Part shown: one piece after another, positions 1 to 64,000 of the stretch
How positions within the stretch are numbered: position 1 is the first letter of the stretch
Layout of the letters: every line of letters starts with the position of its first letter
NCBI GenBank assembly: GCA_015228935.1
Contig: JADGCO010000011.1
Span: 1,048 to 65,047, forward strand
DNA: 64,000 nucleotides
DNA from: Magnetococcales bacterium
Lineage (GTDB): Bacteria; Pseudomonadota; Magnetococcia; Magnetococcales; DC0425bin3
Direction: 5' to 3'
Translations under genes and position numbers: made by a program
Notes under the pieces: generated by a model
Databases searched by the model: none
The model's input: only the letters and a program-made list of their open reading frames with translations
Told to the model about the DNA's origin: nothing

Positions 1-44
1 GGAGGTTCAACCTCCCTCCCCTCTCTGCAACGCTTTGTTCACGT

Positions 45-1268
45 TCAGCCTTTATGCATAGCCGCCGAACCCAGGTCCCACATGGGCATGAAGATGCCCA
101 GGGCCAGAACCAGAACCAGGGCACCGATCACGAGCAGAAGAATCGGTTCGATGGCCGAGGTCAAATTCTGAACATCATACTCCACCTCCCGCTCATAGAA
201 TTCTGCCACTTCCTGCATCATTTCGTCCATGGAGCCGGTCTCTTCACCCACCGCCATCATTTGCAGGACGAGCGGCGTGAACAATTCACTGGAAAAGGCG
301 GCCTGGATCATGCTCTCCCCCCGTTCGATACCATTGCGCATTTCAAGGATTTTCATGGCAACATACTCATTGTCCACCGCCTCCCCCACGGCAAAGAGGG
401 TCTGGATGATCGGCAAACCGGAACGGGAACCCATGGCAAAAGCCCGCGCAAAACGAGAGAGGGTAGCCCGGTTGATGATGGTCCCGACAATGGGCATGCG
501 CAACTTGTACCGGTCCCAATGCTTGCGTCCCTCTTTCGAGTTGACATAGTAACGAATGGAAAAGATCAATATTCCCATGCCAAGAAGAATAAAAGCGGCA
601 TATTGTTCGGTAAACGCCGAAGCAGATAATAATATTTTGGTGAATACCGGCAGGTCGGCCTTGAACTGGGCAAACACCCCCTTGAAGGCCGGAATCACCT
701 TGTAGGTGACCACAAACATGGCCCCGACAATGGCGATCATGACAAACATGGGATAGCGCAAGGCTCCCTTGATTCTTTTGCGCGTCTCTTTTTCAATCTC
801 CATGTATTGATACAATTGCAGGAACGACTCCTGCATGCGTCCGGTCTCCTCCCCCATGCGGACAATGCGCAGATAGAGTTGATTGAATATTTTCGGATGT
901 TCTGCCATGGCCGCCGAGAGGTCCCGACCCGCCTGCAAATCCTCGATGATCTGCCGCATGGCCCGGGCAAGCCTTTTGTTATGGGTGCCATCCGCCAGGC
1001 CCTGAAAGGAGCGTACCAGGGAAACCCCGGATTTGGTCAGGGTATACATTTGCCGGGAAAACAGGATCAAGTCATTGTCACTGGGCCACTCTTCCAGAAA
1101 AGAGAGTTGAATCTCCCCGCCTGCTCCCCCTGCGTCCTCTGCAATCTCAATGGGTTCGATGCCTCGATTGAGCAGTTGATCCACCACGGCATCGGCTGAC
1201 GGAGCCTGGAGCGTTCCCTTGACAACGGCACCGTTGCCGCTGCGACCACTGTAACGAAAATTGGGCAT
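45..1268 (-). CDS. mshG: Type IV pilus / T2SS inner-membrane platform protein, GspF/PilC family (MshG-like)
   Basis: 407-aa ORF with two GspF-type repeats that carry the conserved loops RMGEETGRMQESF and AVGEETGSMDEMM. It has hydrophobic TM segments and is the last gene of a cluster in msh order. Confidence 0.9.
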   Translation of the reverse strand: MPNFRYSGRSGNGAVVKGTLQAPSADAVVDQLLNRGIEPIEIAEDAGGAGGEIQLSFLEEWPSDNDLILFSRQMYTLTKSGVSLVRSFQGLADGTHNKRLARAMRQIIEDLQAGRDLSAAMAEHPKIFNQLYLRIVRMGEETGRMQESFLQLYQYMEIEKETRKRIKGALRYPMFVMIAIVGAMFVVTYKVIPAFKGVFAQFKADLPVFTKILLSASAFTEQYAAFILLGMGILIFSIRYYVNSKEGRKHWDRYKLRMPIVGTIINRATLSRFARAFAMGSRSGLPIIQTLFAVGEAVDNEYVAMKILEMRNGIERGESMIQAAFSSELFTPLVLQMMAVGEETGSMDEMMQEVAEFYEREVEYDVQNLTSAIEPILLLVIGALVLVLALGIFMPMWDLGSAAMHKG

Positions 1269-1311
1269 CGATCCGCCTTATGGCAATCCAGATCATCAGA
1301 TCAAAAGAACA

Positions 1312-3315
1312 TCAAACCGCGTTTTCGACAGCCGCTTCTGCAACCGGGTATGGGGCTTTTTTGACAACCCTCCCCTCTTCCTCTTCATCGTCATCCGGGT
1401 CACCGATTTCCGTGGTCAGCCGCATCACCTCTTCCATGGTGGTGACTCCCTTGATGGCATAATTCAGGGCCGCCATGTGCAAGGGGACGTACCCTTTCTG
1501 TTTTTTGGCCGCCTCGATGAAGCCGGCCGTATCATCCCGACTCAGGGCCGAAACCAGGGATCCCTTGACCTCCAACATTTCAATCACGGCTATACGCCCG
1601 CGGTATCCGGTATTGTTGCATTGGGTACACCCCTGTCCCTTGACCAGCGTCGGCAGGGGGCCACCCTGGACCCCCAGCAACCCCTGCAACAAGACCCGTT
1701 CATGTTCTTCAAGTTCGTAGGGTGCCGCACAATCCCGGCACACGCGCCGCACCAGACGCTGGGCCAGGATACAGCGCAACGCCGACGCCACCGCAAAACT
1801 CTGTACTCCCATATCCACCAGGCGGATGGCCGTGCTGATGGCATCGTTGGTGTGGAGGGTGGAGAGGACCAGATGGCCGGTCAAGGCCGCACGGATGGCA
1901 ATCTCCGAGGTCTCCTTGTCCCGCATTTCCCCGACCAGCACCACATCCGGATCCTGCCGCAACACGGTTCGCAACACACTGGCAAAGGTCAAACCAATCT
2001 TGGCATGAATCTGCACCTGGTTGATACGGGGCAAACGGTATTCGACCGGATCCTCGACCGTAATGATTTTGCGCCCTGGCTCATTCAGCGCATTGAGCGC
2101 CCCATACAGCGTCGTGGTCTTGCCGCTGCCGGTGGGACCCGTCACCAGAATCAAACCGTGGGGCCGATGGATGAAATAGGTGAACCGTTTGAGTAGTTCC
2201 TCCTCCATGCCCACCATTTGCAGATTCAGGCTGTCCCCGGTTTGGTCCAGCAACCGCATCACCACCGATTCGCCATCCTGGATCGGCAACGTGGACAAAC
2301 GTACATCGACACTGCGATCCTTGACGGTCATGTTGAACCGTCCATCCTGCGGCAGACGCTTTTCGGCAATCTCCAAGCCTGCCATCAGTTTGAGCTTCGA
2401 CACCAGCGCCGGGGCAATCTGTTTCTCCTTGACGATCTGCTCATGCAAAATTCCGTCAATCCGTTGACGAATGCGCAACACATCCTCATCCGGCTCGATG
2501 TGAATATCCGAGGCATTGACCTGCAAGGCATCCTCGAAGAGCGATTGGAGAATTTTCACCACCGGAGCATCGACGGCCATCTCCGACTGGACGATCTGAT
2601 CCAGGCTGAAAGCTGCGGATTTTTGAATCTCCTCGCCCAGGGCCTCGGCATGTTCCTGGATCTCTTCCGTGCGCCGGAAGACCCGATCCATGGTACGCAA
2701 CAGATCGGTTTCGCTCACCATGGCCAGCCGGGGGGGACGCTTCAACAGCCGGGTCAATTCATCAAAAATAAAAATATCCGTGGGATCGGCCATCCCCACC
2801 AGAAGGCCTTCCTTGTTTTCGGCCAGGGCAATGGCCCGGAAACGCCGCGCATGGCTTTCGGGAATTTTCTGGATGATTTCCTGCTGGAATTGAAAATTGC
2901 GCAGATCGACGAATGGCAGGTCCAACTGCTTGGAAAGAAATTCCAAAAATTTGGTTTCGCTGAGGATTCCCAGGTAGGCCAGGGTCTGTCCGAGCTTTTT
3001 GCCGCTCTTTTTCTGTTCCCCCAGCGCCTTCATCAGTTGCTCTTCGGTGATCATGCCCTGGGCAACCAGGGCATCACCGATCCGCACCTTGCGCCGCTGC
3101 TGGGCCAGAAACCGTTGCAGTTTCTCTTCGGTGACAAATTTCAGTTCGAGGAGCGCCTGACCAATCTTGCAATCCTTCTCCTTTTGATAGGACAAGGCCT
3201 GCATCAACTGCGCCTCGGAGATGATCTGGTTTTGCACCAGAAGATCGCCGAGACGCAGTTTTTTCTTGGCCTGGGGTTGACCAGCGGTCTGTCCCTGTTG
3301 ACCTGCTTGTTCCAT
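1312..3315 (-). CDS. mshE: Type IV pilus extension ATPase, GspE/PilB family (MshE-like) with duplicated N-terminal MshEN-type motifs
   Basis: Walker A GPTGSGKTTT, Walker B-like region LVGEMRD and a tetracysteine CRDC...CTQC. The N-terminus has four 24-aa RLGxxLVxxGxIxxxxLxxALxxQ-like motifs. Confidence 0.9.
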   Translation of the reverse strand: MEQAGQQGQTAGQPQAKKKLRLGDLLVQNQIISEAQLMQALSYQKEKDCKIGQALLELKFVTEEKLQRFLAQQRRKVRIGDALVAQGMITEEQLMKALGEQKKSGKKLGQTLAYLGILSETKFLEFLSKQLDLPFVDLRNFQFQQEIIQKIPESHARRFRAIALAENKEGLLVGMADPTDIFIFDELTRLLKRPPRLAMVSETDLLRTMDRVFRRTEEIQEHAEALGEEIQKSAAFSLDQIVQSEMAVDAPVVKILQSLFEDALQVNASDIHIEPDEDVLRIRQRIDGILHEQIVKEKQIAPALVSKLKLMAGLEIAEKRLPQDGRFNMTVKDRSVDVRLSTLPIQDGESVVMRLLDQTGDSLNLQMVGMEEELLKRFTYFIHRPHGLILVTGPTGSGKTTTLYGALNALNEPGRKIITVEDPVEYRLPRINQVQIHAKIGLTFASVLRTVLRQDPDVVLVGEMRDKETSEIAIRAALTGHLVLSTLHTNDAISTAIRLVDMGVQSFAVASALRCILAQRLVRRVCRDCAAPYELEEHERVLLQGLLGVQGGPLPTLVKGQGCTQCNNTGYRGRIAVIEMLEVKGSLVSALSRDDTAGFIEAAKKQKGYVPLHMAALNYAIKGVTTMEEVMRLTTEIGDPDDDEEEEGRVVKKAPYPVAEAAVENAV

Positions 3316-3423
3316 GGCTTGTCACCCCCTGCGGTGCGCACACCGCAACCCACATCAGAAGCTGTCCATAAACTCTCGTACAAAACAAATCGGGAAGAAA
3401 GATTGGCTTCGATCATGACCCTG

Positions 3424-6273
3424 TCAGTTTGACAGCGCCTGGATCCTCTTGCCGACAAAATTTTTCAGGTTCAACTTGAGTTGACCATTGTCCATGGCAT
3501 TCTGGTAGGCCTGCAAGGCCGAGGTTTTTTCTTCCACCCCCTCCAGGGAGATGGCCAAACCCATCCACCAGATGGAATTATCCGTATGTTTTGCCAACAA
3601 TTTTTCGTACAGTTCGATGGCTTTCCAATGGTTTTTATTGCGCTGGTACATGGCGGCGAGCAGGGCCATGAGTTCCTCATCTTCCGCCCCACCCTGGGCC
3701 TGGGCATTTTCCAGCACCCCCAGCGCCGATTCCGTCTTGCCGTCCTGGACAAGAATCCGGGCAAACAGCTTGACGAGGCCCGCATCGAAACCCTTGGCCA
3801 AGCCTTCGGATAGCAGGGGATAGGCCTCATTGGACCGCCCGGAGGTGAACAGGATCCGGGCCAGAAATTCCCGGGCACGCTGGTTGACCGGATTCAAATC
3901 CAGGGCACGCCGGGCAAACTCCTCGGCCCCCTTGAGATCGCCTCCCTGTTCCAACCGTTGCGCCTCTTGATAAAATTTGTCCGATTGCATGCTTTTCCCG
4001 GACACACCATCCCCGGCTTTTTGTATCACATCTTTCAGGGGTTTGGGTTTATGCAGGAAGGGATAGGGCTTTTCTGCGCCTGCACCGGTTTCCGTCTGCT
4101 TTTCCGAAACCTTGGCCGGTTTGCCCGCCGGCGCGGCATGGTCCGTCAACAATGGATCGGCCTCGGCAGCGACCATGGCCGCTTCGCCCGTCTTGTTGCT
4201 GTAATCCTCCAGCACATCAACCGCCGCATCGCTTTTATTGACTTGGACCGGTCCATCCCCTTTTTTGACCAGAACCTCCTCTCCCCCTTTGCTGGCCAAA
4301 ACCAGCTTTTCTCCCTTGCCCGACATATCACCCGGGCTGTGAGAAGAGTCGATTGTCACCACATAGCCGTCCCGTTTCTCACGCTTGCGGAACTCAATAT
4401 TGGCTTTTTCGGCATCCCGCAACTCATGGAAGCTGCCAATACGCACTGTCTTGCGCATTTTCCCCGCAGTATTGCCATTGGGCAATTCCAGAATATAGGG
4501 ATCGTACCCGCGCTTGCGCAGCTCACGCACCAAGTCCCGGGCTGTTTCATCCTCCATGAAAGCCCCTACCTGAATGGCGTAACGATCCTTTTCATCGATA
4601 TAATTTTTTTGGGACACAACCCGGCTGCCGACTCCAGCCGCTGGTAGGTTGCCTGAAGATTTGTTGGTTTCGGCGGCCCGGGATTTTCCGGATAGGTCAC
4701 CGCCACTCCCGGAAACGCCAGAAACTTCCGCAACCTCAGGTTCGGCCACAGTTGTTTCAGCCACAGACTGCCGGGGCATGCTTTCCCTGGCCCTGGATGC
4801 AACATTTCTGGTTTCCTGCACCTTGGCTTCCGTTACCTTGGCTTCTGCTGCTTTGGCTTCCGTTACCTTGGCTTCTGCTACCTTGGCCTCTTCTACTTTG
4901 GCTTCCGTTACCTTGGCCTCTGCTACCCTGGCCTCTGCTACTTTGGCCTCTGCCACTTTGGCCTCTGCCACTTTGGCCTCTGCTACTTTGGCTTCCATTA
5001 CCTTGGCCTCCCGGCTCTTGTCGGACCGGGTCTTGTTGGTACGCTTCTTCTCATTGTCGGGAGTTGTCTCGTTATCCAGGACGCCAGGCGCAACCGTCCC
5101 ATCATTGCGCCGGGCAATGAACTTGATGAACGAACGGGACTCCACCGGCAGGACATAGGCCTTGCCCAGTTCGCCACCTTTGAACTGTTTCAAGGCTTTC
5201 TTGGCCACTTCCATATCGGTGAACAAACCGAAACAGACACTGTGCCACAGCGCATTATCCACACCCCGTAATCTCAGGATATAGGGAAACTGCCCCTTGT
5301 CCCGCAATTTGGCGGCCAGGGATTCCGCAGCACTCCCCTCACGAAATGACCCGGCCTGAATCGCATAAAGGAAAAACGGTTTGCCGTTCTCGCCCCCGGT
5401 CGTGGCGGGAGGGTCCACTTCGGTGGCATGGGATTGAGGCGTGGCCGAGAGAACCGGCGGCAGGACATCCACCGATGGATTGCTGACCTTGCCATCCATC
5501 TGCACCAGGGGAACCTCTTCCACGGCCTGGGCCACAAACGCCCCCTCCACCCCCTGGGCATCATACATTCCCGAGACTGCTGCCGCTTCCTCCCGACTGC
5601 CAAAAGGCCCGGAACGCACGGCAAACATGGGACGATTCAAAAAATCCCGTACCGGAGAAATCCGGCTGGACTCGCGTACTTTGGCCGGCAACCCCGCCTG
5701 AAAACGGATCGCCTCTTCCGTGGTAAAAAATACCCCCAGTTGCACCATGAACGGTGCCGGAAACACTTTTCCGGGATCCCGTGCCACGCCGGATACCGGG
5801 TTGACTGGCGCGGTGGCATTGCCGGAAGCCAACCGCTTGCCCGCCTTGGCAGATTCGGATTCCTGATCATGATCTCCGGAGACAAAATCGGTATCCGATT
5901 CCAGGGATACATCCGCATCTTCGGAGGCATCCACATCAAAGTTGGGGCTGCGGGATTGACTGTCACCTGTCAGGGATCCGTCACCCGGGAAACGTTGTGG
6001 TTCCCGTTGGCCTGCCGAGGATTCCTGCCGGATTTTTGGTTCCGCCGACCGGGAGGTATTCCCGGAATGGCCTTGCCAGATCCAGGGTGTCACGGCAAAA
6101 GCCGTGGCCAGGGCCATTCCTGCTGCCAACCACAACATTTTCTGGCGACCCGATCCTGATCCCATCCCGACTGGAACCTTGACCATCCCATCGGCCCCGA
6201 CCTCGCCCAGAGAGTGACCCGGGGCATGCCGAATCTTCTCGAAATCACGCAACATTTGATGAATCAGGCTCAC
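3424..6273 (-). CDS. mshN: MshN-like TPR protein expanded by three SPOR-like domains and an (AEAKV)n repeat
   Basis: MshN-like N-terminus (MSLIHQMLRDFEK plus a TM segment) and a TPR-like C-terminal ~200 aa. Three segments resemble SPOR folds (FMVQLGVF..., LYAIQAGSF..., YAIQVGAF...). The position between mshM and mshE fits. Confidence 0.6.
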   Translation of the reverse strand: MSLIHQMLRDFEKIRHAPGHSLGEVGADGMVKVPVGMGSGSGRQKMLWLAAGMALATAFAVTPWIWQGHSGNTSRSAEPKIRQESSAGQREPQRFPGDGSLTGDSQSRSPNFDVDASEDADVSLESDTDFVSGDHDQESESAKAGKRLASGNATAPVNPVSGVARDPGKVFPAPFMVQLGVFFTTEEAIRFQAGLPAKVRESSRISPVRDFLNRPMFAVRSGPFGSREEAAAVSGMYDAQGVEGAFVAQAVEEVPLVQMDGKVSNPSVDVLPPVLSATPQSHATEVDPPATTGGENGKPFFLYAIQAGSFREGSAAESLAAKLRDKGQFPYILRLRGVDNALWHSVCFGLFTDMEVAKKALKQFKGGELGKAYVLPVESRSFIKFIARRNDGTVAPGVLDNETTPDNEKKRTNKTRSDKSREAKVMEAKVAEAKVAEAKVAEAKVAEARVAEAKVTEAKVEEAKVAEAKVTEAKAAEAKVTEAKVQETRNVASRARESMPRQSVAETTVAEPEVAEVSGVSGSGGDLSGKSRAAETNKSSGNLPAAGVGSRVVSQKNYIDEKDRYAIQVGAFMEDETARDLVRELRKRGYDPYILELPNGNTAGKMRKTVRIGSFHELRDAEKANIEFRKREKRDGYVVTIDSSHSPGDMSGKGEKLVLASKGGEEVLVKKGDGPVQVNKSDAAVDVLEDYSNKTGEAAMVAAEADPLLTDHAAPAGKPAKVSEKQTETGAGAEKPYPFLHKPKPLKDVIQKAGDGVSGKSMQSDKFYQEAQRLEQGGDLKGAEEFARRALDLNPVNQRAREFLARILFTSGRSNEAYPLLSEGLAKGFDAGLVKLFARILVQDGKTESALGVLENAQAQGGAEDEELMALLAAMYQRNKNHWKAIELYEKLLAKHTDNSIWWMGLAISLEGVEEKTSALQAYQNAMDNGQLKLNLKNFVGKRIQALSN
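4818..5010. repeat. 15-bp tandem repeat (about 13 units) encoding (A/T/E)EAKV pentapeptides inside mshN
   Basis: Direct reading shows ...ggcttccgttaccttggcttctgctgctttggcttccgttacc... with period 15. The translation is EAKVAEAKVAEAKVAEAKVAEARVAEAKVTEAKV... Confidence 0.9.
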
Positions 6274-6385
6274 GTTCAGCTCTCCATGCCATCTTGAGGA
6301 TCATTCCATCTTCAGGACCATCCGGTGCCACCGGGTCCGGATCAAGGGGTCGTCCGATGTTCAAAATTTCCGGTACAGATTCGAG

Positions 6386-7303
6386 TCATCCCATGTTCAG
6401 GACCTTCCGGCGCCGTTGGATCCAGGTGACAAAAAGCGCTATCAGGTCGTACAACCATTTGAAAGAAATATATTTTTTTGGCATCACAGTCGATACACCT
6501 TCCGTACTCTGGATGGCCATGCGCATATGCCGGGCATTCACCTGCATCTCTCGACCTTCGGCGGCCATGGCCAGGGCCTTGTTGGCCAGAATATGGACCA
6601 GACGCGGTGAACCCCGACTGCCACGGAACAAGGCCTCCAGTGCCCCATCCGCAAACAAATCCTGTCTGGTACACCCTGCGGCCAGCAAACGATGCCTGAC
6701 GTAGCTCCGCAACCGTTCCGCATCCATGGCCCGCAGGTGGCAGGAAGTGGCGATGCGCTGTTTCAAGGCACGCACTTCCGGCTGTTCCAACCTTTGATCC
6801 AGTTCGAGCTGTCCGAGCAGGACCACCTGGACGACTTTTTCCTTCTCTGTTTCCAGATTGGTCATCAGGCGCAGAGCTTCCAGGGTGGAATCGGGCACCG
6901 ACTGGGCCTCATCGACAAGGATCAGGGCTTTCATGCCGCGTGACCCCATCTGCATCAGTTTTTCGAGCATCCGGTTCAGCAACACCTGGAAGCCCATGCC
7001 CGGTTCGGCCTCGACCCCAAACTCGGCTGCCAGTACCTGATTCAAATCTCGTACCGAAAGTAACGGATTCAATAAATAGGCCACTGCATAACGTTTTTCC
7101 AAAGTTCCCAGGAGATAGCGCCCCAGCATGGTCTTGCCGGTACCGATATCACCGGTCACTTTGACGATCCCCTCTCCCTCCTCCAAGGCAGCCAGAACCG
7201 TCTTGGCCGTCATCAAAAACTCCACATCCTCGAACAGGAACTCGGTATCCGGCGTCAGGGAAAAGGGTGTGGTACGCATTCCAAAATGATTGAGGTAGTT
7301 CAT
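6386..7303 (-). CDS. mshM: AAA+ ATPase of the ExeA/MshM family
   Basis: Walker A GDIGTGKT and Walker B LILVDEAQ. The start at ATG 7303 is preceded by AAGGAGGAGG, so the longer ORF (to 7336) is unlikely. Confidence 0.85.
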   Translation of the reverse strand: MNYLNHFGMRTTPFSLTPDTEFLFEDVEFLMTAKTVLAALEEGEGIVKVTGDIGTGKTMLGRYLLGTLEKRYAVAYLLNPLLSVRDLNQVLAAEFGVEAEPGMGFQVLLNRMLEKLMQMGSRGMKALILVDEAQSVPDSTLEALRLMTNLETEKEKVVQVVLLGQLELDQRLEQPEVRALKQRIATSCHLRAMDAERLRSYVRHRLLAAGCTRQDLFADGALEALFRGSRGSPRLVHILANKALAMAAEGREMQVNARHMRMAIQSTEGVSTVMPKKYISFKWLYDLIALFVTWIQRRRKVLNMG

Positions 7304-7320
7304 CGCCGAACCTCCTCCTT

Positions 7321-9360
7321 TTATTTGGCCCACCAAAGCGGGCTGTTGGTTTCCATCTTGTCGATACGGTCGGCTGTTTCATCCAGCACACCTGCCCAAT
7401 CCTGTGACCCTTCGATCACTTGCGGCCGCATCAGGATGACCAGTTCACTCTTGACTGTACTTTTCTTGCTGTTGTTGAAAAGAGATCCGATCAGGGGCAA
7501 ATCCCCAAGAATGGGAACCTTGCCATCTGTCAGACGTTGCTGTTTTTTCATCAGGCCACCAATCACCACCATTTCGCCGCTCCGGACCCGCACCATGGTG
7601 TCCACTTCCCGGGAGCTGCTGAAGGCCAGGGGATAGACGTTCCGGGTTCCCCCATACTCCAGAATCCGGTTTTTTTCCGTCACGGTGGTGATCAAAGGAT
7701 GGATGTGCAACGTGATCATGCCGTCATCCCCGATCTGCGGTACCACATCCAATGCCACCCCCGAAAAAAAGTTTTGGAACTTGGGGGTCACGGTGGTCCC
7801 GGTGGAACCGCTCTGGCTTGTGCTTGTGGATGCCTCCATACTGGTCATGAAATATTCATCCTCACCGACCTTGATCACCGCCTTTTGATTATTCACCGTG
7901 GAAACCCGGGGATTCGAGAGAACCTGCACCTTGCCCTGGGTTTGCAACATATTGAGAAATCCGACAAAATCGTGCGCCCGCAAAGCCAGGGCAAAAGGGC
8001 CGTCACTGGCAGCCCGGGAGAGGATTCCCGTCTTGCCGTCCACCATGGAGATGCTGGGCGTCGTCGTCGTCGTAAATGTCGAACCATCCGGATTTGTCCC
8101 CGTGGTCGTCGAGGTCGGTTGGGTCGTAAACAACTGGAACGGTGATGCCGAACTGCCCGTGGCACTCGTCACCCCCGTCCTGGGTTCGCTGGCCAGAGGC
8201 GTTTTTGTGCCAAGTCCACGGTTGATGGCCATCCAGTCCACGCCGAACTCAAACCCGTCACTGAGTTCCACCTCCAATATTTTGGCCTCCAGAATGACCT
8301 GACGGCGACTTCTCTGGGCCAATTTGTTCAAGTAGCTTTCAATTTCGCGCAAATCTTCCGGATAGGCCCGTACCATCAACAATCCGGCCTGGCGGTTGAT
8401 CATGTAGCTCTTGCCGTCCGGGGATGTGGCTACCTGGACTTTTTTCTCCGTCGCAGCACCGGCCCCCGCCGCACCACCACTCCCTGTGGCTCCCGGGGAA
8501 CTCCCCGCAACATCCCCCGTGGTGCTTCCGGTCTCATCACCCCCTTCAGATGGTTTGGCAGATTGTCCACCGGTAGATGGAGACATTTTCAGGAAAGTCT
8601 TCAGGGTCTTTTCCAGCTCCTCCCAAAAATCGGAATCGTTGGTTGTCTTGATGTTGCTCCCGGAAATATCCGATGTCGTCGATGTGCCTCCTCCTGATTG
8701 ATTCGATGTTTTCGTGGTGCTGGAGACACTTCCGGAACTGACAGAGGTATTGGAAGAGCCTTTGCGCGCCACTGCCAAAATGTCAACTCTGAAAGTCCGG
8801 GTCGCCAATCGCCTGGGAAAAATCCGGAAACTGCCCCAGGAATCCCGATGTTCCGGTTCCCGGAAACTGCAATCGAAGCCGTAGATTTCGCAGATGGTAT
8901 CCACGGCATCCCGCACGGTCACATCCACCAGCGTCAAGGGCAGTGACACGTCCATATCAATCTTCGGATGCACGATCATCGTGTACCGGGTTCCTTCCAC
9001 CAGGCTCAAAAAAAGATCACGCGCCGGTATCTTGCCTCCCTCGGACATGATCAGGTCGATCCGATGTTCATCGGGGCGAGTCGCCACTTTCTTGGCTTTA
9101 TCCGCAATGGCGGGTCCTTTCAAGGATGGCAGCAAAGCCTCCAGAACCATCTCGGGCAGGTCCCCCCGGGCAACGGCATCCCTCTTGTGGCGCTCGGCTT
9201 TGACGCTCTCCGGCATGATGGTATCGACAGCATCCTTGAATTGGGATTTTTCCCCCTGCTGCATTCCGACGCACGAAACCAGAAGAGAAACACCCACCAT
9301 CCAAACCAGGACCGGCCTTTTGGCAATGAAACCCACCAATCGATGGCGGTAAACCTTCAT
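7321..9360 (-). CDS. mshL: Secretin (MshL/PilQ/GspD family), lipoprotein-type
   Basis: C-terminal secretin signature VPILGDLPLIGSLFNNSKKSTVKSELVILMRPQVI. Starting at ATG 9360 gives a signal peptide with the lipobox LLVSC. A long S/T/G-rich low-complexity insert is present. Confidence 0.9.
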   Translation of the reverse strand: MKVYRHRLVGFIAKRPVLVWMVGVSLLVSCVGMQQGEKSQFKDAVDTIMPESVKAERHKRDAVARGDLPEMVLEALLPSLKGPAIADKAKKVATRPDEHRIDLIMSEGGKIPARDLFLSLVEGTRYTMIVHPKIDMDVSLPLTLVDVTVRDAVDTICEIYGFDCSFREPEHRDSWGSFRIFPRRLATRTFRVDILAVARKGSSNTSVSSGSVSSTTKTSNQSGGGTSTTSDISGSNIKTTNDSDFWEELEKTLKTFLKMSPSTGGQSAKPSEGGDETGSTTGDVAGSSPGATGSGGAAGAGAATEKKVQVATSPDGKSYMINRQAGLLMVRAYPEDLREIESYLNKLAQRSRRQVILEAKILEVELSDGFEFGVDWMAINRGLGTKTPLASEPRTGVTSATGSSASPFQLFTTQPTSTTTGTNPDGSTFTTTTTPSISMVDGKTGILSRAASDGPFALALRAHDFVGFLNMLQTQGKVQVLSNPRVSTVNNQKAVIKVGEDEYFMTSMEASTSTSQSGSTGTTVTPKFQNFFSGVALDVVPQIGDDGMITLHIHPLITTVTEKNRILEYGGTRNVYPLAFSSSREVDTMVRVRSGEMVVIGGLMKKQQRLTDGKVPILGDLPLIGSLFNNSKKSTVKSELVILMRPQVIEGSQDWAGVLDETADRIDKMETNSPLWWAK

Positions 9361-9522
9361 CCGACTCACCCTGGCCCAACTTATAGGTCTTTCTGATTGC
9401 AACCCTTTGCCAATCCCGCCCCATGGCACCGGTCCCACATCAAAACCGCCAACAGGAACCCAAACCCATGCCGGGATCATCCGGGTTTATGCAAGCAACA
9501 TTCCAAATAATTTAATAATCCG

Positions 9523-9590
9523 AACCTGTCACAAGCCGATCTCATCCCGGTCCAGACTCAACCTGTCACAAGCCGATCCATTCCCGGCTC
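9523..9590. repeat. 31-nt imperfect direct repeat (period 37) spanning the mshJ stop codon
   Basis: aacctgtcacaagccgatc occurs at 9523 and again at 9560, each followed by similar sequence (tcatcccggtcc / cattcccggctc). The second copy contains the real stop codon. Confidence 0.8.
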
Positions 9591-10417
9591 AGGCTCAGGG
9601 AGTAGACAGAAAGGGTGACCGTCATGTCAGGATATTGCCCTACCGCATACTCCAGACTGTCCCAGAAGATGACCCATTTCATCCCTTCCAGGGACTTCAA
9701 ATAACGCACGACATCCAGATAATTTCCCCGCAGGCGAATCTGCATGCCGTGTTTGAATATGGATTCATCGGCAAAATCGTCACTGGCCTCGGAATTGGCA
9801 TCTTCGGATTTTTTATCGGATTTATCGTTGCTCTTGTCGTCAGATGCTTTGTCTGTCTTGTCAGATGTGTTGGTTGATGATTTATTGGATGATTTATTTG
9901 CTGAATTCTTATTGTCAGATGTATTGCCTGATGATTTATTGGATGATTTGTTGGCTGAATTTTTGTCTGTCCCGGCTTTGGTCACGACAGGGACAGCCGG
10001 TTCTGCGGCCATCGTGATCAACTGCAAGCCGCTCTCCGACTTGAAAAAATGTCCGAGAATATCCGGCATATCCCGTGGATCAACCATATCCCTCATGGCT
10101 GAGGCCAGCTCGGCCTTGATTTTGGTGATTTCATCCAGATATTTTTTCTTGCGTTCCCGGCTTTCCCGGTCCGGATCCTCTTTGCTGCGTCCCAGAACCA
10201 TGGCCTCTGTCTTGTTAAGAGTGTCAATCTGGCTGCGCGTGGCAACAATTTTTTTTTGGATTTCGGCGCGATTTTTGATCCATGGTTCCAGATACAACGT
10301 ATCCCACAAAGCACCGATAACCGCCACAAAGATTCCAATCAGGATCACGCGCTCCCGTTTGGTCAGGGCGTTTATTTTGTTGATAATTTTTTCAATCTCA
10401 TCCTGCATGGCGCTCAT
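9566..10417 (-). CDS. mshJ: PilO/MshJ-like pilus assembly protein with an inserted N/S/K/D-rich linker
   Basis: N-terminal TM segment plus coiled coil, and a PilO-like C-terminal domain (MQIRLRGNYLDVVRYLKSLE...TLSVYSL). About 70 aa of low-complexity sequence separates them. Confidence 0.65.
   Translation of the reverse strand: MSAMQDEIEKIINKINALTKRERVILIGIFVAVIGALWDTLYLEPWIKNRAEIQKKIVATRSQIDTLNKTEAMVLGRSKEDPDRESRERKKKYLDEITKIKAELASAMRDMVDPRDMPDILGHFFKSESGLQLITMAAEPAVPVVTKAGTDKNSANKSSNKSSGNTSDNKNSANKSSNKSSTNTSDKTDKASDDKSNDKSDKKSEDANSEASDDFADESIFKHGMQIRLRGNYLDVVRYLKSLEGMKWVIFWDSLEYAVGQYPDMTVTLSVYSLSLSREWIGL
9861..9969. repeat. Two tandem 54-bp units inside the mshJ linker
   Basis: tcagatgt(g/a)ttg..tgatgatttattggatgattt..ttg.ctgaatt occurs at 9861 and 9915. 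It encodes NSANKSSNKSS(G/T)NTSD. Confidence 0.8.
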
Positions 10418-10477
10418 TTGATTTTACTCGAAACATCTCCAGAATGATCAATCATTATAAGAAAACTCAACATTTAA

Positions 10478-10906
10478 TCAGCTTGCCTGGTCACGGAAAT
10501 TCAAAGATATAACTCGCAATTCTTTTATTTTCAGCATAGGTTTAGTAAATTTTTCTCCAGTCACCAACTCATCAGCCCCCCCAACGATAGCCGATGCAAC
10601 ATGTATTGCATCCATGGCAGACAAACCATAACGCGATGCCAGATTTTTGGCCATCGCAACAACAGTGGTATTCCAGGGTATCCACCTGACAGCCAAGGAA
10701 ATATATTGTTCGTAAAATTCGATTTCACGGGAACGTTTGTAAAACATTGCCTTGGGCATGATTTCCAACCAAAGCGCATCACTCACCAACAGATTTCGAT
10801 CTGGATCACGCAATACAGCCATGGAAATTTCACGAATCTGGTATTTAGCTGCAAAAGCTGCTATCAGCACATTGGCATCAACGTAGGTCAGAATTTTCAT
10901 CATCAA
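10478..10906 (-). CDS. vapC: PIN-domain toxin (VapC-like)
   Basis: Pattern of acidic residues typical of PIN domains (YVDANVLI..., ...SDALWLEI..., ...SAMDAIHVA...). The 142-aa size fits. The gene is AT-rich relative to its neighbours and overlaps the upstream small ORF. Confidence 0.75.
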   Translation of the reverse strand: MMMKILTYVDANVLIAAFAAKYQIREISMAVLRDPDRNLLVSDALWLEIMPKAMFYKRSREIEFYEQYISLAVRWIPWNTTVVAMAKNLASRYGLSAMDAIHVASAIVGGADELVTGEKFTKPMLKIKELRVISLNFRDQAS

Positions 10907-11216
10907 TCACCCCGCCACGACGATTCTGCACTTCCGCGTTGATTTCATCCCAGTCCATCAATACCATCCCTTCCTTGATGGCTTGTTCACGCAGTGCATC
11001 CATTTGATCCCACACATCAGCATGTTTCTGTTTTTCAACAGTATTCTGATCCATAAGTACCATATCCGAAGCTTGACCCCGTTCAGGGTCTACGATCAGT
11101 TCAATCCGATGCTGTCCCGGGGTCACACTTCGGGGCAGTCTCAGTGTGACTGTATGGTCCCCATTGACTTGACAATCCATGGTGAACGCCAACATGACCT
11201 GATTCTCCACTTGCAC
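10878..11216 (-). CDS. Putative cognate antitoxin of the PIN toxin (family not recognised)
   Basis: 112-aa ORF directly upstream of the PIN gene and overlapping it. It shares the PIN gene's AT-rich composition. No motif was recognised. Confidence 0.45.
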   Translation of the reverse strand: MQVENQVMLAFTMDCQVNGDHTVTLRLPRSVTPGQHRIELIVDPERGQASDMVLMDQNTVEKQKHADVWDQMDALREQAIKEGMVLMDWDEINAEVQNRRGGVIDDENSDLR

Positions 11217-11316
11217 TCAACCGATTGATGATGCTGTTTCCAGAGATGAAAAAATGATATCCCGTTCGACGACTTCATGGATATGAAAATATCATTTCAA
11301 TACGAACAATTCCTGC

Positions 11317-12105
11317 CTATCTCGAATTGCCGCGCAGATTTTCCTGCATTTTGTTGAACGGACCCCGCATTTCTTTGCCAGCACGTGCCGCTTCTCTGGA
11401 TGGATCAACTTTTTCCCCCTCCCTGGTTGAAAAATGGTCGCGGCGAATATCCTGCTCGACGCTTTTGATCCGAAACCGCAGCAAAGGTCCCCCCGCACCC
11501 GGAGAGGGCAGAGGCACCGGTACCGCACCGGCATCGGTGGCCAAATTTTTCTCGACCTCCTCATACATTTGGAAAAAACCGAAGCGCCGTCCGGCAAGGT
11601 TTTTTTGTCTGCCCAGACGGGAAATGTAGACGGGCACCAGATCGGCATTGCGGGCTTTTCCTTCCAGGACCATGCCCTCTCCTCCGGCATAAATGCCGAT
11701 GCCATCCAACCAGAGACCCTCCACTTTTTCCCGCCCCAAAGCTTCCAGAATGCCGCTGAAACCACGGGTATTGCCGCGCCGGTTTTGTTGCAACAAATCC
11801 TCAACGGTCCGCAGACGGTTGCGTTCCCGGCGCAAATTTTTGACTTCGTTGAGCAGGGATTCACTCTCTTTGCGGGGGGGGAATTTTTTGGCCAGATCCA
11901 GCATTAAATTGGACTTGGTTTGTTGTTGTCCGGCCAGGACATGCAACAATCCTTCCTCGCGTGCTGCCACCCAGTTCATGATCCCCGACACCACGACCAG
12001 AAGCAGAATGAAAAGCAACCCCACCAGCAACATTCCCCGGGCATCCAAAAACTCTTTTTTGATATGGAACCGGGATTGGTAGAGGTTGATCTGTTGGTGA
12101 CTCAT
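11317..12105 (-). CDS. PilN-like fimbrial assembly protein (equivalent to the C-terminal half of MshI)
   Basis: N-terminal QINLY motif followed by a single TM segment (LLVGLLFILLLVVVSGIM) and a coiled coil. It overlaps the upstream PilM-like gene by 4 nt. Confidence 0.65.
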   Translation of the reverse strand: MSHQQINLYQSRFHIKKEFLDARGMLLVGLLFILLLVVVSGIMNWVAAREEGLLHVLAGQQQTKSNLMLDLAKKFPPRKESESLLNEVKNLRRERNRLRTVEDLLQQNRRGNTRGFSGILEALGREKVEGLWLDGIGIYAGGEGMVLEGKARNADLVPVYISRLGRQKNLAGRRFGFFQMYEEVEKNLATDAGAVPVPLPSPGAGGPLLRFRIKSVEQDIRRDHFSTREGEKVDPSREAARAGKEMRGPFNKMQENLRGNSR

Positions 12106-13247
12106 CCTGTTCCCTCCCGGCGCAGGGCCACGCCGATGGCCGGAAGACAGCGTGCCAGATCGATGTCATCCACCTTGGCCTCGATTTCCAGAATTTTATG
12201 CAAAGGGAGGTCTTTCAGGCGCATGCCCAGTTTGTCGGCCAGGACCGTATTGAGTCCATGAAACAGGACCGGGAGCGGGGCAATATGGACACTGCTGACG
12301 GGGGATTGGCTGAAATGGCTTTCGTAATAATCCAAGGTTCGTTGAATTTCCAGGACAATGGCATCCACCACGGGCGAGGCGGCCAGCTCTGTTTCCCCGG
12401 CATCTGCCCGACCGGCCAGGGATTCCAGCAACTGGTCCACACCATAATCCATGTGCCGGGAGAGATACATGACCCCTCCCCGCGTCACCTGCACCAACCC
12501 GTCACTGCGCCCCATGTAAAGCAGACCAATACCTTCGGCATCGTCCGGCACCATGGCAGTCAGGTTGCGCAGGGCCAATTCCAGAATGTCGATGGCAACA
12601 AGGGTCAAATGATTCATGTGAAACAGGCCGAAACAATCCTTGACCACATTTTCCCGGGCGGCCACCACGTAGATCATTTCCGGTTGGCCGGGACTCCGTT
12701 TTTGCGGCAGGTCAAACACATCGACCACGGCTTCCTGGGCCGAATAATCCAGGCGATCCTTGATCCGCCAACGCATGGCCGTGGCCAACTCTGCCCTGGC
12801 CACTTGCGGTGCCTCAGCCGGAAACATGGTATATTGGCCGGGAAAGAGCATGCCGGCAAAGCGACCATGGGACATTTCATAGGTTTTCAAGGTTTGACCG
12901 AGGGCCAACCTTTCTGTGCTGTCGCTTCCGGATGCCGATGATACAAAAAAACAATTTTTAAGAACAGGGGCCTCCCCCTCGCCCCGCCACACAATTCTGG
13001 CCACCCCATAGCCATCCGGGGAGACCGTCAAACCGATCAAGCCTTCCAGGACCTGCTTTTTAAACAATCCCAGAATTTTTCGTTTGAGACGTCGATCAAT
13101 CAAATTGACACGCCGCCGATTGGCACGCCGCTCCTCCCCCTTGTAACGGTGGCGCAGCAGCCACTCCAGCCAGACAGGTTTTCTCCGGTTGGTGACCTGA
13201 CGGCGATCCGGCTTCTTTCTTGAAAATTTTTTAAATGGATTCAACAC
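12102..13247 (-). CDS. mshI: PilM/MshI-like pilus assembly protein
   Basis: Actin-like PilM/MshI pattern (ELATAMRWRIKDRLDY..., VVAARENVV..., LVAIDILELALRNL). The ORF is open to 13397. However, a basic N-terminal region, GTG 13247/TTG 13244 and a candidate promoter at 13326-13341 all suggest a later start, so the start is uncertain. Confidence 0.7.
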   Translation of the reverse strand: MLNPFKKFSRKKPDRRQVTNRRKPVWLEWLLRHRYKGEERRANRRRVNLIDRRLKRKILGLFKKQVLEGLIGLTVSPDGYGVARIVWRGEGEAPVLKNCFFVSSASGSDSTERLALGQTLKTYEMSHGRFAGMLFPGQYTMFPAEAPQVARAELATAMRWRIKDRLDYSAQEAVVDVFDLPQKRSPGQPEMIYVVAARENVVKDCFGLFHMNHLTLVAIDILELALRNLTAMVPDDAEGIGLLYMGRSDGLVQVTRGGVMYLSRHMDYGVDQLLESLAGRADAGETELAASPVVDAIVLEIQRTLDYYESHFSQSPVSSVHIAPLPVLFHGLNTVLADKLGMRLKDLPLHKILEIEAKVDDIDLARCLPAIGVALRREGTG

Positions 13248-13325
13248 AGTGGCAACATCCCGACACCGGAATTCAACAAAGAACAAACAGTTACACGAGT
13301 TACCGAAAAAATTATTCCGATACCA

Positions 13326-13341
13326 TGCACATTGTGTGCCG
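13326..13341 (-). promoter_or_regulatory. Candidate sigma-54 (-24/-12) promoter for the msh operon
   Basis: The minus strand reads CGGCACACAATGTGCA, against the consensus TGGCAC-N5-TTGCA. GG and GC are at the correct spacing, about 80 nt upstream of the probable mshI start. Confidence 0.3.
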
Positions 13342-13419
13342 CGCAAACAAGTGCTACCTTCCCCCGCTGTCGTCCAGGATAAACAGGGAGCATGCACGCC
13401 CCCGGGAGAACAATATTAA

Positions 13420-14268
13420 ATGGCTGCCAAAACATACGATTGCTTCACTTTTTTTGATGAATTGGATCTCCTGGAAATCCGTCTGCATCATCTCTGGGAG
13501 TATGTTGATTTTTTTGTGCTGGTCGAAGGGGATCATACCTTCCGGGGCCAACCAAAGCCCTTTGTCTATGCAGAAAACAGGTCACGCTTCGCCTGGGCAG
13601 AGGCCAAAATCATCCATGTCCGCAAACAGTTCGATATTCGCGGCCTGAATTTTGCCCGCGCAACCAGATTCACGCAAAATGACGACAACTGGCGCATGGA
13701 ACACAACCAGCGCAACGCCATTCTGGATGGCCTGGGCAGTGCCGCTCCCGAAGATATCATCCTCATCAGTGATGTCGATGAAATTCCATCCCATTTTGTC
13801 ATGAGGCTTATCCACCGACTGCTCGGAGAGTTTCCCAGGCTTGCCTTCCAGCAGCAGCTCCACCGCTATTTTCTCGACTACAAGATGGTTGCGGACGCCA
13901 ACAATCAGGAATGTATCAATTCCACCGTCGTCACCCAGCGCCAATATCTTCTGACCCCGGAAGAGGAACGTGCGCAACGGTATAAACTCCCTTTCCTCAA
14001 GGATGGTGGTCAGCATTTTTCGTATCTGGGCGGTTTGAACAAGATTGTTCAGAAGCTCGAATCATTTTCGCACAGTGAATACGATACCGATTATTTCAAA
14101 GACAAGACTCGCATCCGGCAAAGAATCCTGGCTGGCAAGGCTTTGCACTCGGACCAGGAGCAATTTGTGCGCTATGCGGTCGAGTCCGATCCCCATTATC
14201 CGCCGTTCATTATTAAAAATCGCGACAGATACTATCATTTATTTTATTCTGAAGAAAATATTGCATGA
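13420..14268 (+). CDS. Glycosyltransferase family 17 (beta-1,4-N-acetylglucosaminyltransferase-like)
   Basis: The N-terminal signature YDCFTFFDELDLLEIRLHHLWEYVDFFVLVEGDHTFRGQPKP is typical of GT17. Confidence 0.8.
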   Translation: MAAKTYDCFTFFDELDLLEIRLHHLWEYVDFFVLVEGDHTFRGQPKPFVYAENRSRFAWAEAKIIHVRKQFDIRGLNFARATRFTQNDDNWRMEHNQRNAILDGLGSAAPEDIILISDVDEIPSHFVMRLIHRLLGEFPRLAFQQQLHRYFLDYKMVADANNQECINSTVVTQRQYLLTPEEERAQRYKLPFLKDGGQHFSYLGGLNKIVQKLESFSHSEYDTDYFKDKTRIRQRILAGKALHSDQEQFVRYAVESDPHYPPFIIKNRDRYYHLFYSEENIA

Positions 14269-14320
14269 AAAAATATCCATAAACTCTCAAATATAACAAA
14301 TCCGGATGAAAGATTTAATT

Positions 14321-14480
14321 TTGGCTTCGCCACAAACCCCATCAAAAAAAAGACTTTGTTGGGGCTTCGCCCCAAACCCCATCAGAAAAAAAGACTTTGT
14401 TGGGGCTTCGCCCCAAACCCCACCAAGAGGAAGGGCACAGCCCTTCCTCTTGGACCTCCATCCCAGTTTTTCAAACGTTT
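14321..14480. repeat. Intergenic structured repeat element: three tandem 38-41-bp modules plus a 31-nt perfect hairpin (first of two copies)
   Basis: The module ttggggcttcgccccaaaccccatcag-aaaaaaagactttg occurs three times (14321, 14359, 14400). It is followed by the hairpin CCAAGAGGAAGGGC-ACA-GCCCTTCCTCTTGG (14423-14453) and a T-run. The element lies between the convergent GT17 gene and queG. Confidence 0.85.
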
Positions 14481-14526
14481 TTTTTCCATGGGATGGCTGA
14501 ATTTTTCCTCTTTTTTTATTTTTTCT

Positions 14527-15480
14527 TTATTTGTTCTTCAATGCCATATCCAGATTCCTCAAAAACCGCTCCCTGCCCAGCCTTTTGATCGGCGATTGCC
14601 GGAATATTTCCCTGAATCTCCCCTCCTCCAGCGCCACAAAATCCGCCAATTTCGGTTCCTGCAACTCCGAACGCGGCAAAAAGTCGGTTTTTTGAGTCAC
14701 CGGAGCAAAACGATTGAAAGGACACACCGCCACACAATTGTCACAGCCATACACGCGATTGCCCAACACCTGTCGTCCCCTCTCAGGAAAGGCTCCCCGA
14801 GCTTCGATGGTCATATAGGCCAAGCACTGTCTGGCATCGAGCCTGTACGGTAGCGCTAACGACTGGGTCGGGCAGGCATCCTGGCAACGCCGGCAATCGC
14901 CACAATGATCCCGCTCCGGTTCATCCGGCGGCAAAGGCAGCGTCAAAAACAACTCCGCCAACAGCAGCCAGCACCCAAACCGACGGGATACCAAAAGGGT
15001 ATTTTTTCCCTGCCACCCCAAACCCGCCAGGACCGCCAATGGTTTTTCCATGACCGGAGCCGTGTCCACAAACATTCTGGCCGGCACCGGATGTCCCACC
15101 TCTCCTTCCAGCCACTGATGCACTTGATGTAATTGTTTTTTCAGGACCAGATGATAATCCCGATTGCGGGCGCAGGCCGCCACACTCATGGCTTCCGGGT
15201 CCTGCAAACTGTCCAGGGGATTGTCTGGCGGACGATAATTGGTACCCACCACCAGGATGGAACCAACCCCATCCAGCATGAGGGCTGGATTCTGGCGTTG
15301 TTCCACATGCCGTGCCATCCAGGTCATCTCACCCTGTCTCCCCGCAGCCAACCACTCGGCCAGATAGTGACCATTGGGCGGGGGATTTGGCGGGGCAAAA
15401 CCGGCCACATCAAACCCGACCAGCAGGGCCTGGCGGCGTAATTTTTCTTTCAGATCCACCCTGTTTATTCTTGTATCCAT
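14527..15480 (-). CDS. queG: Epoxyqueuosine reductase
   Basis: Two ferredoxin-type clusters, CGDCRRCQDACP and CDNCVAVCP, within QueG-like overall sequence. The start at ATG 15480 (MDTRINRVDLKEK) is preferred over the longer ORF. Confidence 0.85.
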   Translation of the reverse strand: MDTRINRVDLKEKLRRQALLVGFDVAGFAPPNPPPNGHYLAEWLAAGRQGEMTWMARHVEQRQNPALMLDGVGSILVVGTNYRPPDNPLDSLQDPEAMSVAACARNRDYHLVLKKQLHQVHQWLEGEVGHPVPARMFVDTAPVMEKPLAVLAGLGWQGKNTLLVSRRFGCWLLLAELFLTLPLPPDEPERDHCGDCRRCQDACPTQSLALPYRLDARQCLAYMTIEARGAFPERGRQVLGNRVYGCDNCVAVCPFNRFAPVTQKTDFLPRSELQEPKLADFVALEEGRFREIFRQSPIKRLGRERFLRNLDMALKNK

Positions 15481-15581
15481 GTCTGCCTGAACTTCATAAT
15501 TCTGTTGCCGATCAATGACAAAATATATTGAAATCAAAATGCCCAATCCACCCCATCCACACCCCCACCAACGAGTCAAGA

Positions 15582-16706
15582 ACCTGTTTCACGTGTAACC
15601 TTGCAAATGAACCAACAATTCACCTGGACTTGACGTGAACTATGAATCCCCATGATCTCGGCTATAACAAACTGTTTTCACAAGCCCAAATGGTCCAGGA
15701 CCTGATTAATGGCTTCATCAGGGAAGATTGGACCAAAGGCTTGGACTTTTTTACCCTGGAAAAAGTCAATCCGGTCTACGTCAGCGATGATTTTCGCAAA
15801 AGAATTGACGACCTCGTCTGGAAAATCCGCTGGCAGGGTACAGACAGGTGGCTGTACATCTATCTGATCCTGGAACCCCAGTCCACCGTCGATGACCTCA
15901 TGGCACTGCGCACCGATCTCTATACAAAACTCCTCTATCAGGATCTGCGCCAATCCGGAAAAATTCCGCACGGCCAAAAATTTCCCCCGGTCGCCCCCAT
16001 CGTGTTGTACAATGGCAAAAGTCGGTGGACAGCCGCCATGGATGTCGCCGACCTGATTGAGGAGTATCCCCCAGGTCTGGAAATCTGCCGCCCCCGGATG
16101 CGCTACCTGCTGATCGATGCGCACCACTACCAGAATGATGTATTGAGTTCGATGCACAATGTGGTGGCAGCACTGTTCAGATTGGAAAAAAGCCGCACTT
16201 TGGAAGATGTCCGGCAGGTGGTTCATGAATTGGATACCTGGCTGAAAAGTCCAGAACAAAAAGAACTGCGCCGGGCATTTGCCAGTTGGCTGGGGCAAAT
16301 CCTGCTGCCAAGACTGTCAAAAACAAATCCCGCCATTCCGGAAACCATCCCGGAAATGAACGACCTGAAGGAGGTTCATACCATGTTGGCAGAAACTGCG
16401 GAAAGATGGACCAGAGAGTGGAAACAGGAAGGACTCGACGAAGGACTCCAGAAAGGTAATGCCACAGCTCTGCTACGAATCCTGCGCCGTCGTCTCTCCA
16501 ATCTGCCCACATGGGTTGAACCAAAAGTTCATGCTGCCAATCTGGACACCCTCGATAAGTGGATAGACCGGGCCATCGATGCCCGCACATGGCAGGATGT
16601 TTTCGATGACGATGCGGCCAGCGAAATATCCGAATAGACCCCGTTACGTCCGGGCGGCCACCAGAATGTATTGGTAAACCAAAAGGTCTCGAAATTCAAA
16701 CTCATT
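15582..16706. repeat. Left copy of a ~1.12-kb direct repeat (Rpn gene plus 70 bp of methyltransferase 3' end)
   Basis: It aligns by eye with 19909-21030. It starts at (a/g)acctgtttcacgtgtaacct and ends at ...gaaattcaaactcatt. The core 15907-16396 is identical to 20231-20720. Confidence 0.9.
15642..16637 (+). CDS. Rpn family recombination-promoting nuclease / putative transposase (YhgA-like PD-(D/E)xK), copy 1
   Basis: N-terminal HDLGYNKLF, the motif ...DDLVWKIRW...YIYLILEPQST...MALR, and PIVLYNGKSRW. The C-terminal helical tail is DUF4351-like. Confidence 0.75.
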   Translation: MNPHDLGYNKLFSQAQMVQDLINGFIREDWTKGLDFFTLEKVNPVYVSDDFRKRIDDLVWKIRWQGTDRWLYIYLILEPQSTVDDLMALRTDLYTKLLYQDLRQSGKIPHGQKFPPVAPIVLYNGKSRWTAAMDVADLIEEYPPGLEICRPRMRYLLIDAHHYQNDVLSSMHNVVAALFRLEKSRTLEDVRQVVHELDTWLKSPEQKELRRAFASWLGQILLPRLSKTNPAIPETIPEMNDLKEVHTMLAETAERWTREWKQEGLDEGLQKGNATALLRILRRRLSNLPTWVEPKVHAANLDTLDKWIDRAIDARTWQDVFDDDAASEISE

Positions 16707-16816
16707 GACGTTCCCGGAATAAGTATTCGCTTCAGCTCAATAAAACTTTTTCTTGTATCCATATCCGCATAAACTTCATGATTCTGTTTCTGGCCAACGA
16801 TAAAATATATTGAAAG
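16640..16816 (-). pseudogene. Chimeric remnant: methyltransferase 3'-end fragment fused to a second copy of the queG leader and first codons
   Basis: 16640-16706 matches the 3' end of the gene at 20968. 16731-16816 matches 15455-15537 (the queG start, MDTR..., plus upstream sequence). The track ORF 16529-16864 reads across both fragments. Confidence 0.55.
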
Positions 16817-16850
16817 CAGGAGAAAAAACAGGATAGAATGGGGCTTATTT

Positions 16851-17924
16851 TTGTCAACTGCCAAGAAGATCCAGCCCGCACACGATGCCCCTATGGTCTA
16901 TTCATTCACGCCTAAAATATTCATCAGCTACTGCACCCGCTGCCCACTCTCCGTGCAATTCGGCGACCTGTTGAAAAAACGTCTGGAGGAAAACGGGTTT
17001 GAAACTTTTCTGGATCGCTCCTCTCTTGAGGGCGGGGATAATTTTGTCAATCGAATCCGTGAGGCCATTTCTTTTGACTGTCATGGAGGCATTCTGCTTC
17101 TCTCCAGGGCGGCAATGAATTCAAACTGGGTTGTCGATGAAGCAGTCCTTTTGATGGCCAGAAAACAATGGGTTAATAAATTAATAATCGTTCCGGCCCT
17201 GATTCCTCCGGTCAAATCCGTTGAACAATTTTTTGGCGAACGGAGCCGGCTTTGGCAATTATCCGATCTTCAGGGTGTTGTCGTTGCCCCTGATTGGCTG
17301 AAAAATCTGGGTCGATTATTGGGCCACCGGGTGATTTTTTATGCCCTTTCCGTCGTGCGACTGTTGGGGAGTGTTCGCAAGTCTGGCAATGATTCGGTCT
17401 TTTTTGGCCAGTTGGACAAACCTGTTGCCAGGATAATCAAGATATTAACGCCATTGAAGTCAATGGATTTTGAGGGGAAAAAGCTGCCTCTTGCCCCCTT
17501 CGTGACCCTCAAAAATGCCCAGGGTGTGCAACGTCTGGATCCCCGGGCGCGATTTTTGCCGCTCATTGGACGGGAAAGTGAGTTGCAAGAACTGGACGGC
17601 TGGTTGGAGGGAAAAAAACCCATCTCGGTACGGGGAATGATTGGCGATGCCGGGCGCGGCAAGACTCGTCTGGCCATGGAGTTGGTCCAGATCGTACAAA
17701 AACAGGGTTGGCATGCCGGGTTTTTGTCAAGTGAGATGTTGGAAAAATTGGTAACACAGGGAGAGAGTGGCTGGTCCCGGCCAACCCTGGCGGTGATTGA
17801 CGATGCTGCCTCCCATGCAATTCATCCAAAAATGGCTGAAGCAATTGGCCTCTTACCAGATGCAGATTTCAGAAAGCAAGAAAACCATTCCATTACGGAT
17901 TTTGCTGCTGGAGCGGGTAGCTGA
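16851..17924 (+). CDS. TIR domain plus P-loop (Walker A/B) N-terminal part of a STAND NTPase; the frame ends prematurely
   Basis: TIR-like IFISYCTR...FLDRSSLEGGDNF...LLLSRAAMNSNWVVDEA, Walker A GDAGRGKTRLA and Walker B LAVIDDA. The last ~40 codons look like out-of-frame read-through. Confidence 0.75.
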   Translation: MSTAKKIQPAHDAPMVYSFTPKIFISYCTRCPLSVQFGDLLKKRLEENGFETFLDRSSLEGGDNFVNRIREAISFDCHGGILLLSRAAMNSNWVVDEAVLLMARKQWVNKLIIVPALIPPVKSVEQFFGERSRLWQLSDLQGVVVAPDWLKNLGRLLGHRVIFYALSVVRLLGSVRKSGNDSVFFGQLDKPVARIIKILTPLKSMDFEGKKLPLAPFVTLKNAQGVQRLDPRARFLPLIGRESELQELDGWLEGKKPISVRGMIGDAGRGKTRLAMELVQIVQKQGWHAGFLSSEMLEKLVTQGESGWSRPTLAVIDDAASHAIHPKMAEAIGLLPDADFRKQENHSITDFAAGAGS

Positions 17925-19896
17925 AGAGGTAGCCGGTTGGTGGAAAACGTTGTTGGTGGGTTCTGGCCACTGGGAAGATGCCGATGTGAAAAACCTGTTT
18001 GATCCACCCTGGCCAGTACCTTTGGAAATGCTCTCCCCTGAGAAAGGGGAAGAAATAATGACCCGGATGGTGCAACTATCAGGGGCAGAGAAGAAGGAAA
18101 ATGAGCTGCCTTTTCCCGAGGCTGTGGAATGGCAGCGAGAACCGCTTTTTGCCATGATGGCCGGATATTTGCTGGCAGAAAAAATCCCCTTGCCCAAAAC
18201 CCGTGCCGCCATGGCCATCACTTTGGCCGGGTGGGAGAGTGGCCGTATTGCCAAGTTTGCGGAAAACCCAAAACAGGGAAGGCTTTTAAAGCATTTGGCT
18301 GCCTTTGCCACCTTGTGTGGTGGTTTGGATCAGGCACAACTACGTTCGGTAGCGCTAACAGAAAAGGAGGCCTTGGGTCTCCCTTCGGTGGGAGATCCAG
18401 GAACCCTGGCCGACCTATTGCACCAGGCCTTGCCGGGTCCGCACAATGGCGTCGATGCACTACGCCCGGACATCATGGGGGAAGCCTTGATCCTGGTTGC
18501 CCTGGGTGGTGACAACCCCGTGGATGCTGCGGCAGCCGTGCAACGCGCCTATACCTTGGCCGATAAAAAATGTATCTCATCCCTGATTCGCTGTGGCCAG
18601 GATTTTATTCATGCCGGGTACCAAAAACCCTTCGATTGGCTTGGTGGATTGATTGAGGATCCCAATATTTCCCTGGATATGCTGTGGAGTATTGAACGGG
18701 AACTGCCTCCCAACAGCCTTGGCCTGGATACTTTTGCCGCCAAGATTCAGAAGATAATATTGGGTCGCGTCAAATCGTTGATCACAGATGACAAAACCAA
18801 CGAATCCCTTCTTGTCATGCAAGCACGGGCAGCCAATAACCTGTCAAATTCTTTGGGTAACCTTGGCCAGCGGGAGAGTGCGCTGGAGGCTGTTGAGGAA
18901 GTAGTTCGGATTGATCGTGAATTGTCTGAGCATCATCCTGATGCATTTTTGCCTGATTTGGCATCGTCTCTCAACAACCTTTCTGGAAGATTGAGTGACT
19001 TTGGTCGGCGCAAGGATGCACTGGCAGCCATTGAGGAAGCGGTTCGGATACGCCGTGAATTGTCTGAGAGTCACCCTGACACATTTTTACCTGATTTGGC
19101 ATCGTCACTCAACAACCTGTCCGTCTCTCTGAGTGCCCTTGGCCGGCGCGAGGATGCACTGGAGGCAGCTAAGGAATCGGTTCGGATACGCCGCGAACTA
19201 TCTGAGTATCATCCTGACACATTTTTGCCTGTTTTGGCTTCTTCTCTCAACAACCTGTCTAACAGTTTGAGTGATCTTGGCCGGCACGAAGATGCGCTGG
19301 AGGCTATTGAGGAATCGGTTCGGATCTGTCACGAATTGTCTGAGCATCGTCCAGACGCATTTTTGCCTTATTTGGCTAAGTCGCTCAATAACCTGTCCGA
19401 CAGATTGCACGCCCTTGGCCGGCGCGAAAGAGCGCTAGATGCTATTGAGGAAGCGATCCAGATACGTCGTGCATTGTCGGTACGTCTTCCTGACGCATTC
19501 TTGCCCGATTTGGCCATGTCGCTCAACAACCTGTCCATCTTTCTGAGTACCCTTGGTCGGCACGAGGCTGCGCTGGAAGCTATTGAGGAAGCGGTTCAGT
19601 TCTATCGTGAATTGTCTGCGCGTTTTCCTGACGCATTTTTGCCTTATTTGGCCCAGTCGCTCAACAATCTATCCCTTACATTGATTGACCTTGGCCGGCG
19701 CGAGGATGCGCTAGAAACTGCAGAGGAGGCTGTGATAACCTTGGTACCGAATTTTTTGGATCTGCCGGAGGCTTTTGGGGAAAAGATGGGGATGTATGTG
19801 GGTAATTATGAAAAGGTGTTAAAGGAGTTGGATGCTAATCATAAAGAATATATTATGCCAATATTAATAATGGTCAAAAGACTCTTGCTTAATTGA
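17797..19896 (+). CDS. Continuation of the STAND NTPase (helical/winged-helix region) plus a TPR-like 46-aa repeat array
   Basis: It overlaps the previous ORF by 128 nt in the +1 frame. IPLRILLLER follows the Walker B region as expected for STAND proteins. There are six full units and one partial unit of LNNLSxxLSxLGRxEDALxAIEEAVxIRRELSxxxPDAFLPDLAxS. Confidence 0.75.
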   Translation: MTMLPPMQFIQKWLKQLASYQMQISESKKTIPLRILLLERVAEEVAGWWKTLLVGSGHWEDADVKNLFDPPWPVPLEMLSPEKGEEIMTRMVQLSGAEKKENELPFPEAVEWQREPLFAMMAGYLLAEKIPLPKTRAAMAITLAGWESGRIAKFAENPKQGRLLKHLAAFATLCGGLDQAQLRSVALTEKEALGLPSVGDPGTLADLLHQALPGPHNGVDALRPDIMGEALILVALGGDNPVDAAAAVQRAYTLADKKCISSLIRCGQDFIHAGYQKPFDWLGGLIEDPNISLDMLWSIERELPPNSLGLDTFAAKIQKIILGRVKSLITDDKTNESLLVMQARAANNLSNSLGNLGQRESALEAVEEVVRIDRELSEHHPDAFLPDLASSLNNLSGRLSDFGRRKDALAAIEEAVRIRRELSESHPDTFLPDLASSLNNLSVSLSALGRREDALEAAKESVRIRRELSEYHPDTFLPVLASSLNNLSNSLSDLGRHEDALEAIEESVRICHELSEHRPDAFLPYLAKSLNNLSDRLHALGRRERALDAIEEAIQIRRALSVRLPDAFLPDLAMSLNNLSIFLSTLGRHEAALEAIEEAVQFYRELSARFPDAFLPYLAQSLNNLSLTLIDLGRREDALETAEEAVITLVPNFLDLPEAFGEKMGMYVGNYEKVLKELDANHKEYIMPILIMVKRLLLN
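18832..19740. repeat. 138-bp (46-aa) tandem coding repeat, six full units plus one partial
   Basis: ctcaacaacct recurs at 18970 and 19108, a period of 138, and the protein-level repeat is obvious. Confidence 0.85.
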
Positions 19897-19908
19897 ATTG
19901 ATTGAAGG

Positions 19909-21030
19909 GACCTGTTTCACGTGTAACCTGCCAATAAAACACTGGTGTGAGTGTAATAATATCCCATGAATCCCCATGATCTCGGCTATACCAAACTGTT
20001 TTCACAAGCCCAAATGGTCCAGGACCTGATCAACGGCTTTATCCATGATGAATGGATCAAAGGGCTGGACTTTTCCACCCTGGAAAAAGTCAATCCGGTC
20101 TACGTGAGCGATGATTTTCGCAAACGCATCGATGACCTGGTCTGGAAAATCCGCTGGCAGGGTACAGACAGATGGCTGTACATCTATCTGATCCTGGAAC
20201 CCCAATCCACCGTCGATGACCTCATGGCCCTGCGCACCGATCTCTATACAAAACTCCTCTATCAGGATCTGCGCCAATCCGGAAAAATTCCGCACGGCCA
20301 AAAATTTCCCCCGGTCGCCCCCATCGTGTTGTACAATGGCAAAAGTCGGTGGACAGCCGCCATGGATGTCGCCGACCTGATTGAGGAGTATCCCCCAGGT
20401 CTGGAAATCTGCCGCCCCCGGATGCGCTACCTGCTGATCGATGCGCACCACTACCAGAATGATGTATTGAGTTCGATGCACAATGTGGTGGCAGCACTGT
20501 TCAGATTGGAAAAAAGCCGCACTTTGGAAGATGTCCGGCAGGTGGTTCATGAATTGGATACCTGGCTGAAAAGTCCAGAACAAAAAGAACTGCGCCGGGC
20601 ATTTGCCAGTTGGCTGGGGCAAATCCTGCTGCCAAGACTGTCAAAAACAAATCCCGCCATTCCGGAAACCATCCCGGAAATGAACGACCTGAAGGAGGTT
20701 CATACCATGTTGGCAGAAACCGCTGAAGGATGGACAAGAGAATGGTTGCAGCAAGGACGACAGGAAGGACGACAGGAAGGTAATGCTGCAACGCTGCTGC
20801 GAATCCTGCGCCGTCGTCTCGCCAATCTGCCTGCCTGGGTCGAACCAAAAGTTCATGCTGCCAACCTGGAGACCCTGGACAAGTGGATTGATCGGGCCAT
20901 TGATGCCCGCACATGGCAGGATGTTTTTGATGAGGAGACGTCCGGAGAAATATCCAGATAGACTCCGTTACGTCCCGGCGGCCACCAATATGTATTGGTA
21001 AACAAAAAGGTCTCGAAATTCAAACTCATT
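19909..21030. repeat. Right copy of the ~1.12-kb direct repeat
   Basis: See 15582-16706. The two copies share the same boundaries and a 490-bp identical core. Confidence 0.9.
19966..20961 (+). CDS. Rpn family recombination-promoting nuclease / putative transposase, copy 2
   Basis: 331 aa. The central ~165 aa is identical to copy 1, and the N- and C-terminal ends diverge. Confidence 0.75.
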   Translation: MNPHDLGYTKLFSQAQMVQDLINGFIHDEWIKGLDFSTLEKVNPVYVSDDFRKRIDDLVWKIRWQGTDRWLYIYLILEPQSTVDDLMALRTDLYTKLLYQDLRQSGKIPHGQKFPPVAPIVLYNGKSRWTAAMDVADLIEEYPPGLEICRPRMRYLLIDAHHYQNDVLSSMHNVVAALFRLEKSRTLEDVRQVVHELDTWLKSPEQKELRRAFASWLGQILLPRLSKTNPAIPETIPEMNDLKEVHTMLAETAEGWTREWLQQGRQEGRQEGNAATLLRILRRRLANLPAWVEPKVHAANLETLDKWIDRAIDARTWQDVFDEETSGEISR

Positions 21031-21648
21031 CAAGCCGGTGATGCACAAGCGTCCATTCGAAAATTCAGCCGGATAGCTGGCAGGGATCCGTCCGGAATAT
21101 TGTTCGTTGATATTTTCGAAAACACTGACAGGCCGATAACCTGCGGCGACAAGCATGTTGAGCATTTCGCGAATGGTGAAAAATCGCAGATGAGTTCGGT
21201 CAAGAATGCCACTCTCGGCGTAGGTCCAATGTCCTTCCACGAGACCATGGAGCATGCCGAAATAGCGCACATTGGGAATGCTGGTGATGAGAACACCCCG
21301 GGGTGCCAGAAAAGGCTTCAGACGCAACACAAGCGCCCATGGATCAACAAGATGCTCCAGAACATCCGCACACACAATGGCATCAAACTCCCCCAGTGAA
21401 AAATCCAGGGGCATGCTCGTCACGTCACCCGCATGCACAACATCCAGATATTTTCTGGCAAATTGCGCCGCCTCGGGATTGATCTCGACACCCACCACGC
21501 GGCTGATGCCTCGATCCTTCAACTCCTTGCCAAGCAGACCAGCCCCACAGCCGACATCCAGGACGTTCTGCGCCGATGCCGGAACACACTGAACCACTTC
21601 TGGACGTTCCCGAAAAAAATATTCGCTTACCGTGGGTTCGGATGCCAT
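20968..21648 (-). CDS. Class I SAM-dependent methyltransferase
   Basis: Motif I VLDVGCGAGLLG, an acidic loop VVGVEI and post-I DAIVCADVLEHLVDP. The start at ATG 21648 (MASEPTV) is more likely than the ORF maximum at 21693. Confidence 0.8.
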   Translation of the reverse strand: MASEPTVSEYFFRERPEVVQCVPASAQNVLDVGCGAGLLGKELKDRGISRVVGVEINPEAAQFARKYLDVVHAGDVTSMPLDFSLGEFDAIVCADVLEHLVDPWALVLRLKPFLAPRGVLITSIPNVRYFGMLHGLVEGHWTYAESGILDRTHLRFFTIREMLNMLVAAGYRPVSVFENINEQYSGRIPASYPAEFSNGRLCITGLNEFEFRDLFVYQYILVAAGT

Positions 21649-22375
21649 CTTGAACCACTCCTTCGACCATGGCCGTTCATGCAACGGCTGCACATGAATT
21701 CAACAATGGGATCCATCAATCGATCCAACAAGGCTTTCCATCCCTGCCGGGAACACGGCACACCATTCCCCTGCATCGCCGACCGGGCCAGATACGTATT
21801 CTCCACAGTCACATTTTACGGAGCAACATTATGCCATTCCAGAAGGTGGCATGGCAGTTGTGGGCAGAATAACAGCATGAAGCTCTGGAGATTCGGCAAC
21901 AAATCGAAAGATCATTCCGCACAATACGTGCCAATAATTTCAGACGATACGAACAGCAATCCACTGCATGTCAGGGTCCGCAATGACGTCTTGATTCTGC
22001 CAATCCTGTGTCACCCATGAATCCCCGCTCCTGAAACAATGTTTGGCCAGTGCAATCGCATTTGAAATCCGGCCATTGATCAGACAGGTTTTACACGCCG
22101 TGGAATATTGTACAGTCTCAAACTGTCCTGGAATCGCGGGCATCCTCCCTGCCATTTGCGGACCGGATGCCCGCGCTTCCAGGCAAATTCAGAGGTCAAC
22201 CAACACAAGGAGTCACAATCGCTACCTGAAAGAAATTTGGAATTCAAATGCGATTGCCCAGATGTCAGGCAAAGGGGTTTGAGAAGTCGCGCCGGCTCTG
22301 GTAACGTGACGGGTTCACGCGAGTTGACGGCTGGCCCGACACTCGCTCCAGACCTTCAGCACGAGGAGTCATCCC

Positions 22376-23257
22376 ATGGCAGACACCGAAGGGACCCAGG
22401 ATATCCACGACTACCATCTCGATATTCCGGTCAAAAACCGCCCCTTTCATCTCAAAGGATGCCACGCCCTGGATTGGGGCATGCAAAACCGGCTGGCCAA
22501 TATTTTTGATGCGGTCTCCGGAAAAACCGTCATGCTGGCCGTGGACCATGGCTATTTCATGGGACCCACCACCGGTCTGGAGCGGATGGATGTCAATATT
22601 GTCCCGTTGCTGGCCCATGCCGACACCCTCATGTGTACCCGTGGCATCCTGCGCAGTACCATGCCCTCGACCTTCAGCCGGGGCGTCGTGTTGCGCGCCA
22701 GCGGCGGCCCGAGCATCCTCAAGGAACTCTCCAACGAAGAGATTGCCATGAATATCGAGGATGCCCTGCGCCTGAATGCCTCGGCAGTGGCCGTCCAGGT
22801 GTTCATCGGCGGCGAATTTGAAACCCGCTCCGTCCACAACATGACCCGCCTCGTCGATGTGGGCAATCGCTATGGCATGCCCGTCCTGGGCGTCACCGCC
22901 GTGGGCAAGGAGATGGTCCGGGATGCCAAATACATGCGCCTGGCCAGCCGGATTTGCGCCGAACTGGGAGCGAGCTACGTCAAAACCTACTATGTGGCCG
23001 AAGGGTTCGAAACCGTCACCGCCTCCTGCCCGGTGCCCATCGTCATCGCCGGTGGCAAAAAACAACCGGAACTCGATGCCCTGCGCATGGCCTACAATGC
23101 CATCCAGCAAGGTGCCGCCGGCGTGGACATGGGACGCAATATTTTCCAGGCCGACGCCCCCACCGCCATGATCCTGGCCGTGCGCAAAGTGGTCCATGAA
23201 GGAATCAGACCGGAAGAAGCCTTCAATTATTATAACTCGCTGAAGGCCAAAGGCTGA
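22376..23257 (+). CDS. DhnA/LsrF-type class I aldolase family protein (LsrF-like thiolase/aldolase)
   Basis: Near-colinear with E. coli LsrF as I recall it: FxLKGCxALDWGMQxRL, [17 protein letters not shown], [19 protein letters not shown]. Confidence 0.75.
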
Positions 23258-23292
23258 TCCAGCCTGGCCTGCCGTCCCATCAAGGAAGAAAC

Positions 23293-25371
23293 ATGGACAA
23301 TCGCTGGTCGGAACAGGAAGCGGCAGAGTGCCGGCACACATGGGGTTCACGCTGGGGTGAACCCCTCGCCTTGCGTACCTATGCCAGTCGTCTGCTGGGA
23401 CAAAATGAGCAGCTCGTTCTCCACGGAGGCGGCAACACCTCGGTCAAAACCACCCTGCCGGATCTGTTGGGGCAGGAAAGGCCGGTCCTGTTCGTCAAGG
23501 GATCCGGCCTGGATCTGGCCACCATCTCCCCGGCAGGTCATGTCGGGCTGAAACTGGCATTTCTCCAGCAATTGCGCCAGTTGCCGGCCCTGGCAGATGG
23601 TGCCATGCTCAATGTCCTGCGCACCCATGCCCTGGATGCCGATGCGCCGGCTCCTTCCATCGAGGCCTTGTTGCACGCCTTTTTGCCCCCCAGATATATC
23701 GACCACACCCACGCCGATGCCATCCTGGCCCTGACCAATCGAACCGATGCGCTCCAGGCCATTCAGGCCGCCCTGGGAGATGCCGTCATCATCCTCCCCT
23801 ATGTGCATCCGGGTTTTGCGCTGGCCAAGGCCGCAGATGCCGCCTTTGCCGCCCACCCCGGCAAACGGGGCATGATCCTGATGCACCATGGCCTGCTCAC
23901 CTGGGGTGCAACCGCCGCAGAGTCCTACCAGGCCACCATCGATCTCGTCACCCGGGCCGAAATCTGGCTGGAAAAACAACGCCAAAAACCACTCTGCCCA
24001 ATCCCTGCAAACCCCCTGGATTCCCGTGAGCGCTATCGGGAAATCGCCCCACGATTGCGGGGTTTGCTGGCCCGCCCGTCCGGCAATCCCGATCAACCCC
24101 ATCGGCGGGTCATTCTGCGGGTCCAGAACGACCAGTCAACCCTGGAATTATTGCAGGTGCCGCATGCCCGGGAAATCGCCCTGACCCCGCCCCTGACCAC
24201 CGATCACCTGATCCGCACCAAATCCCTCCCCCTGTGGTGCCCGGATCCTGCCGATCTGGTAGCCGGGATTGCGGCCTACACCGAGGCCTATACAGCCTAT
24301 TGGCAACGCCATGCCGCACGCGCCGCACCCGGGACCGAGCCATTTGATCCATTGCCCCGGGTGATTCTCATGCCCCAGGTGGGCGTCGTCTGCGTGGGGG
24401 GCGATGCCCGGGAAGCCGATATCGCCCGGGAAATTACCCTTCACACCCTGGCCGTGAAACATCTGGTGGCCGCCGGTGGAACCTATGCCGGATTGCCGGA
24501 AGATGCCCTCTTCGACATGGAGTACGAACCCCGGCAACTCGCCAAGTTGCAACAACATCAACCCCTCCCCCTGACCCGTACCGTGGCCCTGGTGACCGGG
24601 GCTGCCGGGGCCATCGGCTCGGGAATCTGTCGGGTTCTTCTGGAACAGGGTGCCCATGTGGCCGCCACCGATCTGCCTGGCGACCATCTGGACTCACTGG
24701 TGCGACTGTTGGCTCCGGAGTTTGCCGGGCGCATCGTGGGCGTGCCCATGGATGTCACGGATCCGGCGGGAGTCCGGGCCGCCTTTGCCACGATCAGTGA
24801 AACCTGGGGCGGGGTCGATCTCGTCGTGATCAACGCCGGTCTGGCCCATGTGGCACCGCTCGCCAAAATGGATCCAGAAGATTTTCGCCGGGTGGCCCGG
24901 GTCAATATCGAGGGGACCCTCAACCTGCTGACCGCCACGTCTCAGCACATGAAGCAGCAAGGGACGGGCGGCGATATCATCCTGATCTCCACCAAGAATG
25001 TGTTTGCCCCCGGGGCGCAGTTCGGGGCCTACAGCGCCACCAAGGCCGCATCCCATCAACTGGCCCGGGTGGCCACTCTGGAACTGGCAGAACTGGGCAT
25101 TCGAGTCAACATGGTCTCGCCCGATGCGGTTTTTGCGGACGGCGAGCGACGTTCCGGCCTGTGGGCCACCGTCGGCCCGGATCGCATGCGTGCCCGGGGA
25201 CTTGACGAGCAGGGTCTCGAAGAGTATTACCGCAGCCGCAATCTGTTGAAGGCCCGCATTACCGCGACTCATGTCGGGCGGGCCGTCCTGTTTCTGGCTA
25301 CCCGTCAGACCCCCACCACCGGTGCGACCATACCCGTGGACGGGGGGTTGCCTGACGCCACCCCACGCTGA
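23293..25371 (+). CDS. Bifunctional class II aldolase/adducin-domain plus short-chain dehydrogenase protein
   Basis: The N-terminal ~400 aa is aldolase_II-like. The C-terminal SDR has TGAAGAIGSG and the catalytic YSATK. Confidence 0.75.
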   Translation: MDNRWSEQEAAECRHTWGSRWGEPLALRTYASRLLGQNEQLVLHGGGNTSVKTTLPDLLGQERPVLFVKGSGLDLATISPAGHVGLKLAFLQQLRQLPALADGAMLNVLRTHALDADAPAPSIEALLHAFLPPRYIDHTHADAILALTNRTDALQAIQAALGDAVIILPYVHPGFALAKAADAAFAAHPGKRGMILMHHGLLTWGATAAESYQATIDLVTRAEIWLEKQRQKPLCPIPANPLDSRERYREIAPRLRGLLARPSGNPDQPHRRVILRVQNDQSTLELLQVPHAREIALTPPLTTDHLIRTKSLPLWCPDPADLVAGIAAYTEAYTAYWQRHAARAAPGTEPFDPLPRVILMPQVGVVCVGGDAREADIAREITLHTLAVKHLVAAGGTYAGLPEDALFDMEYEPRQLAKLQQHQPLPLTRTVALVTGAAGAIGSGICRVLLEQGAHVAATDLPGDHLDSLVRLLAPEFAGRIVGVPMDVTDPAGVRAAFATISETWGGVDLVVINAGLAHVAPLAKMDPEDFRRVARVNIEGTLNLLTATSQHMKQQGTGGDIILISTKNVFAPGAQFGAYSATKAASHQLARVATLELAELGIRVNMVSPDAVFADGERRSGLWATVGPDRMRARGLDEQGLEEYYRSRNLLKARITATHVGRAVLFLATRQTPTTGATIPVDGGLPDATPR

Positions 25372-25380
25372 TTGCCACCC

Positions 25381-28300
25381 ATGCAGCCAAAACACCCCCG
25401 TGCGCGGGAGTTTATCCAGAAGGGCCTGTTCAACGACCTGACCGCCTTTTCCCAGTTGGAGGACCGCATCAGCGTTCTGGTGGATCCCTGGGCACAGCAG
25501 GCGGCTTTCGAGGTGTTTGCCGAGGCCTATCTGGCCACCCGCCGCCTGGTCCTGGTCAAGGAAATCCAGCCGCGCCTGCCGGTGGAACCGGGACCGCCCG
25601 GACCGGACGGCTGCATCGATACACCCTGGGGCGACCGGGTGGGGTATCGGGTCATCTTTCGTGCCGACCGCAAGCCTCCCCAACGCAAGGATCTGGCCTT
25701 TTTTCTGGAAGAGACCCCCGAGGCCTGGTGGCAACGGCTCCTGATCTGCAATGGACCGGCGGAGCTGCCCACTGCCCTGAACAACCGGCCCGATTTCTGG
25801 CGCATTGCCCGCCCGGATCTGGAACGCCTGGCTGGCGAGGATTTCCAGACCCTGCGCCGCTGGTTCATGGGGGGCGGGCTGCCGACCGACCGGGAAATCA
25901 TCCCGCTCCACCAGGAACGCATTCTGGTCCAGGTTGCCGAAGCCAAAGCCACCCAGGAAAAAAATACCCTCATCCTGCCGGGCATTGCGGAAGAAGGTTC
26001 CCTGCTCCGGCGTCTCTGTCTGCAAAACAGCGGGACCGAACTGGTCCTGGTACTCGTGCGAACCCTGGCCCGCCTGCGGGCGATCATCCGCACCTGGCAG
26101 GAGCAGGGCGAGTGGTCCACACTCTCGGTTCTGGTGGCCTGCCAGGAGCCCCTGACCACCCGGTTGCCCGACCATCCCCTGTTGCGCCATACGGATCTGG
26201 ATTTTCCCTTGTTGGACAAGCCGGAAACCTTGCGCCGCTTTCTGGGGTGGCGTTTCCATGGCACCCGGGTGCTGCTGACGACGCATGGTTCTCTGCCCCT
26301 GGTTCGCGAGGCCCTGGCGGGCCTGCCCCCGGCGGAACTGGCCATTGTCGAGGATGCCTGGAACGTGGCCTCGCAGCCGGAAACAACCGCCTGGGATCTG
26401 CCTGCCACCAAGCGCCTGTTCCTGGCCCCGCTTCCCAGCCGACACGATCCGGACCGTATGGATCGGGACGGCGAGTCACGCCGTCTCTTTACCCTGGAGG
26501 ATGCCAGTCGTTTCGGTCGCCTTCTGGAGCCGCTCGCCGCCAATCCCCCCCCCCGGGAAGAGGGATGGCGGGCCATCAAGGTCGTGCTGGTCGGTCTGGC
26601 CGATCCATTTTCGCCCTGGGGCGATCTGCAACGGGCCTTGGCGGTCTGTGGCGTGCGCAAGGTGTTGACGTTTCATGATTCCCTGGAAGATGCCCGCGGA
26701 TTTGCACGCTTGATCGGCGGGGACTCCGGCTGGCAGAGTCTCTACATCGACGCCACCATGTCCGAAGCCTTGCAACAACGCATTCTGACCAGTTTTCGGG
26801 AAGCCGGCGGCTCGACTCTCCTGGCCAGTCATCGCGCCATGATTGCCGGTTTGGGAATTCCAGCGGCAGACGCGGCGGTCTTTTTTCCATCGGTGCGCAA
26901 GGATGCCTGGGAAACCTGGAGTGCGGTCTGGGGGGCTTTCCGGACCCCGGATCCCGGCAGGAGTACGCCCGGTTGGCTGTTGTTGCCGGTGGTATCGGGT
27001 CCCTCGCTGGCCGAGGGCATCACTGCCGATACCATGCCCGGTTTCTGGCGAATTCTGGAAACCATCCGCGATGTGGATGTCCATTTGCGGCGGCGGTTGC
27101 GGCAGGCCAGAATCCAATTGGGCCGCACCGGGACCTGGGATCAGACCACTCTCATGGAACGCATCGGTCGCATCGATCCCGGCGGCGTTCCCGGCGATCT
27201 GACACCGGAACTGGCCGACATTCTGATGCGCCGTCTCACGACGCTCTGGGATCAACATTATGGTGCCCTGCTCGGTCTCAGGGAACAGCATGGCGACCTT
27301 ACCGGAGAGTATCGTTTTGACGCCGATTTGCAGCAGTGGATCAAAAATCAACGCCTGCTCCGCAAAAAAAACGCCTTGTCTCCGGAACGCATGCAACTCC
27401 TCGACGGGCTAGGTTTCATCTGGGATCCGGAGCGGGCACGCTGGGAGCAGATGCGTCAACGTTTGCTGGCTTACAAGGAGCGTCGGGGCGATGCCAACGT
27501 GCCCCAGGTGTTGGCCGAAGACCCGGAACTGGCCCGCTGGGCACTTGAGCAACGCAAAAACTGGAAGAGCCAAACCCTGGAACCGGATCGGATCGCCAGC
27601 CTGGATCTGCTTGGTTTTGTCTGGGATCCAGAGGCGGCGCATTGGGCTGAGATGCGGGAACATTTGATGCGTTTCCGGGAACAAACCGGTCATGCCGATG
27701 TCCCGATTCCCTGCCCCGAAGACCCTGCCCTGGCGGTCTGGGTGACAGAGGTCCGTCGCAAGTGGCGCAAACATGAATTGACTGCCGAGGCTTTGGCGGA
27801 TTTGACCGCTCTCGGCTTCATCTGGGATCCCGAGGAGGTGGCCTGGGAAGGGATGCTCGCCCATTTGGCCGCCTGGCGGGCCACTGCCGGGCATGCCCGC
27901 ATCACCGATCCTTTTCCGGCGGATCTGCCTCTTGGTCGCTGGGCCGAAGAGCAGCGGCGTGCCCTGCGCAAGGGGCGTCTGACCGATTCCCGCCGCCAGC
28001 GTCTCGATAAACTTGAGTTTGTCTGGGATCTGGAAGCCGATGCCTGGGAAACCCTGTTTCGCACCCTGCAACGGTCGTTGCCGACCGAGGGTCCTTTTCC
28101 GTCCACCTGGCCGGGTCAGCCGGAACTGGCCGACTGGATTGCCCGGCAATGCCGCATGTGGAAAAGCGGGCGTCTGGATCCCACCCGGCAAGCCCGGTTG
28201 GACTCCCTGGGCATCATCTGGGATCCCGAGCGGCGGGAGTGGGAGAACCAGTTTGTCGAACTGGAGCGTTTTCGCAATCAATTTGGACATGTTCATGTGC

Positions 28301-29232
28301 CCAGGGAGTCTCCCGAGGCCCCGGATCTTGGCCCCTGGCTTGTGGAGCAACGCAAAAAGCAGGCCCTTGGACGCCTGGAGGCAGAACGGGCGGAGCGTCT
28401 GACGGCCCTGGGCATTCTCTGGAATCAAGAGGAAGGCGAATGGGAAGGCATGTTTGCCACCCTGCAACAATTCCAGAAGATGCGCAACCATTGTGTGGTT
28501 CCCAAGGATTGGCCGGACAATCCCGCCCTGGCGCGTTGGGTGGCGCAGCAGCGCCTGAGCAACCGCCGCGAGCAACTGGCCCCCGAGCGGATACAACGTC
28601 TGGATGATCTGGGATTCACCTGGGATTCGCGGGAAATATTATGGGAAGAAATGTTTGCCTTGTTGATGCTCTATCGTGAAAAGCACAACGATTGCAACGT
28701 TCCGGATCCCTGGACGGAAAATCCCGATCTGGCCTGGTGGGTCGGGGCGCAGCGCAAGGCGTATCAAAATGGCAATCTCAATCCCAAATGGATTGCGCGT
28801 CTCAATGCCGTGGGCTTCATCTGGGACATGCAAGAGGCCTTGTGGCGGGAAATGTATGTAGCGCTAACAACATTTCACCGGCGATTCGGCCATTGCCTCG
28901 TCCCACGCAGTTGGGCGGAAAATCCCAAACTCGCCAGTTGGGTCACCGCCCAGCGTCAGGCCTACAAAGGCAACCTCCTGCCACAAGAACATATTGCCCT
29001 TCTCGACCCCTTGGGGTTCATCTGGGATCCCCAGCAAGTGGTCCAGGAAGAGTTGTTCCTGGCCCTGCAAGCCTATAAACAACGTTTTGGCAATTGCGAC
29101 GTGCCAGTGGAATGGCCGGAAAATCCCCAACTGGGACTTTGGGTGACCAGCCAACGCCAACGACGTGCCAAAGGAGACCTGGAGCCAGAACGGATCAAAC
29201 GTCTGGAAGAGATGGGTTTCAAGTGGGAATAA
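25381..29232 (+). CDS. Helicase-associated (HA) domain repeat protein with a degenerate nuclease/SF2-helicase-like N-terminal half
   Basis: Ten ~63-aa units of the form W..M...L..F....GH..VP......LG.WV..QR......L...R...L..LGF.WD. The N-terminal half is colinear with nuclease-helicase proteins, but no GxGK[ST] is visible. TTG 25372 is an alternative start. Confidence 0.7.
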   Translation: MQPKHPRAREFIQKGLFNDLTAFSQLEDRISVLVDPWAQQAAFEVFAEAYLATRRLVLVKEIQPRLPVEPGPPGPDGCIDTPWGDRVGYRVIFRADRKPPQRKDLAFFLEETPEAWWQRLLICNGPAELPTALNNRPDFWRIARPDLERLAGEDFQTLRRWFMGGGLPTDREIIPLHQERILVQVAEAKATQEKNTLILPGIAEEGSLLRRLCLQNSGTELVLVLVRTLARLRAIIRTWQEQGEWSTLSVLVACQEPLTTRLPDHPLLRHTDLDFPLLDKPETLRRFLGWRFHGTRVLLTTHGSLPLVREALAGLPPAELAIVEDAWNVASQPETTAWDLPATKRLFLAPLPSRHDPDRMDRDGESRRLFTLEDASRFGRLLEPLAANPPPREEGWRAIKVVLVGLADPFSPWGDLQRALAVCGVRKVLTFHDSLEDARGFARLIGGDSGWQSLYIDATMSEALQQRILTSFREAGGSTLLASHRAMIAGLGIPAADAAVFFPSVRKDAWETWSAVWGAFRTPDPGRSTPGWLLLPVVSGPSLAEGITADTMPGFWRILETIRDVDVHLRRRLRQARIQLGRTGTWDQTTLMERIGRIDPGGVPGDLTPELADILMRRLTTLWDQHYGALLGLREQHGDLTGEYRFDADLQQWIKNQRLLRKKNALSPERMQLLDGLGFIWDPERARWEQMRQRLLAYKERRGDANVPQVLAEDPELARWALEQRKNWKSQTLEPDRIASLDLLGFVWDPEAAHWAEMREHLMRFREQTGHADVPIPCPEDPALAVWVTEVRRKWRKHELTAEALADLTALGFIWDPEEVAWEGMLAHLAAWRATAGHARITDPFPADLPLGRWAEEQRRALRKGRLTDSRRQRLDKLEFVWDLEADAWETLFRTLQRSLPTEGPFPSTWPGQPELADWIARQCRMWKSGRLDPTRQARLDSLGIIWDPERREWENQFVELERFRNQFGHVHVPRESPEAPDLGPWLVEQRKKQALGRLEAERAERLTALGILWNQEEGEWEGMFATLQQFQKMRNHCVVPKDWPDNPALARWVAQQRLSNRREQLAPERIQRLDDLGFTWDSREILWEEMFALLMLYREKHNDCNVPDPWTENPDLAWWVGAQRKAYQNGNLNPKWIARLNAVGFIWDMQEALWREMYVALTTFHRRFGHCLVPRSWAENPKLASWVTAQRQAYKGNLLPQEHIALLDPLGFIWDPQQVVQEELFLALQAYKQRFGNCDVPVEWPENPQLGLWVTSQRQRRAKGDLEPERIKRLEEMGFKWE
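27245..29229. repeat. Array of 10 HA-domain coding repeats (~190 bp each, diverged at DNA level)
   Basis: The unit-end markers GF(I/V)WD recur ten times in the translation. Confidence 0.8.
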
Positions 29233-29271
29233 TGAAACTCATGAGTTGAAAAATTGGATAAAAATTTTTTA

Positions 29272-29357
29272 TTGGGGCTCCGCCCCAAACCCCGCCAGGG
29301 GGAAGGGCGCAGCCCTTCCCCCTGGACCCCCTTCCCAGTCTTTCATTTGTTTTTTTT
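29272..29357. repeat. Second copy of the structured intergenic repeat element seen at 14321-14480
   Basis: Reads ttggggctccgccccaaaccccg, then the hairpin CCAGGGGGAAGGGC-GCA-GCCCTTCCCCCTGG (29295-29325), then ...tcccagtctttca...tttttttt. The differences in the stem are compensatory. Confidence 0.85.
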
Positions 29358-29396
29358 AATTAATTTGATATTGATTTTCTTCTGTGGAGGTTTTCC

Positions 29397-30506
29397 TTGG
29401 ACTTCTTTTCCGAACTGCGCCACATCGTCAGCATCAATTCCCACACAACCAACAAAGCCGGCGTGGACGCCGTCGGAGCCTTCTTCCAACCCCACCTGGA
29501 ATCCCTGGGTTTTACCACCCACATCCACCACCGAACCCTGATCGGCCACCACTGGCACTACCGCGCCCCCACCACCTCCGGCCAAAAAATCCTCCTCCTG
29601 GGGCATCTGGATACCGTCTCCCCCCCCGACTTCCCAACCAGCTTTCGCATGGATGACGAGTGGGTCCACGGTCCCGGTGTCTGCGACATGAAAGGCGGTT
29701 TGCTCGTGGCCCTGCAAGCCTTGCGCAATCTCCATCACTTGCAAGGCACCATCCACAACATTGATATTCTGCTCGTCGCCGACGAAGAAACCGGCAGCGA
29801 CGACTCCCGTTTCCTGACCCAACAAATCGCTCCGGAATACGCCCTCTGCCTCGTCTTTGAAGCCGCCGGCAAACACGGTGAAATTGTGACCGGACGCAAG
29901 GGAGTCGGCACCTTCACCCTGCACATTGCAGGCGTGGCGGCCCATGCCGGCAACGATTATGCTTCGGGCGTTTGCGCTAACACAATTGCCGCCTATACTT
30001 TGCTCGCCCTCGCCAACCTGGCCAACCCACAGCAACAAACCACCCTCAATATCGGCCACATGACAGGCGGCATCGGCGTCAATACCATCAGCCCCTTTGC
30101 CACCCTTATGTTTGAACTCCGCTATGCCAGCCAAGCCGAAAAACAGCGCGTCCTGCAAGCCGTGGATCACCTCGTTGCCAACCCACCCCTCCCGGGCGGC
30201 AAACTCACCCTGACAGGCGGTATTCAACGCGAATTGTTCGAACCCGATGCCCGCCAAAACGCCCTATTGGCCACCTTGCGCACCATCACCGGCGATCCCC
30301 TGCCCACCGAATTCCGGGGCGGCGTCAGCGATGCCAACCTGACCCACGCCGCCGGCTTGATCAGCCTGGACGGCTTCGGTCCCTTTGGCGAATGGGATCA
30401 CACCCCCCGCGAACGCGCCCTGCAAGCAAGCTTCCACCAACGCATCAACCTGGTCACCCGCATTCTGAAACATCATCAATTGCATGGGTGCCGACTGGCC
30501 TGCTGA
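29397..30506 (+). CDS. M20-family metallopeptidase (carboxypeptidase G2 / deacylase-like)
   Basis: LLLGHLDTV, GPGVCDMKGG and LLVADEETGS. The TTG start is preceded by GGAGG. Confidence 0.8.
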   Translation: MDFFSELRHIVSINSHTTNKAGVDAVGAFFQPHLESLGFTTHIHHRTLIGHHWHYRAPTTSGQKILLLGHLDTVSPPDFPTSFRMDDEWVHGPGVCDMKGGLLVALQALRNLHHLQGTIHNIDILLVADEETGSDDSRFLTQQIAPEYALCLVFEAAGKHGEIVTGRKGVGTFTLHIAGVAAHAGNDYASGVCANTIAAYTLLALANLANPQQQTTLNIGHMTGGIGVNTISPFATLMFELRYASQAEKQRVLQAVDHLVANPPLPGGKLTLTGGIQRELFEPDARQNALLATLRTITGDPLPTEFRGGVSDANLTHAAGLISLDGFGPFGEWDHTPRERALQASFHQRINLVTRILKHHQLHGCRLAC

Positions 30507-30679
30507 GAAAAAATTTCCGCTCAAACCGATCCATGGCATCCCATCGCACAATGCCCAATTCATCATCGCGTAGTGCCAACCGCCCCTTCCCCCTTGCTGT
30601 GCCGTGGAAGTGATCAAGCTCCGGTTATGGCGATGCATTGAGTATCAAACGAAATTTCCCCCAAATCAGGATTTGGTTG

Positions 30680-30688
30680 TGGTATACT
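30680..30688 (+). promoter_or_regulatory. Candidate extended -10 promoter element (TGgTATACT)
   Basis: tggtatact lies 35 nt upstream of the ATG at 30723. No clear -35 element was seen. Confidence 0.3.
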
Positions 30689-30722
30689 GGTCCAGTCATC
30701 AATTGCACTTGGAGAAACGGAC

Positions 30723-30947
30723 ATGGCCACAGTCACCTTTGACACTTTGGGACTGGTTGATCGTCTCAAAGCTGCCGGCTTCCAGCCTGCACAGGCGAAG
30801 GAGGTGATTCGCGTTATTGCCAAAGCACAGGATGAACTCATCACCAAGCGCGATTTGCAGATCGAGTTGGCCCCCCTCAAGTGGGGCATGGCAATCACAG
30901 TCGGCGGAATCGTCACGATCATCCTCAAATCCTTCTTCCCACACTGA
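30723..30947 (+). CDS. DUF1640-family small membrane-anchored coiled-coil protein
   Basis: TFDTLGLVDRLKAAGFQPAQAKEV...KRDLQIEL, followed by a C-terminal TM segment. This matches the DUF1640 pattern as I recall it. Confidence 0.6.
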   Translation: MATVTFDTLGLVDRLKAAGFQPAQAKEVIRVIAKAQDELITKRDLQIELAPLKWGMAITVGGIVTIILKSFFPH

Positions 30948-31270
30948 ATCATCCATGTCGCATATCCCCTCCGGCCTTGATCATCTCTTCGGCCACCCTA
31001 TGCCCGGATCCGAATAATAACGAACACACAATATTGAAAATAAACATGAATCTTGTGATTCGCCCAATCCACCCGACCATGCTGGTCGAATGGATGATCA
31101 AGGCTGCTCAGCCAAGTCCTGTTCTGGATCCCGTTGGTTCACAACGTCAAAATCTGGCCGAAATGAACTGCGAAAGTTGAGATTATATTAATATACTCTT
31201 TCAATTTAATGAAAACATTTTTATTCAGGCGCAGACATAGAGTGACCGAAAGGATGATCAAGGCTGTTAT

Positions 31271-32101
31271 TTAATCACCAATACGTACAAGCAATCCCGC
31301 ATTATACCCTGGCAAAACATCGCTCCATTGAGAAATCAATGTATTATTGATAGCTCCATCACTATTTCCGGAACGTAAAATAGGAATAATATTCTTTCTC
31401 CCACTTTCATTACTTAAAGCTCCATCCGTAGACTCTGGTTGAAGAAATCTAAAATCCTCTGACATTACCATAATGGTTAATGATCTGATAACATCCTGTC
31501 CAGTTGGATAGAAAAAATCAATCTGATTTGAACGAACATCTTGGAACAAGCCATGTCCACTTCTATGATCAACAAAAGGATAATCATACCTATATCTTGC
31601 CCTAGTAACGAAAGAACGTTTTTCTCCTTTTTTGATTCCAAATTTAACTGAATATTTTATCTGATGTTGGCTCTTATGACTTACTGGAGACTGAAAATCT
31701 TCTTTTTCGGAACCGGCAAGATATGAAATTACCGCTTTTGATTCTTCAGAATGAAACTCCTCTGTAAACATCCCATCATCCTCCCCAAAATCTTTCATAG
31801 CAATAATACTATAAAATATATTAAAGTTAGCATAAATAATATTGTCACCCTTCGTTAACTGTACCTGCATTATCACGCTATCCATAATATAATCCGAATT
31901 TTTATTAATAATTTTCCACTCTTTAATAAATTTTTTCTGAGATTCTGTAATAAGCAAATTGCTATCTATGGACGCTTCATCATAAAAAAATATCAAACTA
32001 AGAATAGATACGCAAATCATAACTATCGTGACTATTAATATAACTCTTATCAACGGATTATAATGACCAACCAATCCCACGATTTTCTCAAAAGCTTCCA
32101 T
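31271..32101 (-). CDS. Hypothetical membrane-anchored protein in a strongly AT-rich islet
   Basis: 276-aa ORF with an N-terminal TM segment (IRVILIVTIVMICVSILSLIFFY). No motif was recognised. Its composition contrasts sharply with the flanking DNA. Confidence 0.55.
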   Translation of the reverse strand: MEAFEKIVGLVGHYNPLIRVILIVTIVMICVSILSLIFFYDEASIDSNLLITESQKKFIKEWKIINKNSDYIMDSVIMQVQLTKGDNIIYANFNIFYSIIAMKDFGEDDGMFTEEFHSEESKAVISYLAGSEKEDFQSPVSHKSQHQIKYSVKFGIKKGEKRSFVTRARYRYDYPFVDHRSGHGLFQDVRSNQIDFFYPTGQDVIRSLTIMVMSEDFRFLQPESTDGALSNESGRKNIIPILRSGNSDGAINNTLISQWSDVLPGYNAGLLVRIGD

Positions 32102-32394
32102 ATATTTCCTCCCGCTGTATAATTCATACTTAACCTAAAACAACATAAAATAAAGATCATATTTATTAACTCAATAATCAAACCTCCCCTTGTTTGGTTA
32201 CTATTGGCATGTTGGAAGATTGGGGTATATTACACATCAAACCATTCACGATTCAATTTATGAATCCAAGCATTTGAGACTAATAAGGTAAACTTAATCT
32301 AAACATTTTGTCAATACAATTTTTTATTACATATATTAAGTTATATGCTTTAAAATCGAAACAATACAAAGAATTTTAAATTTTAAACTACAAT

Positions 32395-32540
32395 AAACAG
32401 GTCCAAGACATGCATCCCCATTTAAACAACCCTTTTTTCTCTCCGCAACCCGGCTGGTCTCTCCCCTGCCTTCGTGGGTATACCACGTTCACGCCACCCA
32501 CCCGGTTGGCTCAACCCCGGCTGAGGAGAGAATTTGGCAG
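32395..32540. repeat. Degenerate duplicate of the 5' end and upstream region of the PHP gene (left copy)
   Basis: It aligns with 33166-33314: aaacaggtccaag(a/g)catgc(a/g)tccccattt...ctctccgcaacccggctggtctctcccctgcctt... Indels break the reading frame. Confidence 0.85.
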
Positions 32541-32638
32541 CGAACCGAGAAGGTTGACAGTCATCCATGCCAAGCTTGTTTGAGATTCGCCTGATTTTTT
32601 TGGTTGCAGGATCCGACCCTGAATTGCTATATATAATC

Positions 32639-32897
32639 ATGCCTTACGAAATCATCATCCGTCGAGAAGCCAAACGAAAATTGCAATGTCTTTCTGCAAG
32701 GGACAGGTCGCGTATCACAGATAAAATCATGCAACCTGGCCAAGACCCGGATTCTTCGTTGCTGGAGTCAAGCCTTTGATTGGTTCCATTTATGGCGTTT
32801 GCGTGCAGGAGAGTGGCGCGTTATCCAGGATCGGCAGGATGATCTCCAAATCGTTGCGGTGAAACGGATTCGGTCCCGGGGAGATGTCTATAAATGA
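32639..32897 (+). pseudogene. RelE/ParE (HigB-like) toxin pseudogene with at least two frame changes
   Basis: Frame 1 reads MPYEIIIRREAKRKLQCLSARDRSRITDKI. Frame 3 reads VKPLIGS. Frame 2 reads LWRLRAGEWRVIQDRQDDLQIVAVKRIRSRGDVYK*. Confidence 0.7.
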
Positions 32898-33103
32898 ACT
32901 TGCAAATCATTAAGGGATTGGATGGCAAGGATGAATATGTCCTTTTGCCAATCGAGGTCTTCAAGGCCCTGCGGGACCAGATTGAAGACGAAGTATTGGG
33001 ATTTAATATTCAAAACAATCAAGAAGATGCATATGAGCCGTTCATCCCCGAGGATTATGTCCAAAACCCGGTGGCTCTGGCACGAATGAAGGCAGGCAGG
33101 TAG
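32894..33103 (+). CDS. Probable truncated antitoxin of the decayed RelE-like toxin
   Basis: Its start overlaps the toxin stop (ATGA). The 69-aa ORF ends (ALARMKAGR*) where an HTH would be expected to begin. This is an inference. Confidence 0.35.
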   Translation: MNLQIIKGLDGKDEYVLLPIEVFKALRDQIEDEVLGFNIQNNQEDAYEPFIPEDYVQNPVALARMKAGR

Positions 33104-33165
33104 GCGTATCCTTGATTTGTTTGAAAAATAATATTTGATACCAGAGCAGATCACGACACAGAATA

Positions 33166-33314
33166 ACAAACAGGTCCAAGGCATGCGTCCCCATTTGAAC
33201 GAAAATTTTTTTCTCTCCGCAACCCGGCTGGTCTCTCCCCTGCCTTTGTGGGAATACCATGTCCACTCCACCCATTCAGATGGCTCGGCCCCGGCTGCGG
33301 AGGTGGTTCGGCAT
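33166..33314. repeat. Right (functional) copy of the duplicated PHP-gene 5' region
   Basis: See 32395-32540. Confidence 0.85.
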
Positions 33315-33917
33315 GCTGTGAACTTGGGCATCGAACGGCTGATTTTTACGGAACATACCGAGGAGGAACTGGTTGGAGGCGGGGATTGGTTTTCCCGTTA
33401 TGTCGATGAAATCCGCCACCTGCAAGAACTTTGGGCCGGCAAGATTGATATCCGTCTCGGGTTGGAGGTGCCGGTCATGGATTTTGCGGGTTCCATGGAT
33501 CTGACGGAATCCATGCTGCGCGAAGCAGACTTTATTTTGGGGGCGGTTCACGCTTTTCCGGAGGGAGATTGGCGCTCCGGTTATCGCAATCCCACCCAGG
33601 CCGTCGATGTCGAATTTCGCGCCACCATGGGGCTTTTGGACAATCCCCTGGTGGATGCCATCGCCCATCCGGGCGGGGTCTGCAACCGTTATATCACGCA
33701 ATTTCCGATGGATTTATTCGCAACCATCGTGGCCCGCGCCACCGAACGCAATATTGCCGTGGAACTCAACCCGGCCTACCACGAGCCGATGGCACCTTAT
33801 CTGGATATCTGCCGTCGCCACGGGGCGCTCATCTCCCCGGGGGCCAATGCCCATGATCCGGAACAAATCGGGGATGCGATCCGGGTGTTGGAAATGACAT
33901 TAAAAACAAATCCTTGA
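33183..33917 (+). CDS. PHP-domain phosphoesterase (histidinol-phosphatase family)
   Basis: EYHVHSTHSDGSA, FTEHTE, GAVHAF and IAHPG. The start at ATG 33183 is preferred over 33135. Confidence 0.8.
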   Translation: MRPHLNENFFLSATRLVSPLPLWEYHVHSTHSDGSAPAAEVVRHAVNLGIERLIFTEHTEEELVGGGDWFSRYVDEIRHLQELWAGKIDIRLGLEVPVMDFAGSMDLTESMLREADFILGAVHAFPEGDWRSGYRNPTQAVDVEFRATMGLLDNPLVDAIAHPGGVCNRYITQFPMDLFATIVARATERNIAVELNPAYHEPMAPYLDICRRHGALISPGANAHDPEQIGDAIRVLEMTLKTNP

Positions 33918-33972
33918 TTATCATTTTAACCATGACTCTTTCCTGTATAAATAATCCCCAAAAGGAATTATA

Positions 33973-34131
33973 ATGACAACAAAGCCAGGAGATAAACCAA
34001 CCCGGTCAGTGCCAACTTCCGTCAGTAATGATTCCTTCAAAAATGGCTGGGAAAAAAAACAATCCCCCGTTAGATTGCCTGTTCCACCACCATCTCCTCC
34101 TCCACCTTCTCCTCCAAAAAAGAAGGGGTAA
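33973..34131 (+). CDS. Possible 52-aa proline-rich small ORF (below the ORF-track cutoff)
   Basis: Reads MTTKPGDKPTRSVPTSVSNDSFKNGWEKKQSPVRLPVPPPSPPPPSPPKKKG*. It ends 6 nt before the next ATG. Coding status is unproven. Confidence 0.25.
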   Translation: MTTKPGDKPTRSVPTSVSNDSFKNGWEKKQSPVRLPVPPPSPPPPSPPKKKG

Positions 34132-34137
34132 GAAAAC

Positions 34138-34722
34138 ATGCCAACCGAAATCAACACACATGAGCAATCGTTCTTGGTAGAGAGATGGGATGGTTTTGGC
34201 TTTGATCTTCGTACATCCGTCCGCTATCACCAAAGACGCATGATGTTTTTTGATCGCTGGAATTCTGTCACCAATGCCGTTGTTCTCTTTTCTGGATCCA
34301 GTGCAGTCATCAATTTATTGACAGAATCGTTCAGTCAGAAAGTGGCCATCATCGTTTTCGGAGGAATCGTCTCCATCTTTGCCCTTCTTGACCTGGTCGT
34401 CGGAACGGCTCGCATGGCACGCACCCATGAAATTTTGTATCGTCAGTACATTGACCTGGAATGCCAATGGACCGCGATTCATGCACCAACCATGGATGAA
34501 CTTTTAAAACTGCAAAGTGATAAACTGCGGCTGGAACAAGGCGAACCTCCACCGTTGATCACATTGAGCGAACTTTGCTGGAATGATACGGCCCGGTCCA
34601 TGGGAAGAGACTGGCGAATTGTCGGCATTACCCGTATGCAGAAACTGTTTGCCAATTTATGGAGCTTTGAAGACCCGTCTCACCAAAGAAAGCACCTCCA
34701 GGGTCCCGCATCCGTATCCTGA
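34138..34722 (+). CDS. Small 2-TM membrane protein, possibly SLATT-like
   Basis: 194 aa. SVRYHQRRMMFFDRWNSV is followed by two hydrophobic helices (TNAVVLFSGSSAVINLL; VAIIVFGGIVSIFALLDLVVG) and a helical tail. The family call is tentative. Confidence 0.5.
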   Translation: MPTEINTHEQSFLVERWDGFGFDLRTSVRYHQRRMMFFDRWNSVTNAVVLFSGSSAVINLLTESFSQKVAIIVFGGIVSIFALLDLVVGTARMARTHEILYRQYIDLECQWTAIHAPTMDELLKLQSDKLRLEQGEPPPLITLSELCWNDTARSMGRDWRIVGITRMQKLFANLWSFEDPSHQRKHLQGPASVS

Positions 34723-34775
34723 ACGGTCGGATCAATCAAAATCGCCTTTGGCCATACGGAAAAATTGACCCGGGT

Positions 34776-34982
34776 TCAATCCTTCTCGTCCAGCCAAGCC
34801 ATTTGAATCGCCTCCAGAATTTTTTCGTTGCACCGTTCGGGACGATCCGCAAAACCGGGCAGATCCAGGATCCATTGGCGCAGATCCGTAAAGCGCACGC
34901 TGAGGGGATCCACATCCGGTCTGGTCTCGGTCAGGGCGATGGCAATGTCGGTGACATCGGTCCACTTGAATGGGTGCGCCAT
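34776..34982 (-). CDS. iscX: Fe-S cluster assembly protein IscX
   Basis: FKWTDVTDIA...VRFTDLRQWILDL...NEKILEAIQMAWLDE closely parallels E. coli IscX. Confidence 0.9.
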   Translation of the reverse strand: MAHPFKWTDVTDIAIALTETRPDVDPLSVRFTDLRQWILDLPGFADRPERCNEKILEAIQMAWLDEKD

Positions 34983-34983
34983 G

Positions 34984-35325
34984 TCACGATCCCTTCCTGT
35001 TTTTATCGACGCTGATGTTGACGGTGTAGGCCGGAACCGTCACCTGCAACCCGTCCAAGGCATCGGTCACGACGACCTGACAGGCCAGACGGCTGGTTGG
35101 CGTCAGGCCAAACGCCTCATCCAGGACATCCTCTTCGTCTTCAGATGCCGCATCCAGACGGTCGAACCAGGCCGGATCCACAATCACATGACAGGTTGAA
35201 CAGGCCAGTGACCCTTCACAGGCCCCTTCCAAAGGAATGTCGTGTTCGTGGGCAGCTTCCAGAAGGGAAGTCCCGGCTGGCACTTCCACAGTTTGATTCA
35301 TGGGCATGAAGGTTATTTTGGGCAT
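34984..35325 (-). CDS. fdx: ISC-type [2Fe-2S] ferredoxin
   Basis: MPKITF...GACEGSLACSTCHV... with the adrenodoxin-type cysteine spacing. It sits between hscA and iscX. Confidence 0.9.
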   Translation of the reverse strand: MPKITFMPMNQTVEVPAGTSLLEAAHEHDIPLEGACEGSLACSTCHVIVDPAWFDRLDAASEDEEDVLDEAFGLTPTSRLACQVVVTDALDGLQVTVPAYTVNISVDKNRKGS

Positions 35326-35336
35326 TGCAGAATATC

Positions 35337-37211
35337 CTATTCAAAGTCCGTCAATTGCCGACCGGTCATGACGGACTTGATATTGTGGTCCATGCGCCGT
35401 TGGGCAAAAAAGGTGGTGGCCTTGTCCAAATCCTGGATGCGCTCCTGAATGGTCCGCTGTTGATCCGAACCCATGGCCTCGCGCAAGGCGGTCATGGCCG
35501 TTTCGATACCCTGAAATTCCGTTTCGCTCAACAGATGCCGATCCGTGGCCAAGGCTGCCAGAAGGGCATTCAGGACCCGTTCCGCTTCGACCCGGGCCTC
35601 GCGCAAATGGCGCTGGTTGAGATCGGCCTCGCCATGTTCCAGGGCTTCGCGCAGCATGCGCTCGATTTCCCCATCCCCCAGACCATAGGAGGGTTTGACG
35701 GCGATGGATTGCTCGATACCCGTGGTTTGTTCCCTGGCAGAGACGGTCAGAAGGCCGTCAGCATCCACTTGAAAAGTCACCCGAATGCGGGCCGCGCCGG
35801 CCACCATGGGCGGAATGCCGCGCAGTTCAAAGCGGGCCAGGGAGCGGCATTGATCGACCGTCTCCCGCTCGCCCTGGACCACATGGATGGCCATGGCCCC
35901 CTGCCCATCCTTGAAGGTGGTAAACTCCTGCGCCCGGGCGGTCGGAATGGGGCTGTTGCGAGGCACCACCTTTTCCACGAGACCACCCATGGTCTCCAGA
36001 CCCAGCGACAAGGGCGTGACATCCAGCAGCAACACATCCGACCTCTGCCTGCCGGCCAGCAGGTCCGCCTGGATCGCCGCGCCCAGGGCCACGATCTGAT
36101 CCGGATCCAAATCCACCAAAGGTTCCCGTTTGAACAACTCCGCCACAAAGGTTCGCACCATCGGCATCCGGGTCGAGCCTCCAACGAGGACCACACCCTG
36201 AAGTTCATCCGGCGTCACACCTGCATCCTTCAAGGCACGCCGACAGGGAACCCCGGTGGCCCGCACCAGATCCAGGGTCAGGGCGTCAAACTCTGCCCGG
36301 CTGATTTCCCGGGAATAGGGAGGACCCCCGGCATGGGACAAAGCGACCCGGGTTGTGGTGGCCAGGGTCAAGGCCTCCTTGACCCGACGGGCTTCCTGAT
36401 GCACGCCCTGCAACAGACCCGGGGTTGGCGTGGTCACGCCCATCTCTTTCAAAAACAAATCGCCCAGACGCCGGTCAAAATCATCCCCGCCCAGGGCCGA
36501 ATTGCCGCCGGTGGCCAGGACCTGGAACACACCCTGGGTCAGCCTCAGGATTGAAATATCAAAAGTGCCGCCTCCCAGATCATAGATGGCATACACCCCT
36601 TCCCGACCTTGATCCAGGCCATAAGCCAGGGCGGCAGCGGTCGGTTCATTGACGAGCCGCAACACCTCCAGACCGGCCAGACGACAGGCATCCTTGGTCG
36701 CCTGACGTTGGGCATCGTCAAAATAGGCCGGCACCGTGACAACAGCACCATACAGGGTGCCACCCAGGGCTGATTCAGCCCGTTTTTTCAGGGCGTCGAG
36801 AATTTTGGCCGAAATTTCCACCGGCGACAGCCAGAGGCCACCGGCAAAAAATTTGACCATGCCGCCGTCCCCGGCTGCCAATTGATACCCCCCGCCCGGC
36901 ACATCGGCCAGACCTCGACCCATGAAGCGCTTGACGGAGATGATGGTATCCTCTGGAAAATCGACCGCCATTTTGCGTGCTTCGCTGCCGACCAGAAAGC
37001 GCCCATCGTTCCCAACATGGACGATAGATGGCAGGGAGGCCACACCGGCTGCATCCGGGATACAGGTCGGAACCCCCTGGAGATCCATGGCCGCCACCAG
37101 GGAAAACGTCGTCCCCAGATCGATTCCCACCACCCGGCGCTGCTCTTCCGGGCGGGGAGCATGGGGTTTCGGGGCTGCTCCCGGTTCCGCAATATCCAAT
37201 AAGACGTCCAT
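35337..37211 (-). CDS. hscA: Fe-S protein assembly chaperone HscA (Hsp70 family)
   Basis: [21 protein letters not shown] and [10 protein letters not shown]. It lies upstream of fdx-iscX. Confidence 0.9.
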
Positions 37212-37438
37212 GGTTCACCATCAAAGCAGAATACGTGTCCAGACCGGAATCCAACCCAACCTGCATGTCCATGATTTTTTTCGGTCGATCCGAGAATACC
37301 CGATCACGGTAACGCAAAATGACCCAAGGCAGCAAGCACCACACTTGCCAAAGAGATCCTTGCGGCCAGGGTATGGATGGGATAACCTTGGGGTATTTTG
37401 TGGAAATTGTTCAATATTCCGACATTGTCAAGGGTCCC

Positions 37439-38944
37439 ATGTTCAGGTCCACGCTTGTTCGACGTTCCACACCAGGGAAGGAAAATCTCTGGAGTCTCTC
37501 CCTGTACGAAGCCGCCACTCTGCTGGAAGAGGGTTCGGTCACTTCGGTCGAAATCGTGCAGTCTGTTTTGGCCAGAATCGAGCAGTTGGAGCCGCAAATA
37601 CGGGCTTACGTGACGGTGGATCGTGCCGGCTCACTGCGGCAGGCAGAACAGGCCGATCAAATGCGGGCACAGGGTTCCTTCACCCCTTTGACCGGCATTC
37701 CCATTGCTCACAAGGACATTTTTTGCACCCGGGATTTGCCGACCACCTGTTCCTCCAAAATGCTCGCCCATTTTGTCCCCCCCTACGATGCCACAGTGAC
37801 CCGGCTCCTGCGCGAGGCCGGGGCGGTCATCATCGGCAAGGCGAACATGGACGAATTCGCCATGGGGTCGTCAACCGAATCCTCCCATTTCGGAGCAACC
37901 CGGAATCCCTGGGATCTGGCCCGTTCGCCCGGCGGCTCGTCGGGTGGATCGGCTGCCGCCGTGGCTGCCGGGATGGCCATCGCGGCCACCGGCACGGATA
38001 CGGGCGGCTCCATCCGACAACCCGCCGCCCTGACCGGCATTACCGGTATCAAACCCACCTATGGCCGCATCTCCCGCTACGGCATCATTGCCTATGCCTC
38101 CTCCCTCGACCAGGCCGGGGTGATGACCCAAACCGCTGAAGATGCCGCCCTGTTGATGAATATTCTGGCCTGCCATGATCCCCTGGACTCCACCAGCACC
38201 CCGGCTCCCGTACCCGATTATACGGCGGCCCTGGCGCTGGGCGTCAAAGAGATCCGGATCGGCATCCCGACAGAATTTTTTCCCGCCGAACTGGATGAAG
38301 GGATTTCCCGGGCCATCGATCAGGCGAAGGATGTATTCTCACATCTGGGTGCCAAAATTGTTCCGGTATCCCTGCCGCATACGCAATGGGCCGTGCCGAC
38401 CTATTACATACTGGCCACCGCCGAAGCCTCCTCCAACCTGGCCCGCTACGATGGGGTCAAATTTGGTTACCGTTGCGCACAACCACAAAATTTGCGCGAC
38501 CTGTACATGCGCACCCGGGCGGAAGGTTTTGGTGCCGAGGTCAAACGGCGCATCATGCTGGGCACCTACGTCTTGTCGGCAGGCTATTTCGATGCCTACT
38601 ATCGCAAGGCACAGAAAGCCCGCCGCCTGATCGCTGATGATTTTCACAAGGCATTCCAAAGTGTCGATCTGCTTCTGACTCCGGTCACGCCGACCACGGC
38701 ATTTCGCCTGGGCGAGTTGATCGATGACCCGGTGCAAATGTATCTTTTCGATATTTTCACCCTGGGCGTCAGCCTTGCCGGCCTGCCAGCCATGAGCCTG
38801 CCTTGCGGCCTCTCCCGGGACAACCTGCCGGTCGGCTTCCAGCTCGTGGCCCCTCCCCTCCAGGAAGAACGTCTGTTCCAGGCTGCCGGAGCCTTTCAGA
38901 GCCACACGGACTTTCACACCCTCAAGCCCAACCTGCATGGCTGA
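37439..38944 (+). CDS. gatA: Glutamyl-tRNA(Gln)/aspartyl-tRNA(Asn) amidotransferase subunit A
   Basis: Amidase signature [14 protein letters not shown], together with KDIFCT...[20 protein letters not shown] and [11 protein letters not shown]. The start at ATG 37439 is more plausible than 37319. Confidence 0.85.
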
Positions 38945-40007
38945 CAGAAAAAAAATCTGCCTGATCTATACGGGCGGCACAATCGGCATGATCCATACCC
39001 CGGGCAGGGGATTGCACCTGCCTGAACATGCGGACGATTTTTTGCGCATCGCCCCCGAGCTTGCCGATCTGGTGGATTATGATTTCGTACATTTGTTGAA
39101 CAAGGACAGCACCAACATGAACCCGGAAGATTGGGGCAGAATGGCGCATGCCGTCCAGCAAAGACTTTCGGATGATTATGACGGGTTTGTGATCGCGCAT
39201 GGTACCGACACCATGCACTACTCGTCATCGGCACTGGCGTTTGTATTTGGCAAACACCTGGATCGTCCGATTGTCTTCACCGGTGCCCAGACCATTCCCA
39301 ATATCTTGCATGGGGATGCCCGCATCAATCTGTTGCGTGCCTGCCAGGTGGCCATCGATGATCTGGCCGAGGTCGTCATCAGCTATGGTGACGCCATTTT
39401 TCGTGGCTGTCGGGTCCAGAAAAAAGATGAAAAACGATTCGATGCCTTTGAATCACCGGCTTTTCATCCGATTGGCTACATTGGGGAAAAAATTGAGCTG
39501 ACCCCCTCCGCAATCCGCAGACCTGACCGGCGGCATGGTCCCGGTGATATTCGAGTCCTGTTTTCCAACAAGATATTATGGTTGACCCTCATCCCAGGCC
39601 TGCGCCCCGAATTATTCATGCAATCGATAGAAAATCCCGCCTGCGAGGGGGTTGTTCTGCAATCCTTCGGGGCCGGCAATGTACCCTATGAAGAAGAACA
39701 CGGCTATTCATTCATTCCGCTCATCAAAAAGGCCGTCGGCTTGCACAAGCCGGTGATCATCACGAGTCCATTTCCGGGACATGGCACGGATACCACGATC
39801 TATGAAAGCGGTCTCGTTGCCCGGCAAGCCGGTGCAATCGCCACCGGCAACATGACCAGTGCCGCAGCCTATGTCAAATTCAGTTGGATTCTTGGGCAGA
39901 TTGCTGAGGATATCAAACTGGGAAAAATCAACAAAAACGACATAATCGATCTTTTGCGGGAAAAAATGCATGAAATCGTGGCAGGGGAGATGGACAACAA
40001 GTCTTGA
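38937..40007 (+). CDS. ansA: Type I L-asparaginase family protein
   Basis: IYTGGTIGM (catalytic Thr motif) and HGTDTM. The start overlaps the gatA stop by 8 nt. Confidence 0.75.
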
Positions 40008-40182
40008 AAACATGGCACGGTTGCCCTGCCCTGCCCATTGCATCAAGCAACCTTGAAATAATTCTGGACTTTCACCTGTTGAAACGGGTAGGATCGGCTC
40101 AGTATTTCGATCTTTTGAATGAATTTTATTATTCAGGATTGATCTTGCGTTTAAATTATTTAATAAATGTTGTCATACAAGG

Positions 40183-41493
40183 ATGCTGGCAATGGCGAAC
40201 GTGACATCTGAAAAATCGAGGGATCCTTGGCAAGCCATGGGCAGAATGGCGGCTTTTCGCAATGATTTCACACAAAGCTTCTCAGTGCTGACCTTTCCAC
40301 CCATGGAGATGTTTTTGCAACCCGTGGATGGACTGGAAGCTGTTTTGCGTTGGTATCAATGTCTCGAAACCGCTTTGATGGAGTTCCAAAAATCGGGTAC
40401 CCCATTTTTTGATGAGCGCAAGATTGTGCGGTTTCCGCTCGATATGCCATTTTCCGGTTTTTTTGCGGTGGACGGGATTGCGGCCCTTTCGCAACGCCAT
40501 CATGACATTTGTTCGCAGGTGCGGATGGGAACCCTCTCCCTGGAGCAGGGCAAACAGAATCCGGAGACCGGGCAACTTTTGCGGCATGCCTGCACGACCA
40601 TTCGGAATCAGATGCAAGCCATTCGCGACTTGATGAAAAATCGTGCCCCTCTCCCCCCCACGGAACATTCACCGGTACACATTGGCAGCCTGCTGGCCAG
40701 TCATATCCAGGCGCATCGTCAATGGCTGGAACGCTACCAGGAACACATGCTCAAGGTGTTGGAGCATGGTGCCCTGCGTTGGGAGTATGCCAAGAAGGCA
40801 GGTGATTTCATAACCTGTACCCTTGGACAGGCATTTTCCCGGCATGACGGAATATTCTGGCCCATTCTGCACCTTGAACCTGTCCACAAGCTGAATGATG
40901 CCCACAAGCATTTTCACGCCTCACTGGCTGTAGAGGTCGAAGTGATCAATGCCTTGCGCAGTCGGGGTCTGACACCTGTTGAACTGGACAAACTGCGCAA
41001 AATGATTCTTGCCCGCCGGGATGGCATCCGCCGCATGAGTCGGGAATTGATCGACTTGATGCCTTCGGCATTCGATCTGATTCTGAACCGGGCGACCGAC
41101 CAACCTATACCCACACGCATGGCCACTCTGCCATCGATAACCTATTCACAGATGGTGGCCGGGATTCAGAACTGGGGAAACAGAATTCGAAAATTTGTCG
41201 AGGATCCTCGTGATGCCGGCATCAGTCAAATATTGCTCCATACCCAGTGCCCTACCGGCCAGAGAATTCATCAGGCCATGGCCGATCCGGTGCGTCTGAA
41301 AACCTATGAAAGTCCCTTGCAAGCGATGGAGTCTGTCCACCTGCAAACGCATATCACGGCAACCGTCGTTGTCGTCCTGACCTGGGCCGGCTATACCGAC
41401 GAAGCCCGGGCCATGCTGTCCACGTTGCAACGCGACGAACGACGCTTGATCGAATTCATTCAAAAAACAGGGGATATTATTGGTGTTATGTAA
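40183..41493 (+). CDS. Hypothetical protein with two CZB-like (His/Cys four-helix) segments
   Basis: The segments HRQWLERYQEH...ITCTLGQAF...VHKLNDAHKHFH and IQNWGNRIRKF...HTQCPTGQRIH...VHLQTH resemble the chemoreceptor zinc-binding pattern H-x3-W ... C-x-x-G ... H ... H. This is a weak, motif-only call. Confidence 0.4.
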   Translation: MLAMANVTSEKSRDPWQAMGRMAAFRNDFTQSFSVLTFPPMEMFLQPVDGLEAVLRWYQCLETALMEFQKSGTPFFDERKIVRFPLDMPFSGFFAVDGIAALSQRHHDICSQVRMGTLSLEQGKQNPETGQLLRHACTTIRNQMQAIRDLMKNRAPLPPTEHSPVHIGSLLASHIQAHRQWLERYQEHMLKVLEHGALRWEYAKKAGDFITCTLGQAFSRHDGIFWPILHLEPVHKLNDAHKHFHASLAVEVEVINALRSRGLTPVELDKLRKMILARRDGIRRMSRELIDLMPSAFDLILNRATDQPIPTRMATLPSITYSQMVAGIQNWGNRIRKFVEDPRDAGISQILLHTQCPTGQRIHQAMADPVRLKTYESPLQAMESVHLQTHITATVVVVLTWAGYTDEARAMLSTLQRDERRLIEFIQKTGDIIGVM

Positions 41494-41523
41494 TTCAGAT
41501 AAAATATTTACCTTCTATTGCCA

Positions 41524-41805
41524 TCATGCAACATCGTCATCCGCATAACGAGTATTCAGTTGCGCAAACACCAACTCGGCTGGAATCGATGGACCGCTGG
41601 CAATCCCTTCCTGTATTGCCAGCCGCAGGTCAGAACCAAGACGCTCCAGCATCGCCTGGAAGACATGGGGCGAAAGTATATATGCTGTTGGTCGATCATG
41701 CTCAAGAATCGCGACCGGCCCCAAGCCTGCCTGCACAAGGACGGCATCAGGACTGTGTCTGAGTTCGGCCAGACTCACCGACCGGGAAGCAGGCAAATAT
41801 TCCAT
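41524..41805 (-). CDS. Orphan antitoxin, Phd/YefM-like N-terminus with a ParD-like C-terminal tail
   Basis: SVSLAELRHSPDAVLVQAGLGPVAILEHDRPTAYILSP, then ...AIQEGIASGPSIPAELVFAQLNTRY. No toxin ORF is adjacent. Confidence 0.6.
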   Translation of the reverse strand: MEYLPASRSVSLAELRHSPDAVLVQAGLGPVAILEHDRPTAYILSPHVFQAMLERLGSDLRLAIQEGIASGPSIPAELVFAQLNTRYADDDVA

Positions 41806-42196
41806 CAAACAACTCCACATCAACACCGAAGGGCTTTGTTCCACATTGGCCACTGATGTGCGGAAAGTCAATATGCGCACCAGATAGCGTTGATGTATTG
41901 GTAAGAAGTGAAATGGCGTTAAGCAAAAGCGTCTGAGATTTATATTTTAGTTTGAAAAAGAAGGGAATTTATGATACAATTTCTGAAATTTTAAGCGTTG
42001 ACAATTCGATAGATTGTTTGAAACACTTAACTAACAACAACAAACTTAGTGAAATCGATAATTTTAAAAGATGCATCTGCAAACATAAATTTTCTTATCC
42101 GGTAGCTGTGTTTCCGAAAAGAACAAATTTAAGAATGACACCGCAAGCAAGCGTTTTTACTATTCACGCCTGCTGGCCAAGGATTTGGACCAGCGC

Positions 42197-42322
42197 ATGG
42201 AATGCAACTTTTATCGGGGACAAGTCAATGCTCGGGCGCAACGTCTGGCACAATTGGAAGCCTGCATGCAGGCGGCCTGGGACACCCTCCACACAACCCG
42301 TTCTGCCATTGAGGCTCCATGA
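42197..42322 (+). CDS. Possible 41-aa upstream ORF, or C-terminal remnant, coupled to the TIR gene
   Basis: The frame is open from 42140 and reads ...MECNFYRGQVNARAQRLAQLEACMQAAWDTLHTTRSAIEAP*. Its TGA overlaps the tandem ATGATG start of the TIR gene. Confidence 0.2.
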   Translation: MECNFYRGQVNARAQRLAQLEACMQAAWDTLHTTRSAIEAP

Positions 42323-43494
42323 TGAACAAGGGATATCGCATTTTATTCCTCGGTGCCAACAAACCGGAGAGCCAGGCGCTTTGGCAGCTCCTGGCCCAAC
42401 AGGTTCAAGAGTTGGGAATCAATCCAGACGAATGGCTCCAACGCTGGCATACGGAAGATTACAAGAAAGCCCGCGCCCAGGGAGAAATTCCCCTTCCTTT
42501 GGCAGTCATCTATTGGGGAAACCAAACCCAAACCGATCTGGATACACTCCAGCATATTGCCGGACAGGGGATACCACTCTTTCCCATCGTCAGCAAAAAT
42601 GATAAAGATACCATTAAAGAAGAACTTCCTGTCGTGTGCCAGGATTTTCAATGCACCTTTCAGGATCAGCCGGATTGGCGGGCGCGTCTGGCCAACAGTA
42701 TCCTGGAATCCCTCTCCCTGCTGCGTGACCGGCGCCGGGTCTTTATCAGTTACAAGCGGGACGAGGCATCCGCCGTAGCCCATCAACTTTTCGACGCCTT
42801 GAACGGCGTCGGCTACCGACCCTTTCTCGATACCGCCGAGATCACCCCTGGCAAGGCTTTCCAACCACTCCTCATGCAGCAACTGGTGGATTCCGACCTG
42901 TTGATCCTGTTGGATTCTCCCGGCATCTCCCAGAGCGATTGGGTCAAAAAAGAGTTGGACCAGGCCGAGGACCAGAGCATTGACATCCTGTACATGATAT
43001 GGCCGAATAAAATAACGGCTTCACCAGAAAGGAAAATCAGGGAATCTCTTGCTCTTGGAACACAGGATTTTGTCGGCGATACAACCAAAAATGTTCAGTT
43101 GCATCCCGGCACCTTGGCTCGCATTCTCACACAGGTAGAAAAAATGCGCGCCCGAACCGTAGGTCGCCGCATGGTCTCTTTGCAAAACCATTGTCGTGAC
43201 GCAGCCGCCGCAAGCGGTTTGACCGCCCTGTTTCAACCCGATGGATTGATGTTGCAAAAAAATGGCGCTCCCCGCGCATGGCTGCGTGTGATCGTCGGCA
43301 TTCCCGGCAGTCGGGATTTTCATGCGTTGCACCAATCCCTGCCCAAATTGCCTGTCAAAATGACGGCCATGTATTATAATGGATCCGGAATTGATTCTGA
43401 TTGGAAAGCACATTTGCAATGGCTCAATCAGGAATTACCGGATTATTCCCTGGATGAAAATACGCTGCCTGACTGGTTGGGATGTGTGCCATGA
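42319..43494 (+). CDS. TIR-domain protein with unassigned N-terminal (~135 aa) and C-terminal (~120 aa) regions
   Basis: Central TIR pattern RRVFISYKRDEASAVAHQLFDALNGVGYRPFLDTAEITPGKAF...LLILLDSPGISQSDWVKKELDQA. The N-terminus shows beta-alpha-beta periodicity (YRILFLGAN, LAVIYWGN, GIPLFPIV). Confidence 0.8.
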   Translation: MMNKGYRILFLGANKPESQALWQLLAQQVQELGINPDEWLQRWHTEDYKKARAQGEIPLPLAVIYWGNQTQTDLDTLQHIAGQGIPLFPIVSKNDKDTIKEELPVVCQDFQCTFQDQPDWRARLANSILESLSLLRDRRRVFISYKRDEASAVAHQLFDALNGVGYRPFLDTAEITPGKAFQPLLMQQLVDSDLLILLDSPGISQSDWVKKELDQAEDQSIDILYMIWPNKITASPERKIRESLALGTQDFVGDTTKNVQLHPGTLARILTQVEKMRARTVGRRMVSLQNHCRDAAAASGLTALFQPDGLMLQKNGAPRAWLRVIVGIPGSRDFHALHQSLPKLPVKMTAMYYNGSGIDSDWKAHLQWLNQELPDYSLDENTLPDWLGCVP

Positions 43495-44078
43495 AACAGG
43501 CGATTTTTCTCTCTGCCAGTATTCCCGACCCCCAGCGCAAACCTGAATACGCCGATTGCGATCCCATGGCCTTTCGCGATGCAATCATTGCCTTGGCTAC
43601 GGAAACCGCCCGTCGTCACATTCCCCTGGTCTTTGGCGGTCATCCCTCCATCACCGCCTTGCTGGCCCGCTGGGCAGAACGCAAGGGGCAGGTCAACCAC
43701 GTCGAGCTGTACCAGTCACGTTACTTTGAAAAGGAGTTCCCCCCGGAAGTGCGTACTTTCCCCAGACTGCACCTTGTGGACCGGGTTGCAGGAGACCTTC
43801 AGGCCAACCTGACCCACTTTCGTCAGGTCATGCTCCAGGAAAACCCCATCGCGCTGGGGGTATTCATGGGTGGCATGGATGGTCTGCAAGAAGAACTGGA
43901 TCTCCTGCGCCAGCATTACCCCGAGGCCGTGACCATGCCCCTGATGCATCTTGGCGGACAAACCCGCGATATTTTTTCCCTGGATACCTTGCATCCACTT
44001 GTGCAAGAGGCCAACGCCGCCTATTTTTCTCCAAGTGGACGTTTTGCGCATGTTCTCAATAAAATATGGGAAAAATAA
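43491..44078 (+). CDS. Stand-alone SLOG/LOG-like Rossmann-fold protein (TIR-associated)
   Basis: ATG 43491 overlaps the TIR gene's stop (ATGA). The motifs AIFLSASIP, PLVFGGHPSIT and GVFMGGMDGLQEE resemble the glycine-rich loops of LOG/SLOG folds. No extra domain is present. Confidence 0.55.
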   Translation: MKQAIFLSASIPDPQRKPEYADCDPMAFRDAIIALATETARRHIPLVFGGHPSITALLARWAERKGQVNHVELYQSRYFEKEFPPEVRTFPRLHLVDRVAGDLQANLTHFRQVMLQENPIALGVFMGGMDGLQEELDLLRQHYPEAVTMPLMHLGGQTRDIFSLDTLHPLVQEANAAYFSPSGRFAHVLNKIWEK

Positions 44079-44138
44079 GCACGATACTGCTGAATTCAGT
44101 TTGCATCATAAAGGTTCGTATCACAAAGCAAACAACAC

Positions 44139-44168
44139 AATCCAGGTCGAAACCGGTTCGCCTGGATT
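44139..44168. terminator. Hairpin between convergent genes (SLOG-like gene and csrA)
   Basis: AATCCAGG-(14 nt)-CCTGGATT, followed by gcgttgagtttt. Confidence 0.4.
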
Positions 44169-44187
44169 GCGTTGAGTTTTATCGGGA

Positions 44188-44421
44188 TCATTTTTGGGAA
44201 AGAATGCGTGACGCCTGTTCCAGGACCTCATCGGACATTTTACGATTGGCTTTGCGGGTTTCGCGTTTGATCTTGTCGTAGATTTCTTCGCGATGCACCT
44301 CGACACTGCGCGGGGCGTCGATGCCGATCCGCACCTGATTGCCCTTGATGCCCAGGAGGGTGATTTTGATTTCGTCGCCAATGTTGAGACTTTCTCCGAC
44401 TCTCCGTGTCAAGATAAGCAT
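44188..44421 (-). CDS. csrA: Carbon storage / translational regulator CsrA (long C-terminal form)
   Basis: [48 protein letters not shown]. The start is at ATG 44421. Confidence 0.92.
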
Positions 44422-44542
44422 TTCCCATACTCCCAACGTGTCTGTGTCTGGAGGTTCCGGCCACGCCAATCAGGTGGACCAGGAAACCGGTATGAATCCA
44501 TGTGCGGGCCCCTGTTTTGACACGGGTTCCCGTATTTTTTCA

Positions 44543-45052
44543 TCAAAGTTGCTTGGAAAATCGACTGTGAAAACTTTCTGTTGTTTGCCGGCCACCGATG
44601 CGATTGTAGAAGATTGCCCGGTTCCCCTCCCCCATGGCCTTCAAGATGGCTTCCATGGCATTCAACACCCCCTTGAAGGCGGCCTGGTTTTCCTTGTTGG
44701 TTTGATCGGCCAGCAGAATGGCCGCCCGCAAACGATCCCGCAACGGCAACAGACCGGTTCTGCTTCCCAGTTCACGATCCAGGGTGGTCAAATCGAGACC
44801 TTCCGGAGTGATTCCCAGGGATTGGGCCAGGACCCTGATGATCTCCTGGCGCTGCTCGTCCATCTCCCGAATTGAAGCCAACACCGTGCCAATCTCTTCG
44901 GAAAGTGCATAAATTTTATCTGCTTCACGCTTGCGGATCAGATCCCGCTCGGTGTGCAGCATCTCCTGCAACTTGTCAAATTGCAGGACGAGGGACTCCA
45001 ATACGTCACGCAGTGGCGTCACGTCGGCTTTCATGACCAACCTCCGTGTCAA
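44543..45052 (-). CDS. flgN: FlgN-family flagellar export chaperone
   Basis: A helical protein with the FlgN-like pattern (LQEMLHTERDLIRKREADKI...NKENQAAFKGVL). It lies directly downstream of flgM. Confidence 0.6.
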   Translation of the reverse strand: MTRRLVMKADVTPLRDVLESLVLQFDKLQEMLHTERDLIRKREADKIYALSEEIGTVLASIREMDEQRQEIIRVLAQSLGITPEGLDLTTLDRELGSRTGLLPLRDRLRAAILLADQTNKENQAAFKGVLNAMEAILKAMGEGNRAIFYNRIGGRQTTESFHSRFSKQL

Positions 45053-45354
45053 AAGGATCGGTTACGTTCCTTCAACACCTGTCTCAGGATCCGGTCCGCC
45101 ACTTCCAGGCTGGAAACACTGTAGCGTCCGGCATTCAAGGCTTCCTTGATGGGTTCCACCAGTTCGGCGCGAATTTCCGGGGCCTGATTGATGGCCTCAC
45201 CTGCCAGACTGCTCAGGCGGGCATCCTCGGAAAACTCCACACCATCCTGCCGGGAAGTTCCCACCGAGGAACTTCGACCCCGTCCCTTTCCTTTTGCGAC
45301 ACGGCTGCCGGAAATCCTTTCCAGCTTGGCTGTGTTCAACCCTTTGATCTTCAT
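45049..45354 (-). CDS. flgM: Anti-sigma-28 factor FlgM
   Basis: C-terminal IRAELVEPIKEALNAGRYSVSSLEVADRIL. The ATG at 45354 is preceded by GAGGGAG. Confidence 0.75.
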   Translation of the reverse strand: MKIKGLNTAKLERISGSRVAKGKGRGRSSSVGTSRQDGVEFSEDARLSSLAGEAINQAPEIRAELVEPIKEALNAGRYSVSSLEVADRILRQVLKERNRSF

Positions 45355-45409
45355 TTGGAGAAGCTCCCTCTCCCTTCTTCCTGCCACTCCGGATGCAGCA
45401 GGCTACCGG

Positions 45410-45796
45410 TTATTTTGCCAATTTTGTCTTGGCGGCATCGTAAGCGTTGGCACCTGATTTCATCTGTTCAACCTGACCGGAGATCGATGGTTTTTTCCCT
45501 TTATCTTCCGTGAGTTTTTGATAAAGGACCTCTTTCAATCCCAATCCATTGGCACGACGGCTGATCCGGTCGGCATATTCAGAATCCAGCATTTCCCGGA
45601 AAATCTTCTCTCCGTTCCCTTTTTTTATCAAGGCGTTTTCGCCTTCGTCGGGAATGGTTTGCCGCATGGCACCGAGCATTTGCCGGACAAAGATGGCCTC
45701 GAAATCGGCGACGGCCTCCTTGAGACGTTTTCTCTCCCCGGCGGGCAACGAACTGGTATAGGCATTATCGGGAAGCTGTACGGGTATGCTGCTCAT
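45410..45796 (-). CDS. flgJ: Flagellar rod-binding protein (FlgJ N-terminal domain only)
   Basis: FEAIFVRQMLGAMRQ...KIFREMLDSEYADRIS. There is no muramidase domain. Confidence 0.7.
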   Translation of the reverse strand: MSSIPVQLPDNAYTSSLPAGERKRLKEAVADFEAIFVRQMLGAMRQTIPDEGENALIKKGNGEKIFREMLDSEYADRISRRANGLGLKEVLYQKLTEDKGKKPSISGQVEQMKSGANAYDAAKTKLAK

Positions 45797-46932
45797 AAAA
45801 TCTCCAGATCCGCTTGCAGGGCACCGGCGGCCTTGATGGCCTGCAAGATGGCGATAAGATCCCGGGGCGTCACCCCAACCCCATTCAAGCCCTTGACCAG
45901 ATCTCCCAGGGTCACGCCCTGTTCCATTTCCACCAGGCGGGCTTCCTGCTCTTTGACATTGACATTGGTTTGCGGCGTGACCACGGTTTTTCCGTCGCTC
46001 ATGGGAGCGGGCTGGCTGACCTTGGGATTTTCCGTGACCCGGATGCTCAGGCTGCCATGCGACAGAGCCACGGTGGAGACCCGCACATTGTCGCCCATGA
46101 CAATGGTTCCTGTCCGTTCATTGACCACGATGCGGGCGGCCTGATCCGGTTCCACTTGCAGGTTTTCCAGTCGGGAGACAAACTCCACCACCCGTTTGGC
46201 ATAGGTGGGAGGAATCTTGACATCCACGGTGCCGGAGTCGCGGGCCTGGGCCAGGGGATCGCCCATCTGGGCATTGATGGCGCTCACCACCCGGTTGGCG
46301 GTCGTAAAGTCAGGATTGCGCAAGCCCAATTGCAGGGCACTTTCGCCGTTCAACCTGAAATCGACTTCGCGTTCGATGATGGCCCCACCCGCAATACGGG
46401 CCACGGTCGGGTGATTTTTTTGGACATTCTGTCCGCCACCCTGGGCTGCAAAGCCGCCCACCGATACCGCTCCCTGCGCCACGGCATAGATGCGGCCATC
46501 GGCTCCCTTGAGGGGGGTCATCACCAGGGTACCACCTTGCAGGCTTTTGGCGTCACCGAGGGAGGAGAGCGTTACGTCCACCGTGCTTCCCTGCCGAGCA
46601 AAGGGCGGCAACGTGGACGTGACAATCACCGCCGCGACGTTTTTGACCTTGACCCCCTGCTCGATATTGATGCCCATCCGCTCCAGCATCATGCGCATGG
46701 ACTGGGTGGTGAACGAGGTACTGGAGTCCCCGGTGCCATTGAGACCGACCACGAGGCCAAAACCGGTCAGCGGGTTGTCGCGCACCCCTTCGATATTGAC
46801 CACATCCTTGAGACGGGCCGCATCGGCATCCTGAACGGCGAGTGGCAACACCAGGGCCATGCCCGCCAGCCAAATGGCCAAAGCTCTCTTCTCTCTCTGC
46901 ATCACTGCATTCCCTGCCATGTCCATCATCAC
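45793..46932 (-). CDS. flgI: Flagellar P-ring protein FlgI
   Basis: RLKDVVNIEGVRDNPLTGFGLVVGLNGTGD and the C-terminal LQAIKAAGALQADLEIL. Confidence 0.95.
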   Translation of the reverse strand: MMMDMAGNAVMQREKRALAIWLAGMALVLPLAVQDADAARLKDVVNIEGVRDNPLTGFGLVVGLNGTGDSSTSFTTQSMRMMLERMGINIEQGVKVKNVAAVIVTSTLPPFARQGSTVDVTLSSLGDAKSLQGGTLVMTPLKGADGRIYAVAQGAVSVGGFAAQGGGQNVQKNHPTVARIAGGAIIEREVDFRLNGESALQLGLRNPDFTTANRVVSAINAQMGDPLAQARDSGTVDVKIPPTYAKRVVEFVSRLENLQVEPDQAARIVVNERTGTIVMGDNVRVSTVALSHGSLSIRVTENPKVSQPAPMSDGKTVVTPQTNVNVKEQEARLVEMEQGVTLGDLVKGLNGVGVTPRDLIAILQAIKAAGALQADLEIL

Positions 46933-47071
46933 TGCATTCCTTGCCAGAGGTACAAAAGTTCCGTGTCAGACCTCTTCACATCGAAAGATACCGGCATCAG
47001 GTTGACAAGAGGTTCGACGCAAACATCAGGCCAGAAAAAGGTTTGCGGTTGCTGCAACAAACATCTCCGCT

Positions 47072-47773
47072 TCAAAAGATGCGCACATTGGTGAGAAAGC
47101 GCTGAAACCAACTCGGCTGCTGCTGGTCATCGATGTCGCCATCACCGGAAAATTCAATCCGGGCATCGGCAATCTGGTTGGAACGGATGGAGTTGTTGCC
47201 ACTGATATCTTCCGGACGAATGATGCCGGAGAGAATGATAAACTGGTTTTCGTTATTGACCGTGATATCGCGCCGCCCTTCGACGCGCAGGTTGCCATTG
47301 GGCAGGACCTCGGTCACCACACAGGACATGGTGGCGCTCAGGTTGCCGCTGCGGGTGGTACTGCCTTCGCCGGTATGGTCATGATTGCTCTTGATTTTGG
47401 CGGCATCGGTAAACTTGCTCAGGCCCCCTTTTTGTATGGCCGCAGTCAGGCCGAAAAGCCCGCCCAGATCAACTTCGTCTTCCCCTTTGCGTTTCAGTTC
47501 GGTCTTGGCATTTTTCTTGGCGGTGGCATTTTCGGTGATCATCACGGTGACCAGATCGCCGACATTGCGCGCCTTGTTGTCCAAAAACAGGGTGTTGCGG
47601 TCGGAGCTTTGCCAGATGGAGCCTTTTTTGGGATCCATCACTTCCGGGGGAATCGGCTTGACGTAGGCGGTTGGCGTGGGGGGACGTTGGGCTGCCCGGG
47701 TCATGCCGCCGCAACCACTGCCGAGGAGTGCTGTCGCCATCAAAAACACCGGCATGATTCGCTTGATACGCAT
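47072..47773 (-). CDS. flgH: Flagellar L-ring lipoprotein FlgH
   Basis: Lipobox LLGSGC, GSIWQ...LFLDNKARNVGDLVTVMI and the C-terminus GWFQRFL. The ATG at 47773 is preceded by GGAG. Confidence 0.92.
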   Translation of the reverse strand: MRIKRIMPVFLMATALLGSGCGGMTRAAQRPPTPTAYVKPIPPEVMDPKKGSIWQSSDRNTLFLDNKARNVGDLVTVMITENATAKKNAKTELKRKGEDEVDLGGLFGLTAAIQKGGLSKFTDAAKIKSNHDHTGEGSTTRSGNLSATMSCVVTEVLPNGNLRVEGRRDITVNNENQFIILSGIIRPEDISGNNSIRSNQIADARIEFSGDGDIDDQQQPSWFQRFLTNVRIF

Positions 47774-47897
47774 ACCATTTCTCCGTTCCACGACCAACTG
47801 TCACCTGTCTCGGGTCAACCCCGCTTGACGACCAACCCTCACATCTCTCAGATCAACCCTGCTTGACGACCAACCAACCGTCACCCACTGCGAAACT

Positions 47898-48641
47898 TCA
47901 TGGGGACATGACTTCCACATGACCCGGACCCGTCACCCTGGCCAGAAAGCGCCGGCGACTGTTGGGATTCTGGATTTCGATGGCCTCACCGATCCGACCC
48001 TTGGCCATGGCCACACCGGACGTCTCAATATTCAGGCCACCCTGGTTCAGATGGACCTGGACCCGGTCGCCTCGATCCACGGCCATGGGAAATTCAAACC
48101 AGTTCATCTGCAAAGGGACACCGGCTGGCAGGGCACGTTTCGCCATCATTCCGGCCACCTTGTCCATCTGTTCCGCACCAAAGATGCCAAACACGGGCCG
48201 CGTGAGGGTCAACTCTTTTGTTTCCAGATCCTCTTTTCGCACCACTTCGCCGCGCTGCAACGGGCGTTGCAAGACCAGGATCGGTTTTTCCTGGTGAATG
48301 ACGACCTGGGTACGCACCTGACCTTTCGGGACGCCATTTTCCAAGACGGTGACGGCAAGTTCCCGGCGACCCGGTTCCAGCCCCGACTGGGGCAGATCCA
48401 CCTGCACGGAGAGGGAGGAGTCCGCTGGAGTGGGTTTTTCCTCATCAATTTCCAGACCCGTGCGACAATAGACCCGGCTCGCAACAAACCCTTCCCCGCG
48501 CTGGGTCAACTCCGCAGCCAGCTCTTTTTCCACCAGGCTGGTCAGCACCTGACGCTCCACCTGTCTGGCGAGGAGATCCCCGTTCCAGAACAGACTCAGC
48601 GCCATCAGCAGAGTCCCCCCTATGTGGGCAGGTTTGAACAT
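47898..48641 (-). CDS. flgA: Flagellar P-ring assembly chaperone FlgA
   Basis: SAF/FlgA pattern: ...RGEVVRKEDL..., GDRVQV..., AMAKGRIGEAIEIQNPNSRRRFLARV. Confidence 0.8.
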   Translation of the reverse strand: MFKPAHIGGTLLMALSLFWNGDLLARQVERQVLTSLVEKELAAELTQRGEGFVASRVYCRTGLEIDEEKPTPADSSLSVQVDLPQSGLEPGRRELAVTVLENGVPKGQVRTQVVIHQEKPILVLQRPLQRGEVVRKEDLETKELTLTRPVFGIFGAEQMDKVAGMMAKRALPAGVPLQMNWFEFPMAVDRGDRVQVHLNQGGLNIETSGVAMAKGRIGEAIEIQNPNSRRRFLARVTGPGHVEVMSP

Positions 48642-48683
48642 GTTGCGTTTCCTGTGCCGATCTTCATGATTTATGGGGTGTCA

Positions 48684-49493
48684 TTACCGTTTCAGGTTGG
48701 AGACCAGACTCAGCATGTCATCGGCGGTCCGGATCCCCTTGGAGTTGATTTCGTAGGCACGTTGGGTGGAGATCATGTCCACCATTTCCGTCACCATGCT
48801 GACGTTCGAGTTTTCCTTGTAGTGTTGTTTGACCGAACCCATCCCCTCTTCGCCCGGATTGGCCAGCACCGGGGTTCCGGAGGCTTCACTGGCCTTGAAG
48901 AGGTTGTTGCCGACGGCGGTCAAGCCTGCCGGATTCACAAATCGGGCCAACTGGATTTGTCCGACGCCGGCGGTAAATCCGGGGGTACCGTTGTCGGCCA
49001 GGCCGATGCTGCCCGAACTTTCGATGGCGACCCCCGTATGCTGGTTCGGGTTGAGGCCGATGGCCCCGCCGACCAGTTGATAGCCGTCGGTGGTCACGAT
49101 GTTGCCGTTGGTGTCTATGTGGAACGATCCGTCCCGGGTGTAGGCGATATCGCCATTGGGCATCTGCACCTGGAAAAATCCCTGACCGTTGACCATCATT
49201 TCCACATTCATGGGATCATCGCTGGTTTGGACCGGGTTGCCCTGGCTGAAATCCTTGCTGACCGCCGAGGCGCGTGTGCCATGACCCAGTTGGATCCCGA
49301 CCGGCAATTTTGTCCCGGCACCGGAGGTTTCGCTGCCGGCGGCGCGCATGTTCTGGTAGAGCAGGTCCTGAAACTCGGTACGGGAATGTTTGAAGCCGGT
49401 GGTATTGACGTTGGCCAGATTGTTGGCGATCACGTCAATGTTGAGCTGTTGCGCCTGCATGCCTGTCGCTGATGTCCAAAGTGCGCGTATCAT
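48684..49493 (-). CDS. flgG: Flagellar distal rod protein FlgG
   Basis: MIRALWTSATGMQAQQLNIDVIANNLANVNTTGFK...the C-terminal EINSKGIRTADDML. Confidence 0.95.
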   Translation of the reverse strand: MIRALWTSATGMQAQQLNIDVIANNLANVNTTGFKHSRTEFQDLLYQNMRAAGSETSGAGTKLPVGIQLGHGTRASAVSKDFSQGNPVQTSDDPMNVEMMVNGQGFFQVQMPNGDIAYTRDGSFHIDTNGNIVTTDGYQLVGGAIGLNPNQHTGVAIESSGSIGLADNGTPGFTAGVGQIQLARFVNPAGLTAVGNNLFKASEASGTPVLANPGEEGMGSVKQHYKENSNVSMVTEMVDMISTQRAYEINSKGIRTADDMLSLVSNLKR

Positions 49494-49528
49494 GTTCTGC
49501 TTCTCCTGGGGAAAACCCTGACGTTACC

Positions 49529-50341
49529 TTACCGCAATCTGCCAATCTGGACATTGGCTTGTTCATCCAGGGAATCCATGGTTTGAATCATTTTCATGTA
49601 GCTTTCGAAGGCCCGGTGCGAATCGATCATCTGGGTCATTTCCCGGATTGATTCGGTGTTGGAGCCTTCCAGAAAGCCCTGGTGGAATCCCCCCTCGCCC
49701 ACTTCTTCGATGGGCGTTTCCTGATCCTGGGGTGCCGAATAGATATTCTTGCCGGCCTTGGTCAGCATGTTGGTGGGAATTTTGACGCGCTCCAACTGGG
49801 CGATGGGGCCGTTGGCATCGCTCATGGATCCATCCTTGGCAATATTGATCTGGCCATCGGATTCGATGACAATCGGGGCACCGCCGCTTCCCAATACCTG
49901 GAAGCCATCCTTGGTCACCAGTTCCCGGTTGGCGTTGATCACAAAGGAGCCATCCCGGGTATAGCGTCGCCCATTCGGGGTATTCAGCACAAAAAATCCA
50001 TCGCCTTCGATGGCCACATCAAGGGGATTGCCGGTATCCTTCATGCTCCCCTGGGTCATGTCCGTGGTCGTGTTGATGGCCATGGGGTAGGTCATGCGAT
50101 AGGCGTTGGCTGCCGGGTTGCTGAACGGAAATGGAATATCTCCGGGACCGCGCAACCCCATGAAGGAGTCCGTGGGCAGGGGAAACTGCTCCGGACCTGG
50201 TTTGGTCATGTACGATTCGAACGAGGCCCGGTCGCCTTTGAAACCGGTGGTATTGACGTTGGCGAGGTTATTGGCCAACACTTCCAGCCGCAAACCGATA
50301 CGACGCGCCCCGTTGACCGCTGCGTAGAGACCACTATCCAT
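49529..50341 (-). CDS. flgF: Flagellar proximal rod protein FlgF
   Basis: MDSGLYAAVNGA...LANNLANVNTTGFK. The ATG at 50341 is preceded by AGGAG. Confidence 0.85.
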   Translation of the reverse strand: MDSGLYAAVNGARRIGLRLEVLANNLANVNTTGFKGDRASFESYMTKPGPEQFPLPTDSFMGLRGPGDIPFPFSNPAANAYRMTYPMAINTTTDMTQGSMKDTGNPLDVAIEGDGFFVLNTPNGRRYTRDGSFVINANRELVTKDGFQVLGSGGAPIVIESDGQINIAKDGSMSDANGPIAQLERVKIPTNMLTKAGKNIYSAPQDQETPIEEVGEGGFHQGFLEGSNTESIREMTQMIDSHRAFESYMKMIQTMDSLDEQANVQIGRLR

Positions 50342-50381
50342 CGAGGCATCTCCTGTTGTTGGAATCCTGCCCGGAAACCAA

Positions 50382-50397
50382 AGCAACCCGCATGCCA
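50382..50397 (-). promoter_or_regulatory. Candidate sigma-54 promoter upstream of flgF
   Basis: The minus strand reads TGGCATGCGGGTTGCT, against the consensus TGGCAC-N5-TTGCW. It lies 41-56 nt upstream of the flgF start. Confidence 0.5.
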
Positions 50398-50531
50398 CCA
50401 GGAGAATATTGCCGGTTTTGCTGACATCCTCCCTGTTCTGGAGGCCCCTGCCTCTCTGGTTGCCGTCGAAATGGTGGCAGTTTTTGCCAGGGGGGGAAAA
50501 TTTGACTCCTGACCTGCAAAGGATTCACGCC

Positions 50532-51371
50532 ATGCCGACCGACCCGACCCCGGATGCTGCCCTGCTCGATTTGATTGCCCTTGTGGCGCGATTGCGGTCT
50601 CCGGAGGGGTGCCCCTGGGACCGGGTGCAGACTCTGGCCTCGCTCACCCCGCACACCATCGAGGAGGCTTACGAGGTGGTAGAAGCCATCGAGACCAACC
50701 AGCCCGAGCAATTGCGGCAAGAGTTGGGAGATCTGTTGTTTCATGTGATCCTCTACAGTCAGATTGCACAGGAAGAGGGTCACTTCACTTTGACGGATGT
50801 CATTCAAGAGGTCACCAAAAAAATGCGGCGGCGGCATCCGCATGTGTTTGGTCCCCAACGTCAGGAGGTGGCTGAACAAGTGGCCCTGGAGGGGGTGGAG
50901 CGTTTGCGCCACAACTGGGAGACGATCAAGCGCCAGGAAAAACAGGTCGATTCCGCAACCATCCCGTCGGTGTTCGATGGTCTTCCCAACGCCTTGCCGG
51001 CATTGCATCTTGCCTACAAGGTCCAGCAAAAAATGGCCCGGATTGGTTTTGACTGGCCGGAGCCGGCCCCGGTGCTGGCCAAGGTGCATGAGGAACTGGC
51101 CGAGCTGGAACAGGCACGCATGGATGCCGACCCTTCTGCCATCGAAGAGGAAATCGGCGATGTTCTCTTCACCCTGGCCAATTACGCCCGCCATCTGAAA
51201 ATCAATCCGGAAAAAGCCTTGCGGCGTTCCACCTTGAAGTTTCAAAATCGCTTTCGTTATATTGAACAACGCCTGCGTGAAGAAGGATTGTCCGTCCACG
51301 ATGTCCCTTTGGAGCGTCTGGAGAGCCTCTGGCAGGAGAGCAAGCGGCAGAAGAAAGATCGCGTTGGCTAA
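50532..51371 (+). CDS. mazG: Nucleoside triphosphate pyrophosphohydrolase MazG
   Basis: LRSPEGCPWDRVQTLASLTPHTIEEAYEVVEAIE plus a second MazG repeat (EELAELEQA...EEIGDVLFTL). The start is at ATG 50532. Confidence 0.88.
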   Translation: MPTDPTPDAALLDLIALVARLRSPEGCPWDRVQTLASLTPHTIEEAYEVVEAIETNQPEQLRQELGDLLFHVILYSQIAQEEGHFTLTDVIQEVTKKMRRRHPHVFGPQRQEVAEQVALEGVERLRHNWETIKRQEKQVDSATIPSVFDGLPNALPALHLAYKVQQKMARIGFDWPEPAPVLAKVHEELAELEQARMDADPSAIEEEIGDVLFTLANYARHLKINPEKALRRSTLKFQNRFRYIEQRLREEGLSVHDVPLERLESLWQESKRQKKDRVG

Positions 51372-51388
51372 ACAATACTGGGCTGATT

Positions 51389-51815
51389 ATGGGAGCCGAA
51401 AAAATGGTCCGGAGTCGTGAGTATCGGGAAGGATTATTGGAGTCTCTGCAAGAGGTTTCCGAAGCGGCGGAATATCTCAACGCAGCATTGGCAGAGGGTG
51501 ACCAGCAACTTTTCCTGAATGCCTTGAAAAATGTCGCCGAGGCTCAGAACAATTCAGGCCACCTGAAAAAATTGGCTGACCAGAACCTGGTTCCTTTCAT
51601 GTGATATGGAGCCTGAACAAAACAACCCAGTCATTTGCAACCTGGACGCACTGCTGCACACCATGGGATCAAGGCTGGCTGTCCAGACGGTCGAACCACA
51701 AAGCAACGCAGTAACGAGCATATCTGGAGGCGCAGGTGAGTACATTCGAGTTGTCGCAGGATTTGGAAAAAGAGTTTTTGATCATATCGGAACAAACCGG
51801 AAAATCCCTGGATGA
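51389..51815 (+). pseudogene. Addiction-module antidote (HigA/TIGR02684-like) gene split by a frameshift
   Basis: Frame 1 reads ...AAEYLNAALAEGDQQLFLNALKNVAEAQ... and stops at 51604. The C-terminal motif NNPVICNLDALLHTMGSRLAVQ continues in another frame from 51606. No partner toxin lies upstream. Confidence 0.5.
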
Positions 51816-51996
51816 GTTGATCACGGATGCCCTGAACAACTACCTGGAGGAGATGGAAGCGCAGCAGGATTTGGCCGATGACACCGAGGATGCCCGTTTG
51901 ATCCAGGAACGGCTGGAACTTTGGGAAAAACAAGGGTGTCCAGGGATTTCTCTTGAAGAGTATGCTCGAACCCGGTCCCTGGGTCGTAACGAATGA
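51736..51996 (+). CDS. relB: Ribbon-helix-helix antitoxin (RelB-like)
   Basis: 86-aa ORF reading ...LEKEFLIISEQTGKSLDELITDALNNYLEE. Its stop overlaps the start of the RelE gene (ATGA). Confidence 0.6.
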   Translation: MSTFELSQDLEKEFLIISEQTGKSLDELITDALNNYLEEMEAQQDLADDTEDARLIQERLELWEKQGCPGISLEEYARTRSLGRNE

Positions 51997-52247
51997 GTTG
52001 GCGTGTCATTATTGATTCTTCTGCACAAAAAGAACTCGATGCCCTGGACAAGAAGACAAGGGAGCGTGTAGCCGCAGCCTTGTTTCGTCTGAAAAATAAT
52101 CCTTTTTCGGCATCCAATGTCAAGGCCTTGGCAGGAGGCGGATATCGGCTACGTGTGGGAAATTATCGAATCCTTTATACCATGAAAAACGAGATTTTAT
52201 TGATTCTTGTATTCAAGATTGCCCATCGAGGAAAGGTTTATCGCTGA
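51993..52247 (+). CDS. relE: RelE/StbE-family mRNA interferase toxin
   Basis: SAQKELDALDKKTRERV...GGGYRLRVGNYRILYTMKNEILLILVFKIAHRGKVYR. Confidence 0.8.
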   Translation: MSWRVIIDSSAQKELDALDKKTRERVAAALFRLKNNPFSASNVKALAGGGYRLRVGNYRILYTMKNEILLILVFKIAHRGKVYR

Positions 52248-52557
52248 TCTGCCAGGGGACCATGTTTCGTCTCTTGAGAATATCAGCGACACATGAATAT
52301 TTTGTTTTTATTCACTATACCACCCTCAATTTTTTATCAATATTTTTCTCTCCTTTCCGGCACATGAACGGCTTTTTGTTGATAAGAAAATGTTTTATAT
52401 TGTAAGCAGGAAATAACATCAGCTTGCAACGTTCTTGATTTCAATTAATAAATATATATTCCGTTAAATCATTTCCCCATTTCCGGCAAAAAACTTTCAG
52501 CAATATGTCCCCGCCGGCAAGCGAAGGTGCCAAAGGAAGGCACTGGCGGACCAGACC

Positions 52558-52782
52558 TTGACCGGAAAATACATTGAACCGTTTTCACGTTACCCATCCC
52601 AACGGGAAGTGTTGTATCCTCCCGGCAAGGAATTCATCATAGTGTCTGTCCGAGAAGGAAAGGATGGCTTGATCGAGGTAGAGATGAAGGAGAGAAGACA
52701 TGACCGGGGTAAAAATATACCATCCCAACGAGAAAATCCCTCCGAGTGTCTGGGATCAGATGAAAGCTTCCGGCGAGGTTGA
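52558..52782 (+). pseudogene. Possible C-terminal remnant of an ADP-ribosyltransferase-type toxin
   Basis: FSRYPSQREVLYPPGKEFIIVSV resembles the Q/E-x-E catalytic-loop region of ART toxins. The fragment starts at TTG directly after AT-rich non-coding DNA. There is no N-terminal part. Confidence 0.25.
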
Positions 52783-52883
52783 TTTCTGATGCCCGGCATC
52801 ATGAAACCCAGGAGGCATTGGGGGCTGGTTGGCAAAAAAGGGCCATGTGGTAAAATCCACCATCCCTCAACAGAGTATTTCTG

Positions 52884-53750
52884 GTGGATGCCCCCATGAC
52901 CCCTGCGGAATTGTTTGAACGTCTGGCCCTGGGTGAAGACAGCCGGCACCAGTTCAAGGCCGATGTCAAAAATGACACATCCCTGGCCGCCGAAATGGCG
53001 GATGAGGGTATGGTGCATGCCGATGTCGTTCCCGTGGACGGCACCACGCTGGCTGATTTTGATACCAAATCATTCCAGGCCTATTTCCAGAAACGCTACG
53101 AAAAAGAGCTGATGCAGTCAGAACTGCCCCTGTCCCAACTCCTGAACAATCTCAATCTCGCCCAAAACGGCACACTCAATCTGGCCGGTCTGCTCCTGTT
53201 CGGCCAGGATCCACAACGCTGGAGACCCCAGTTCATGATCAAGGGCATGACCTACCCAGGCACTGAAATCGACCTGGATACCTATATGGATTGCCAGGAT
53301 ATTTTTGGGGCCTTTCCGGATCTGTTCCGCCAGGCCGTGGCCTTTGTCCTCCGCAATCTGCGCCACATCCAGGATGGCCAGGGGATCAACTCCAAGGGAC
53401 GCCCGGAAATTCCGCGCCTCGTCCTCGAAGAAATGCTGGTCAATGCCCTGGTCCACCGGGATTATTTCATCGCGGCCCCCATCCGGGTTTTCATCTACTC
53501 CGACCGGGTGGAAATCATCAGCCCGGGTCACCTGCCCAACCATCTGCGGATCGAACACATTCAGCACGGCATTACCAACCAGAGCAATCCGGTCCTCGCC
53601 TCCCACGCCAGCCACCTGTTGCCCTACCAGGGTATCGGCACCGGCATCACGCGGGCTTTGCGCGCCTACCCGGCCATCACTTTCACGGACGACCGCGATG
53701 GCAACCAGTTCAAGGTCTGCATGCAACGGCGCAACACAAACCCCGCCTGA
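52884..53750 (+). CDS. ATP-binding protein with a HATPase_c_4 / RecG-C-terminal-like domain and a truncated AlbA_2 N-terminus
   Basis: GEDSRHQFK (AlbA_2 start), then LEEMLVNALVHRDY, IYSDRVEIISPG and GTGITRA. At 288 aa it is much shorter than typical family members. Confidence 0.55.
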   Translation: MDAPMTPAELFERLALGEDSRHQFKADVKNDTSLAAEMADEGMVHADVVPVDGTTLADFDTKSFQAYFQKRYEKELMQSELPLSQLLNNLNLAQNGTLNLAGLLLFGQDPQRWRPQFMIKGMTYPGTEIDLDTYMDCQDIFGAFPDLFRQAVAFVLRNLRHIQDGQGINSKGRPEIPRLVLEEMLVNALVHRDYFIAAPIRVFIYSDRVEIISPGHLPNHLRIEHIQHGITNQSNPVLASHASHLLPYQGIGTGITRALRAYPAITFTDDRDGNQFKVCMQRRNTNPA

Positions 53751-53896
53751 CCCTGGCCGGAAAGCGTACTTAACGAACAGGGAACCGTCATGGAGCAACA
53801 TTTCTTAAGGATAAAAAAAATTTATTAAAAATTCATTTGAACAAAAAATTTTTTGGTATTATGGTGTCTTGACAGGGAGGGTGCCGACAAGGCACC

Positions 53897-54568
53897 ATGT
53901 CCCGCAAGTTTAGAAGATGGCTATTTTCTAATATTCAGCCAACGCCCTTGGATCATAAGGATTTGAAAGCCATCCTGGCCACGCGCAACCGGAAAAAGGT
54001 CGAAGAGTTTCAGCGGGTGCTGAAAGAAACTTCGTTGACGCTGCTCGACCTGCGAGAATATCCCGATGCACCGGAAGTGGTAGAGGATGGGACGACGTTT
54101 ACGGAAAACGCCGTCAAGAAGGCGCTTCAGACAGCACGGTTTACCGGCCTGCCCGCACTGGCGGACGACTCGGGACTGGAAGTGGATGCCCTGGGCAAAC
54201 GACCCGGAGTCCACTCGGCCCGCTACGCAGGACCGGATGCCACGGACCGGCAAAACCTGGAAAAATTGTTGGTGGAGTTGGAAAAATGTCCGGCATCGGC
54301 ACGCACGGCGCGTTTTGTCTGCGTTCTGGCCATGGCGGACCCATCCGGGCGCACCCGCACCTTTGAAGGACGGGTGGAAGGGCGTATCGCTCCGGCACCA
54401 CAAGGAGAAAACGGTTTTGGCTACGATCCGGTGTTCATCCCAGAGGGCAGGGAACAAACCTTCGCCCAAATGCCCGCCACCGACAAGGACGCCATGAGCC
54501 ACCGTGGACGCGCCATCGCCAGCCTGATTGCGGCGCTGCATGATCATAACAGGCCGGTGTTGGCCTGA
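53897..54568 (+). CDS. rdgB: dITP/XTP pyrophosphatase (RdgB/HAM1 family)
   Basis: [34 protein letters not shown] and SHRGRA. Confidence 0.88.
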
Positions 54569-54594
54569 TTCTTTTAGCGGAGGAGGAATATTAC

Positions 54595-55812
54595 ATGTCC
54601 AGACTGGTACCCCCCCATGGCGGAGGTCCCCTGAAACCGTTGCTGTTGACCGGAGCCGCCCTGGCCGAGGGCAAACGCAAAGCTGAAACCCTGAAACAAG
54701 TCCGCATGACATCCCGCGAAACCTGCGACCTGATCATGCTGGGAATCGGAGCCTTCACCCCCCTGGATGGCTTCATGGGGAAAACCGACTGGCAAAGCGT
54801 CTGCGACACCACCCGCATGGCCAACGGCCTCTTCTGGCCCATCCCGATCACCCTGTCCGTCAACGAAACCCAGGCTGATGCGCTGAATGTCGGCCAGGAA
54901 ATCACCCTGGTGGACGACGAATCCAACGAAATCATGGGTCTGATGAAGATCCAGGAAAAATACGCCTACGACAAGCAGCATGAATGCCGCAGCGTGTTCC
55001 AAACCGATGACATGGAACACCCGGGTGTGCAAAAAGTGATGAACCAGGGTGCCATCAACTTGGCCGGCCCGGTGCAAGTCCTGTCGGAAGGGGAATTTCC
55101 CAAGAAATACCCGAATATCTACAAGACACCGGCTGAAACCCGCGCCATGTTCGACCAGAAAAAATGGAGCCGCGTGGCCGCCTTCCAAACCCGCAACCCC
55201 ATGCACCGCTCCCATGAATATCTGGCCAAGATTGCCATCGAAACCCTGGATGGCGTCCTGATCCACCAGATCCTGGGCAAACTGAAAGCCGGTGATATCC
55301 CGGCTGAAGTCCGCGCCGAAGCCATCGACCTGCTCGTGGAAAAATATTTCGTGGCCGATACCGCCATCCAGGCCGGCTATCCCATGGAAATGCGCTACGC
55401 CGGCCCGAAGGAAGCCCTCCTGCACGCCGTCTTCCGGCAGAATTACGGCTGCTCCCACCTGATCGTGGGCCGCGACCACGCCGGCGTGGGCGACTATTAC
55501 GGCCCCTTCGACGCCCAGTACATCTTCGACCAGGTCTCGGAAGAGGAGCTGCAAACCCGCCCCCTGAAGATCGACTGGACCTTCTACTGCTACAAATGTC
55601 ACGGCATGGCCTCGATGAAGACCTGCCCGCACGGCAAGGAAGATCGGCAGTTGCTCTCCGGTACCAAGTTGCGCAAGATGCTTTCAGAGGGAGAAACCGT
55701 GCCCCCCGAATTCAGCCGCCCCGAGGTGCTGAAAGTGTTGGAACGGTACTACGCCAGCCTGAAAGATGGCGAAAAAGTGGAAGTCAAACTACACCGTGCA
55801 GCAACCGGCTAA
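54595..55812 (+). CDS. sat: Sulfate adenylyltransferase (ATP sulfurylase)
   Basis: [21 protein letters not shown] and VGRDHAGVG. Confidence 0.92.
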
Positions 55813-55859
55813 AGGATCATTCATTCAATCACAATCATTAAATCCGAGGAGGCGATGCA

Positions 55860-56288
55860 ATGCCAAGTTTTGTAAAGATGGAGAAGTGCGACGGCTGCAA
55901 AGGCCAGGACAAGACGGCCTGTATGTACATCTGCCCCAACAACCTGATGAAACTGGACAAGGCCCGGATGAAAGCCTTCAACCAGGAACCGGAGCAGTGC
56001 TGGGAGTGCTACTCCTGCGTGAAAATCTGCCCCCAACAAGCCATCGAAGTGCGCGCCTACGCCGATATCGTCCCCATGGGCGGCGCGGTCATCCCGATGC
56101 GGGGTTCCGACTCCATCATCTGGTCGATCCAGTTCCGCAACGGCAATACCAAAAAATTCAAATTCCCCATCCGGACCACGGCAGAGGGATCCATTGACCC
56201 CTACAAGGGCAAACCGGCAGCAGACATGTCCAAACTGGACAAACCCGGATTTTTCAACCTCACCGGACCCCTGCCGACCATCAAGTGA
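55860..56288 (+). CDS. aprB: Adenylylsulfate (APS) reductase beta subunit
   Basis: MPSFVKMEKCDGCKG...CMYICPNNLM...CWECYSCVKICPQQAI. Confidence 0.92.
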   Translation: MPSFVKMEKCDGCKGQDKTACMYICPNNLMKLDKARMKAFNQEPEQCWECYSCVKICPQQAIEVRAYADIVPMGGAVIPMRGSDSIIWSIQFRNGNTKKFKFPIRTTAEGSIDPYKGKPAADMSKLDKPGFFNLTGPLPTIK

Positions 56289-56339
56289 TTTCGGTCAGGT
56301 ACCCTGGGAACGATCATAACGAGAGAGGAGTGAAGCAGG

Positions 56340-58256
56340 ATGGGAACTTTCGGGAATCCGGATATCGTTGAAGTCGATACCGACATTTTGATCATCGGTG
56401 GTGGCATGGGCGCCTGCGGGGCCGCCTACGAAATCATGCGCTGGAAACCGGACAATATCCGGGTCCGGCTCGTTGACAAGGCAGCCATGGAACGCTCCGG
56501 TGCCGTGGCCATGGGTCTCTCCGCCATCAATACCTACCTGGGCGAAAACAACCCCGCCGACTACGTGAAAATGGTCTCCAATGACCTGATGGGCATCGTG
56601 CGCGATGACCTGATCTTCGATGTGGGTCGCCATGTGGACAACTCCGTCGAACTCTTCGAAGAATGGGGCCTGCCCGTTTGGAAACAGCCCGGCGACGAAG
56701 AGAAATCCTTGAAAGAAGGTGGCAAGCCAGTCCGCTCCGGCAAATGGCAGATCATGATCAACGGCGAATCCTACAAGACCATCGTCGCCGAAGCCGCCAA
56801 AAAAGCCCTGGGCATGGACAACATCCAAGAGCGCGTCTTCATCGTGAAACTGCTCCTGGACTCCAAAATCGAAAACCGCGTCGCCGGTGCCGTCGGCTTC
56901 TCCAATCGCGAAGACAAAATCTACGTCTACAGCGCCAATGCCATCCTGCTGGTGGCCGGCGGTGCCGTGAACGTGTTCCGTCCCCGGTCCGTGGGCGAAG
57001 GTCTGGGCCGTACCTGGTACCCGGTGTGGAATGCCGGCTCCACCTACGCCATGGCCGCCCAGGTCGGTGCCGAGCTGACCATGATGGAAAACCGGTTCGT
57101 CCCCGCCCGCTTCAAGGACGGCTACGGCCCGGTCGGTGCCTGGTTCCTGCTGTTCAAAGCCAAGGCCACCAACGGCAAGGGGGAAAATTACCTCGAAATC
57201 AACAAGAAAATGTTGGACGACTATCCCCCCTACGGCAAGTCCCACGTCCCGGCCACCTGCCTGCGCAACCATCTGATGATGAAAGAGCAGAAAGAAGGCC
57301 GCGGTCCCATCCTGATGCGGACCGATACCGCCCTCCAAGCCCTGGCCAAATCCTACGAAGAAGAGTTTGGACCCAAGGAAGCCAAGAAGAAAATCAAACA
57401 CCTGGAAGCCGAAGCCTGGGAAGACTTCCTCGACATGTGTATCGGTCAGGCCGGCGTGTGGGCCGGTGAAAACATCGAACCGGAAATCAAACCCTCCGAA
57501 CTGATGCCCACCGAACCCTACTTCCTCGGTTCCCACTCCGGCTGCTGCGGCATCTGGGTGAGCGGTCCCGAAGACATCGCCCCCAAAGAGTGGTGCTGGG
57601 GCTATCGTTCCATGACCACGGTCAACGGCCTCTTCACGGCTGCGGACGGTGTCGGCGCTTCCGGCCACAAATTCTCCTCCGGCTCCCATGCCGAAGGCCG
57701 TATCGCCATCAAGGGTGCCCTGAAGTGGGTCCTCGACCACAAGGATTACAAACCCTCCCTGAGTCGGACACCCAAGGATCTGGCCGAAGAGATCTATGCC
57801 CCGGTCCGGACCTTCCTGGCCCACAAGGATTATACCACCGCCGTGGATATCAATCCCAACTACATCACCCCCAAAATGCTTCAGTTCCGCCTGCAAAAAA
57901 TCATGGATGAATATGTGGCAGGTGTCAGCACCGGCTATGTCACCAACGAAACCATGATGACCATCGCCGTGGACAAAATTCAGGAACTGAAAAAAGACTC
58001 CGAAAAAATGTGCGCCCGTGACCTGCATGAACTCATGCGCGCCTGGGAAAACTACCACCGCATCTACGCCGGCGAAGCCCACCTGCGGCACATGCTGTTC
58101 CGCAAGGAAACCCGCTACCCCGGCTTCTACTACAACATGGACTACAACTTCGTTGACGAAAAGAACTGGAAGTGCTTCGTCAACTCCAAGATCGATCCCA
58201 AAACCGGCGAATGGGTCGCCTTCAAGAAAGAACACAAAGACCTGATTCCCAAGTGA
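56340..58256 (+). CDS. aprA: Adenylylsulfate (APS) reductase alpha subunit
   Basis: FAD fold DILIIGGGMGACGAAYE. At 638 aa it is colinear with AprA and lies directly downstream of aprB. Confidence 0.92.
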   Translation: MGTFGNPDIVEVDTDILIIGGGMGACGAAYEIMRWKPDNIRVRLVDKAAMERSGAVAMGLSAINTYLGENNPADYVKMVSNDLMGIVRDDLIFDVGRHVDNSVELFEEWGLPVWKQPGDEEKSLKEGGKPVRSGKWQIMINGESYKTIVAEAAKKALGMDNIQERVFIVKLLLDSKIENRVAGAVGFSNREDKIYVYSANAILLVAGGAVNVFRPRSVGEGLGRTWYPVWNAGSTYAMAAQVGAELTMMENRFVPARFKDGYGPVGAWFLLFKAKATNGKGENYLEINKKMLDDYPPYGKSHVPATCLRNHLMMKEQKEGRGPILMRTDTALQALAKSYEEEFGPKEAKKKIKHLEAEAWEDFLDMCIGQAGVWAGENIEPEIKPSELMPTEPYFLGSHSGCCGIWVSGPEDIAPKEWCWGYRSMTTVNGLFTAADGVGASGHKFSSGSHAEGRIAIKGALKWVLDHKDYKPSLSRTPKDLAEEIYAPVRTFLAHKDYTTAVDINPNYITPKMLQFRLQKIMDEYVAGVSTGYVTNETMMTIAVDKIQELKKDSEKMCARDLHELMRAWENYHRIYAGEAHLRHMLFRKETRYPGFYYNMDYNFVDEKNWKCFVNSKIDPKTGEWVAFKKEHKDLIPK

Positions 58257-58361
58257 TGCCAGACAGACATCTGCCGGGATGGCCATGGCTATCCCGGCGG
58301 TGCCTCTGTCAAGATATGGATGGGAAAAGGGGGCCTTCCCCCTTGCCCGTATGCATGCCAT

Positions 58362-58389
58362 GGGCACCAGGTTGGTGCCCTTTTTTTTT
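58362..58389 (+). terminator. Rho-independent terminator downstream of aprA
   Basis: GGGCACCA-ggt-TGGTGCCC followed by nine T residues. Two further hairpins precede it (CCGGGAT...ATCCCGG and AAGGGGG-cctt-CCCCCTT). Confidence 0.8.
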
Positions 58390-58403
58390 GGAAGGATTGC
58401 CGC

Positions 58404-59318
58404 ATGTCCGACGAAAGCCAAAAGTCCGCCGAAGAACTGGATCGGGAAAGAGTCCTGGCCCTGGACGAAGATATGCGCGACATGCCCCGGGAAACGCGCA
58501 ATATCCTGCAACCAGTCAAGTTGTCGGGAAAAGATCACATGCGTTTCCGGTGTCATCCGGAAATTTCCTGTTTCAATGCCTGTTGTCAAAACGTTGAAAT
58601 CGTCCTGACACCTTATGATCTGTATCGGTTGCGGCGGCGATTGAACCTCTCCGCCGAAACGTTTCTCCATACCTACGCCATCCCCACATCCCTGGCCAAG
58701 GGACAGTTGCCCGTGGCCCTGATTCAAATGGACCCCGAAACAGGCCGTTGTCCATTCAACAGACCCGAGGGATGCTCGGTCTATACGGACCGGCCCGTCA
58801 CCTGCCGCTACTACCCGATCGGCATGGCCCTGATGCGCCGCCAGGAAACGAGCAGTGGTGAAGATTTTTATTTTTTGATCAAGGAAGACTTTTGTCAGGG
58901 TCACAAGGAAGAAAAACGCTGGACCATACAGGAGTGGCGGGAAGACCAGGGCAGCGATGGCTATGACGTGCAAAATCGCAGTTGGATGGAGCTGATCATC
59001 AAACGGCGGTCGGCAGGCGACATGGTGCAAACCTCGCTGCCGGTCACGGAAATGTTCTACATGGCCAGCACCAACCCGGAAGCCATGCGCCAGTTCATCT
59101 TCGACTCCAGCTTTCTGCGCCGCTACCAGGTGGACCCGGAAACAGAAGAAAAAATCCGTACCAACGATCTGGCCCTGACCGATTTTGCCCTCTCCTGGCT
59201 TAAAAGCGTCCTGTTTGGTGATTCGTTCATTCCGGTTCGCCCCGAAGTGTTCGAGGAACTCAAACAGCGGCGAACCAGACAAAAGGCAGAGCAACCCACA
59301 CCAGATGAGGAACCCTGA
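58404..59318 (+). CDS. YkgJ-family cysteine-cluster (CxxCxxCC) protein
   Basis: CHPEISCFNACCQN...CPFN...GCSVYTDRPVTCRYYP. The ATG at 58404 lies after the terminator and has the RBS GGAAGGA. Confidence 0.7.
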   Translation: MSDESQKSAEELDRERVLALDEDMRDMPRETRNILQPVKLSGKDHMRFRCHPEISCFNACCQNVEIVLTPYDLYRLRRRLNLSAETFLHTYAIPTSLAKGQLPVALIQMDPETGRCPFNRPEGCSVYTDRPVTCRYYPIGMALMRRQETSSGEDFYFLIKEDFCQGHKEEKRWTIQEWREDQGSDGYDVQNRSWMELIIKRRSAGDMVQTSLPVTEMFYMASTNPEAMRQFIFDSSFLRRYQVDPETEEKIRTNDLALTDFALSWLKSVLFGDSFIPVRPEVFEELKQRRTRQKAEQPTPDEEP

Positions 59319-59400
59319 TCCGTGATCATCCGCCCGGAACCAGACACAATGCCGCGCATCCCGCAGCAGAATGAGGAACCCTGATCCATGATCATCCGCC
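59304..59400. repeat. 31-nt direct repeat (one mismatch, 66-nt period) spanning the ykgJ-family stop and the Nudix start
   Basis: atgaggaaccctgatcc(g/a)tgatcatccgccc occurs at 59304-59334 and 59370-59400. Confidence 0.9.
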
Positions 59401-59825
59401 CAGGCGGATTGCTTGTGCATGACGGACGCCTGCTGCTCATGCGCTATGAATACGGCGGCCAGGACCGGTTCAATCTCCCCGGCGGCAAGCCTGACCCGGG
59501 CGAGGATTGGCGGCAATGCCTGATCCGCGAGTGGGCTGAAGAGTTGAACCTGACTGTCCAACCCGGAAAATTGATCTTCCTGGTCGAAAGTGAGGGAGGC
59601 GGACGCAACGTCCTCCATCCGCTTTTTCAACTCACCGGAACCAATCCCCCCAAGCCAAGATTGAATCCGCACCAAACCTCCGCTCTTGAGGTACTCTGGC
59701 TGAACAGCAACACCCTGCGACAAGCCATCCTTTACCCACATATCCCGCATGTGTTGTCTGAATGGCTGGAAGGCAAAAGTGGCAGCGATCCCTACCTGGG
59801 ACGGATCCTTCAGCCGTGGAGTTAG
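59388..59825 (+). CDS. Nudix hydrolase
   Basis: Nudix box GGKPDPGEDWRQCLIREWAEELNL. Confidence 0.85.
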   Translation: MIIRPGGLLVHDGRLLLMRYEYGGQDRFNLPGGKPDPGEDWRQCLIREWAEELNLTVQPGKLIFLVESEGGGRNVLHPLFQLTGTNPPKPRLNPHQTSALEVLWLNSNTLRQAILYPHIPHVLSEWLEGKSGSDPYLGRILQPWS

Positions 59826-60186
59826 AGAAATATCGATTAAAAACAATTGGTTAAATTACAATCAATCGAAACGATCCTGCAACCTTGCGGCAGAATTTAA
59901 TTTGCGTTAAATGAAGATTATAAAGTTATATTTTTTTATTCACGTTGACACTGGCGGATGGATGGATGGATCATTTATCGCGTCTTGGCTGGCATTGATG
60001 TTATTTATGGGTAGATATCTGATTGACTGTAGGAAGGATGGCCAGGACGATTGCAGTGGAAAAACAGCCAGTCGGAATGTCCAGATCAAGCAATGTGACG
60101 TGGGTGGGATGGGAAGTGCTGTTGAAGTCGTCGGAAGCGGTGCGGCAGTTCAGTAAAAGTCAAAGCGAAAGGAGCGAAAAAAGAAA

Positions 60187-60771
60187 ATGGCTGTCATCAG
60201 AAATTTATTGGCGCTTCTGGGTTTGGTGGTATTGATTGCCGGTGGGGTTGGTTACGCGGTCGTGGCACCGGTGCTGGGGGAGTTTGATCCGCAGTTCATG
60301 GGGGTGTACGCGCAGTTTGCCGAGAAACTGCTGGCAACCAAGGATCCGGGATCGACGATGGTCTACAGTGTCCCGGTCAAGGAGGGTATTTCCGTCGAGG
60401 AAGTCAAAGACTCCTTGCAGAGCCTGGCAGCGGAAAAGAAGTTTCTCTACGTTGGCGAGGCTCCGTTTTACAAACAGGTTCAATCCATGACCGGAAAGCC
60501 GTATCGTCACATTACCTTCATGTCGTTCTGTGACTCTGCGGTTGGCAAGATGATGGCGGATTACAACGATGTCTACACCGCCTTCATGCCTTGCCGTATT
60601 GCAGTCGTCGAAGACAAAAACAAGCCTGGAAAGTACTGGCTGCATACCATGAGCCTGGACATGATGATTCATGGTGGCAAGGAGTTGCCGCCTGAACTCA
60701 AGAAAGAGGCACAACGTATCTGGGAGACCATGCAGTCGATCATGAACGGGGCAGCGAACGGCAAGTTTTAA
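60187..60771 (+). CDS. DUF302-domain protein with an N-terminal membrane anchor/signal
   Basis: ...ITFMSFCDSAVGKMMADYNDVYTAFMPCRIAVVEDKNKPGKYWLHTMSLD matches the DUF302 core pattern. Confidence 0.6.
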   Translation: MAVIRNLLALLGLVVLIAGGVGYAVVAPVLGEFDPQFMGVYAQFAEKLLATKDPGSTMVYSVPVKEGISVEEVKDSLQSLAAEKKFLYVGEAPFYKQVQSMTGKPYRHITFMSFCDSAVGKMMADYNDVYTAFMPCRIAVVEDKNKPGKYWLHTMSLDMMIHGGKELPPELKKEAQRIWETMQSIMNGAANGKF

Positions 60772-60853
60772 TGGCAGTTCGGGTGTTGTTCACGGATTGG
60801 TTCGGCCCAGGGAGCGGGGCATGTATCCTTGTCACTACTGACTGGAGGAAAAG

Positions 60854-61459
60854 ATGCACAGCATGAAAAAACGCACGTTGGTCCTGGCCGCTGCGGTGGT
60901 GGTCGGAGGATTATGGAGCGTTCCGGCCATGGCCGGTCCCACGCCGTCGATGTTGAGTAATACCTGTGCCGGATGTCATGGACCAAACGGAGTCGCCCCC
61001 GGACCGTCCATACCTACGATTGCCGGAATGCCATACAATTTTTTGAAACTGATGATGACTGAATTCCTGAAGGATGAACGTCCATCGACCATCATGTCCC
61101 GGGTTGCCAAAGGCTACAGCGACGCCGACATTGACGTCATCGCCAAGCATTTCTCGGAGTTGAAATGGGGTGTCCAGGGCGGAGCATCGGTGAAAGGCAA
61201 GAGTATCGATCCCGCCAAGGCTGAGAAAGGTAAACCCCTCGCCAAAGAGTGTGAAAAATGCCACGAAGAAGGCGGCAAAAAACAGGATGAAGATACCCCC
61301 AGAATTGCCGGTCAGTGGTTGGAGTACCTCCTGATCAAGATGGATGACTACAAAACCAACGAGAAGTATCCTCAGCCCAAGAAAATGAAGAGTCAGATGG
61401 ACAAGCTATCCGTTGAGGATTTGGAAGCGGTCGCACACTACTTCGCCAGCCAGAAATAA
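60854..61459 (+). CDS. fccA: Flavocytochrome c sulfide dehydrogenase, dihaem cytochrome c subunit
   Basis: A signal peptide and two CxxCH motifs (CAGCHG, CEKCHE). It lies directly upstream of the flavoprotein subunit. Confidence 0.8.
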   Translation: MHSMKKRTLVLAAAVVVGGLWSVPAMAGPTPSMLSNTCAGCHGPNGVAPGPSIPTIAGMPYNFLKLMMTEFLKDERPSTIMSRVAKGYSDADIDVIAKHFSELKWGVQGGASVKGKSIDPAKAEKGKPLAKECEKCHEEGGKKQDEDTPRIAGQWLEYLLIKMDDYKTNEKYPQPKKMKSQMDKLSVEDLEAVAHYFASQK

Positions 61460-61483
61460 TTGGGCCACAGGAGGAAACATATC

Positions 61484-62764
61484 ATGTATAATCTGTCACG
61501 TCGCAATTTTGTCAAATTGACCGGTGGCCTCGCGGCTGTTGGTTTGACCTCCCCCCTGCTCACCGGTTCCGCCCGGGCTGCCGAAGGCAAAAAGCGTGTG
61601 GTCATCATTGGTGGCGGATATGGCGGTGCCATCGCTTCCCGATACATCCGCATGGCAGACCCCAATATTGTTGTCACCCTGATCGAAAAAGAAAAAATTT
61701 ACTACTCCTGCCCCCTCAGCAATCCGGTCATCATCAAAACCCGTGACCTGAAAGTGCAAAGGTGGACCTACGAAAATCTGGTCAAGAATGGCGTCAACGT
61801 GCAGTATGACGAAGTGGTGGAAATCGATCCGGTCAAAAAGTCCGTCACCACAGCCAAAGGCGCTTCGTTCTCCTATGACAAACTGGTGGTTTCCCCCGGG
61901 GTGGATTTCAAGTGGGAAGCCATCGAGGGATACAGCGAAAAAGCCAGCGAAAAAATTCCCCATGGCTGGAAAGCCGGTACCCAGACCCTGCTGTTGCAGG
62001 AACAGTTGAGTGCCATGACCGATGGCGACCCCTATATCATCGTTGCCCCCCCCATGCCGTTCCGTTGTCCACCCGGACCCTACGAGCGGGCCGGACTGGT
62101 GGCTTGGTATCTGAAGCAACACAAACCCAGATCCAAGGTGATCATTCTGGATGCCAAAGACAAATTTGCCAAACAGGGCCTCTTCATCAATGGCTGGAAA
62201 GAACTCGGCTACAATGTCGAGTGGGTCCCCGGCAACGAAGGGGGCAAAGTGACCCGTGTCGATGTGGAAGGCATGAAGGTTTTCACGGAAATGCAGGAGT
62301 ACAAAAGCTCGGCCATCAACATTATCCCGGCGCAGAAAGCCGGAAAAATCGCCCACATGGCTGGACTGGTTGACAAGACGGGTTGGTGTCCAGTCAATCA
62401 GAAAACCTACGAGTCCACGATCCACAAAGACATCTATGTGATCGGTGACGCCTGCATCGCCACGGCGGAAATTCCCAAGTCTGGCTATGCTGCCAACAGC
62501 CAGGGCAAGATTGCCGCTGCCGCCATCGTGGCTGCCTTCAAGGGCCAGGGTGAACCCGACCCCTCTTACGTCAACACCTGTTACAGCCTGTTGTCACCGG
62601 ATTACGGCATTTCCGTCGCCGCCATCTGGACTTTCAAAGACGGTCAGGTGACCAAGGTTTCGGGTGGCGTCTCCCCCGAAAAAGCCTCCGCCGCCTTCCG
62701 CAAACAGGAAGCCTCCTACGCCGAAAGCTGGTACCAGAGCATCATGGCGGAAATGTTCTCCTGA
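61484..62764 (+). CDS. fccB: Flavocytochrome c sulfide dehydrogenase, flavoprotein subunit
   Basis: Tat signal SRRNFVKLTGG...ARA and FAD fold VVIIGGGYGGA, within FCSD-like sequence. The ATG at 61484 is preceded by AGGAGG. Confidence 0.85.
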   Translation: MYNLSRRNFVKLTGGLAAVGLTSPLLTGSARAAEGKKRVVIIGGGYGGAIASRYIRMADPNIVVTLIEKEKIYYSCPLSNPVIIKTRDLKVQRWTYENLVKNGVNVQYDEVVEIDPVKKSVTTAKGASFSYDKLVVSPGVDFKWEAIEGYSEKASEKIPHGWKAGTQTLLLQEQLSAMTDGDPYIIVAPPMPFRCPPGPYERAGLVAWYLKQHKPRSKVIILDAKDKFAKQGLFINGWKELGYNVEWVPGNEGGKVTRVDVEGMKVFTEMQEYKSSAINIIPAQKAGKIAHMAGLVDKTGWCPVNQKTYESTIHKDIYVIGDACIATAEIPKSGYAANSQGKIAAAAIVAAFKGQGEPDPSYVNTCYSLLSPDYGISVAAIWTFKDGQVTKVSGGVSPEKASAAFRKQEASYAESWYQSIMAEMFS

Positions 62765-62786
62765 TCTCTGCCACATGCCCATCGAA

Positions 62787-62815
62787 GAAGCGGGGTTTTG
62801 CCCCGCTTCTTTTTT
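62787..62815 (+). terminator. Rho-independent terminator downstream of fccB
   Basis: GAAGCGGGG-ttttg-CCCCGCTTC followed by TTTTTT. Confidence 0.85.
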
Positions 62816-62964
62816 GTGGCAGGGTTGAATATCCTGACACTCCTGGCTGGTTCTCCTTGACGGCAGGGGGTCAGGTCGTTTATCCAAAAGACCATGGGGG
62901 CCTGCTGCCAAAAAGTGGGTAACGGGTCATTCTATGGGCTGCTGTGCTTGCCGGAGAGGTTGAC

Positions 62965-63435
62965 ATGCAAAAAGCTGAGTTGAAAAATTTGAGCCGACGG
63001 GATTTTCTCCTGACGGCGGGTGTGGCAGGATTGTGCGTGGTGGCCATGGCAACCTTGCCGCAAGGGGCAAATGCTGCCGACATACAGGCACTCATTGCCG
63101 AACACGCCGGAGCCGGTACCCCGGCCATGGAAAAGGTGGTCCTTGAAGCACCCGAAAAAGCCGAAAGCGGTGCCGCCGTGCAGTTGGGTGTCAAGGTGAA
63201 CCATCCCATGGAGGCCGGTAACTATATCGAGTCCGTCAGCATCTTCGTCGAAGACAATCCCAAACCTTTTGTCGGAAAATTTGAATTTTTCCCGGAAACC
63301 GGTGCCATTGACATGAAAATTCCTGTCAAAATGGCCAAGGGTTCCCAGGTACATGTCATCGCCAAGTCCAACTCGGGCAAATTGTACGGGGTGGTCAAGA
63401 AGGTTGATGTGGCCGAAGGTGGTTGTGCGGGCTGA
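62965..63435 (+). CDS. soxY: Sulfur carrier protein SoxY
   Basis: Tat signal SRRDFLLTAG and the C-terminal swinging-arm motif GGCAG*. The start is at ATG 62965. Confidence 0.85.
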   Translation: MQKAELKNLSRRDFLLTAGVAGLCVVAMATLPQGANAADIQALIAEHAGAGTPAMEKVVLEAPEKAESGAAVQLGVKVNHPMEAGNYIESVSIFVEDNPKPFVGKFEFFPETGAIDMKIPVKMAKGSQVHVIAKSNSGKLYGVVKKVDVAEGGCAG

Positions 63436-63482
63436 TAGCGCGGCAGCGTGCCCTTTTTCCAGCAAAATTTGGAGAGAATACT

Positions 63483-63818
63483 ATGGCAGATACTGGTGGA
63501 CCCCGCATCGCCGAGGTCAAGGGACCGGTCGCACCTGGAACCATTGTCGAAATCAAGGCCGCCATCCGGCATCCCATGGAGAGCGGTTTGCGCAAGGACA
63601 AAGAATCCGGTGAGGTCGTCCCCGCCCATTACGTCGAAAAGGTTGAGGCTGTCTATCTGGATAAACCTGTGGCCCGTGCCACCTGGACCGGTTCCGTGTC
63701 GAAAAATCCCATCTTCCGCTTCAATCTTAAAGCCACCAAAACCGGCAAATTGAAAATCACCTGGACAGACAACAAAGGCGGCAGTTGGAGCCAGGAAACC
63801 GAAATCAAAGTGCAATAA
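63483..63818 (+). CDS. soxZ: SoxZ
   Basis: 111 aa reading ...IKAAIRHPMESGLRKD.... It lies immediately downstream of soxY. Confidence 0.8.
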   Translation: MADTGGPRIAEVKGPVAPGTIVEIKAAIRHPMESGLRKDKESGEVVPAHYVEKVEAVYLDKPVARATWTGSVSKNPIFRFNLKATKTGKLKITWTDNKGGSWSQETEIKVQ

Positions 63819-63842
63819 TTTCCCTCGTGTAATCATGCAAAA

Positions 63843-63872
63843 CCGCCCGGAAGCTTCCGGGCGGTTTTTTTT
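63843..63872 (+). terminator. Rho-independent terminator downstream of soxZ
   Basis: CCGCCCGGAAG/CTTCCGGGCGG, a perfect palindrome, followed by eight T residues. Confidence 0.85.
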
Positions 63873-64000
63873 GGTCAGGATGTTGCATGTCCAGTTGGAA
63901 CCATTTTGGACAATGCCACAATCTTTCCTGAGGAGGCACAGTGTTAGACTGGTTTGAGCGGAGAATGCGCCTGGGTAGTGGTCTGATCGACATCCTTTTC

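Follow-up and report, generated by a model that had tools for sequence, protein, structure and literature searches.

A pair of rpn genes in a Magnetococcales bacterium, probably a tandem segmental duplication partly homogenised by gene conversion

Introduction

In a 64-kb stretch (hereafter the window) of a short-read metagenome-assembled genome (MAG) of a magnetotactic bacterium of the Magnetococcales, two rpn genes in direct orientation stand on either side of a gene with TIR, STAND-like and TPR parts. An original prediction, made from the letters, read the two as old duplicates with a recent conversion between them, and the whole as a composite-like layout whose cargo might be carried, excised or swapped. 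Is the locus a mobile cassette, or a place where rpn genes multiplied locally? The likely answer, in our view, is an old tandem segmental duplication that created a small rpn array, later partly homogenised by gene conversion. We regard it as a tidy illustration of processes already known rather than as a new mobile element. The window's only close relative is a sister MAG, Magnetococcus sp. DMHC-1 (GCA_039908575.1); the two are strains about 99.5% identical.

Two divergent Rpn proteins in direct repeats

The predicted direct repeats are real. Segments 15582-16706 and 19910-21030 share 93% identity. In blastn, 15642-16706 and 19966-21030 align without gaps (93.4% over 1065 nt), and 15582-15614 and 19910-19941 at 88% identity. 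Between a common upstream motif and each ATG lies the expected diverged stretch, some 25-40 nt of which cannot be aligned, and both repeats finish at gaaattcaaactcatt, at 16706 and 21030.

Each repeat encodes, as first thought, an Rpn/YhgA-like PD-(D/E)xK nuclease. Residues 2-207 of both proteins match PF04754 (Transposase_31; COG5464; cutoff 21 bits, scores in Table 1), and NCBI names both as Rpn family. In our alignment D11, D63, E82, Q84, R94 and D165 are invariant between E. coli RpnA and both copies; these are the RpnA residues whose importance was shown by mutagenesis in Kingston 2017 (PMC5350276), D165 being that of the PDDE motif. With the antiphage toxin-antitoxin systems of E. coli RpnA-E and plasmid-borne RpnP2 (PMC5350276, PMC10400941) they share the N-terminal PF04754 nuclease domain with its key residues and an abundance of paralogs per genome. 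In contrast, their identity to RpnA is only 23-24%, and their C-terminal part matches DUF4351. NCBIfam model TIGR01784, with a cutoff of 52.1 bits, gives 24.9 bits for copy 2 and no match for copy 1. The window proteins are a divergent branch of the family. A PDB sequence search returned no solved relative, and PADLOC, which has no Rpn model, no match. The direct-orientation pair with its converted core, known from sequence alone, also sets the locus apart from the E. coli Rpn systems.

Table 1 Features of the locus, in window coordinates.
Feature	Position	Strand	Details
queG (tRNA epoxyqueuosine reductase), left neighbour	14527-15481	-	Pfam QueG_DUF1730 and Fer4_16
Original queG 5' coding and upstream segment	15434-15536		decayed repeat at 16715-16818
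Upstream motif ACCTGTTTCACGTGTAACCT, rpn copy 1	15582-15601	+	-60 from ATG; candidate promoter or operator
rpn copy 1, full-length RpnL, 331 aa, MBF0135548.1	15642-16637	+	PF04754 87.6 bits; DUF4351 weak
Identical tract, copy 1 (putative gene-conversion tract)	15906-16396	+	exact run; codons 89-251, internal SD and ATG included
Predicted gene-within-gene RpnS1, 84 aa	16368-16637	+	AAGGAGG 16368-16374, 8-nt spacer, ATG 16383 (M248)
Four-residue repeats, copy 1 (KQEG-LDEG-LQKG)	16422-16457	+	begin 13 residues past M248
Orphan methyltransferase 3' end, right edge of duplicated unit 1	16644-16706	-	NEFEFRDLLVYQYILVAART then stop; real C-terminus is NEFEFRDLFVYQYILVAAGT then stop
Orphan decayed queG start-codon region and upstream, left edge of duplicated unit 2	16715-16818	-	alignment to 15434-15536
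TIR / P-loop STAND-like NTPase / TPR gene, frameshifted	16893-19896	+	Pfam TIR_2, TPR_10
Upstream motif, rpn copy 2	19910-19929	+	-56 from ATG; begins 14 nt past TIR-STAND stop codon
rpn copy 2, full-length RpnL, 331 aa, MBF0135550.1	19966-20961	+	PF04754 90.1 bits; DUF4351 25.6 bits
Identical tract, copy 2	20230-20720	+	exact run matching 15906-16396
Four-residue repeats, copy 2 (LQQG-RQEG-RQEG)	20746-20781	+	sequence
Class I SAM methyltransferase, right neighbour	20968-21693	-	Pfam Methyltransf_23, E = 7e-20

An exactly identical tract inside older duplicates

The identical core turned out to be 491 nt long, one base more than predicted, and all 65 coding mismatches between the copies fall outside it. 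When 65 mismatches were placed at random 20,000 times, the longest clean run was 69 nt on average and 225 nt at most. Synonymous divergence is nil in the core (dS = 0 over 114 synonymous sites) and reaches 0.33 and 0.47 in the flanks. An overlong identity tract with homogenised synonymous sites, read from a short-read assembly, supports the original prediction of gene conversion between old duplicates. The values of ω between the copies, 0.13-0.27, indicate purifying selection on both.

Outside the core the mismatch density is mosaic as well: about 1.5% in 15642-15706, 17% in 15707-15815 and 3% in 15816-15905, which suggests older conversion events. Among paralog pairs of the relatives, no other identical run longer than 75 nt was found.

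Duplicated bacterial genes, such as tufA/tufB and the rRNA operons, are known to evolve in concert through RecA-dependent gene conversion. Like them, the rpn copies are old paralogs with a sharply bounded identity tract and homogenised synonymous sites. Unlike theirs, the tract here takes up only part of a gene and stops at the edge of a fast-evolving module predicted to be translated internally.

The tract ends at a predicted internal gene

Inside copy 2, as in copy 1, AAGGAGG and an 8-nt spacer precede an in-frame ATG (20707), the predicted start of RpnS2. The signature GGAGG-N8-ATG is kept in 13 of 13 homologs, one of them from Holophagales, and in alignment M248 of copy 1 falls within one residue of M244, given as the RpnA iTIS in the part of PMC10400941 that treats internal initiation. 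The same source, where it describes the family hallmark, places four-residue repeats 8-20 residues past the RpnS start methionine, in numbers that vary among strains. Both window copies carry such repeats, which in copy 1 follow the internal ribosome-binding site and start at the distance given in Table 1. At the copy-1 repeat position of the protein alignment, the number of (Q/K)(E/K)G(L/R) units among homologs ranges from none to about 10; the window has three and DMHC-1 two. E. coli RpnL/RpnS has in common with the window genes an internal ribosome-binding site with ATG at the equivalent position, repeats 13 residues past this methionine, and a repeat number that varies between strains and paralogs.

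By analogy with E. coli, each rpn gene may then be a two-in-one defence gene of the toxin-antitoxin type, with RpnS expression and function inferred; RpnS would bind and inhibit its cognate RpnL through the helix that bears the four-residue repeats. RpnS1 and RpnS2 differ at 18 of 84 residues. The diverged C-terminal peptides KQEGLDEGLQKGNATA and LQQGRQEGRQEGNAAT, pointed out beforehand, are indeed present; they belong to the known hypervariable RpnS repeat region and do not reflect simple drift.

DNA homology to 17 relatives ends at 16422-16457, at the start of the four-residue repeats. The identical tract itself stops 11 nt past the internal ATG, i.e. inside the RpnS frame. This is a single observation, with a chance of about 3% of falling within ±15 nt of the iTIS by accident. 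It is a hint that different recombination regimes govern the evolution of toxin and antitoxin modules in Rpn paralogs.

Fragments of two neighbours are fused behind copy 1

The limits of the repeats are explained by the neighbouring genes. On the left lies queG, which probably begins with the ATG at 15481 and whose product is 100% identical to QueG of DMHC-1. On the right, the last 21 codons of the methyltransferase gene (20968-21030) lie inside the copy-2 repeat, so that the common 3' end of the repeats is the last 63 nt of this coding sequence. Behind copy 1 the corresponding methyltransferase fragment is an orphan, ending at 16706. After 8 nt, at 16715, a second orphan begins: the queG start region with its upstream sequence in decayed form, 82% identical to the original over 72 nt in a repeat search and 74% over 104 columns in a local alignment.

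Thus a methyltransferase 3' fragment is fused to a queG 5' fragment, within 16707-16714, and the repeat limits are the breakpoints of a tandem segmental duplication. Unit 1 spans 15434-16706, with the first 16 or so codons of queG and its upstream region as left edge, and unit 2 spans 16715-21030. Orthologs of queG at 68-69% identity have different neighbours, and none offers an outgroup locus in the pre-duplication state.

The published rpn arrays (Zhong 2023, PMC10400941) are described, in the text and SI Fig. S1B, as tandem direct duplications of genomic regions, without target-site duplications or inverted repeats. Here too a chromosomal segment that contains rpn is directly duplicated, no such hallmarks are seen, and the ends are set by the duplication rather than by the gene. 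In contrast to those arrays, the joint here fuses pieces of two recognisable neighbouring genes and can thus be placed in an 8-nt interval, and the two units differ by the 3.1-kb TIR-STAND gene.

A frameshifted TIR-STAND-TPR gene between the copies

Bacterial TIR-STAND or NLR-like defence proteins come in Avs- and bNACHT-type architectures with nSTAND NTPases. The gene between the copies resembles them in its TIR effector domain, its Walker A and B NTPase motifs (GDAGRGKT and LAVIDD) and its C-terminal TPR sensor array, made of six 138-nt units at 18834-19823. TIR_2 and TPR_10 score above their cutoffs. The NTPase, unlike that of the known proteins, has no Pfam model above threshold, only a sub-threshold AAA_16, and homologs at about 40% identity match nSTAND_NTPase5. 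PADLOC matched no system model beyond the TIR domain.

The frame of the predicted TIR-STAND gene is broken, and no intact polypeptide joins TIR, STAND NTPase and sensor. A 1-nt frameshift splits the gene into two open reading frames, 16851-17924 and 17797-19896; it lies at about 17809-17825, where the alignment to paralogs of 923-936 aa (P0121-P0123) switches frame. An independent contig (L021) has the same frameshift, which is thus present in two assemblies and sets the gene further apart from its defence relatives. A patch of inter-strain SNPs at 18330-18710 was considered as copied from paralog P0121 and rejected, the identity being only 77-78%. A further paralog, P0127, is found on a DMHC-1 contig, outside the window.

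An upstream motif shared with other rpn genes

The common start of the repeats was predicted at the motif ACCTGTTTCACGTGTAACCT, and exactly two matches occur in the 64 kb, at 15582 and 19910, for an expected count of 0.01 even with three mismatches allowed. Its near-palindrome holds too: GTTTCAC and GTGTAAC pair at 6 of 7 inverted positions around CACGTG. A related TGTTTCA-N9-10-TGCCAA lies at -56 to -60 upstream of rpn homologs at four other Magnetococcales loci (L002, L006, L009 and L010). Since it recurs at this distance, the motif looks regulatory, a family-conserved upstream element to judge by its position. A scan for promoters and terminators gave signals no higher than the shuffled background, and no promoter is therefore assigned; an Rfam search of 13000-23000 returned no matches.

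One rpn gene or two: the sister assembly

The single-Rpn product without cargo that recombination between the repeats should leave was looked for, and a contig of that form exists in DMHC-1. It carries queG, one chimeric Rpn and the methyltransferase gene, and no cargo. The chimera is of copy-1 type up to the core and of copy-2 type after it. The cargo is in the same bin, on a separate contig 101 that starts at 16320 (16397 minus 77), 77 nt inside the core. Four clustered positions (16139, 16199-16200 and 16205) distinguish the DMHC-1 core from that of the window. A genuine deletion allele and an artefact of short-read loop-skipping account for the single-Rpn contig equally well.

As a real haplotype, produced by RecA-dependent unequal recombination in the core, the contig would complement the duplication-and-conversion history and make the cargo polymorphic. 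The chimera keeps an intact open frame (327 aa), the contig crosses the repeat although the DMHC-1 assembly broke at a much shorter 40-nt repeat cluster near 14400, and DMHC-1 has SNPs and a one-unit repeat deletion of its own, so its reads are distinct from those of the window. Against this, the segment that looks excised sits in the same bin, on a contig that starts at the k = 77 branch vertex, and a separate loop contig with such a start is classic output of assembler loop-skipping. Genome and metagenome scans also gave no further near-identical contigs, and we rate a real haplotype as possible, somewhat short of an even chance. The assembly question extends to the core itself, whose identity could be spurious if the genes are in truth more evenly diverged, or the contig path wrong, with no recent conversion. 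Both assemblies are short-read metagenome products, that of DMHC-1 from Illumina MiSeq (PMC9840458), and the two traverse the same graph differently, as A-R-X-R-B in the window and as A-R-B plus X in DMHC-1; the four clustered core differences could be collapsed copy-specific variants. A de Bruijn assembler outputs a shared repeat node twice, and a few real differences may be collapsed in it. But if the core were as diverged as the flanks (9-17%), its copies could not merge into one graph node; moreover, the independent DMHC-1 data branch at the same base, contig 101 starting 77 nt before 16397, and there too the 5' flank of copy-1 type leads into the same core. A spurious core is therefore very unlikely. 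In a short-read MAG the perfect identity is an upper bound, since collapsed bubbles might mask differences of up to about 1%; even so, divergence drops at least 10-fold relative to the flanks.

Is the whole then a cassette, in which Rpn nucleases or recombination between their genes carry, excise or swap the cargo? As in composite transposons, two direct copies of a gene annotated 'putative transposase' surround a cargo, direct repeats with 491 identical nucleotides are a good deletion substrate, the DMHC-1 contig is exactly the predicted deletion product, and overexpressed RpnA stimulates RecA-independent recombination (PMC5350276). Yet the composite-like layout did not survive: the repeat limits are head-to-tail fragments of neighbour genes, not termini of an element, and the motif at the 5' limit keeps its position upstream of unrelated rpn paralogs. 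No inverted repeats were found at the repeat limits; composite transposons, by contrast, have terminal inverted repeats, a target-site duplication and a transposase, an activity not known for the Rpn fold. The authors of PMC10400941 reject a transposase role for Rpn proteins. Only two copies of the repeat occur in the 64 kb, and the 27 related Rpn loci share just the coding sequence; at none of them (0 of 27) do homologs of TIR-STAND, queG or the methyltransferase occur in the vicinity. Near the TIR-STAND paralog P0121, an Rpn gene lies 8 kb away on the other strand and does not form a bracket. The cargo is also frameshifted, and the DMHC-1 bin holds it as well. A transposon-like cassette is thus highly improbable; excision of the cargo by recombination between the repeats is plausible but unproven.

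Scanning genome contigs with copy 1 yielded 19 loci of at most 78% identity, which share neither flanks, cargo nor motif and include no cargo-less allele; metagenome contigs gave 8 distant loci, at most 57% identical, and no population variants. One locus (L011), taken up as a possible Rpn-insert-Rpn arrangement, was rejected because an IS66-family element there splits one and the same rpn gene.

Proposed history of the locus

For the array we propose the following course. The duplicated unit would have run from inside the 5' end of queG to inside the 3' end of the methyltransferase gene and contained one rpn gene. The TIR-STAND-TPR gene, placed in unit 2 between the queG-upstream remnant and the rpn motif, may have been gained by insertion into this unit or lost from unit 1, and is now frameshifted. 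A recent non-reciprocal homologous exchange would then have erased the differences over the 491 nt that code for the nuclease and linker. Beyond the tract, the copies would keep distinct specificity modules. Two causes might set its boundary: the fast-evolving C-terminal DNA may be too diverged for heteroduplex extension, or selection may act against convertants that merge two antitoxin specificities.

A bolder version of the second cause, which we consider unlikely, would have the toxin module freely homogenised and the process stopped at the RpnS start by selection for non-cross-reacting antitoxins. The repeats would also be a population switch that deletes the TIR-STAND gene, with possible re-insertion through a 4.3-kb circle, and the cargo-less DMHC-1 contig would be real. 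If true, the cell keeps two orthogonal Rpn toxin-antitoxin specificities.

With a joint that fuses two neighbour-gene fragments, the duplication reading provides a base-resolved example of rpn array formation and lends support to the idea in the literature that local segmental duplication, not transposition, spreads rpn genes. For those who work with MAGs the locus calls for caution: the two short-read assemblies of near-identical strains resolve this repeat differently, and the difference can mimic a presence/absence polymorphism of an immune gene. The conserved internal ribosome-binding site and ATG, together with the hypervariable repeats, would extend the RpnL/RpnS gene-within-gene signature to Magnetococcales, as far as sequence features can tell. 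The four-residue repeats differ even between the two strains compared here.

Gene conversion between the two rpn copies

The two rpn genes that bracket the TIR-STAND-TPR gene lie in direct repeats, as originally predicted: blastn aligns the main segment at 93.4% identity over 1065 ungapped nt and a short upstream segment at 88%. The 20-mer ACCTGTTTCACGTGTAACCT occurs in the window only at 15582 and 19910 (expected count 0.01), and gaaattcaaactcatt closes each repeat, at 16706 and 21030. Pairwise comparison of the two 996-nt coding sequences confirmed an identical core, an exact run of 491 nt with all 65 mismatches outside it; in 20,000 trials with 65 randomly placed mismatches, longest runs were 69 nt on average and 225 nt at most. 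In the core dS is 0 over 114 synonymous sites, while codons 1-88 give 0.33 and codons 252-331 give 0.47; this upholds the predicted conversion between older duplicates. The tract is an ordinary gene conversion between paralogs.

Coordinates of features at the rpn locus and its surroundings (window positions)
Feature	Position	Remark
Putative duplicated unit 1	15434-16706	
Putative duplicated unit 2	16715-21030	3.09-kb difference from unit 1 is the TIR-STAND gene
rpn copy 1	15642-16637 (+)	
rpn copy 2	19966-20961 (+)	
Upstream repeat segment	15582-15614; 19910-19941	
Main repeat segment	15642-16706; 19966-21030	
Identical core	15906-16396; 20230-20720	
Internal ATG (M248)	16383; 20707	
Methyltransferase 3' end	20968-21030 (-)	last 63 nt of the repeat
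queG 5' remnant	16715-16818	original at 15434-15536
Linker insertion	17290-17410	about aa 148-186 of the TIR ORF
Frame switch	17809-17825	
queG-side 40-nt repeats	14300-14433	
Second copy of repeat cluster	29257-29357	

Outside the core the mismatch density is patchy, running 5' to 3' from ~1.5% to 17% and 3% before it and from 22% to 14% and 8-10% after it, which fits several conversion events of differing ages. Omega between the copies is 0.13-0.27, hence both are under purifying selection. No identical run longer than 75 nt was found in any other paralog pair among the relatives. Two rpn paralogs of MAG HA3dbin1 (L006 and L008) are 90-96% identical at codon-alignment positions ~450-810 and 77-89% elsewhere, with identity again falling ahead of the C-terminal domain; possibly this reflects an earlier conversion event whose tract was limited at a similar point on the 3' side.

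The window comes from a short-read MAG assembly, in which a shared graph node would appear twice in the output, so sparse true differences between the two cores may have been collapsed; candidates are the four core sites at which the window and the assembly of a sister MAG, Magnetococcus sp. DMHC-1, disagree. Merging in the graph would not have been possible had the cores differed by 9-17%, like the flanks, and the branch point is identical in both data sets. The conversion reading therefore holds, with hidden divergence of at most ~1%.

The predicted internal RpnS module and the end of the tract

Both 331-aa ORFs (MBF0135548.1 and MBF0135550.1, encoded on a 69.6-kb Magnetococcales MAG contig and named by NCBI 'Rpn family recombination-promoting nuclease/putative transposase') match Pfam Transposase_31/YhgA-like at 88-90 bits (cutoff 21), with a weak DUF4351 match at the C-terminus. 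Although identity to E. coli RpnA is only 23-24%, the alignment shows all the residues whose mutation alters RpnA activity, D11, D63, E82, Q84, R94 and D165 (PMC5350276), conserved in both copies, and the predicted internal start M248 lies within one residue of Met244, the internal start of RpnA.

Rpn genes have been shown to be genes-within-genes: besides the full-length nuclease, RpnL, which is toxic, they encode its inhibitor RpnS, a small C-terminal protein made from an internal start (Zhong et al. 2023, PMC10400941). The specificity of their pairing is set by four-residue repeats in the RpnS helix, which set in 8-20 residues past the Met and differ in number between strains (PMC10400941). 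In both copies AAGGAGG and an 8-nt spacer precede the ATG of M248; GGAGG-N8-ATG is present in 13 of the 13 homologs examined, one of them from Holophagales. The repeats, 13 residues after M248, read KQEG-LDEG-LQKG in copy 1 and LQQG-RQEG-RQEG in copy 2, and homologs carry 0 to ~10 units of (Q/K)(E/K)G(L/R) at the same position. Given this position and variable unit number, the diverged C-termini of the original prediction are real and can be identified as the repeat region of RpnS already known to be hypervariable. Seventeen related genes share DNA similarity only as far as 16422-16457, precisely where the four-residue repeats begin. By the tested criteria the locus belongs to the RpnL/RpnS family, and judging from sequence it would work as that family does.

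The identical tract stops 11 nt past the internal ATG. It has homogenised the C-terminal two-thirds of the nuclease and linker region, together with the internal RBS and start; what is still distinct is essentially the RpnS reading frame, with 18 of 84 residues differing between the copies. Most simply, this limit is mechanical, the fast-evolving C-terminal DNA being too diverged for heteroduplex extension; selection against merging two antitoxin specificities is an attractive alternative for this single case. A conversion tract that halts at the start of the antitoxin module is modestly new.

In Magnetococcus sp. DMHC-6, a match confined to the Rpn C-terminal domain (L001 3188-3367; aa 265-324, 47% identity) stands on its own ~1.3 kb downstream from a complete rpn gene and resembles the separate rpnSs genes of E. 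coli (PMC10400941). In the Magnetococcales MAG nHA4bin8 (L011 1492-5030), an IS66-family element interrupts an rpn homolog; among the element's three ORFs is one for a 543-aa transposase.

Origin of the repeats

The end of the repeat corresponds to the last 21 codons of the neighbouring methyltransferase gene. The orphan 63-nt copy behind copy 1 reads NEFEFRDLLVYQYILVAART*, the real gene NEFEFRDLFVYQYILVAAGT*. Eight bases past the orphan end lie a decayed queG start codon, the first codons and 55 nt of upstream sequence, 74% identical to the original over 104 columns and 82% over a 72-nt core. This head-to-tail fusion of a methyltransferase 3' fragment with a queG 5' fragment marks the joint of a tandem duplication, readable to within 8 nt, which is also modestly new. 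The duplicated segment would have run from the queG 5' end through the methyltransferase 3' end. In unit 2 the TIR-STAND gene is preceded by the queG-upstream remnant and followed by the upstream motif of rpn; it may have been gained by insertion into unit 2 or lost from unit 1 by deletion. The queG neighbourhoods in other genera are non-syntenic. The published origin of rpn arrays is likewise a direct tandem duplication of stretches of the genome that involves neither inverted repeats nor target-site duplications (PMC10400941), and the present arrangement matches them in origin.

The composite-like layout suggested earlier was not borne out as a composite transposon: there are no defined ends, inverted repeats, target-site duplication or second site, and Rpn proteins are judged unlikely transposases (PMC10400941). 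The 3' limit of the repeat, considered as an element end, is the methyltransferase fragment at the duplication joint. The 5' motif was likewise rejected as a terminus: four unrelated rpn genes of Magnetococcales have a related motif, TGTTTCA-N9-10-TGCCAA, at -56 to -60 relative to their ATG, and from this recurrence the 5' motif is probably a promoter or operator. A generic sigma-70 scan scored no higher than shuffled sequence.

The cargo-less contig of DMHC-1

The predicted cargo-less product has a counterpart in DMHC-1, whose QueG is 100% identical to that of the window: contig JAMOAV010000035.1 carries queG, a single 327-aa Rpn and the methyltransferase, without TIR-STAND. Base by base, its rpn is of copy-1 type at all diagnostic sites up to the core and of copy-2 type beyond. 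Four substitutions within the core are private to it, and a 12-nt deletion has taken out precisely one four-residue repeat. Flank SNPs against the window are patchy (~0.3-0.5%), so the contig derives from another strain or another sample. However, a second contig of this MAG, JAMOAV010000101.1 (L021, 3156 nt), holds the cargo: it matches window 16320-19370 (100% identical over 16320-18329) and takes in the 3' end of copy 1, the joint of the duplication and the frameshifted TIR-STAND gene. Its start lies exactly 77 nt short of the point where the identical core stops, as would be expected from the overlap that a de Bruijn graph with k = 77 leaves at a branching vertex.

An arrangement A-R-X-R-B (outer flanks A and B, repeat core R, cargo segment X) is commonly output by assemblers as A-R-B plus X, so the contig pair fits loop-skipping, a mixed population, or a deletion allele plus circle equally well. 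The DMHC-1 MAG is an Illumina MiSeq assembly (PMC9840458). The genome and metagenome collections searched held no further near-identical sequences. A real deletion haplotype in DMHC-1 is conceivable, with our judgement leaning slightly against it; presence/absence polymorphism of the intervening immune gene is possible.

Differences between the window and DMHC-1 are clustered, with 12 synonymous SNPs in queG (14862-15144), 4 in the Rpn core (16139-16205) and 26 differences in 380 nt of the STAND domain (18330-18710), with perfect identity over kilobases around them, a pattern suggestive of imports by recombination. Comparison ruled out that the STAND-domain patch was copied from the full-length paralog P0121. 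L021 departs from the window inside the TPR repeats (window 19370), and its last 105 nt (3052-3156) are unrelated sequence with an ORF start, MNTTDTDGRKLSHKTLEEIR, possibly an IS insertion or an assembly chimera.

The intervening gene and dispersed repeats

The N-terminal ORF of the intervening gene encodes a TIR domain and a Walker A/B NTPase, and the second a helical part and about seven TPR_10 units from six 138-nt repeats; homologs at ~40% identity match nSTAND_NTPase5. Three full-length paralogs (923-936 aa) align in two frames, and the switch between them reveals a 1-nt frameshift. Its recurrence in the independent assembly of another strain (L021) rules out an error of sequencing, and unless it is bypassed the gene is probably a pseudogene. 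Compared with the 923-aa P0121, it has a ~38-aa insertion (APDWLKNLGRLLGHRVIFYALSVVRLLGSVRKSGNDSVFFGQ) in the TIR-NTPase linker.

Between a GT17 glycosyltransferase gene and queG lie three ~40-nt direct repeats (GGGGCTTCGCCCCAAACCCCATCA...AAAAAAGACTTTGTT). The cluster has a ~100-nt second copy in the window at 82% identity and a 28-nt exact match in Magnetococcus sp. YQC-5 (L015 81-108), and resembles dispersed elements of the REP/MITE kind. It is within this cluster that the DMHC-1 contig terminates.
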